From a virus (lineage: Duplodnaviria; Heunggongvirae; Uroviricota; Caudoviricetes): DNA of 40,230 bases. A model generated the notes under the pieces. That model was not told where the DNA came from. It did not search any database and saw nothing but the letters and a program-made list of their open reading frames with translations. The stretch spans positions 1-40,230 of IMG/VR virus record IMGVR_UViG_2563366875_000002, one strand, 5' to 3'. A program made the translations under genes and the position numbers. Shown here piece by piece: positions 1 through 40,230 of the stretch; position 1 is the first letter of the stretch; every line of letters begins with the position of its first letter.

Positions 1-1254
1 ATGCTGGAACAAATGGGCATTGCCGCGAAGCAAGCCTCGTATAAATTAGCGCAACTCTCCAGCCGCGAAAAAAATCGCGTGCTGGAAAAAATCGCCGATG
101 AACTGGAAGCACAAAGCGAAATCATCCTCAACGCTAACGCCCAGGATGTTGCTGACGCGCGTGCCAATGGCCTTGGCGAAGCGATGCTTGACCGTCTGGC
201 ACTGACGCCCGCACGGCTGAAAGGCATTGCCGATGATGTGCGCCAGGTGTGTAACCTCGCCGATCCGGTGGGGCAGGTAATCGATGGCAGCGTACTGGAC
301 AGCGGCCTGCGTCTTGAGCGTCGTCGCGTACCGCTGGGGGTTATTGGCGTGATTTATGAAGCGCGCCCGAACGTGACGGTTGATGTCGCTTCGCTGTGCC
401 TGAAAACCGGTAATGCGGTGATCCTGCGCGGTGGCAAAGAAACGTGTCGCACTAACGCTGCAACGGTGGCGGTGATTCAGGACGCCCTGAAATCCTGCGG
501 CTTACCGGCGGGTGCCGTGCAGGCGATTGATAATCCTGACCGTGCGCTGGTCAGTGAAATGCTGCGTATGGATAAATACATCGACATGCTGATCCCGCGT
601 GGTGGCGCTGGTTTGCATAAACTGTGCCGTGAACAGTCGACAATCCCGGTGATCACAGGTGGTATAGGCGTATGCCATATTTACGTTGATGAAAGTGTAG
701 AGATCGCTGAAGCATTAAAAGTGATCGTCAACGCGAAAACTCAGCGTCCGAGCACATGTAATACGGTTGAAACGTTGCTGGTGAATAAAAACATCGCCGA
801 TAGCTTCCTGCCCGCATTAAGCAAACAAATGGCGGAAAGCGGCGTGACATTACACGCAGATGCAGCTGCACTGGCGCAGTTGCAGGCAGGCCCTGCGAAG
901 GTGGTTGCTGTTAAAGCCGAAGAGTATGACGATGAGTTTCTGTCATTAGATTTGAACGTCAAAATCGTCAGCGATCTTGACGATGCCATCGCCCATATTC
1001 GTGAACACGGCACACAACACTCCGATGCGATCCTGACCCGCGATATGCGCAACGCCCAGCGTTTTGTTAACGAAGTGGATTCGTCCGCTGTTTACGTTAA
1101 CGCCTCTACGCGTTTTACCGACGGCGGCCAGTTTGGTCTGGGTGCGGAAGTGGCGGTAAGCACACAAAAACTCCACGCGCGTGGCCCAATGGGGCTGGAA
1201 GCACTGACCACTTACAAGTGGATCGGCATTGGTGATTACACCATTCGTGCGTAA
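1..1254 (+). CDS. proA: gamma-glutamyl phosphate reductase (proline biosynthesis)
   Basis: 417 aa ORF; full-length match from memory to enterobacterial ProA (aldehyde dehydrogenase-like fold); ends TAA at 1252-1254. Confidence 0.93.
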
Positions 1255-1368
1255 ATAAAACCGGGTGATGCAAAAGTAGCCATTTGATTCACAAGGCCAT
1301 TGACGCATCGCCCGGTTAGTTTTAACCTTGTCCACCGTGATTCACGTTCGTGAACATGTCCTTTCAGG

Positions 1369-1444
1369 GCCGATATAGCTCAGTTGGTAGAGCAGCGCAT
1401 TCGTAATGCGAAGGTCGTAGGTTCGACTCCTATTATCGGCACCA
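1369..1444 (+). tRNA. thrW: tRNA-Thr (anticodon CGU)
   Basis: 76 nt cloverleaf GCCGATATAGCTCAGTTGGTAGAGCAGCGCATTCGTAATGCG...GGTTCGACTCC...CACCA; anticodon loop TTCGTAA gives CGT; encoded CCA end; sits directly after proA. Confidence 0.9.
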
Positions 1445-1458
1445 TTTAAATCAATAAG

Positions 1459-2622
1459 TTACACATCATTAGTACCTTCCTTATTTTTTGACTGGGACAA
1501 ATTTGGGACCGATGGGTTCAGGATCGAGTCTATTTGCCGTGCGTGTTCGGTAAGGTGATTAGGTGCAAGGTGAGCATATCGACGAACCATTTCGATAGAC
1601 TCCCAGCCTCCCATTTCCTGTAACACTGACAACGGGACTCCGGCTTGAACCAGCCAACTTGCCCAGGTGTGTCTCAAGTCGTGAAATCTGAAATCATCAA
1701 TACCAGCCCGTCTCAGCGCCGCTTTCCAGGCTGTGTTTGCGTCATACCGCATCTTCCTTACTGTTGGCGCTTTCGTTCCGTCTGGTTTGGTACAGCTTTC
1801 CTTGTACACAAATACCCAACGGTGATGATTCCCGATTTGTTTTTTCAATACGCGACATGCAGTATCATTCAGCGCAACGCCAATTGCGCGGTTTGATTTA
1901 CTCTCTTCCGGGTTTATCCATGCCACCCGGCGCTGCATATCTATTTGTTGCCATTCAAGGTTGATGATGTTCGAGCGTCTTAAGCCTGTTGCCAGTGCAA
2001 ATTCAACAACAGACTTTAATGGCTCCGGACATTCATCAATCAGCCTTTGTGCTTCATGGGGCTCCAGCCAGCGGATCCGTTTATTCTTTGGTTGAGGCAC
2101 TTTAATAATTGGTGCCTTATCCAGCATTTTCCATTCACGCTCTGCGGCTCTTAGTAGGGCCTTTATAAATGAAAGATGCGTAGCCTTCGTTGCAACGGAC
2201 GCTGGTTTTGGCGTGTATTCTGGAACAGGTTTCCCTTTTTTTCTGCATGCTTCTGCCCTGAGTTTCCAGTTTTCCTCATGACGTCGGTTCGTCATTTTCT
2301 GCATTGCTGAATAAATTTTTGATTCAGTAATGTCTCTTAGTTGCATTCCTGCGAAATGTTGAAGCCAGAATCCGATCCGGCTTTTGTCATCGTCCAGTGA
2401 TTTTTTATGTGCTTTCTCTTCAAGCCACCTGACACACGCTTCCTCGAACGTTATATCAGGTATTTCACCAAGTTTGCTGACCCGCCATGCTTCAGCCTTT
2501 AGCTTGTCATGGAGTTCTGTCGCCTGCCTTTTGTCCTTTGTTCCAAGAGACTGTTTAAATCTTTTACCGTTCGGCAATGTGAAACTGGCGTACCATATTT
2601 CACCTCTGCGGAAGAGTGACAT
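1459..2622 (-). CDS. tyrosine-type site-specific integrase
   Basis: 387 aa; C-terminal catalytic region [40 protein letters not shown] (HxxR...Y); N-terminal arm-binding-like domain; adjacent to tRNA attachment site. Confidence 0.9.
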
Positions 2623-2849
2623 TTTCTTTCCTCTGTTATGCCATCACCCGCGCTCACCTGGACAGTATGCAGCGGAGACTGAAGAGCCGCAATGCAGGCT
2701 TGTCGTGTTGTGAGGTAAGGAGATTTATTCTTAGTGGGATCTTTGCGTGTTGCCTGAAGACGCCCTGTGCGTATCCAGTTAATGGCAGTCGGTCTGGATA
2801 TCTTGAGAAAATGACAGGCCTCATCGAGTGTGAGGCTGTATGGCTCCAT
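2499..2849 (-). CDS. excisionase-like DNA-binding protein (Xis/AlpA-type HTH)
   Basis: internal Met of the 2499..2933 ORF ([31 protein letters not shown]...); helix-turn-helix signature; directly upstream of and overlapping the integrase start; 3' end uncertain. Confidence 0.55.
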
Positions 2850-3154
2850 TATTTCACCTCTTGCTGTGACATTGTTGAGAAATGGATACCAGCTCGTTGC
2901 TGCCAGACGATCCAACCGAGAGTCATATCCCATGCCATGTATTCGTTATCGCCGTTTTTTGCTCTCCGACGATCTACTAAGTCACCAAAACGCTTTTCCA
3001 TGAATAATTCATAAGCTTCGCGTTCATCTGGTTCTACTTCCAGAGATAGGAGTGCGATTTCATAAGCACGGCGCTCAATATCGTCTCGCACGTCAAGGCT
3101 GCTGATACGCTCTTTAATTTCTTTAATCAGTTCTTTGTCGGTAAAAGTGGTCAT
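2849..3154 (-). CDS. hypothetical phage early protein
   Basis: 101 aa ORF in the leftward operon, stop/start coupled to neighbours; no recognised motif. Confidence 0.5.
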   Translation of the reverse strand: MTTFTDKELIKEIKERISSLDVRDDIERRAYEIALLSLEVEPDEREAYELFMEKRFGDLVDRRRAKNGDNEYMAWDMTLGWIVWQQRAGIHFSTMSQQEVK

Positions 3155-3516
3155 TATGCTCCAGCCTCCGGTGCTTTTGGCATTACTGCCCAGTGAGTGA
3201 TATTGACGTTTTCAAGGTCCCCGACCTGAAATGTCCACTGCCATTCTCCGGTTTCTTTTTGTCCCCAGGTGTACCAGAGAGAACGCCAGCCAATTAGCCA
3301 GCCTTCTCCGTTAGCATCGAATAACAAAACACTTTCATTTGCTGGTGGCAGTTCAGTTGACACTGGTATTACTTTGTTTTCCTGTGCTGCACATTTAGCT
3401 TCAAGCGCATCGAATTTACGCACCAGGTATTCAGCATCCGTTTCATTCACTTTCAGATCTCGCGGTACACATCTCCCACGAAGAAACCCTTCCATTTCGA
3501 AAACATTCATGCGCAT
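3154..3516 (-). CDS. hypothetical phage early protein
   Basis: 120 aa ORF in the leftward operon, overlaps upstream gene end; no recognised catalytic motif. Confidence 0.5.
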   Translation of the reverse strand: MRMNVFEMEGFLRGRCVPRDLKVNETDAEYLVRKFDALEAKCAAQENKVIPVSTELPPANESVLLFDANGEGWLIGWRSLWYTWGQKETGEWQWTFQVGDLENVNITHWAVMPKAPEAGA

Positions 3517-4043
3517 TTGCGTAACTCCGATAATTCGTTAAAGCGTTCCATAAACATCCCGTAGGCATGGCCTGGAGCCAGTGGAATCACGTTGAACATC
3601 TCTGTTGCCGGGATACCTTCCAGCACAGGCCAGAAAGAGCCATCATCAAGCCCGAGATCGCGGCGTTCGGTTGCCAGCATAATGAGATCGGCATATTTCA
3701 CTGGCGTGCTCATAACAGGAGGTAACCCGTATTTCTCACGGATTACGGCGTCTATTTTTTCTTCCATCCGTTTATAGTCAGGAAGAAGTCGTTTCAGTGG
3801 TGCGGGGATGTCCTGGCAATATGCTTCTGTTGCATCATGCATTAAAGCTTCAAAAGCAAATTCCTGCGGCACCAGCTGGCTGCAAAGCACCGCATGTTGG
3901 GCGACACTGTAGAAGTGTGAAAGATGTCCTGCAAAGCGACAGATATTTGAAAGGGAAACCGCGATATCGTTAATAACGATGTCGTCTTTATTTATCCTGT
4001 CATAATAAAAATGCTTCCCGGAAAAAGTTTTAATAAATGACAT
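3507..4043 (-). CDS. HD-domain metal-dependent phosphohydrolase
   Basis: H...HD signature (VAQHAV ... LMHDATEA); start taken at internal ATG 4041-4043 preceded by GGAG (gtggagaacaaaATG) rather than the ORF-track start at 4070. Confidence 0.75.
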   Translation of the reverse strand: MSFIKTFSGKHFYYDRINKDDIVINDIAVSLSNICRFAGHLSHFYSVAQHAVLCSQLVPQEFAFEALMHDATEAYCQDIPAPLKRLLPDYKRMEEKIDAVIREKYGLPPVMSTPVKYADLIMLATERRDLGLDDGSFWPVLEGIPATEMFNVIPLAPGHAYGMFMERFNELSELRKCA

Positions 4044-4140
4044 TTTGTTCTCCACGTATATGCGCTGCACCGCGCTGAATTCGGGTAAAAGGAAGCCCTC
4101 ACCGTCCGGCGATTATTGAGTCAATTACATTTCCATAAAT

Positions 4141-4380
4141 GCCCCCGTAGGGGCGGTTAGTTTCTCCACAAAACAGAGAAGAACACCTGCGGTGGCAGCC
4201 GCCCGGATGGATTGGGTTATGAGCCCGTCGTCCGGTGATGCTCTTCTCTGTTTTGTAAAAAGGACGGTACCAGCCGGAAGCAAGGGTACAAACTGGTACC
4301 GCCAGGACTACACACAGCATAAAGTTGTGGTGCCGGGTGCCTCCCGGTGCCTGGCGAAGGTTGCACACCAGGCGGGTGTG
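4141..4380. other. GC-rich, highly structured non-coding segment (candidate structured RNA or cis-regulatory element); strand unknown
   Basis: hairpin 4141-4154; 15 bp perfect inverted repeat 4168-4182/4242-4256; 8 bp inverted repeat 4266-4273/4293-4300; hairpins 4333-4347 and 4364-4380; only overlapping, low-complexity ORFs in all frames. Confidence 0.35.
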
Positions 4381-4587
4381 TATCCACAGAAGGTCGACTG
4401 TCAGCCTCAACCTTAACCCGCGTGCGCTGAGCCGCATTCACCACAACGCTAAGGATTCTCTCTGGTTGAAAATACTTAGCTGTTATGTGCCTGCTTTTAG
4501 CCACATCAGGCGAGGTGGACCTAGTTATTCCCCAACAACAAGGATTCGGTTAATCTGGTTATCCCCAACAACGCAAAAGGAAAAGAA

Positions 4588-5022
4588 ATGTCCGGTAATA
4601 TCTATACGCTGTACAAATCCCACTGTGAAAATGTTGGAAAGTATCGGGGCATTGAAATCAGTGGGGTAGTGTCATCAGTCGAAATAAGCAAAGTTGAATC
4701 AAGGGCAACATTACTTACTCTTTTGGACCTTGTCTTACATGAGCACCGGAAGAAATTCGGCACTCCCTATAATCAATTGAATGGGAAAAAGGCTCTGGTT
4801 CACCTTATTCTGATGAAGCATCACTGGATGCCAAAACAGATTAATGAGATGAAATTTGATGAACTTCTTCTTTCAATTCAGGATGAACTCACACTTGATA
4901 AAATAAGCGTAACCGCCCAGAAATTTTTAGATTATCGAGACTGGAGATCACAAATTCATCACTTTGATGATTTTGACGAAAATGAATGGGATCCTAATTT
5001 GTCTGCACAATATCTAAAGTAA
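4588..5022 (+). CDS. hypothetical protein (moron-like, antisense to the leftward early operon)
   Basis: 144 aa ORF with RBS aaaaggaaaag before ATG 4588; AT-rich relative to upstream GC-rich segment; no recognised domain. Confidence 0.6.
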   Translation: MSGNIYTLYKSHCENVGKYRGIEISGVVSSVEISKVESRATLLTLLDLVLHEHRKKFGTPYNQLNGKKALVHLILMKHHWMPKQINEMKFDELLLSIQDELTLDKISVTAQKFLDYRDWRSQIHHFDDFDENEWDPNLSAQYLK

Positions 5023-5200
5023 CATCCTGTGATAAAACCGTGATTTCCTGATCCAGTTTTTTTAAGGAGTCTATTGTTTCCTGTCGATAAGACAGCACTT
5101 CACGAAGCTGGTTTATAGCTGCCAGCTTCTTTGTCATCCACTCATAAATTTCCTCATCTGTGTAGCCAGGCGCGACGATTTTGGGTTCTGTTTTGTGCAT
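4994..5200 (-). CDS. small hypothetical protein (68 aa)
   Basis: internal ATG (MHKTEPK...) preceded by GAGGAG at 7 nt spacing; overlaps 3' end of the plus-strand 4588..5022 gene; uncertain. Confidence 0.3.
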   Translation of the reverse strand: MHKTEPKIVAPGYTDEEIYEWMTKKLAAINQLREVLSYRQETIDSLKKLDQEITVLSQDVTLDIVQTN

Positions 5201-5259
5201 TTCACATCTCCTCAAGTTATCAGTTACTTGTTGATGGGGACCAGATTGTTAAAGAGCTA

Positions 5260-5286
5260 AGCGTCCTGTAGGGCGCTTTTTTGTTG
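5260..5286 (+). terminator. putative rho-independent terminator
   Basis: 7 bp stem AGCGTCC/GGGCGCT with TGTA loop followed by TTTTTTGTTG. Confidence 0.45.
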
Positions 5287-5399
5287 CTAACGAATCATCC
5301 TGGACTTCATATGCCCCAGGCGGCTACTTCGTGGGCGTCCTGCCTGTTCGTTGTTTCGCTTGGGTACATTATGTATCTCAAAGGTACATTGTCAAGTAT

Positions 5400-5420
5400 A
5401 AAAAAACCTGCCGAAGCAGG
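5400..5420 (-). terminator. putative rho-independent terminator downstream of the repressor gene
   Basis: hairpin CCTGC-CGAA-GCAGG followed on the minus strand by a T7 run (A-run 5400-5406 on plus). Confidence 0.5.
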
Positions 5421-5434
5421 TTCATAAACATTGA

Positions 5435-6109
5435 TTAGGCTTTGATTTTGTATCTTCTTGGTTTTCCTGAGAAAATCACTGTACCAATTATAGAGCAATT
5501 ACCGTTGATCTTAATGTAAGGCTCAGGCCAGTTTGGGTTTAACGCTTTGAGATAACGCTGTGTCCCATCTTCTATCAACCTTTTGAAGGTGGTTTCGCCT
5601 GTATCGTGCATCAATGCAATAACGTCGTCACCGTGGCAGGCAGGTACTTCAGGATCGACAAAAATCATGTCTCCCGGGCGGTACTCATCAATCATTGAAT
5701 CACCTATCACCCGCAAGATATAAGTCATTTCCCCACAGGGTACAGGGCAGGGATACGTTTCTGCTGTGCTCAAATCAACCTCAGAATATCCAACTTCTTT
5801 CCATGCTCCGGCCTGTACCCATGATATGACAGGGACTAATGTGATTTGTTTATTAGTGATTGAAACATCAGGTTTTTTTGTGATGTTCGTTGTCTGGTGT
5901 TCTTGATCGAGCCATCCGACAGGCAGGTCGAAACATTTTTCGATGTGTCGTGCCATGCTGTCACCGATATTTTTAGTAGCACCATCTCCCATAAACCTGC
6001 TGGTCTGGGTTGGCTCGCGATCAATCATAGTGGCAAAGGAAGAATTCCCGCCAACACCATCTCTCAGTTTTCTGGCGTTAGACCGCCGGATGTCATGGAT
6101 TGTTTTCAT
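5435..6109 (-). CDS. cI-like phage repressor (HTH domain plus LexA/S24-type autocleavage domain)
   Basis: 224 aa; N-terminal HTH region; C-terminal peptidase S24-like region with GDSM serine motif and downstream lysine; divergent from a cro-like gene across palindromic operators. Confidence 0.88.
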   Translation of the reverse strand: MKTIHDIRRSNARKLRDGVGGNSSFATMIDREPTQTSRFMGDGATKNIGDSMARHIEKCFDLPVGWLDQEHQTTNITKKPDVSITNKQITLVPVISWVQAGAWKEVGYSEVDLSTAETYPCPVPCGEMTYILRVIGDSMIDEYRPGDMIFVDPEVPACHGDDVIALMHDTGETTFKRLIEDGTQRYLKALNPNWPEPYIKINGNCSIIGTVIFSGKPRRYKIKA

Positions 6110-6124
6110 AACGAAATTAAAACC

Positions 6125-6145
6125 CTTGTACCGTTAAGGTACAAG
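6125..6145. promoter_or_regulatory. putative operator (perfect palindrome CTTGTACC-GTTAA-GGTACAAG)
   Basis: perfect 8 bp inverted repeat in the cI/cro intergenic region. Confidence 0.5.
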
Positions 6146-6172
6146 TATCTTGAAGGTTCATTTCAATCATGT

Positions 6173-6197
6173 AATATGTACACCGGAGGTACATATT
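6173..6197. promoter_or_regulatory. putative operator (near-palindrome AATATGTACA-N5-GGTACATATT) overlapping the cro RBS
   Basis: inverted repeat sharing the TGTACC/GGTACA half-site with 6125-6145. Confidence 0.45.
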
Positions 6198-6199
6198 GT

Positions 6200-6400
6200 A
6201 TGAAAGCGTATTGGGACTCTTTAACCAAAGAACAGCAGGGCGAGTTGGCCGGAAAAGTTGGCTCAACACCTGGCTACTTACGGCTGGTTTTCAATGGCTA
6301 TAAAAAAGCCAGTTTTGTGCTGGCTAAAAAACTTGAGCAATGCACGTCAGGTGCAATTACGAAATCTGACTTAAGACCGGATATCTATCCGAAAGATTAG
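6200..6400 (+). CDS. Cro-like small DNA-binding regulator
   Basis: 66 aa from internal ATG 6200 with RBS GGAGG; HTH-like GKVGSTPGYLRLVFNG; divergent from repressor. Confidence 0.7.
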   Translation: MKAYWDSLTKEQQGELAGKVGSTPGYLRLVFNGYKKASFVLAKKLEQCTSGAITKSDLRPDIYPKD

Positions 6401-6431
6401 CAGAACACTTTCAATTTTTAACCACAGAACG

Positions 6432-6995
6432 ATGAGGCTAACCGTGGGTAAGCATCACTGGAAAATAGAAAAACAGCCTGAGTGGTACGTGAAAGCTGTC
6501 AGAAAAACTATCGCGGCGTTGCCGGGTGGTTACGCTGAAGCGGCTGACTGGCTCGATGTAACAGAAAACGCTTTATTCAACCGCCTTCGTGCAGATGGCG
6601 ATCAGATTTTCCCGCTGGGATGGGCAATGGTTTTACAGCGTGCTGGTGGCACTCACTTCATTGCTGATGCTGTGGCGCAGTCTGCAAATGGCGTCTTTGT
6701 GTCTCTTCCTGACGTCGAGGATGTGGACAACGCCGATATCAACCAACGCCTGCTGGAAGTCATTGAACAGATCGGCAGTTATTCAAAACAGATTCGTTCA
6801 GCAATTGAAGACGGTGTAGTGGAACCGCATGAGAAGACAGCAATTAACGATGAGCTGTACCTCTCAATTTCGAAGCTGCAGGAGCATGCAGCACTGGTCT
6901 ACAAAATCTTTTGCGTTTCAGAAAGTAGTGACGCCCGCGAGTGTGCAGCTCCGGGCGCCGTGGCGTGTCGTGACTGTGGAGAAACTAACGCATGA
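6432..6995 (+). CDS. putative cII-position regulatory protein (hypothetical)
   Basis: 187 aa ORF directly after cro-like gene in the rightward early operon; assignment by position only. Confidence 0.5.
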
Positions 6996-7330
6996 ACAGT
7001 TTAACAACACACTACCGTCGCTCGCAACTGATTGCGCTTCCTGTACCGGGTGGAAAAGCGAAGGTGGAGTATTGCTATGCAGTAAATGTACTAGGTGACA
7101 GGGAAATTGTAACCCACAGCTTTGCAGAGTGGGCTGTGGGTGATTTCAACCGGCAGAAGGAGACAGTCCTTTGCGACAAGTTAACCGCTGGTTCAAAGAT
7201 CACTACGGAGTGCCCGTCAGAGTCATTCGTTGGGAGCCGGAAACACAACGGGTTATCTACCTCCGTGAAGGCTATGAGCATGAGTGCTTCAGCCCGCTCG
7301 AACAGTTTCGTTGTAAATTCAGGGAAATAG
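6992..7330 (+). CDS. hypothetical protein; C-terminal third looks out of frame (possible frameshift)
   Basis: N-terminal part protein-like; after about 7180 the product becomes Ser-rich low complexity while the -1 frame (7144..7350) reads as a natural protein. Confidence 0.35.
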
Positions 7331-7339
7331 AGGTCGGTC

Positions 7340-8281
7340 ATGAGCACTAAATTAACCGGCTATGTATGGGATGGTTGCGCTGCGTCAGGCATGAAATTAT
7401 CCAGCGTGGCAATTATGGCCCGCCTGGCTGATTTCAGTAATGACGAAGGTGTGTGCTGGCCATCAATTGAAACCATTGCCCGTCAGATTGGCGCGGGGAT
7501 GAGTACCGTCAGAACGGCTATCGCACGGCTGGAAGCAGAAGGCTGGTTAACGCGTAAGGCGCGTCGCCAGGGTAACCGCAATGCGTCGAATGTTTATCAG
7601 CTTAACGTTGCGAAGCTTCAGGCAGCGGCATTTTCTCAACTGTCAGATTCTGACCCGTCAAAATCTGACGCATCAAAATCTGACCCGTCAAAATTTGATG
7701 CGTCGAAATCTGGCAAAAAAGCGGGTTTTCACCCGTCAGAATCTGGCGGGGATCCGTCAGTAAAATCAAAACATGATCCGTCAGATAAAAAAACTTCTCG
7801 TCCGGACGCTTCGCAACCGGACACGCAGACGGCTGAACAGGAGTTTTTAACTCGCCATCCTGATGCGGTTGTATTCAGCCCTAAAAAGCGCCAGTGGGGA
7901 ACGCAGGATGATTTGACCTGCGCACAGTGGCTCTGGAAAAAAATCATCGCCCTGTACGAGCAGGCCGCCGAATGTGACGGCGAGGTGGTTCGTCCCAAAG
8001 AACCGAACTGGACAGCCTGGGCAAACGAAATTCGCCTGATGTGTGTGCAGGATGGTCGTACTCACAAACAAATCTGCGAGATGTACAGCCGCGTCAGCCG
8101 CGATCCGTTCTGGTGCCGTAACGTGCTCAGCCCGTCGAAGCTGCGGGAAAAATGGGATGAGCTTTCCCTGCGCTTATCGCCGTCCGTCAGCACGTACACA
8201 GAAAAACGCGAAGACCCGTACTTCAAAGCCAGTTACGACAACGTGGACTACAGCCAGATCCCGGCAGGATTCAGGGGGTGA
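7340..8281 (+). CDS. phage replication initiation protein (O-like; N-terminal HTH, internal repeat linker)
   Basis: 313 aa; N-terminal HTH-like region (CWPSIETIARQIGAGMSTVRTAIARLEAEGWL); repeated DPSKSDASKSDPSK linker encoded by DNA iterons; position between cII-like gene and RusA/Q. Confidence 0.75.
   Translation: MSTKLTGYVWDGCAASGMKLSSVAIMARLADFSNDEGVCWPSIETIARQIGAGMSTVRTAIARLEAEGWLTRKARRQGNRNASNVYQLNVAKLQAAAFSQLSDSDPSKSDASKSDPSKFDASKSGKKAGFHPSESGGDPSVKSKHDPSDKKTSRPDASQPDTQTAEQEFLTRHPDAVVFSPKKRQWGTQDDLTCAQWLWKKIIALYEQAAECDGEVVRPKEPNWTAWANEIRLMCVQDGRTHKQICEMYSRVSRDPFWCRNVLSPSKLREKWDELSLRLSPSVSTYTEKREDPYFKASYDNVDYSQIPAGFRG
7641..7795. repeat. iteron-like direct repeats (putative origin of replication inside the replication gene) followed by an A-rich tract
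   Basis: at least 4 tandem copies of about 18 bp (CCGTCAAAATCTGAC variants) plus degenerate copies, then ATAAAAAAACTTC. Confidence 0.55.
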
Positions 8282-8283
8282 TC

Positions 8284-8772
8284 ATGAGTCTTTTGAATGA
8301 AGTTCAGAAATACATTGAAGCCCATCCGGGGTGTACTTCCGGAGACATTGCGGATGCTTTTGCAGGTTACTCACGGCAGCGCGTTCTGCAGTCAGCAAGC
8401 AAGTTACGTCAGAGTGGGCGTGTGGCTCACCGTTGTGAAGGGGATACACGCAGACATTTCCCGCGCCTGACTGAGAGAGCGCAGGAGGCGGAACCGCAAC
8501 CAGTTCGTGAAACCAGACCTGTGCGCAATTTCTATGTCAGCACTAACGACCCGCGGGAGATTTTGTGCCTGACCCGCCAGGCTGAAGAACTGGAGTCCAG
8601 GGGCTTATACCGTCGTGCTGCAACGGTGTGGATGGCGGCATTCCGTGAAAGCCACTCCCAGCCAGAACGAAACAATTTTCTGGCGCGTCGTGAGCAGTGT
8701 TTACGGAAAAGCAGCAAGCGCGCTGTATCGAGTGATGAGTGGTATCTGTCAGGGAATTACGTGGGGGCGTAA
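8284..8772 (+). CDS. putative PerC-family-like transcriptional regulator
   Basis: ATG 8284 after GGGGG; C-terminal region AEELESRGLYRRAATVWMAAF resembles the PerC/Pch signature as recalled from memory; family call tentative. Confidence 0.45.
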   Translation: MSLLNEVQKYIEAHPGCTSGDIADAFAGYSRQRVLQSASKLRQSGRVAHRCEGDTRRHFPRLTERAQEAEPQPVRETRPVRNFYVSTNDPREILCLTRQAEELESRGLYRRAATVWMAAFRESHSQPERNNFLARREQCLRKSSKRAVSSDEWYLSGNYVGA

Positions 8773-9098
8773 TGACGACGTTAACTCAATGCCAGCAGCA
8801 GGTGCTGGATATGCTGATTTCTTACCAGAAAGAACGTGGCTTCCCGCCAACCAATCAGGAGGTGGCAACCATGCTGGGATATCGTTCGGTGAATGCAGCG
8901 GTGGAGCATCTTCGCGCACTGGAGAAAAAAGGCGTCATCACGATAAAGCGTGGCGTGGCCCGGGGGATAACGCTTCATACCGCGGTGAAGGACGACGACA
9001 GCGAGGCGGTCGGGATTATCCGCTCACTGCTTGCCGGTGAGGAAAACGCCAGGCTGCGTGCAGCCCACTGGTTACATGAGAGGGGCCTGAAAGTATGA
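8772..9098 (+). CDS. LexA N-terminal DNA-binding-domain homologue (no peptidase domain)
   Basis: 108 aa; LTQCQQQVLDMLISYQKERGFPPTNQEVATMLGYRSVNAAVEHLRALEKKGVITIKRGVARGITL aligns by eye with the LexA winged-HTH domain; no S24 domain follows. Confidence 0.7.
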   Translation: MTTLTQCQQQVLDMLISYQKERGFPPTNQEVATMLGYRSVNAAVEHLRALEKKGVITIKRGVARGITLHTAVKDDDSEAVGIIRSLLAGEENARLRAAHWLHERGLKV

Positions 9099-9484
9099 AG
9101 TTGATCCTTCCTTTCCCGCCCAGCGTGAACACGTACTGGCGACACCCCAACAAAGGGGCATTTGCTGGTAAGAGCCTGATAAGCGCGGCGGGGCGAAAAT
9201 TTCAGAGCGCGGCGTGTGCAGCAATAGTTGAGCAGTTACGTCGTCTGCCAAAACCAACGTCGGCACCTGCTTCAGTGGAGATCGTGTTGTTTCCTCCGGA
9301 TAACCGGATCCGCGATCTGGACAACTATAACAAGGCGCTGTTTGACGCCCTGACCCACGCGGGTGTGTGGGAAGACGACAGTCAGGTGAAAAGAATGCTG
9401 GTGGAGTGGGGACCGGTTATCCCGGAAGGGAAGGTCGAGATCACTATCAGTAAGTACGAGAAAACGGCGGGTGCAGCCGCCTGA
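9095..9484 (+). CDS. rusA: Holliday junction resolvase RusA
   Basis: 129 aa; motifs LPFPPSVNTYWR and RDLDNYNKALFDALTHAGVWEDDSQV typical of RusA. Confidence 0.88.
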   Translation: MKLILPFPPSVNTYWRHPNKGAFAGKSLISAAGRKFQSAACAAIVEQLRRLPKPTSAPASVEIVLFPPDNRIRDLDNYNKALFDALTHAGVWEDDSQVKRMLVEWGPVIPEGKVEITISKYEKTAGAAA

Positions 9485-9503
9485 TTAAGAGGAGAAACGA
9501 AGT

Positions 9504-10301
9504 ATGAATAATCTGATGGTTATTGATGGTATTGAAGTTCGTCGTGATGCTTATGGGCGTTACAGCCTGAACGATCTGCACAGGGCTGCTGGTTCTCTGG
9601 ATAAGCATAAGCCTGCATTCTGGCTCCGCAATGAGCAAACTGAGCGTTTAATAAGCGAGTTGCAGATTTGCAACTCGGTCAATATAGAGCCAGTTAACGT
9701 TATTCGTGGCGGAAATAACCAGGGGACGTATGTCTGCAAAGAACTGGTGTATGCCTATGCAATGTGGATCAGCCCGTCATTCCATCTGAAGGTGATCCGT
9801 ACTTTCGACATGGTAACCAGCGCACCGGAAAAATTATCCGGACAGGCTGCTGACAAGATGCAGGCTGGTGTGATTCTGCTGGACTTTATGCGTCGGGAGT
9901 TAAACCTGTCTAACTCATCTGTGCTTGGTGCCTGTCAGAAACTCCAGGAGGCTGTTGGCTTACCGAATCTGGCACCGCGCTATGCCATTGATGCTCCTGC
10001 TGATGCACACGATGGCTCAAGTCGCCCGACACTGTCACTGAGTGCACTGCTGAAACAGTATGGTATACGCCTGACGGCTAATCAGGCATATCACCAGATG
10101 GTGAAGCTGGGGATCGTCGAGCAGCGCGAACGATACAGCCGTACCGCGATTAACAACATCAAAAAATTCTGGTCGCTGACAGCGAAAGGCTGTATGTTCG
10201 GCAAGAACATCACCAGTCCCGCAAATCCGCGCGAGACGCAGCCGCATTTCTTCGAATCCCGATTCCCTGAGCTGTTAAAGCTGCTCGATACCGTTCATTG
10301 A
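9504..10301 (+). CDS. KilA-N domain protein (antirepressor-like)
   Basis: 265 aa; N-terminal KilA-N-like DNA-binding region (IDGIEVRRDAYGRYSLNDLHRAAG...). Confidence 0.75.
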   Translation: MNNLMVIDGIEVRRDAYGRYSLNDLHRAAGSLDKHKPAFWLRNEQTERLISELQICNSVNIEPVNVIRGGNNQGTYVCKELVYAYAMWISPSFHLKVIRTFDMVTSAPEKLSGQAADKMQAGVILLDFMRRELNLSNSSVLGACQKLQEAVGLPNLAPRYAIDAPADAHDGSSRPTLSLSALLKQYGIRLTANQAYHQMVKLGIVEQRERYSRTAINNIKKFWSLTAKGCMFGKNITSPANPRETQPHFFESRFPELLKLLDTVH

Positions 10302-10302
10302 G

Positions 10303-11298
10303 GTGACCGTGAGAGCACTACTGACCCCTGAAATTGCCCCGCGTATGGGGATCGTATTGTTCAGGCCAGGTTCAGAGCTGATGCCCCTGTTTATGCAGGG
10401 GCGTGTCCTGCTGGAGCCTGAGCCGGAGCGTTATTCATCTTTCGCCAGTGGTGCCGTTCCGGCGGCATCACAACCGCTGGCGGATGATCCTGCCGTTCGG
10501 GCCGTGTTCCGCAATGAGGCAGTGATCCGTCGTGCTGGTGGCGTGGAATGTCTTGAAAGCTGGTTACTTCGTGAAAAAGGCTGCCAGTGGCCTCATTCCA
10601 ACTGGCACAGCGAGAACATGACCACAATGCGACACGCGCCTGGCGCAATCCGTCTGTGCTGGCACTGCGATAACCAACTGCGCGATCAGTTCACGGAACG
10701 GCTGGAATCAATGGCAACGGATAACTGTGCCCGCTGGGTGTTGTCTGTTGTGCGTCGGGATCTCGGTTTTGATGATAGTCACGTTGTGACAATGCCGGAA
10801 CTGTGCTGGTGGCTGGTTCGTAATGATCTGGCGGATGCCTTACCGGAAAGCGCAGCCCGTAAGGCACTGAGATTACCGAAGCCTGTTGTGCCGTCTGTCA
10901 CCCGGGAAAGTGACCTTGTGCCTTCGGTTCCAGCCACCAGCATCATGCAGGATAAAGCGAAAAAGGTGCTGGCGCTGAAAGTGGAGCCGGAGTCGCCGGA
11001 GTCTTTTATGTTACGCCCCAAACGTCGCCGCTGGGTTAATGAAAAGTACACGCGCTGGGTTAAGACACAGCCGTGTGCATGTTGTGGAAAGCCTGCTGAT
11101 GATCCCCACCACCTGATAGGCCACGGTCAGGGGGGAATGAGTACAAAAGCGCATGACCTCTTTGTGTTGCCTTTGTGCAGAAAGCATCACGACGAGCTGC
11201 ATGCGGATACCGTGGCATTTGAAGAGAAGTATGGCTCCCAGCTGGAGCTGATATTTCGTTTTATCGACCGTGTGTTGGCAATTGGTGTGCTAGCCTGA
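10303..11298 (+). CDS. DUF968-like phage protein with C-terminal HNH-like zinc motif
   Basis: GTG start; C-terminal CACCGKPADDPHHLIGHGQGG...CRKHHDELH. Confidence 0.7.
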   Translation: MTVRALLTPEIAPRMGIVLFRPGSELMPLFMQGRVLLEPEPERYSSFASGAVPAASQPLADDPAVRAVFRNEAVIRRAGGVECLESWLLREKGCQWPHSNWHSENMTTMRHAPGAIRLCWHCDNQLRDQFTERLESMATDNCARWVLSVVRRDLGFDDSHVVTMPELCWWLVRNDLADALPESAARKALRLPKPVVPSVTRESDLVPSVPATSIMQDKAKKVLALKVEPESPESFMLRPKRRRWVNEKYTRWVKTQPCACCGKPADDPHHLIGHGQGGMSTKAHDLFVLPLCRKHHDELHADTVAFEEKYGSQLELIFRFIDRVLAIGVLA

Positions 11299-11312
11299 TT
11301 TGGTGGAGAAAG

Positions 11313-11681
11313 TTGATGCGTGATATTCAGATGGTTCTGGAGCGTTGGGGGGCATGGGCGGCGAGTGATAGTTCAGGCGTTGATTATTCACCTATAGCCG
11401 CTGGGTTTAAGGGACTTCTTCCCTATACAAGCAAGAAACGCTTGGCTTGTTCGGATAGTGATGCCTTAATTATTGAAGGTTGTCTTGCTCGTCTAAAGCA
11501 AAAAAGGCCGGACGAACATTCGCTTCTTGTTGCCCATTACCTATACGGTATCTCTAAAAGAAAGCTCGCCAAGGCTCGTAAAAAAGATGAGAAATTGATA
11601 CGTATAGAAATACAGCTAGCCGAAGGATTTATTGATGGCTGCCTTTCCATGCTAGATCTAACATTAGATTTGGACGTTTAA
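11313..11681 (+). CDS. late-gene antitermination protein Q
   Basis: 122 aa; MRDIQMVLERWGAWAA...IAAGFKGL...CLARLK matches Q-family N-terminus from memory; position immediately before the late region. Confidence 0.8.
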   Translation: MMRDIQMVLERWGAWAASDSSGVDYSPIAAGFKGLLPYTSKKRLACSDSDALIIEGCLARLKQKRPDEHSLLVAHYLYGISKRKLAKARKKDEKLIRIEIQLAEGFIDGCLSMLDLTLDLDV

Positions 11682-11682
11682 T

Positions 11683-11707
11683 AATACGCCCCTGCATGGG
11701 GCGTATT
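11683..11707. terminator. bidirectional stem-loop between convergent Q and KAP NTPase genes
   Basis: perfect 10 bp inverted repeat AATACGCCCC-TGCAT-GGGGCGTATT with AT-rich flanks. Confidence 0.5.
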
Positions 11708-11709
11708 AT

Positions 11710-13041
11710 TTACTGGATGAATGACATTTGATTAATATATTTTATCAATAACTCTCTGGGTGTAGTACTCCAAAAATTTATGTGTTCATAATCAGTATAA
11801 ACATTTGTGAATTTTTTAAGTTCTTCATCACTTTTAGGGGCAAATCGCTCATTAAGAGTAATACTGTCTTTAATTATTCCGAAGAATACAATGGATATTT
11901 CAGGGATTTGCGATCTTCTCTCATAAGAATAAGGTATTTCTTTTATGTTAAGCAGGTCTGCTAAATAAGATATAGATTCAGCGGTAATTTCTTGTTTTAG
12001 TTTTTCCTTGTTACCAAAGCAATGTATGAAGGCAGCTACGACAAAGATCATATTTATTAAAGGATCACTGCTTTTGTTCTCATCGTCGTTTAACAGTTGA
12101 AAAATGTTAAGATTGCGTGAAAATGTTTGTGTTTCACGTAATGATAAGTTGGTTCGTTGAATTAAATCACGGATAAAGTAACCTGATAATCTATTGATTT
12201 TATTCAATAACCTTGTTTTTTCTACAAGGTAATCCCAATATATAACAGAGGCTTTACATACGTTGTGACCATTTATTAAACATGTATCTGGAAGCGTGAT
12301 GGTATATTTTATAAACTTGTCAAGATACTTTTGTGAGTTAATGCTATAACCATAAATATGATTTATAGATGCTTTTAATTGTTCTGTGTTTGTAACTAAA
12401 ATAAAAAAGACATTATTGATGTCAAAAATGTGTTTTATTGTTTCAATGACATTTGTTGAAAAACTCGGCTTACATCGGTCTAATTCATCAATTATAATTA
12501 CGATTTTTTGATTTTTTGATATGCTTTCGATGCAGGATTTAAGTGAATTTATGTTTTTCTCTGAGTCCATATGGTCTTCAAGCAAATTTTCAATAGTCCC
12601 ATCTATTGCTGCATTGCTTGCTTTCTTCATCGCATCTTGGAATTCTTCGGCAACTTCACTAGCCTCCTGTCGTAAAAACCAACCTGCACCAGCTTTTAGT
12701 ACCGTTTTTAAACCAAAGCGAATTGCAGGAAGAGATCTCTTAATGAAGTGTTGTTTTTCTTCCTCAGGCAAAATGCTGGCAATTGCAGAGGTTATGAGAA
12801 GTAATGGAGATTCTGCATGATCCCCTTTAAAGGCATCAATATAAACAACTTTAGATTCAGTTTCTTGCTCAATAATGAGATTTTTCAGTTTGATACTAAA
12901 TTCTGTTTTCCCTGTTCCCCATGCGCCGTCTATTACCAGTGGTGAAATGTCTGCCTCTGGTTTTAGCAACTTGATGATATTTTCAGCGATGTTTCTTCGT
13001 TGGAACTCGTCACGTTCAGTGAAAGATAGTGTATCTAACAT
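11710..13041 (-). CDS. KAP-family P-loop NTPase
   Basis: 443 aa; Walker A DGAWGTGKT (res 38-46), Walker B-like VIIIDELDRC; strongly AT-rich compared with flanking phage genes. Confidence 0.85.
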   Translation of the reverse strand: MLDTLSFTERDEFQRRNIAENIIKLLKPEADISPLVIDGAWGTGKTEFSIKLKNLIIEQETESKVVYIDAFKGDHAESPLLLITSAIASILPEEEKQHFIKRSLPAIRFGLKTVLKAGAGWFLRQEASEVAEEFQDAMKKASNAAIDGTIENLLEDHMDSEKNINSLKSCIESISKNQKIVIIIDELDRCKPSFSTNVIETIKHIFDINNVFFILVTNTEQLKASINHIYGYSINSQKYLDKFIKYTITLPDTCLINGHNVCKASVIYWDYLVEKTRLLNKINRLSGYFIRDLIQRTNLSLRETQTFSRNLNIFQLLNDDENKSSDPLINMIFVVAAFIHCFGNKEKLKQEITAESISYLADLLNIKEIPYSYERRSQIPEISIVFFGIIKDSITLNERFAPKSDEELKKFTNVYTDYEHINFWSTTPRELLIKYINQMSFIQ

Positions 13042-13311
13042 AATATAAACCTATTAACTCCTACAGTAAAAAACGAATAATACGACTTTGGGATTAAAAA
13101 TCATTAACGCGGTCCGCAAAAATTCTTGTAATCTGTTAAGAGTGGTTACTTCGCCACACAGCTTAAACCCGCCGTCGAGCGGTTTTTTTGTACCTGTAAA
13201 CCAAGAGCAGTACGGTAAACACGCTGGTGGTCGTGAATACTGACTTTTTATCTTGCTGGCTTTTTAGACAAGAGTTATTGGTATGTCATGTTAACCAGAA
13301 GGGAAAAAGAC

Positions 13312-13506
13312 ATGCTAAAACAGCAAGATATGACAGAAACGGCGAAAGTTGTTTTTAATGAATTAAGCATCGAACCGGCAACAGTCGGGGAGATTGCACA
13401 AAACACATACCTTTCACGCGAACGCTGTCAGTTAATACTGACCCAGCTGGTTATGGCGGGGCTGGCAGATTACCAGTTCGGCTGTTACAGACGCCTTCAG
13501 CAATGA
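13312..13506 (+). CDS. small hypothetical protein, possible HTH
   Basis: 64 aa from ATG 13312 with RBS AAGGGA; ATVGEIAQNTYLSRERCQLIL resembles a recognition helix; upstream of the methyltransferase. Confidence 0.4.
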   Translation: MLKQQDMTETAKVVFNELSIEPATVGEIAQNTYLSRERCQLILTQLVMAGLADYQFGCYRRLQQ

Positions 13507-13655
13507 AGGGCTTTTAATTTGTGAAAATGGGCGGCTGGTGGGTGTTGGTAGCACCTGCCAGCCATTCGCTCATGCCTACTGGTCACAAGCGAACCACGGC
13601 CCACTGCTTTAGCGCAAAAGCAGAGTGAGCCTACCAGAGTTACGCTTACTGATCC

Positions 13656-14708
13656 ATGAAAAATACTGTAAAAATAAACAGTGTTGATTTAATCAACGCT
13701 GATTGCCTGCATTTTATTCAGTCCCTGCCTGATGATTCCATTGACCTGATTGTTACCGATCCGCCTTACTTCAAGGTGAAACCCAACGGTTGGGACAATC
13801 AGTGGAAAGGGGACGAAGATTACCTTAAGTGGCTGGACCACTGTCTGGCCCAGTTCTGGCGGGTGTTGAAACCTGCCGGAAGCCTTTACCTGTTCTGTGG
13901 GCATCGCCTGGCATCTGATATTGAGATCATGATGCGTGAACGTTTCAACGTGCTTAACCATATCATCTGGGCGAAGCCGTCCGGACGTTGGAATGGGTGT
14001 AATAAAGAAAGTCTGCGCGCATATTTTCCTGCCACAGAGCGCGTTCTGTTTGCTGAACATTACCAGGGGCCATATCGCGGCAAAAGTGACGGCTATGCGG
14101 CAAAAGAAAGGGAACTCAAACAGCACATAATGGCACCGCTGATATCGTATTTCAGGGATGCTCGTGCCGAACTGGGTATAACGGCAAAACAAATTGCCGA
14201 AGCCACAGGTAAGAAAAATATGGTTTCCCACTGGTTTGGTGCCAGTCAGTGGCAGTTGCCGAATGAGGCTGACTATCGGAAGTTACAGGCACTGTTTTCC
14301 CGTATAGCGGCAGAGAAGTTTCAGGAACAACAACTGGAACAACCACACCACCAGCTGGTGGCATCTTATGATTCACTGAATCGCAAATATTCTGAATTGC
14401 TGGATGAGTTTAAATCTCTCCGGCGCTTTTTCTCCGTATCAGTCTCCGTGCCTTATACCGATGTCTGGACGCATAAGCCCGTTCAGTTCTACCCGGGTAA
14501 ACATCCGTGCGAGAAACCGGCGGATATGCTCCGGCAAATAATCAATGCCAGTAGTCGACCTGGTGATCTGGTTGCTGATTTCTTTATGGGATCCGGTTCC
14601 ACAATAAAAGCAGCAATGGCGCTGGGGCGTCGGGCGTTAGGTGTTGAACTTGAGTCAGAGCGGTTTAATCAGACGGTGAAAGAGGTAAGTGAACTGGTGG
14701 GGAAATAA
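13656..14708 (+). CDS. DNA N6-adenine methyltransferase (orphan, beta-class amino-MTase)
   Basis: 350 aa; motif IV DPPY (LIVTDPPYF) near N-terminus and motif I FFMGSGST near C-terminus; no adjacent restriction endonuclease. Confidence 0.88.
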   Translation: MKNTVKINSVDLINADCLHFIQSLPDDSIDLIVTDPPYFKVKPNGWDNQWKGDEDYLKWLDHCLAQFWRVLKPAGSLYLFCGHRLASDIEIMMRERFNVLNHIIWAKPSGRWNGCNKESLRAYFPATERVLFAEHYQGPYRGKSDGYAAKERELKQHIMAPLISYFRDARAELGITAKQIAEATGKKNMVSHWFGASQWQLPNEADYRKLQALFSRIAAEKFQEQQLEQPHHQLVASYDSLNRKYSELLDEFKSLRRFFSVSVSVPYTDVWTHKPVQFYPGKHPCEKPADMLRQIINASSRPGDLVADFFMGSGSTIKAAMALGRRALGVELESERFNQTVKEVSELVGK

Positions 14709-14715
14709 TTCTGGT

Positions 14716-14737
14716 GGCCACGTTGCGTGGCCTTTTT
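14716..14737 (+). terminator. rho-independent terminator after the methyltransferase
   Basis: 7 bp stem GGCCACG-TTG-CGTGGCC followed by TTTTTATTT. Confidence 0.55.
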
Positions 14738-14784
14738 ATTTCCAACACAGCACCCGCAAATATCGCGAGGTGAGAGATGACGAA

Positions 14785-15120
14785 ATGCCTCATAACCCAA
14801 ATACCTGGCCGGACTGGCTGGAGTTGTTTCAGAGCTGGTGGCGTGGAGACACACCGCTGGGTGCAGTGATTATGTCGATCGTTATGGCTGGTTTGCGCAT
14901 CGCCTATTTTGGCGGTGGTGGTGGCTGGAAGCGAAAAACGCTCGAGATTTTGCTATGTGGCGCTCTGACGCTGACCTTTGCATCCGCTCTTGAATATGTC
15001 GGATGGCCTAAATCGCTTTCTGTTGCCATTGGTGGTGGCGTGGGGCTGATCGGTGTCGATGCTATTCGTGGGGCTGCAATGCGAGTAATCGGTAACAAAT
15101 TTGGTAGCTCGAAGGAGTAA
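14785..15120 (+). CDS. holin (three predicted TM segments)
   Basis: internal ATG 14785 after GAGGTGAGAG and downstream of the terminator; three hydrophobic segments and charged C-terminus; immediately precedes endolysin. Confidence 0.72.
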   Translation: MPHNPNTWPDWLELFQSWWRGDTPLGAVIMSIVMAGLRIAYFGGGGGWKRKTLEILLCGALTLTFASALEYVGWPKSLSVAIGGGVGLIGVDAIRGAAMRVIGNKFGSSKE

Positions 15121-15123
15121 TTT

Positions 15124-15600
15124 ATGCAGGCACTAAATTCCCAGCGTAAAGCTTTCCTGGATATGGTGGCATGGTCAGAAGGAACGGATAACGGGCGACA
15201 ACCGACACGTAACCACGGTTATGATGTTATTGTTGGTGGCGAACTGTTCACTGATTACTCCGATCACCCTCGCAAACTTGTCACGCTAAACCCCAAACTC
15301 AAATCAACAGCTGCCGGACGTTACCAGCTTCTTTCACGCTGGTGGGATGCTTACCGTAAACAGCTTGGCCTGAAAGATTTTTCTCCAGAAAGCCAGGACG
15401 CTGTAGCTCTGCAGCAGATTAAAGAGCGTGGTGCTTTACCGATGATTGACCGCGGCAGTATTCGTCAGGCAATCGACCGTTGCAGCAATATCTGGGCGTC
15501 GTTACCTGGTGCAGGTTACGGTCAGTATGAACATAAAATCGGTGACCTGATTGCCCGATTTAAAAAAGCTGGTGGGGTAGTAAATGAAGCTGAGATATAA
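15124..15600 (+). CDS. endolysin (lambda R-like lytic transglycosylase)
   Basis: 158 aa; near-identical by memory to lambda R (NSQRKAFLDMVAWSEGTDNGRQ...). Confidence 0.93.
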   Translation: MQALNSQRKAFLDMVAWSEGTDNGRQPTRNHGYDVIVGGELFTDYSDHPRKLVTLNPKLKSTAAGRYQLLSRWWDAYRKQLGLKDFSPESQDAVALQQIKERGALPMIDRGSIRQAIDRCSNIWASLPGAGYGQYEHKIGDLIARFKKAGGVVNEAEI

Positions 15601-15976
15601 GCTGGTTATTGTTGCCTTCGTTGTTAGCGTCATTGGTTCCTTCATCTGGTCTGCTGGACATTACTACAGCAAATATCAGCACGAAAAGGAGCGTGCTGAT
15701 GAGGCTGTACGAAATGCTGAATCAGCAACTGCCATTACCCGTAACGTTCTGCAATCACTGCAAATCATCAATACAGTTATAGAGGCTAACCAGCATGCAA
15801 AACAGCAGATCGCACTGGAGTCACAGAGAACCCAGGAAGATATCAAAGTGGCTGTTGCGGATGATGATTGTGCTTCACGTCATGTGCCTGCTGCCGCTGC
15901 TGACCGGTTGCGGAAGTACGCGAACAGTTTACGTGCCGGTTCCGGCGGTACCGCTGCCAACAAGCCTGACCACTGA
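15584..15976 (+). CDS. i-spanin (Rz-like)
   Basis: N-terminal TM segment then coiled-coil-like region; follows endolysin; contains overlapping o-spanin frame. Confidence 0.72.
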   Translation: MKLRYKLVIVAFVVSVIGSFIWSAGHYYSKYQHEKERADEAVRNAESATAITRNVLQSLQIINTVIEANQHAKQQIALESQRTQEDIKVAVADDDCASRHVPAAAADRLRKYANSLRAGSGGTAANKPDH

Positions 15977-16118
15977 AACGCCCCAGCCAGTCATTCCCGA
16001 CCCGCTGACCTATGGGGCCAGTCTGGATCTGAATGTGAGCCTGCTTTCGGCGCTGGGCCAGTGCAACATCGACAAGGCCAGTATCAGGAAGATAGAAACG
16101 TCACGCAACTCACAGTAG
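15861..16118 (+). CDS. o-spanin (Rz1-like outer-membrane lipoprotein)
   Basis: lipobox LLTGC in signal peptide, proline-rich mature region; overlapped +1 frame relative to Rz. Confidence 0.68.
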   Translation: MMIVLHVMCLLPLLTGCGSTRTVYVPVPAVPLPTSLTTETPQPVIPDPLTYGASLDLNVSLLSALGQCNIDKASIRKIETSRNSQ

Positions 16119-16157
16119 CCATTACAAAGCTCATCTGCGGGTGGGCTTTGTAATGGC
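16118..16157. terminator. bidirectional stem-loop between lysis cassette and a convergent minus-strand gene
   Basis: perfect 13 bp inverted repeat GCCATTACAAAGC/GCTTTGTAATGGC with 14 nt loop, abutting both stop codons. Confidence 0.5.
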
Positions 16158-16463
16158 TTATTCGTAGTTGTCACCAGGGAAGTATTCCTGAAACTTTGAT
16201 TTTGGGAGCTGGGTTTTCGCGAAGTTCGCAAGCCTTCCTCTTGTAAGCATGTAGTCACACCCACCTTCTTGTTTGAGAAGGTCACCAGCTAATGTCCGAT
16301 ACACAACGTCACTTCGCAAAATTTCAATGGTGGAATTCCTGATGAGAAATGTTTCACACATCGGGCATCTAATTAACCAAGCGGTATCACGGTTCTGCCA
16401 GGTCGCATCTGAATTGCAAGCCGGGCAGCATTTCTGATCTTCTTGTCCTATGACCATTGTCAT
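16158..16463 (-). CDS. hypothetical zinc-ribbon protein (CxxC...CxxC)
   Basis: 101 aa; CPAC at res 12-15 and CPMC at res 33-36; opposite orientation to the flanking late genes. Confidence 0.5.
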   Translation of the reverse strand: MTMVIGQEDQKCCPACNSDATWQNRDTAWLIRCPMCETFLIRNSTIEILRSDVVYRTLAGDLLKQEGGCDYMLTRGRLANFAKTQLPKSKFQEYFPGDNYE

Positions 16464-16536
16464 GCTCTCGCATAGTGAAGGAATTTTCAGATTAACTCAT
16501 TTTCAGACGCATCGTAATGGCTTAAGGAAACAATTA

Positions 16537-16887
16537 ATGCCACCACGTACACCAAAAGCCTGCCGCGTTCGCGGTTGCCGCAATACCACTACTGACCCGT
16601 CAGGCTATTGCGAAAGCCACAAAAGCGAAGGCTGGAAGCAATACAAACCAGGCCTGTCACGTCATCAGCGCGGTTACGGTTCGAAGTGGGATACCATCCG
16701 TGAACGTGTGCTGAAGCGTGACAAAGGCCTGTGTCAGTTATGTCTGCGTGCCGGTGTGGTGCGTGAGGCGAAAACCGTTGACCACATTATCCCTAAGGCG
16801 CATGGCGGCACTGACGCTGACAGTAATCTGCAGAGCCTGTGCTGGCCATGTCATAAGGCGAAGACGGCCCGTGAACGGTTGAAGTAA
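16537..16887 (+). CDS. HNH endonuclease (packaging-associated)
   Basis: ATG 16537 after AAGGAAA; cysteine pairs and DHIIPKAHGGTDADSNLQSLCWPCH; immediately upstream of terminase small subunit. Confidence 0.85.
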   Translation: MPPRTPKACRVRGCRNTTTDPSGYCESHKSEGWKQYKPGLSRHQRGYGSKWDTIRERVLKRDKGLCQLCLRAGVVREAKTVDHIIPKAHGGTDADSNLQSLCWPCHKAKTARERLK

Positions 16888-17012
16888 GAACCAGTTCCCA
16901 CAGCCAGAGGGGAGGGGCGGGTCAAATCCCTGTGACCTGACGTCTTCCGGACTGCCCGCCCCATCGTTTTTTTATACCCGCGAAAAATGAAATTTAACCA
17001 GGAGTGCCGCAT

Positions 17013-17507
17013 ATGGCTGGAACGGCGGGGCGTTCCGGGCGTCGCCCCAAGCCAACGGCGCGCAAGGCGCTGGCCGGAAACCCCGGCAAGCGAGCCCTGA
17101 ATAAAGATGAACCTGTTTTTACGCCCATCAAAGGTGTTGAGCCACCGGAGTGGTTCGCTGAAGAAGATCTCCCTCTCGCCACGATCATGTGGCAACTGAC
17201 AACCAAAGAACTCTGCGGTCAGGGCCTGTTGTGCGTGACTGACCTCGCGGTGCTTGAGCGGTGGTGCGTGGCCTACGAGTTCTGGCGGCGTGCCGTGAAA
17301 AATATTGCCAGACAGGGCAACACCATCACCGGTGCAATGGGTGGCATGGTCAAAAATCCGGAGCTGACCGCCAAGAAAGAACAGGAGTCCGAGATGAGCA
17401 GCACGGGGGCAATGCTCGGACTCGACCCCAGCAGCCGCCAGCGTCTGATTGGCCTGGCGGGGCAGAAGAAAGCCACTAACCCGTTTCTGAAAATCATCGA
17501 ATCATGA
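17013..17507 (+). CDS. terminase small subunit
   Basis: about 165 aa basic N-terminus ([30 protein letters not shown]); directly precedes the large terminase with overlapping stop/start. Confidence 0.8.
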
Positions 17508-19237
17508 GCCGGAAATCTTACCCCAACGTAAATGCTGCCAATCAGTATGCCCGTGATGTCGTGCGCGGAAAGATTGTGGCCTGCCAGTTTGTGATTCAGG
17601 CCTGCCAGCGCCATCTTGATGACCTGATGGCGGAAAAAAGTAAGTCGTTTCGTTACCGCTTCGACAAGGACCTGGCTGAACGGGCCGCGAAATTTATTCA
17701 GCTGTTGCCACACACCAAGGGGGAGTGGGCATTCAAGAGGATGCCCATCACGCTGGAACCGTGGCAGCTCTTTGTGATCTGCTGTGCGTTTGGCTGGGTC
17801 AATAAAGGCTCCCGGCTGCGCCGCTTCAGGGAGGTGTATACCGAAATCCCCCGTAAGAACGGCAAATCGGCAATCTCTGCCGGTGTTGCCCTGTATTGTT
17901 TTGCCTGTGATAACGAGTTTGGCGCGGAAGTGTATTCCGGTGCCACGACAGAGAAACAGGCGTGGGAAGTCTTTCGCCCGGCGCGACTGATGTGTAAACG
18001 CACACCCATGCTGACGGAAGCGTTCGGGATTGAGGTTAACGCCTCAAACATGAACCGTCCGGAGGATGGCGCGCGGTTTGAACCGCTGATCGGTAACCCC
18101 GGTGATGGTTCATCACCCCACTGTGCCGTGGTGGATGAATATCACGAGCACGCCACCGATGCGCTTTATACCACGATGCTTACCGGGATGGGCGCGCGAC
18201 GTCAGCCACTGATGTGGGCCATCACCACCGCCGGGTACAACATTGAGGGGCCGTGCTACGACAAGCGGCGGGAAGTTATCGAGATGCTCAACGGTTCGGT
18301 ACCCAACGATGAACTGTTCGGGATCATCTATACCGTTGACGAAGGCGATGACTGGACCGACCCGCAGGTGCTGGAAAAAGCCAATCCAAATATTGGCGTG
18401 TCGGTTTATCGCGAATTTTTGTTAAGTCAGCAGCAGCGTGCGAAAAATAACGCCCGTCTGGCAAACGTCTTTAAAACAAAACACCTCAATATCTGGGTGT
18501 CGGCGCGTTCGGCGTATTTCAACCTGGTGAGCTGGCAGAGCTGCGAGGATAAATCACTGACCCTTGAGCAGTTCGAGGGGCAGCCGTGCATTCTGGCCTT
18601 TGACCTGGCGCGTAAGCTGGATATGAACAGCATGGCGCGACTTTATACCCGCGAGATTGACGGTAAAACGCATTACTACAGTGTGGCTCCGCGCTTCTGG
18701 GTACCGTATGACACGGTGTACAGCGTCGAGAAAAATGAAGATCGCCGGACAGCCGAACGCTTTCAGAAATGGGTGGAAATGGGCGTTCTGACCGTTACCG
18801 ATGGTGCGGAGGTGGATTATCGCTACATCCTCGAGGAGGCCAAAGCGGCGAACAAAATCAGCCCGGTCAGTGAGTCACCCATCGACCCCTTCGGGGCGAC
18901 CGGGTTGTCACATGACCTTGCTGATGAAGACCTGAATCCCGTCACTATCATTCAGAACTACACCAACATGTCCGACCCGATGAAAGAGCTGGAAGCGGCA
19001 ATTGAATCGGGGCGCTTTCATCATGATGGCAATCCCATCATGACCTGGTGTATCGGCAATGTGGTCGGCAAAACCATTCCGGGTAACGATGATGTGGTGA
19101 AACCCGTCAAAGAGCAGGCGGAAAACAAAATTGACGGTGCAGTTGCGCTGATTATGGCGGTTGGCAGAGCCATGCTGTACGAGAAAGAAGACACGCTGTC
19201 TGACCACATTGAGTCCTATGGGATCCGCTCGCTTTAA
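17504..19237 (+). CDS. terminase large subunit
   Basis: 577 aa; ATPase region (EIPRKNGKS Walker A-like, VVDEYHE Walker B-like) and C-terminal nuclease region. Confidence 0.93.
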
Positions 19238-19248
19238 CTGAGGTAATT

Positions 19249-19431
19249 ATGATCATGCTGATTCTCGCGCCTCTGGTGGGCGTGCTGGGGGCGCTTTTGC
19301 TGGCGTATGGTGCCTGGCTGATTTATCCCCCGGCGGGGTTTGTTGTTGCCGGGGCGTTGTGCCTGTTCTGGTCGTGGCTGGTAGCGCGATATCTCGATCG
19401 TACACAGCTGTCTGTTGGTGGAGGTAAATAG
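19249..19431 (+). CDS. small membrane protein (2 predicted TM helices)
   Basis: 60 aa hydrophobic ORF between terminase and portal; may be spurious. Confidence 0.4.
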
Positions 19432-20672
19432 TGTTCTTTTCGGGATTATTTCAACGAAAAAGTGACGCACCGGTGACCACGCCAGCAGAGCTGGCGGATG
19501 CCATCGGGTTGTCCTACGACACCTATACCGGAAAGCAGATCAGCAGTCAGCGGGCCATGCGACTGACGGCGGTTTTTTCCTGCGTCAGAGTGCTGGCAGA
19601 GTCGGTCGGGATGTTGCCCTGCAATCTGTATCACCTGAACGGCAGCCTGAAGCAGAGAGCCACCGGCGAACGTCTGCATAAACTGATCTCCACGCATCCC
19701 AATGGCTATATGACGCCGCAGGAGTTCTGGGAGCTGGTGGTCACCTGTCTGTGCCTGCGGGGAAACTTTTACGCCTACAAAGTGAAAGCATTTGGCGAAG
19801 TGGCTGAACTGCTGCCCGTCGATCCCGGCTGTGTGGTACCGAAGCTTAACAGTAGCTGGGAGCCGGTCTATCAGGTCACATTCCCGGATGGCTCCACGGA
19901 TGTACTGAGCCAGGAGGATATCTGGCATGTGCGCACGCTGACGCTGGACGGACTGGTGGGGCTGAATCCCATCGCCTATGCCCGCGAGGCAATATCGCTG
20001 GCGGCAGCGACCGAAGAGCACGGGGCCAGACTGTTCAGCAATGGCGCGGTGACGTCGGGTGTGTTGCGTACAGAGCAGACGCTGTCAGATCAGGCTTATG
20101 AGCGCCTGAAGAAAGATTTTGAGGAGCGTCACACCGGGCTTGGCAATGCTCACCGCCCGATGATCCTTGAGATGGGGCTGGACTGGAAGTCGATGGCGCT
20201 GAACGCCGAGGACAGCCAGTTCCTGGAAACCCGCAAGTTTCAGCTTGAAGAAATCTGTCGTCTGTTCCGGGTGCCGTTGCACATGGTGCAGAACACCGAT
20301 CGCGCCACCTTCAACAATATCGAAGAGCTGGGGCTGGGATTTATCAACTATTCACTGGTGCCGTATCTGACCCGCATCGAACAGCGGATCAACACCGGAC
20401 TGGTACGAAAAAGTAAGCAGGGCGTTTATTACGCCAAATTTAACGCCGGGGCGTTACTGCGCGGGGATATGAAGTCCCGTTTTGAAGCCTACGCCACCGG
20501 GATCAACTGGGGAATTTACTCTCCCAATGACTGCCGCGACCTGGAAGATATGAATCCGCGTCCCGGTGGTGATGTCTATCTCACACCGATGAACATGACC
20601 ACGAAACCCTCCGATGGCAGTAAAGCCGGTAAGCAGAAGGATAACGCCAATGCAGACGAAACAACGTCTTGA
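19431..20672 (+). CDS. portal protein (HK97 family)
   Basis: 413 aa; GTG start after GGAGG; position terminase-portal-protease-capsid. Confidence 0.88.
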   Translation: MFFSGLFQRKSDAPVTTPAELADAIGLSYDTYTGKQISSQRAMRLTAVFSCVRVLAESVGMLPCNLYHLNGSLKQRATGERLHKLISTHPNGYMTPQEFWELVVTCLCLRGNFYAYKVKAFGEVAELLPVDPGCVVPKLNSSWEPVYQVTFPDGSTDVLSQEDIWHVRTLTLDGLVGLNPIAYAREAISLAAATEEHGARLFSNGAVTSGVLRTEQTLSDQAYERLKKDFEERHTGLGNAHRPMILEMGLDWKSMALNAEDSQFLETRKFQLEEICRLFRVPLHMVQNTDRATFNNIEELGLGFINYSLVPYLTRIEQRINTGLVRKSKQGVYYAKFNAGALLRGDMKSRFEAYATGINWGIYSPNDCRDLEDMNPRPGGDVYLTPMNMTTKPSDGSKAGKQKDNANADETTS

Positions 20673-21300
20673 TGTACCGCTGAGTCTGAAATCTGTCAGT
20701 GACTCCGGTGAGTTTGAAGGGTATGGCTCCGTCTTTGGTGTAAAGGACAGCCACGATGATATGGTGATGTCCGGGGCATTTGCTGCTTCCCTGCGGGCGT
20801 GGAGTGACAGAAAAGCGTTACCTGCGCTGCTCTGGCAGCACCGCATGGATGAACCCATCGGTGTTTACACCGAAATGAAGGAAGACGATGTCGGGCTTTA
20901 CGTCAGGGGACGGTTGCTTATTGATGATGATCCCCTCGCAAAACGCGCACATGCACACATGAAGGCCGGTTCGTTAACCGGCCTTTCTATTGGGTACGTC
21001 CTGAAAGACTGGGAATACGACCGGAGCAAAGAAGCCTTTCTGCTGAAAGAAATCGACCTCTGGGAAGTCAGCCTGGTGACGTTCCCGTCTAACGACGAGG
21101 CGCGGATCAGCGACGTCAAGAACGCACTGGCCCGCGGGGAAATCCCCGAACAGAAAAAAATCGAAAGAGTCCTGCGTGATGTCGGACTCTCCCGTACCCA
21201 GGCCAAAGCATTCATGGCCGGGGGCTATGGCGCACTGTCCCTGCGCGACGCTGAGGATGTGGGCTCTGCACTGAATGCACTGAAAAATCTGAACTTCTAA
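20650..21300 (+). CDS. prohead protease (HK97 family)
   Basis: internal ATG 20650 after AGAAGGA; follows portal, precedes capsid. Confidence 0.82.
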   Translation: MQTKQRLDVPLSLKSVSDSGEFEGYGSVFGVKDSHDDMVMSGAFAASLRAWSDRKALPALLWQHRMDEPIGVYTEMKEDDVGLYVRGRLLIDDDPLAKRAHAHMKAGSLTGLSIGYVLKDWEYDRSKEAFLLKEIDLWEVSLVTFPSNDEARISDVKNALARGEIPEQKKIERVLRDVGLSRTQAKAFMAGGYGALSLRDAEDVGSALNALKNLNF

Positions 21301-21314
21301 TCAGGAGAAATACG

Positions 21315-22520
21315 ATGGCGGTTGATATTAAAGATGTCGAACAGGTCGCGCAGGAGCTGCAGCAGAAGTTTGACGACTTCAAAGCAAAGAACGACAAGCG
21401 CGTGGATGCGATTGAGCAGGAAAAAGGCAAGCTTGCCGGGCAGGTGGAAACCCTGAACGGGAAACTCAGCGAGCTGGAAAATCTCAAAAGCGACCTTGAA
21501 AAAGAGCTGCTTGAGCTGAAACGTCCGGCTGGTGGAGCGCAAAATAAACTGGCCACCGAGCATAAAGAGGCGTTTGTGGGCTTCCTGCGTAAAGGCCGTG
21601 AAGACGGTCTGCGCGATCTGGAGCGTAAGGCATTGCAGGTGGGTACCGATGAAGACGGTGGCTACGCCGTGCCGGAAGAACTGGATCGCAACATTCTTAA
21701 CCTGCTGAAAGATGAAGTGGTGATGCGTCAGGAAGCCACGGTGATCACCGTTGGCGGTTCCGACTACAAAAAACTGGTGAATCTGGGCGGTACGGCTTCC
21801 GGATGGGTGGGGGAAACGGATACGCGATCCCAGACTGCCACCTCCAGACTGGAGCTGATTGAACCTCTCATGGGGGAAATTTACGGCAACCCGCAGGCTA
21901 CCCAGAAAATGCTGGACGATGCCTTCTTCAACGTGGAGGCCTGGATCAACAGCGAGCTGGCAACCGAATTTGCCGAACAGGAAGAAATTGCCTTTACCTC
22001 AGGCGATGGCACCAAGAAGCCGAAAGGGTTCCTGGCGTATGAATCCACTGATGAAACCGACAAGGTCCGGGCGTTCGGCAAACTTCAGCATATTGTATCC
22101 GGCGAAGCGACCGCGGTGACCGCAGACGCCATTATCAAACTGATTTACACGCTGCGTAAGGCACACCGCACTGGCGCGAAGTTCATGATGAACAACAACA
22201 GCCTGTTTGCCATCCGTCTGCTGAAAGACACCGAGGGTAACTATCTGTGGCGTCCTGGGCTGGAACTGGGGCAGCCATCCTCTCTGGCGGGTTACGGTAT
22301 CGCTGAAAACGAGCAGATGCCGGATATTGCCGCGGATGCGAAAGCCATTGCATTTGGTAACTTCAAACGGGGTTACACCATCGTTGACCGTATCGGTACC
22401 CGCATTCTTCGCGATCCGTACACCAATAAACCGTTTGTCGGTTTTTATACCACCAAGCGCACCGGCGGCATGCTGGTCGATTCGCAGGCCATCAAACTGC
22501 TGAAGATTGCTGCGGCGTAA
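21315..22520 (+). CDS. major capsid protein (HK97 fold)
   Basis: 401 aa; N-terminal coiled-coil delta-domain-like region followed by capsid domain; position after protease. Confidence 0.9.
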   Translation: MAVDIKDVEQVAQELQQKFDDFKAKNDKRVDAIEQEKGKLAGQVETLNGKLSELENLKSDLEKELLELKRPAGGAQNKLATEHKEAFVGFLRKGREDGLRDLERKALQVGTDEDGGYAVPEELDRNILNLLKDEVVMRQEATVITVGGSDYKKLVNLGGTASGWVGETDTRSQTATSRLELIEPLMGEIYGNPQATQKMLDDAFFNVEAWINSELATEFAEQEEIAFTSGDGTKKPKGFLAYESTDETDKVRAFGKLQHIVSGEATAVTADAIIKLIYTLRKAHRTGAKFMMNNNSLFAIRLLKDTEGNYLWRPGLELGQPSSLAGYGIAENEQMPDIAADAKAIAFGNFKRGYTIVDRIGTRILRDPYTNKPFVGFYTTKRTGGMLVDSQAIKLLKIAAA

Positions 22521-22569
22521 TCACTCAGGGGCGCGGAACCGCGCCCCCTGTTCTGACGGGTGAAGAATC

Positions 22570-22770
22570 ATGATCCTGAAACAAGATCTGAAATGGTCAC
22601 CGGACGGTATGCGTGTTGAGGTCATTCGGGCCGGTGAGTATGACGACGGGGCGCTTCCTGCCCGGGTGCAGGAGATTGCACTTCAGGCCGGGTTAGCAGA
22701 GCGCGGAACCAGTGCAAAAAGCAGTAAAGCGACAAAAGAGAAAAAAGCCACGACCAGTAAAGAGGGCTGA
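22570..22770 (+). CDS. small hypothetical head-region protein
   Basis: 66 aa ORF with Lys-rich C-terminus, downstream of a strong hairpin (22528-22547) that follows the capsid gene. Confidence 0.4.
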   Translation: MILKQDLKWSPDGMRVEVIRAGEYDDGALPARVQEIALQAGLAERGTSAKSSKATKEKKATTSKEG

Positions 22771-22772
22771 GT

Positions 22773-23096
22773 ATGCTTCTGACAATGGAAGAGATTAAAG
22801 CCCAACTCCGGCTGGATGAGGATTTCGATGCTGATGACCGCCATCTGCAACTGCTGGCCTGTGCGGCGCAAAAGCGGACGGAAACGTATCTGAACCGGAA
22901 GCTCTATGCTCCGGATGAAACCATTCCGGACAGCGATCCGGACGGGCTGCACCTGCCGGATGATATTCGTCTGGGGATGCTGATGCTTATCAGCCATTTT
23001 TACGAAAATCGCTCGTCGGTTACAGACGTTGAGAAAATGGAGTTGCCAATGAGCTTTAACTGGCTTGTCGGCCCGTACAGGTATTTCCCGCAATGA
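22773..23096 (+). CDS. head-tail connector protein (gp6-like)
   Basis: 107 aa; size, position and N-terminal EEIKAQLRLDED motif typical of the family. Confidence 0.75.
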   Translation: MLLTMEEIKAQLRLDEDFDADDRHLQLLACAAQKRTETYLNRKLYAPDETIPDSDPDGLHLPDDIRLGMLMLISHFYENRSSVTDVEKMELPMSFNWLVGPYRYFPQ

Positions 23097-23503
23097 AAAT
23101 TCGTCAGGCGCAGACCAGCGCAACCTACATTCTGCCGGACCCCGGTGAACTGAATAAACGCGTCCTGATCCGCCAGCGGGTGGATATGCCCGCGGATAAC
23201 TTTGGCGTGGAGCCTCAATACCCGGTTGCGTTCCGGACATGGGCGAAGGTTGTCCAGACCAGTGCCACCACCTGGCAGGAAACCGCGCAGACCGGGGACG
23301 CCATCACCCATTACATCACCATTCGTTACCGCCGGGGGATCACCGCTGATTATGAGGTGGTCTGCGGTGACAGTGTGTACCGGGTGAAACGTCAGCGCGA
23401 TCTGAACGGGGCGCGGCGCTTTCTGCTGCTGGAGTGTACGGAGCTGGGCGAATGTGGGCAGAGTCACGGAGGCAACAATGACGACTTCCTTTTTGCACGT
23501 TGA
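23093..23503 (+). CDS. head closure / head-tail adaptor protein
   Basis: 136 aa, translationally coupled to the connector gene. Confidence 0.7.
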   Translation: MKIRQAQTSATYILPDPGELNKRVLIRQRVDMPADNFGVEPQYPVAFRTWAKVVQTSATTWQETAQTGDAITHYITIRYRRGITADYEVVCGDSVYRVKRQRDLNGARRFLLLECTELGECGQSHGGNNDDFLFAR

Positions 23504-23984
23504 TTTTCAGCAGCCCGCGGAGATGCGCTTTAACCGCGCCCGTGTCCGGCGGGCGTTTGTCACGATTGGTCAGCGTCATATGCGTGATGCCCGTCGGCTG
23601 GTGATGTGCCGTGCGCGGTCGGCACCGGGTGAAAACCCCGGTTATCAGACCGGACGCCTGGCTCGTTCGATTGGTTACATGGTACCCAGAGCCAGTAAAC
23701 ATCGCCCTGGTTTTATGGCACGTATAGCCCCTAACCAGCGTAATGGAGAGGGAAACCGCCGTATCACCGGTGATTTTTATCCGGCTTTTTTGTTCTATGG
23801 CGTGAGGCGAGGGGCAAAGCGTCGTCGCAGCCATCATCGTGGTGCATCCGGTGGCAGCGGCTGGCGACTGGCTCCACGTAATAACTTCATGGTGGAAACG
23901 CTTGAAAAGAACCGCAGCTGGACACGCTATTTTCTGGCGCGGGAATTGCGTAAATCACTGAAGCCGGAGCGACGACACAGATGA
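23478..23984 (+). CDS. HK97 gp10-like head-tail joining protein
   Basis: internal start; conserved position between head closure and tail genes. Confidence 0.65.
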   Translation: MTTSFLHVDFQQPAEMRFNRARVRRAFVTIGQRHMRDARRLVMCRARSAPGENPGYQTGRLARSIGYMVPRASKHRPGFMARIAPNQRNGEGNRRITGDFYPAFLFYGVRRGAKRRRSHHRGASGGSGWRLAPRNNFMVETLEKNRSWTRYFLARELRKSLKPERRHR

Positions 23985-24541
23985 AACTGACGCCTGTTAT
24001 TGCTGCACTGTGTGCCCGCTGTCCGTATTTTGAAAACCGGGTTGCAGGCGCGGCACAGTTCAAAAATCTGCCGGAGGTCGGAAAGCTGAGACTCCCGGCG
24101 GCGTATGTGGTACCGGGGGATGATTCTCCGGGAGAAAACAAAAGCCAGACCGACTACTGGCAGGAGCTGAAAGAGGGCTTCTCCGTGGTTGTCATACTGA
24201 GTAACGGGCGTGATGAGCGCGGTCAGTTTGCTTCGTATGATGTGGTGGACGATGTCCGGCAGATGCTCTTTAAGGCCCTGCTGGGCTGGAACCCGGAAGC
24301 GTGCGGTAACCCGATTACCTATGACGGCGGCACGCTGCTGGATCTGAATCGTCATGAGCTGATTTATCAGTTCGATTTTTCGGTCATCAGCGAGCTGACT
24401 GAAGACGATACCCGCCAGCAGGATGATCTGAACAGTCTGGATGAACTGCAAACGCTGGCGATTGATGTTGATTATCTCGATCCCGGTAACGGGCCTGACG
24501 GCGATATCGAACATCACACCGAAATAACCCTTCCTTCCTGA
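23981..24541 (+). CDS. tail completion / terminator-like protein
   Basis: 186 aa, coupled to neighbours, precedes sheath gene. Confidence 0.6.
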   Translation: MKLTPVIAALCARCPYFENRVAGAAQFKNLPEVGKLRLPAAYVVPGDDSPGENKSQTDYWQELKEGFSVVVILSNGRDERGQFASYDVVDDVRQMLFKALLGWNPEACGNPITYDGGTLLDLNRHELIYQFDFSVISELTEDDTRQQDDLNSLDELQTLAIDVDYLDPGNGPDGDIEHHTEITLPS

Positions 24542-24549
24542 GAATCTTC

Positions 24550-24720
24550 ATGTTTGTGAAACCTGTTAAAGGGCGGTCAGTGCCTGACCCTGCCCGCGGT
24601 GACCTTTTGCCCACCGAAGGGCGAAATGTTGACGAGAACAACTACTGGCTGCGCCGTGAAGCAGCAGGTGATATCCGGCGCGTGAATAAAAAGGTGAACA
24701 CCGATGACGATAAGCTTTAA
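24550..24720 (+). CDS. small conserved tail-region protein (56 aa)
   Basis: ATG 24550, stop 24718-24720 overlapping sheath start; below the ORF-track size cutoff. Confidence 0.45.
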   Translation: MFVKPVKGRSVPDPARGDLLPTEGRNVDENNYWLRREAAGDIRRVNKKVNTDDDKL

Positions 24721-26200
24721 CACTATTCCGTCGAATACGCTGGTTCCGTTGTTTTATGCGGAAATGGATAACCAGGCGGCGAATACTGCACAGGACAGCG
24801 GAGCATCGCTGCTGATTGGTCATGCCAATAACGGTGCAGAGATTGTTGCCAACAGTCTGGTACTGATGCCGTCGGCAGACTATGCACGCCAGATTTGTGG
24901 TGCGGGAAGTCAGCTGGCGCGTATGGTCGAGGCTTATCGCCAGACTGACCCGTTTGGCGAGCTGTATGTGATTGCCGTTCCGGAAGCCACAGGCGCGGCG
25001 GCAACGGTTACGCTGACGGTGACCGGGGCGGCAACCGAAACCGGCACGGTGAATGTTTATGTGGGACGTACCCGCGTGCAGGCACCGGTGACCAATGGCG
25101 ATAACGTCGCGACGATTGCCGGCAGTATCCAGGATGCCATCAATGCCGTTCCGGCCCTGCCGTTTACGGCCTCATCTTCGGCTGGCGTGGTCACACTGAC
25201 CGCGCGTCATAAGGGGCTTTGCGGGAATGAAATTCCTGTCAGCCTCAATTACTACGGCTTCGGTGGGGGAGAAGTGCTGCCTGCGGGCGTACAGATTGCC
25301 GTGGCGGCGGGGACCTCCGGAACGGGCGCTCCTGTTCTCACCGGCGCGGTGGCTGCAATGGCGGATGAGCCGTTTGATTATATCGGTCTTCCGTTCAACG
25401 ACACGGCCTCCATTAACACGCTGGTGACCGAGATGAACGATACCAGCGGTCGCTGGAGCTATGCGCGTCAGCTGTATGGTCATGTGTATACGGCAAAGAT
25501 CGGCACGCTGTCAGAACTGGTGACCGCAGGTGACCAGTTTAACCAGCAGCACATTACCCTGGCGGGGTACGAAAAAGAGACCCAGACGCCTGCCGACGAG
25601 CTGGCGGCAAGCCGTGCCGCCCGCGCAGCGGTGTTTATTCGCAACGATCCGGCACGTCCCACGCAGACCGGTGAGCTGGTGGGTATGCTGCCTGCGCCGA
25701 AGGGGAAACGGTTCACGATGACCGAACAACAGACCCTGCTGTCTCATGGCGTGGCAACGGCGTATGTCGAAAGCGGGGTGCTGCGCATTCAGCGTGATGT
25801 CACCACGTACAGGAAAAATGCTTACGGGGTTGCGGATAACAGCTACCTCGACAGCGAGACGCTGCATACCAGTGCGTATGTACTGCGCAAACTGAAATCC
25901 GTCATTACCAGTAAGTACGGGCGTCACAAGCTTGCCAGTGACGGTACCCGCTTTGGTCCCGGTCAGGCGATTGTCACCCCGGCGGTGATCAAAGGGGAAC
26001 TGCTGGCAACCTACCGTCAGCTCGAGCGTGCGGGGATCGTGGAAAACTACGAACTGTTCAAGCAGTACCTGGTTGTAGAGCGTGATGCCAGCGATCCGAA
26101 CCGCCTGAACACGCTGTTCCCGCCTGACTATGTTAACCAGTTGCGTGTCTTTGCCGTGGTTAACCAGTTCCGTCTTCAGTATTCAGAGGAGTCTGCATAA
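24704..26200 (+). CDS. contractile tail sheath protein
   Basis: 498 aa; followed directly by tube and chaperone genes (Mu/P2-like order). Confidence 0.88.
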   Translation: MTISFNTIPSNTLVPLFYAEMDNQAANTAQDSGASLLIGHANNGAEIVANSLVLMPSADYARQICGAGSQLARMVEAYRQTDPFGELYVIAVPEATGAAATVTLTVTGAATETGTVNVYVGRTRVQAPVTNGDNVATIAGSIQDAINAVPALPFTASSSAGVVTLTARHKGLCGNEIPVSLNYYGFGGGEVLPAGVQIAVAAGTSGTGAPVLTGAVAAMADEPFDYIGLPFNDTASINTLVTEMNDTSGRWSYARQLYGHVYTAKIGTLSELVTAGDQFNQQHITLAGYEKETQTPADELAASRAARAAVFIRNDPARPTQTGELVGMLPAPKGKRFTMTEQQTLLSHGVATAYVESGVLRIQRDVTTYRKNAYGVADNSYLDSETLHTSAYVLRKLKSVITSKYGRHKLASDGTRFGPGQAIVTPAVIKGELLATYRQLERAGIVENYELFKQYLVVERDASDPNRLNTLFPPDYVNQLRVFAVVNQFRLQYSEESA

Positions 26201-26556
26201 TGGCCCGTATCGGGGGAACCTGTTATTTCAAAATTGACGGTCAGCAGCTATCGCTGACCGGCGGCATTGAGGTGCCCATGAACAGGACGGTCAATGATGA
26301 CATCATCGGCCTGGACGGCTCAGTGGACCGCAAGGAAACTCACCGTGCGCCTTATGTCAAAGGGACCTTCAAGGTGCCGAAGAATTTTCCGGTGAACAAA
26401 ATCACCTCGTCTGATGAGATGACCATCACTGCCGAGCTGGCGAACGGTCAGGTCTATGTACTGTCGTCTGCCTGGCTGCACGGCGAAGCGAACCATAATG
26501 CCGAAGAAGGCACGGTTGATCTTGAGTTCCACGGTGAAGAAGGGGATTACCAGTAA
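26200..26556 (+). CDS. tail tube protein
   Basis: 118 aa; overlapping stop/start with sheath. Confidence 0.82.
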   Translation: MARIGGTCYFKIDGQQLSLTGGIEVPMNRTVNDDIIGLDGSVDRKETHRAPYVKGTFKVPKNFPVNKITSSDEMTITAELANGQVYVLSSAWLHGEANHNAEEGTVDLEFHGEEGDYQ

Positions 26557-26825
26557 TGAAAGAGCTTGAGTTAAAGAAACCGATTACCGCTCATGGCGAG
26601 ACACTCTCCGTACTGGAGTTTGATGAGCCCACCGGGAAAGATGTCCGCGAGCTGGGATATCCCTACCAGATGAATCAGGATGAGTCCGTCAGACTTCTGG
26701 CGCATGTGGTATCGAAATACATTGTGCGGCTGGCGAAAGTGCCGCAAAGCTCTGTCGACCAGATGTCTCCGGCAGACCTGAATGCAGCGGCGTGGCTTGT
26801 GGCTGGTTTTTTCCTCCAGGCCTGA
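26556..26825 (+). CDS. tail assembly chaperone (G-like); frameshift extension reaches 26974
   Basis: 89 aa ORF; slippery T_TTT_TTC at 26807-26813; -1 frame ORF continues to 26974, overlapping the tape measure start. Confidence 0.75.
   Translation: MKELELKKPITAHGETLSVLEFDEPTGKDVRELGYPYQMNQDESVRLLAHVVSKYIVRLAKVPQSSVDQMSPADLNAAAWLVAGFFLQA
26807..26813 (+). other. programmed -1 ribosomal frameshift slippery heptamer (T TTT TTC)
   Basis: X_XXY_YYZ heptamer in the zero frame of the chaperone, 4 codons before its stop. Confidence 0.7.
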
Positions 26826-26966
26826 CGGCTGAATACCTCACTGATCGCTTCTTTGACTGCGCCAGCTACTGGCGCATTAATCCTTTCGAATTGCTGAATA
26901 TGCCGATCAGTGAAATTCCCTTACTGGTCAGTCAGGCAAACAGGATAGAGCAGGAGAAACGCACAC

Positions 26967-28799
26967 ATGGCTGAATTTGAGCTTAAGGCGTTGATCACCG
27001 GTGTCGACAGGCTTTCTCCCGCGTTGTCGAAAATACAAAAGAAAATCCGGGGATTTAAACGCCAGGCGGAAGAAGCGTCACAGGGTGGGCTGGCGCTTGG
27101 TGGCGGACTGGCAGCGGGTCTGACGCTTTCCCTGAAATCTTATGCCGATCAGGAAAACGCCGCCACCGGGCTGAAAGTCGCCATGATGGATGCGAACGGC
27201 GAGGTTGGAAAGAGCTTTCAGGACATCAATAAACTGGCTATTGGCCTGGGTAACCAGCTACCTGGTACAACGGCTGATTTCCAGAACATGATGCAGATGC
27301 TGGTGCGTCAGGGGATCCCGGCAGAAAACATTCTGGGTGGTGTGGGTAAAGCGACAGCTTATCTTGCGGTACAACTGAAAAAAACACCGGAAGCGGCTGC
27401 TGAGTTTGCTGCAAAGATGCAGGATGCTACCGGAACGGCGTCAGAAGACATGATGGGGCTGTTCGACACTATCCAGAAGGCGTTTTATCTGGGCGTTGAC
27501 GATACCAACATGTTGTCCTTCTTCACTAAAACCAGTTCTGTTCTGAAGATGGTGAACAAGGATGGTCTTCAGGCTGCGCAGAGCCTTGCCCCCATCAGCG
27601 TCATGATGGATCAGATGGGGATGAACGGGGAGTCGGCAGGTAATGCCCTGCGAAAAGTTATCCAGTCCGGATTAAGCGTTAAGAAAATCAGGGACGTTAA
27701 TAAAGTTATGGCCCGCCAGAAACTCGGGGTACAGCTCGATTTTACTGACGGCAAAGGAAGTTTTGGCGGTCTTGATAACATGTTCAGGCAACTGGCAAAG
27801 CTGCGAAAACTGACCGACGTTAAGCGAACAGGTGTACTTAAGGCAATATTTGGTGATGATGCCGAAACCCTTCAGGTGGTCAATGCACTAATCGATAAAG
27901 GAAAGGATGGCTACGATCAGATCCAGCAGAAGATGAATAAACAGGCCAGCCTGAATAAACGTGTTCAGGCACAGCTTGGTACGCTGTCCAACCTGTGGGA
28001 GGCAATGACAGGGACCGCAACTAACGGCCTTGCGGCTATTGGCGGCGCATTTTCTGGTGACGCTAAAAATATCACACAATGGCTTGGGGAGTTGGGGGAG
28101 AAATTCACGAAGTTTGCGGATGAAAATCCCCGGGTTATTCGCGGCGTCGTCGGGCTTGCTGCCGGTCTTGCGATTCTGAAACTGGGATTGATGGGCGTGG
28201 GCAGTGCCATCAGTATTGTCAGCAGGATTATGTCGATGACGCCGATTGGCATGATTGCGACGGCGATTGCTCTGGCTGCGGGATTAATTATCACTAACTG
28301 GGATGTTGTCGGACCTTATTTCAAGAAGCTCTGGGAAACCATTGGTCCTTATTTTGAGGCAGGTTGGGAACTTCTGAAGAAGGTTTTTGCCTGGTCGCCG
28401 CTGGGGATGGTGATCAATAACTGGGGACCGGTTGTTAAGTGGTTTCAGGATATGTGGGACAAGCTGAAGCCAATTATTGAGTGGTTTACCGACAGTTCCG
28501 GTGACACGGTCGATGCCATTAACTCTGCGCAGTGGGGCGCGGGTGCTTATGATGCTTATGGGACGGGAATACCGGCGCGGGGATACACACCTTATCCGGC
28601 GGTGGATCCGGCTCAGTCAAACAACGCCTCCGATGCCATAGGCTCGAATCCCTTCATGATTAACAAAGCTTCTGTGCCAAAAGTTGATGGTGAGATCAAG
28701 GTATCTTTTGTGAATTCGCCTCCGGGTATGCGGGTTATGGAAACGCGATCCAGCGGTTTTGATGTCAGCCATGATGTTGGCTATACGCGGTTCAGGTAG
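26967..28799 (+). CDS. tail tape measure protein
   Basis: 610 aa; Gly/Ala-rich with hydrophobic central segments; position after chaperone. Confidence 0.88.
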   Translation: MAEFELKALITGVDRLSPALSKIQKKIRGFKRQAEEASQGGLALGGGLAAGLTLSLKSYADQENAATGLKVAMMDANGEVGKSFQDINKLAIGLGNQLPGTTADFQNMMQMLVRQGIPAENILGGVGKATAYLAVQLKKTPEAAAEFAAKMQDATGTASEDMMGLFDTIQKAFYLGVDDTNMLSFFTKTSSVLKMVNKDGLQAAQSLAPISVMMDQMGMNGESAGNALRKVIQSGLSVKKIRDVNKVMARQKLGVQLDFTDGKGSFGGLDNMFRQLAKLRKLTDVKRTGVLKAIFGDDAETLQVVNALIDKGKDGYDQIQQKMNKQASLNKRVQAQLGTLSNLWEAMTGTATNGLAAIGGAFSGDAKNITQWLGELGEKFTKFADENPRVIRGVVGLAAGLAILKLGLMGVGSAISIVSRIMSMTPIGMIATAIALAAGLIITNWDVVGPYFKKLWETIGPYFEAGWELLKKVFAWSPLGMVINNWGPVVKWFQDMWDKLKPIIEWFTDSSGDTVDAINSAQWGAGAYDAYGTGIPARGYTPYPAVDPAQSNNASDAIGSNPFMINKASVPKVDGEIKVSFVNSPPGMRVMETRSSGFDVSHDVGYTRFR

Positions 28800-28898
28800 T
28801 GTACAAAATGATTAATGTGTTTTTGTCTGGCATAATTTGGGTTTTCAGCTTTAAGTAGTTAATATAATCATTCCTTACAAATGATTGAAGGGATGATT

Positions 28899-29393
28899 AT
28901 GCGTATCTTTGTTTTTTTTATATCTGCACTTTTATCTTTTAACTTGGCTGCGGAAGAGTGTAAGTTCAGCTTTAATGAGTCAGAATTAATCTCTTCTATA
29001 GGTATTGCACCAGTTAAGCAAGAGATAATAAAGGATGAAGGAATAACTAAGCGGCAATATGAATTCAGAAGAGAATTATCTTCTGAAGAAATGCTTAGTG
29101 ATGACGCTGATGAAAAATATGAGCCGCAGTTTTATATATCTGTTTATAATCCATCATGCCCACAAAAGGTTATTGTTTGGTTTTTCAAAGACAATAAAAA
29201 CACAATGGATTTAAGTAATGAGGTCCTTGCTGGTAGAGCGTTCAAGTATTTAACTGGTGTTAATGAAAGTATTTTTGAAAATAAAATGAAAAAGTTTTTA
29301 AAGGTACAGTCATTTGAATCTTTTGATGAAAGGACAGATTCTAAATTTATAAAGAGTGGTGATATTTATTCCATTGATGTTCAACTCAGATAG
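28899..29393 (+). CDS. secreted hypothetical protein (moron) with Sec-type signal peptide
   Basis: AT-rich ORF; start taken at ATG 28899 after GAAGGGA (ORF track starts 28881); signal peptide MRIFVFFISALLSFNLAAEE; TATAAT at 28863-28868. Confidence 0.6.
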   Translation: MRIFVFFISALLSFNLAAEECKFSFNESELISSIGIAPVKQEIIKDEGITKRQYEFRRELSSEEMLSDDADEKYEPQFYISVYNPSCPQKVIVWFFKDNKNTMDLSNEVLAGRAFKYLTGVNESIFENKMKKFLKVQSFESFDERTDSKFIKSGDIYSIDVQLR

Positions 29394-29412
29394 TAATTAA
29401 AAATATTAGGTT

Positions 29413-29469
29413 CCCGCCACATCTTCTGCGATGTAAATAACTGACAAAGCAGATTTGGCGGGTTTTTTG
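29413..29469 (+). terminator. putative rho-independent terminator after the moron
   Basis: stem CCCGCCA/TGGCGGG enclosing a structured loop, followed by TTTTTTG. Confidence 0.45.
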
Positions 29470-29483
29470 TATCCGGAGTTTAT

Positions 29484-30812
29484 ATGACGTGGAAAGACAG
29501 GCTTCAGGATGCGTCATTTCGCGGCGTACCGTTTAAGGTTGAAGAAGAAAGTGCGGGAACCGGTCGCCGTGTGGAAACACACGAATATCCGAACCGCGAC
29601 AAGCCCTATACCGAAGATCTGGGAAAAGTCACTTTCCGCCCGTCCATCACAGCTTATGTGGTGGGAGATGACTGCTTTGACCAGCGCGATCGCCTGATTG
29701 AAGCGCTGAATAAACCCGGTCCCGGCACGCTTGTCCACCCGACATATGGTGAGCTGAAAGTCTGTGTTGACGGGGAAGTTCGGGTCAGCACATCGAAAAG
29801 TGAAGGGCGTATTGTCCGCTTTGACCTGAAGTTTGTCGAAGCAGGAGAACTCTCTTACCCCACATCAGGTGTGGCGACGGCGCAGACGCTGATGTCATCC
29901 TGTTCTGCACTGGATGACTGCATCAGTGACAGCTTCAGCGGTTTCAGTATCGATGGTGTGGCGGATTTCGTGCAGAACGACGTCGTCGGTAATGCCAGCA
30001 CAATGCTTGGGTATGTTTCTGATGCGATGAAAGTGGTGGATTCTGCCGTATCGGATGCCGCCAGGCTGTTGCAGGGGGATATCTCGGTACTTCTGCCGCC
30101 GCCATCGTCAGGCAAAAATTTCGTTGAGCAGGTGCAGAAAATGTGGCGTACCGGGAAACGCCTTTATGGTAACGCCAGCGACCTGGTCACCATGATCAAA
30201 ACGCTTTCCGGTGTCAGCCTCGGCAGCGATCTGCAACCGCGCGGCGTCTGGAAAACGGACAGTAAAACCACCGCCACGGCTACGCAGCAGCGTAACGTGG
30301 TTGCCAGCACCCTTCGTACGACCGCAATCAGCGAAGCGGCGTATGCCGTCACCCGATTGCCTGCGCCAACAACTTCCGCGGTGATGCAGAATGCCGCAGT
30401 GGGGCAGGCAACAACACCTGCGCAGAGCACTGGCTGGCCTTCCGTCACGCATCCGGCACTGAACAATGCACCGGCGGTGAAAAACACAGTTGACCTGCCG
30501 ACGTGGGAAGAACTGACTGACATTCGCGACACACTGAATACGGCAATTGATAAGGAGTTGTCCCGTACAACCAGTGATGCGCTGTTTCTGGCGCTGCGCC
30601 GGGTGAAAGCAGATCTGAATGCGGATATCAACACGCGCCTTGAACAGTCTGCACGGATCATTCAGCGCACACCGGATGAGGTTTTACCCGCGCTGGTGCT
30701 GGCGGCGACCTGGTTTGATAACGCGGCGCGTGACGCGGACATTATTCGGCGTAATGCCATTACGCATCCCGGCTTTGTGCCGGTGATCCCTCTGAAGGTG
30801 CCAGTGCAATGA
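29484..30812 (+). CDS. DNA circulation protein (Mu gpN-like)
   Basis: 442 aa; position immediately after tape measure in a Mu-like tail module. Confidence 0.8.
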   Translation: MTWKDRLQDASFRGVPFKVEEESAGTGRRVETHEYPNRDKPYTEDLGKVTFRPSITAYVVGDDCFDQRDRLIEALNKPGPGTLVHPTYGELKVCVDGEVRVSTSKSEGRIVRFDLKFVEAGELSYPTSGVATAQTLMSSCSALDDCISDSFSGFSIDGVADFVQNDVVGNASTMLGYVSDAMKVVDSAVSDAARLLQGDISVLLPPPSSGKNFVEQVQKMWRTGKRLYGNASDLVTMIKTLSGVSLGSDLQPRGVWKTDSKTTATATQQRNVVASTLRTTAISEAAYAVTRLPAPTTSAVMQNAAVGQATTPAQSTGWPSVTHPALNNAPAVKNTVDLPTWEELTDIRDTLNTAIDKELSRTTSDALFLALRRVKADLNADINTRLEQSARIIQRTPDEVLPALVLAATWFDNAARDADIIRRNAITHPGFVPVIPLKVPVQ

Positions 30813-31888
30813 ACGACAATGTCACGCTACGGGTAAATGACCGGGAGTGGAATGGCTGGACATCGGTGCGCATCGGTGCCGGTATTGAACGGCTGGCGCG
30901 GGATTTCAGTGTGGAGATCACCCGCCAGTGGCCGGGTGATGAGGGTATCACCACGCTTCAGCCGCGCATTAAAAACGGTTCAAAAGTGGAGGTGCTGATT
31001 GGTGATGAGCTGGTGATCACCGGCTGGGTGGAGGCGACGCCCGTTCGTTACGATGCCCGTTCGGTCAGCACCGGTATTGCCGGACGCAGTCTGACCGCTG
31101 ACCTGATTGACTGTGCAGCCGAACCGACACAGTTTAACGGACGATCGCTGGTACAGATAGCGCAGGCGCTTGCTGCGCCTTTCGGCATTGAGGTGGTGAA
31201 CAACGGTGCGCCGTCGGGTGTTATTCCTGACGTCCAGCCTGATCACGGTGAAACGGTGATCGAGGTGATCAACAAAATACTCGGTCAGCAGCAGGCGCTG
31301 GCTTATGACGACCCGCACGGCAGGCTGGTGATTGGTGGTATTGGCTCAACGCGGGCACATACCGCGCTGGTACTTGGGGAAAACATCCTTTCCTGTGATA
31401 CGGAGAAGAGTATCCGGGAGCGGTTTTCAGTTTACCAGGTGGCGGGGCAGCGTGCCGGAAACGACGATGATTTCGGTGAGGCCACCACCACCGCGCTGCG
31501 GGCCCGCACAGAGGATGCATTTATTGCCCGTTACCGTCCGATGTATATCAGGCAGACAGGGCAGGCTACGGGGGCAGGCTGTATTGCGCGTGCTGACTTT
31601 GAAGCCCGACAACGGGCGGCGCGGACGGATGAAACCACCTATGTGGTGCAGGGCTGGCGACAGGGTAACGGTACGCTGTGGCAGCCCAACCAGCGGGTGA
31701 TTGTCTTCGATCCGGTCTGTGGTTTCGACAATACCGAACTGCTTGTCTCGGAAGTCACGTTTACTCAGGACCAGAATGGCACCCTGACGGAAATCCGTGT
31801 CGGCCCACCTGATGCTTATCTGCCTGAACCCGAAGCCCCCGGCGCGCGGAAAAAGAAAAAAGCCAGAGTACAGGAGGACCCGTTCTGA
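30809..31888 (+). CDS. baseplate hub protein (Mu gpP-like)
   Basis: 359 aa; position and coupling within baseplate cluster. Confidence 0.78.
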   Translation: MNDNVTLRVNDREWNGWTSVRIGAGIERLARDFSVEITRQWPGDEGITTLQPRIKNGSKVEVLIGDELVITGWVEATPVRYDARSVSTGIAGRSLTADLIDCAAEPTQFNGRSLVQIAQALAAPFGIEVVNNGAPSGVIPDVQPDHGETVIEVINKILGQQQALAYDDPHGRLVIGGIGSTRAHTALVLGENILSCDTEKSIRERFSVYQVAGQRAGNDDDFGEATTTALRARTEDAFIARYRPMYIRQTGQATGAGCIARADFEARQRAARTDETTYVVQGWRQGNGTLWQPNQRVIVFDPVCGFDNTELLVSEVTFTQDQNGTLTEIRVGPPDAYLPEPEAPGARKKKKARVQEDPF

Positions 31889-32436
31889 TGAAGGCGATTG
31901 AAACCATACAGCGACAACTCCTCGGCCTGATTGGGCGGGCGGTGGTGAAAAGCATCAGTGCCGCCACGAAATGTCAGACCGTGGATGTGTCCCTGATTGC
32001 CGGTGAACCCAAAGCCGGGGTTGAACATCTTGAACCCTACGGTTTTACCGCAAGGGCAAACAGCGGTGCGGAAGCGGTGGTGTTGTTTCCGGATGGTGAC
32101 CGTTCTCATGCGGTGGTTGTTACGGTGTCGGACCGGCGCTACCGCCTGAAAGGGCTGCAGACGGGTGAGGTTGCTGTCTATGACGATCAGGGGCAGTCCG
32201 TGACGCTGACCCGGGCGGGGATCGTGGTGGACGGTGCAGGTAAAACGATCACGTTTCGCAATGCGCCTAAGGCTCGTTTTGAAATGGACCTGGAAGTGAC
32301 CGGACAGGTGAAAGACCTGTGCGACTCCAGCGGCACCACCATGTCAGCGATGCGGCTTGCCTATAACGGGCATCGTCACAGAGAGAACGGTCAGGGCAGT
32401 AACACCGACAAACCTGATAAAGCGATGGAGGCATGA
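31888..32436 (+). CDS. baseplate spike / assembly protein V
   Basis: 182 aa; position in baseplate cluster. Confidence 0.78.
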   Translation: MKAIETIQRQLLGLIGRAVVKSISAATKCQTVDVSLIAGEPKAGVEHLEPYGFTARANSGAEAVVLFPDGDRSHAVVVTVSDRRYRLKGLQTGEVAVYDDQGQSVTLTRAGIVVDGAGKTITFRNAPKARFEMDLEVTGQVKDLCDSSGTTMSAMRLAYNGHRHRENGQGSNTDKPDKAMEA

Positions 32437-32861
32437 TGGAACTGTGGCTGACGGTGAACGGTAAACGCACCTGCGCCAGCGCACCGCTGGATCCGCTGAC
32501 CCGTGCCGTGGTGATTTCCCTGTTCACCTGGCGGCGGGCTGAACCTGATGACAATGCCGACGTCCCGATGGGATGGTGGGGGGATACCTGGCCTGCGGTA
32601 CAGAATGACCGTTACGGCTCCCGACTTTGGCTGCTTCAGCGCAGCAAACTGACCAATCAGCTGGTGCAGACGGTAAGGGGGTATATCCGCGAATGCCTGC
32701 AATGGATGATTGATGACGGCGTGGTGTCCCGTATTGATCTGGATATCCGCCGCACCGGGATTAATGAACTGGGTAACAGTATCACTCTCTGGCGTCGTGA
32801 CGGACCGGTAATGATTTCTTTTGATGATCTGTGGAGTGCGATAACGCATGGCGGACAGTGA
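32433..32861 (+). CDS. baseplate protein (Mu gp46-like)
   Basis: 142 aa; position in baseplate cluster. Confidence 0.78.
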   Translation: MMELWLTVNGKRTCASAPLDPLTRAVVISLFTWRRAEPDDNADVPMGWWGDTWPAVQNDRYGSRLWLLQRSKLTNQLVQTVRGYIRECLQWMIDDGVVSRIDLDIRRTGINELGNSITLWRRDGPVMISFDDLWSAITHGGQ

Positions 32862-33906
32862 ATTTCAGCGCCCGACGCTGGCAGAAAATATCAGTATGCT
32901 CCGTAACGATTTATTCGCCAGGCTGGACGTCAGCGACACGCTCCGGCGCATGGATGAAGACGTGCGGGCAAAGGTGTATGCGGCGGCGCTGCATACGGTT
33001 TACGGTTACATCGATTATCTGGCAATGAACATGCTGCCTGACCTGTGCGATGAGTCCTGGCTGGCGCGACATGCTGCGATGAAACGGTGTCCGCGCAAGG
33101 GAGCCACGGCTGCCAGTGGGTATATGCGCTGGGAAGGTGTCAGCGATGGCCTGAAGGTGACCGCCGGGAGTGTTATTCAGCGCGATGACCTGGTGCAGTA
33201 CACGACAACTGACGATGCAACCAGCTCCGGTGGTGTCCTGCGCGTGCCGATCGCCTGCTCAAGTGCAGGTGCGGTCGGTAACGCTGACGACGGTACGGCA
33301 TTAATCCTGGTCACGCCGGTGAATGGTCTGCCGTCTTCCGGTGTGGCTGACACCCTGACAGGCGGATTTGATACTGAAGAGCTGGAAACGTGGCGCGCCC
33401 GCGTCATTGAGCGGTATTACTGGACGCCGCAGGGCGGGGCTGACGGGGACTATGTTGTCTGGGCTAAAGAAGTGCCCGGCATTACCCGCGCATGGACATA
33501 CCGTCACTGGATGGGAACGGGAACTGTCGGTGTGATGATTGCCAGCAGTGACCTGATTAATCCCATTCCGGAAGAATCAACGGAAACGGCGGCAAGACAA
33601 CATATCGAGCCACTGGCCCCGGTGGCAGGCTCTGATTTGTATGTGTTCAGGCCGGTGGCACATACGGTGGATTTTCATATCCGTGTGACGCCGGACACAC
33701 CGGAAATACGGGCTGCCATCACCGCGGAGTTGCGTTCGTTCCTGCTGCGTGATGGTTATCCGCAGGGAGAACTGAAGGTATCGCGTATCAGTGAGGCGAT
33801 TTCCGGTGCGAACGGGGAATACAGCCATCAGTTGCTTGCACCGGCAGACAATATCTCCATTGCAAAAAATGAACTGGCGGTACTGGGGACGATTTCATGG
33901 ACGTGA
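32848..33906 (+). CDS. baseplate J-like protein
   Basis: 352 aa; position in baseplate cluster. Confidence 0.82.
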
Positions 33907-34481
33907 CAAACGATGATTACATCCGTCTGTTGTCGGCACTGTTGCCCCCCGGTCCGGCGTGGTCAGCCAGCGATCCGGCGATTGCCGGTGCGGCACCGTC
34001 ATTAACCCGCGTTCATCAGCGTGCGGATGCCCTGATGCGGGAGCTGGATCCGCGCACCACCACTGAACTGATAAACCGCTGGGAGCGTCTGTGCGGTCTG
34101 CCGGATGAATGTATTCCCGCAGGGACACAGACCCTTCGCCAGCGTCAGCAACGGCTGGATGCGAAGGTTAACCTGGCGGGCGGCATCAACGAGAATTTTT
34201 ATCTTGCACAGCTTGCTGCCCTGGGCAGACCAGATGCCACCATCACGCGATACGACAAAAGCACGTTCACCTGCTCATCGGCCTGTACTGACGCTGTGAA
34301 CGCGCCTGAATGGCGGTATTACTGGCAGGTCAACATGCCAGCCGCCACCAACACCACCTGGATGACATGTGGCGATCCCTGTGATTCCGCACTGCGTATC
34401 TGGGGCGACACAGTTGTCGAATGTGTGCTTAACAAACTCTGCCCGTCGCATACCTACGTAATTTTTAAATATCCGGAGTAA
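33897..34481 (+). CDS. tail protein (Mu gp48-like)
   Basis: 194 aa; precedes tail fibre gene. Confidence 0.75.
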
Positions 34482-34484
34482 TCC

Positions 34485-35228
34485 ATGCATCGTATAGACA
34501 CGAAAACCGCGCAGAAGGATAAGTTCGGCGCGGGTAAGAACGGTTTTACCCGTGGTAACCCCCAGACCGGCACGCCTGCCACCGATCTGGATGATGACTA
34601 CTTTGACATGTTGCAGGAGGAGCTTTGCAGCGTTGTGGAGGCGTCCGGTGCCAGCCTGGAGAAGGGGCGGCACGACCAGCTACTTACCGCGCTTCGCGCG
34701 CTGCTGTTAAGCCGCAAGAATCCGTTTGGCGATATCAAATCGGATGGCACGGTGAAAACGGCTCTCGAAAACCTTGGTTTGGGAGAAGCGGCAAAACGGA
34801 ATGTGGGCAACGGGGAAAACCAAATCCCTGATATGTCTTTCTGGACGGTTACTGGTGGCAATGGAAATTTTGTGATTCGTCAACCTGACGGGCTAATCAC
34901 TCAGATGGTTACTGTAAGTATAAGCGGTCCAGTGGCGATGAATGGAATGACTGATAATGCTTATGCCATTACAGGTTCTAATAAGTCTTATATTGCCACA
35001 GCCACATTGCCCTTTGTATTTCCTAATAAGGTGCTGGGCGTTATCCCTCTGGTATCAACAACAGCCTATGGGGGTGTATCCAGTAATATTACAGGTTCAT
35101 ACGCGACGGCGGTTTGTTCTTTTGCCGCTGTCCGGGGGAATAATACGATTGTATTCAAAGTCGACAAACCACTGAATGCAGCCTTTCCTTCAGATACCAG
35201 CGTCTCAGCGTTAATCATTGGACGGTAA
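34485..35228 (+). CDS. tail fibre protein (constant N-terminal part plus currently expressed variable C-terminal part)
   Basis: 247 aa; N-terminus [21 protein letters not shown] typical of Mu S-type fibres; crossover repeat inside the gene at 34774-34788. Confidence 0.8.
34774..34788. repeat. left recombination site of the invertible segment (TTGGTTTGGGAGAAG; core AAAACC-TT-GGTTT)
   Basis: perfect 15 bp inverted repeat with 36727-36741; palindromic core resembles gix/hix crossover sites. Confidence 0.7.
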
Positions 35229-35230
35229 TA

Positions 35231-35674
35231 ATGAACTCAGTATTCTTTTCACCCGGAAGTAAAAGTTTTTATCTACAAGAATTGTTTCCAGAATATGAGG
35301 ATGCGGGAACGCTTCCAGATGATGTTATTGAAATTACCCGAGAAACATATGAGCAATTTCTTGGGCTGCATCCAGAAGGGAAAGAAATTGGCGCTGACAG
35401 TTCAGGACGGCCAATATGGATTAATTCCCCACCGCCTTCAAAAGAGGATGAGGTGTTGATGGCTGAAATGAAAAAAATATCTTTGGTTTCAGAAGCCAAT
35501 ACTTACATCAATACCCATCAGTGGCCTGGCAAAGCTGCTATTGGTCGGCTGAAAGGTAACGAGCTGGCGCAATATAATTTGTGGCTGGATTATCTGGACG
35601 CACTGGAACTGGTTGATCCCTCCAGTGCTCCAGATATTGAATGGCCTACGCCTCCGGCAGTTCAGGCCAGATGA
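35231..35674 (+). CDS. tail fibre assembly protein
   Basis: 147 aa immediately after fibre gene; C-terminal region shared with the convergent minus-strand copy. Confidence 0.8.
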   Translation: MNSVFFSPGSKSFYLQELFPEYEDAGTLPDDVIEITRETYEQFLGLHPEGKEIGADSSGRPIWINSPPPSKEDEVLMAEMKKISLVSEANTYINTHQWPGKAAIGRLKGNELAQYNLWLDYLDALELVDPSSAPDIEWPTPPAVQAR

Positions 35675-36248
35675 CATCCGGTGCGGTGCTGGTATCTGTT
35701 GCCGTCACCGCGTCAATGTAATCCAGCGCAGCGTTAAGTCGGGCGGTTTCTGCCTGCGTCAGGTTCCGTCCGGCCTGTAATTTCAGTTGAATCAGACTGA
35801 TAGAAGCCATTGCTGTATCAATCAGCGACTGGCGCTGTGCTTCTGCTGCATCTACTACGGCGCTATGCTGTGCCTCGGTATCCGTCACCCATTTCTCACC
35901 ATCCCATTTATCGTATGGCGTTAACGGGGCGATAGTGGTTGTATTATCAGGGTAATCACCCGGTGCTGTGATTTCTTTTGATTCTCCTGTTTCGGTGTTA
36001 TAGACGATTTCACCGCGATGGTCTGGTACATATTCCCATGAGTTAAAATCTGCAGAGCGGCAGATTGCATAACCAGCTTTGTAGGTGCCTGGAGCATCTA
36101 AACAGGAATATGCCGGAATGCCGACACCAACAGCAAGATATTCAGTTGAAGCTGAAATATACTCCCGACTCATGACGTCAAAGTTATAAACAGTAATTTC
36201 TCCTGCCATAGTGGCAATTAATTCACTGTTTAATTCTGCGTTATTCAT
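35646..36248 (-). CDS. alternative tail fibre assembly protein
   Basis: 200 aa convergent with the plus-strand copy; conserved C-terminus (DVIWPELPEA versus DIEWPTPPAV). Confidence 0.78.
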   Translation of the reverse strand: MNNAELNSELIATMAGEITVYNFDVMSREYISASTEYLAVGVGIPAYSCLDAPGTYKAGYAICRSADFNSWEYVPDHRGEIVYNTETGESKEITAPGDYPDNTTTIAPLTPYDKWDGEKWVTDTEAQHSAVVDAAEAQRQSLIDTAMASISLIQLKLQAGRNLTQAETARLNAALDYIDAVTATDTSTAPDVIWPELPEA

Positions 36249-36741
36249 TATGCAGCCCTCACAATATAGTTAAAAGCGACATTTCGTGGGCGTGTTTCAT
36301 TCGCACCTGCAGGTTTAGTCGTTGCCGCAACAACACCACCCTCTGTAATAGCCGGGTTAGGAATTGGGTAATTATCGAAGTCAATGGCCGGAGACAGGGG
36401 CGTGATTTGTTTTAAAATCGTGGTGCCTGTAAAACTTTCCAGAGTCTGGTCGTTAGTTCGTGAAGTCCAGATTCCCCAATAGTGGTTATGACTGACAATC
36501 GCACCGTCCTGAAGCGTTAATAATCCCCTTCCGTTATCCACTCCACGTCCGTCATCCCAGCCACGAATAAACTCACCGCGTAAATCAGGCAATTTATTTG
36601 TCGGGTAAGCCTTTGCCAGTTCCGGGTATTCTTCAGCAGAAAAAGCCGCACCATTGCACTTCAGCCAGCCTGTCGGCGGAGTGGCGGAAGGCCACGGAAC
36701 AGGCACACCAACAGGTAATGCAGAGCCTTCTCCCAAACCAA
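36248..36741 (-). CDS. alternative tail fibre variable C-terminal part (no own start; fused to the constant part after inversion)
   Basis: reading frame begins at the crossover repeat with VGLGEGSALPVG; tail-collar-like LPDLRGEFIRGWDDGRG motif. Confidence 0.7.
36727..36741. repeat. right recombination site of the invertible segment (inverted copy)
   Basis: CTTCTCCCAAACCAA is the exact reverse complement of 34774-34788; lies just upstream of the invertase gene. Confidence 0.7.
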
Positions 36742-36807
36742 CGTTTATGAAAATGTAGAAATAACGAGCAAATGGCATCATTCCTGCTTTTGTCAGGGAG
36801 ATCTACC

Positions 36808-37146
36808 ATGCTTATTGGCTATGTACGTGTGTCAACAAATGACCAGAACACAGATCTACAACGTAATGCGCTGAACTGTGCAGGATGCGAGCTGATTTTT
36901 GAAGACAAGATAAGCGGTACAAAGTCCGAAAGGCCTGGACTGAAAAAACTGCTCAGGACATTATCGGCAGGTGATACGCTGGTGGTCTGGAAACTGGACC
37001 GACTGGGGCGCAGTATGCGGCATCTTGTCGTGCTGGTGGACGAAGATTTAGAGCATGAGTTAATTAATGGCGGTTTGTCCCACTATTGTGGTTGGTATCC
37101 CCATAGAACAGGGCAAGATATAGTTGTTCATCATGTTCACTCATAA
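36808..37146 (+). pseudogene. serine DNA invertase (Gin/Pin/Hin family), 3'-truncated
   Basis: N-terminal about 95 residues match the Gin family from memory (MLIGYVRVSTNDQNTDLQRNAL...TLVVWKLDRLGRSM); similarity is lost after about nt 37100; ORF ends at 112 aa versus about 190 aa expected; C-terminal DNA-binding domain absent. Confidence 0.8.

Positions 37147-40230: not shown

Follow-up and report, generated by a model that had tools for sequence, protein, structure and literature searches.

A tail-fibre inversion segment beside a truncated pinE gene in an Escherichia coli prophage, probably flipped in trans

The P segment of the defective K-12 prophage e14 and its invertase PinE were reportedly described by Plasterk and van de Putte in 1985. 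In the related Mu G/Gin, P1 C/Cin and Salmonella H/Hin systems, a serine invertase is encoded beside the right one of two 26-bp crossover sites with a 2-bp core, and the 5' part of its gene contains an enhancer at a distance of about 100 bp from the site. For hin, this enhancer measures 65 bp, at about 100 bp from hixL (PMC3798978). Invertases of this family can act in trans: a reporter in which hin was inactivated is flipped by hin carried on a plasmid (PMC4513852), and plasmid-made PinQ inverts the e14 P segment (PMC12529663, Kirigo et al. 2025). In the Phi4 prophage of E. coli EC958, a fibre segment with 26-bp sites stands beside a severely truncated invertase without its helix-turn-helix; both orientations were present in PacBio reads, from which the authors infer a trans-acting enzyme (Forde et al. 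2014, PMC4134206). Both the mechanism, Pin-family invertases working in trans, and a direct precedent in EC958 Phi4 have been described before.

Comparison with described inversion systems

We analyzed a window of 40,230 nucleotides, the whole stretch of DNA under study, from an apparently complete myovirus-type prophage of about 42 kb integrated at tRNA-Thr. The gene order is that of e14, with a ymfQ-like baseplate gene, the constant part of the fibre, a variable end and its tfa gene, followed by a convergent tfaE and alternative variable end and then by pinE. The core of the e14 P segment inverted repeats, TTGGTTTGGGAGAAGG, is the same here (PMC12529663), pin matches pinE at its 5' end with 95-97% identity, and the segment has a similar size (about 1.8-2.0 kb). 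As opposed to e14, pinE ends after about 78 codons and is followed by different cargo, at a position where intact e14-type loci, such as that of KE58, have mcrA. The prophage also differs from e14 in looking complete, in its location at tRNA-Thr instead of icd, and in its variable alleles.

The locus shares with Mu, P1 and Hin the invertase gene adjoining the right site, the 26-bp sites with a 2-bp core and the position of the presumed enhancer region, and with Mu, according to the Mu annotation, alternative fibre C-termini with paired chaperones. However, Mu, P1 and Hin encode a full-length invertase, and what Hin switches is a promoter instead of a fibre fusion. EC958 Phi4 resembles our locus as a prophage fibre segment with 26-bp sites, a severely truncated invertase and both orientations, but it is another phage, with a 3.1-kb segment and another crossover-site sequence (PMC4134206). 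The evidence also differs in kind, within-culture PacBio reads for Phi4 and between-genome comparison here.

Crossover sites and alternative fibres

The inverted-repeat arms, 20 nt long and complementary at 19 of 20 positions, are located at 34769-34788 and 36727-36746. Within them the 15-mer TTGGTTTGGGAGAAG occurs at only two places, 34774-34788 on the plus strand and 36727-36741 on the minus strand, so that the perfect repeats announced in the original prediction are indeed exact and present once per strand. Allowing up to 2 mismatches, 0.12 matches to the 15-mer are expected by chance, and 2 were reached in 1 of 100 shuffles. The repeats form the inner halves of two inverted 26-bp crossover sites, pixL and pixR, which have identical inner half-sites and a 2-bp TT/AA core. 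The left site, pixL (34762-34787, central dinucleotide TT at 34774-34775) reads CTCTCGAAAACC-TT-GGTTTGGGAGAA; the right site, pixR (36728-36753, central dinucleotide AA at 36740-36741) reads TTTTCATAAACG-TT-GGTTTGGGAGAA as its reverse complement. Both resemble the Mu/P1/e14 crossover-site consensus (PMC4134206). Twelve related loci possess both sites, namely KE58, where pinE is intact, and 11 in which it is truncated; all of them have this pixL sequence, and the inversion breakpoints of relatives map within it. The outer half-sites differ at a single position, C or G at 34773 and its counterpart, and this difference keeps its place in every locus. Exchange therefore occurs within the exact 15-bp core, in agreement with cleavage at the central dinucleotide.

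The invertible segment (34776-36739) measures 1964 bp between central dinucleotides. The tail fibre gene in its present form (34485-35228, plus strand) encodes a 247-aa fibre. Its constant N-terminal part (34485-34773, plus strand) comprises about 96 codons and ends with ...ENLGLGE across the crossover site; residues 1-102 match the phrog_1396 tail fibre family (1.1e-59). The C-terminus now in frame and currently expressed (34776-35228, plus strand) is gp53-like, with a weak Gp53-like_C match (8.4e-4) and a match to phrog_12714 (5.6e-48), and it is followed by its assembly chaperone (35231-35674, plus strand; Caudo_TAP 2.7e-27, phrog_188). On the minus strand lie a silent alternative C-terminus with a tail-collar domain (36248-36739; Collar 8.8e-16) and a TfaE-like assembly chaperone (35646-36248; Caudo_TAP 1.3e-32, phrog_105 2.3e-96). 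Domain matches thus bear out the predicted convergent fibre ends between the repeats, each with its own chaperone, Caudo_TAP being found on both strands. The expectation that inversion would keep the constant region in frame also held: in silico inversion joins the alternative end in frame, and the resulting 260-aa fibre is identical to WP_097710789.1, the fibre annotated in SC407. One fibre N-terminus is thus fused to either variable end, and the segment is an ordinary e14/Mu-type invertible tail-fibre switch in an E. coli prophage.

The pinE remnant, its presumed enhancer and the cargo

The gene next to the right site (36808-37043, plus strand) retains about 78 codons of the catalytic domain of a serine invertase. 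The remnant keeps R7, S9, D64, R65 and R68 and is devoid of helix E and of the helix-turn-helix domain. Its match to the Resolvase domain is limited to positions 2-88 of 145, its homology to Gin to residues 1-82 of 193, and its identity to PinE (97.5%, tblastn) to residues 1-79, that is, about 78 of 184 residues are retained. The 112-codon open reading frame reads on into unrelated DNA and ends at 37146, and DNA homology to intact pinE stops at 37043/37044, where low-GC cargo starts. Loci annotated as pinE show 93-96% DNA identity over 34300-37043, and in 12 genomes PGAP, the NCBI automatic annotation, labels the same remnant a pseudogene, as a partial pinE. The original prediction was right that the invertase is cut short and has no C-terminal DNA-binding domain, but about 78 family-like residues are kept instead of about 95. 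Nor does a remnant without helix E and the DNA-binding domain lend support to the notion that short proteins of this kind might be intact and active. No complete small serine invertase is present next to the segment, and beyond residues 1-79 a tblastn search of the window revealed neither a second invertase nor a displaced Pin C-terminal half.

A block within the 5' end of pin (36827-36894) is presumed, from its position and homology, to be the Fis-dependent recombinational enhancer, its location matching that of the hin and gin enhancer region. It begins about 86 bp from the centre of pixR, is identical to intact pinE and is 76% identical to Mu gin. No extra third-position conservation between pin and gin was observed in the block (10/23, versus 10/22 and 12/23 in the next two blocks). 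Candidate Fis G...C 15-mers picked out by eye are 49 bp apart, compared with 47 bp reported for hin, and the presumed enhancer is given here as a block.

The cargo replacing the 3' end of pin (37044-40230, plus strand) has a GC content of 0.34-0.40 and encodes a 365-aa membrane-anchored protein (37547-38644, plus strand) and a 213-aa protein (39589-40230, plus strand). It sits inside the prophage before attR, whose copy lies past the end of the window. Within E. coli the cargo is found solely joined to this pin remnant, and stub and cargo together occur in three chromosomal contexts, behind two different baseplate modules. A search of 34000-40230 against Rfam gave no credible match, and promoter-like sites were no more frequent than expected by chance. 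A 31-mer spanning the junction had 0 matches in a set with one genome per species, and neither junction nor cargo was present among 50,697 phage records. Two IMG/VR contigs carry the junction; one of them is degraded, and the other is too short for a confident orientation.

Orientation in relatives and the source of the recombinase

The 37043/37044 junction and its downstream DNA are shared by exactly 12 of 5,426 complete E. coli genomes. The junction 31-mer is invariant in all 12, which points to a single truncation event behind these carriers. The source genome of the window is not in this complete-genome set, whose best matches to it have 98% identity over 83% of the query. They include three same-allele pairs in opposite orientations. 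The interior of the window is the reverse complement of that of SC406/407/422, with 5 mismatches in 1964 bp, and RX24 and FDAARGOS_1337 form a second pair, 99.5% identical. GPEC1209 differs from GPEC1035/1210 by the flip itself, with 0 mismatches in 1,837 bp of flipped interior and 0 in 3189+5768 bp (8,957 bp) of flanks. Interiors are thus reverse-complemented with flanks unchanged, as in conservative exchange at the sites, in relatives bearing the same truncation. Such differences between assemblies record historical states and not rates, and the flip is clearly recent in the GPEC set alone. Since relatives with the same cut exist in both orientations, the host-range switch of the element is not locked, contrary to what had been proposed. 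Truly locked forms exist as well: pixL has been lost in H1827/12 and in one IMG/VR contig.

An independent truncation is found in IHE3034, UTI89, S88, APEC O1 and others, where pin stops after 41 codons and is followed by a DUF262 gene. Its two orientations are represented by 45 and 78 genomes (37:63), and natural sequences of this lineage show 100.0% identity over 991 bp to the construct flipped in silico. Switches beside a truncated invertase thus exist in both states in two independent E. coli prophage lineages.

We consider it likely that this Pin/Gin-type host-range switch has become non-autonomous and is flipped in trans. A replacement at the cargo end of the prophage would have removed pinE codons from about 79 on, leaving a stub fused to accessory genes of low GC content. 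What is required in cis would have survived, the 5' pin block at the position of the enhancer region as well as both 26-bp sites, whose central dinucleotides match, so that the segment would still be a substrate. A Pin-family serine invertase encoded by a phage-plasmid, by a superinfecting phage or by another prophage would then invert it, perhaps in the source strain as well and presumably with the help of a still active enhancer, alternating the 247-aa gp53-like fibre and its chaperone with the 260-aa collar-domain fibre and its TfaE-like chaperone. A paralogous invertase acting in trans had been suggested as a way out of the lock, and this is the branch that we favour: both orientations exist despite the cut, and 11 of the 12 junction genomes carry one or more further PinE-like or PinR/Q-like genes on the chromosome. 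The exception, RX24, has no other chromosomal invertase detectable by DNA probes, a search whose scope was the chromosome and non-divergent serine recombinases; with the same scope, none was detected in 27 of the 60 genomes listed for the 41-codon lineage.

The strain from which the window comes could nevertheless be frozen with the gp53-like fibre for want of a functional invertase, the flips of its relatives having occurred in ancestors or in other hosts. The cognate invertase is certainly dead, the window holds no other one, and RX24, with the same orientation as the window, lacks a second chromosomal homologue by DNA probes; the pixL-less H1827/12 and IMG/VR contig show that locked forms do occur. 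In addition, the P segment of K-12 with a complete pinE deletion stays locked despite pinQ and pinR (PMC12529663), so native levels of PinQ/R may be insufficient for flipping, although this deletion presumably removes the enhancer region too. We regard a lock as unlikely, given the repeated flips after truncation, even between loci with zero flank differences, the 45 to 78 split in the second truncated lineage and the other invertase genes in most carriers. It fails for the element, and is possible for the source strain alone. Homologous recombination could also have brought in a flipped segment from a prophage whose invertase is intact, or moved stub and cargo onto prophages of either orientation. 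Module exchange is clear from the three chromosomal contexts and two baseplate modules of stub and cargo, and in two pairs the left flanks (97.8-98.5%) are more diverged than the segment and right flank. Yet each pair has the same segment allele (99.5-100%), whereas alleles from other lineages align only partly, at about 87-94%; the GPEC pair is identical apart from the flip, every breakpoint falls within the 15-bp core, and the outer half-site polymorphism has not moved. Import by this route thus seems to us very improbable.

Inversion might, finally, proceed at low frequency with no invertase at all, by RecA or by replication template-switching between the 20-bp inverted repeats. RX24, PMV-1 and ATCC 11775, which span both orientations, have no other chromosomal invertase detectable by DNA probes, but plasmid-borne and divergent invertases may be present in such probe-negative genomes. 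Efficient RecA recombination usually needs more than 20 bp, and the repeated flips, the 37:63 split and exact conservative junctions at the canonical invertase site fit site-specific recombination; we give this route hardly any credence. The same three genomes underlie the radical version of a broader idea that we hold to be rather improbable, in which the pin stub is no debris but the retained cis half of the system. Prophage lineages would repeatedly shed their invertase coding capacity as the cargo at their end turns over, retain the crossover sites and the 5' stub with its enhancer, and become hitch-hiking switches dependent on the invertases of co-resident elements. In the radical version an unrecognised recombinase, or an invertase-independent route, would do the work.

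A truncated invertase beside a phage fibre switch is thus no sign that the host range is frozen, and in host-range prediction, prophage annotation and assembly checks such segments are to be treated as still mobile. In practical terms this is of modest consequence. The slot just downstream of pin is a site of cargo turnover, occupied by mcrA, a DUF262/GmrSD-like gene or the gene for the 365-aa protein depending on the lineage, and this turnover repeatedly clips the invertase gene. In the phage record vB_EcoM-611R5, other cargo follows a pin gene cut at about 87 codons. That all three independent breakpoints fall downstream of the presumed enhancer block carries no statistical weight, the estimated probability by chance being about 0.6. 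The 41-codon lineage and vB_EcoM-611R5 share with the window the architecture of the switch and a clipped pin, but they differ from it in their independent breakpoints and their cargo, as with the DUF262/GmrSD-like gene.

Crossover sites and the fibre segment

The exact 15 bp inverted repeats of the original prediction are real: the 15-mer occurs in the 40-kb window only at 34774-34788 (+ strand) and 36727-36741 (− strand), with 0.12 matches expected by chance for a 15-mer with up to two mismatches. A repeat search returned arms of 20 nt (34769-34788 and 36727-36746), complementary at 19 of 20 positions. Each 15-bp repeat forms the inner half of a 26-bp site built as 12 + 2 + 12, the layout of the Gin, Hin, Cin and Pin crossover sites; the two sites are pixL (34762-34787; CTCTCGAAAACC-TT-GGTTTGGGAGAA) and pixR (36728-36753; reverse complement TTTTCATAAACG-TT-GGTTTGGGAGAA). 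Their core is identical to that of the e14 P-segment repeat, given as TTGGTTTGGGAGAAGG by Kirigo et al. (PMC12529663). The window locus works like the e14 P segment and belongs with it by sequence, but differs from a complete Gin-family system in one defining feature, the full-length cognate invertase.

The invertible segment (34776-36739) measures 1964 bp between central dinucleotides. The constant N-terminus of the fibre gene (34485-35228), about 96 codons long with its end spanning pixL, is currently in frame with a gp53-like variable end located in the segment, whose assembly chaperone lies at 35231-35674. A convergent TfaE-like chaperone (35646-36248) and a collar-domain variable end (36248-36739) are encoded on the minus strand. 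As had been anticipated, inversion in silico yields an in-frame alternative fibre, of 260 aa and identical at every residue to the annotated fibre of strain SC407. RefSeq calls the flipped-state fibre (constant part plus collar end) 'integrase' in GPEC1035, GPEC1210 and TUM12357 (extracted loci L010/L011, 2886-3632, and L013, 2980-3726), which looks like a naming error.

Truncation of the pin gene

The ORF starting at 36808 matches residues 1-79 of PinE (97.5%), positions 2-88 of 145 in the Resolvase domain and residues 1-82 of 193 in Gin (PDB 3UJ3, 4M6F). At the DNA level, homology to intact pinE stops at 37043/37044, as it does for every invertase in the phage collection. The invertase is truncated and lacks a C-terminal DNA-binding domain, as first proposed, with about 78 residues kept and not about 95. 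The stub retains catalytic residues R7, S9, D64, R65 and R68, and has lost part of the catalytic domain, helix E, which serves oligomerisation in serine invertases, and the entire DNA-binding domain. Nothing was found in favour of activity of the ~78-residue fragment; PGAP labels the same remnant a partial pinE pseudogene.

In IHE3034 (L023, NC_017628.1, 4467-6692), only the first 41 codons of pin remain, and the next gene, on the opposite strand, is DUF262/GmrSD-like. This truncation, also found in UTI89, S88, APEC O1 and others, is independent of that of the window. The 'DNA invertase' annotated in phage record vB_EcoM-611R5 (ON470588.1; L022, 5082-5396) has just 104 aa, about 87 Pin residues followed by unrelated sequence, and is a third independent pin truncation at the same prophage end.

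As with gin and cin, the Hin enhancer sits within the 5′ part of the invertase gene. It spans 65 bp, carries two Fis sites and is located about 100 bp from hixL (PMC3798978). The presumed enhancer block of the window (36827-36894) begins about 86 bp from the centre of pixR; it does not differ from its counterpart in intact pinE and shares 76% identity with the one in Mu gin. It is kept in the stubs of both the window's lineage (236 nt) and the second lineage (123 nt), which fits with stubs that would keep the segment competent for inversion. The three breakpoints yield no statistical evidence of selection. In APEC IMT5155 (L024, 5469-8084), an IS66-family element between pixR and the 41-codon stub puts the presumed enhancer about 2.7 kb from the crossover site.

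Segment orientation and candidate invertases

The 37043/37044 junction with the same downstream DNA is present in exactly 12 of 5,426 complete E. coli genomes. The 31-mer spanning it is invariant in all 12 carriers, which argues for a single ancestral truncation. The carriers and the window form three groups, each with a segment allele of its own that is present in both orientations. The window segment matches SC406, SC407 and SC422 as its reverse complement with 5 mismatches in 1964 (flanks 98.5% identical on the left, 99.86% on the right). The RX24 and FDAARGOS_1337 segments are inverted relative to each other and 99.5% identical (flanks 97.8% on the left, 99.7% on the right), and the inverted segment of GPEC1209 shows no mismatch in 1837 positions with GPEC1035 and GPEC1210, nor any in 3189 + 5768 bp of flanks. 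The presence of both orientations next to an identical truncation contradicts, for the lineage as a whole, the earlier view that the switch is probably locked. Four of the 12 two-site loci (11 genomes and the window) have the window's orientation and eight the opposite one, each assembly being a snapshot of the majority state that gives no rate, and genomes inside one lineage being non-independent samples. The sole outer half-site difference keeps its place in every locus, placing exchange inside the exact core, as expected from staggered cleavage at the central dinucleotide.

H1827/12 (L004, 3293-5055) and one IMG/VR contig (L017, UViG_2718217897_000010) have lost pixL, so that the half-segment left beside the stub is truly frozen. 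In both, the element is degraded and the terminase small-subunit gene is joined straight to a partial tfa.

The second lineage was searched with two 991-bp diagnostic queries, natural and flipped in silico; 80% coverage of either needs segment-specific and junction-specific sequence together. The IHE3034 orientation was found in 45 complete genomes and the flipped one in 78, among them UTI89, S88, NU14 and ATCC 11775, many with 100.0% identity along the full flipped query.

Invertases were counted as matching places per chromosome, using chimeric queries that combine unique cargo DNA with invertase probes. PinE-like 3′ halves and PinR/Q-like genes numbered 0 and 2 in each of SC406, SC407 and SC422, 0 and 1 in FDAARGOS_1337 and SCU-301, 1 and 0 in Eco_23-2667, 1 and 2 in TUM12357, and 2 and 2 in H1827/12; GPEC1035, GPEC1209 and GPEC1210 have 2, 3 and 3 PinE-like halves with one PinR/Q-like gene each. 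Counting chromosomes only, a candidate trans-acting invertase is thus present in 11 of the 12 carriers, RX24 scoring 0 and 0. Among the 60 second-lineage genomes listed, the same probes detect one or more candidates in 33 and none in 27. The source strain of the window may itself be without an invertase, and hence locked at present, which we consider rather unlikely.

The literature supports action in trans. Plasmid-borne hin flips Hin reporters whose own hin is inactivated (PMC4513852), and plasmid-expressed PinQ brings the inverted fraction of the e14 P segment to about 88% (PMC12529663). The Phi4 prophage of EC958, whose truncated invertase lacks the helix-turn-helix domain, shows both orientations in PacBio reads, which Forde et al. 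ascribe to a trans-acting enzyme (PMC4134206). As a caution, a K-12 pinE deletion mutant was reported locked although pinQ and pinR are present (PMC12529663); this deletion presumably also takes out the enhancer region. A truncated invertase beside a still-flipping segment, ascribed to a trans enzyme, is already known from Phi4. Modestly new are the window's particular truncated lineage, the comparative evidence for repeated post-truncation flips in two independent lineages, and the keeping of the presumed enhancer-bearing part in stubs.

Cargo genes and prophage setting

The DNA from position 37044 on has a GC content of 0.34-0.40 and in E. coli is only found joined to the window-type stub. 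Encoded in it are a 365-aa protein whose N-terminus forms a membrane anchor (37547-38644) and a 213-aa protein (39589-40230) that weakly matches candidate defence family PDC-S50 (E 6e-4) and has no match in Pfam or PHROG. In SC407, a further 252-aa hypothetical gene lies on the opposite strand between the 213-aa gene and attR. The stub-plus-cargo module occurs in three chromosomal contexts (paoD, prfC and torT sides) and is preceded by two different baseplate modules, indicating that it spreads among phages by recombination. Other lineages carry mcrA or a DUF262/GmrSD-like gene in this slot, and in Citrobacter a homologue of the 365-aa protein adjoins a putative AbiC gene in a prophage remnant. 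This pattern suggests that the slot 3′ of pin is a hotspot for cargo or defence genes, and that pin is clipped when they turn over.

The window represents an E. coli prophage that has inserted at tRNA-Thr, beside proA. The tRNA-Thr (CGT) gene (1369-1444) overlaps the 64-nt left attachment repeat (1399-1462), whose partner lies beyond the window end, so that all cargo genes are inside the prophage; the second copy (64 nt, 95% identical) is at 43324-43387 of the SC407 locus (L014). The near-identical SC407 prophage has a full lysis, head, contractile-tail and Mu-like baseplate gene set. It lacks a low-GC ORF of 170 aa whose N-terminus resembles a signal peptide, inserted in the window between the tape-measure and DNA circularisation genes (28881-29393). 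A low-GC island (11710-14708; GC 0.34-0.46) separates the antiterminator Q region from the lysis genes and codes for a P-loop NTPase of the KAP family (minus strand, 9e-71) and for an N6/N4 DNA methylase (1e-42); SC407 has other genes in this slot, which makes it a second variable cargo site of the prophage.
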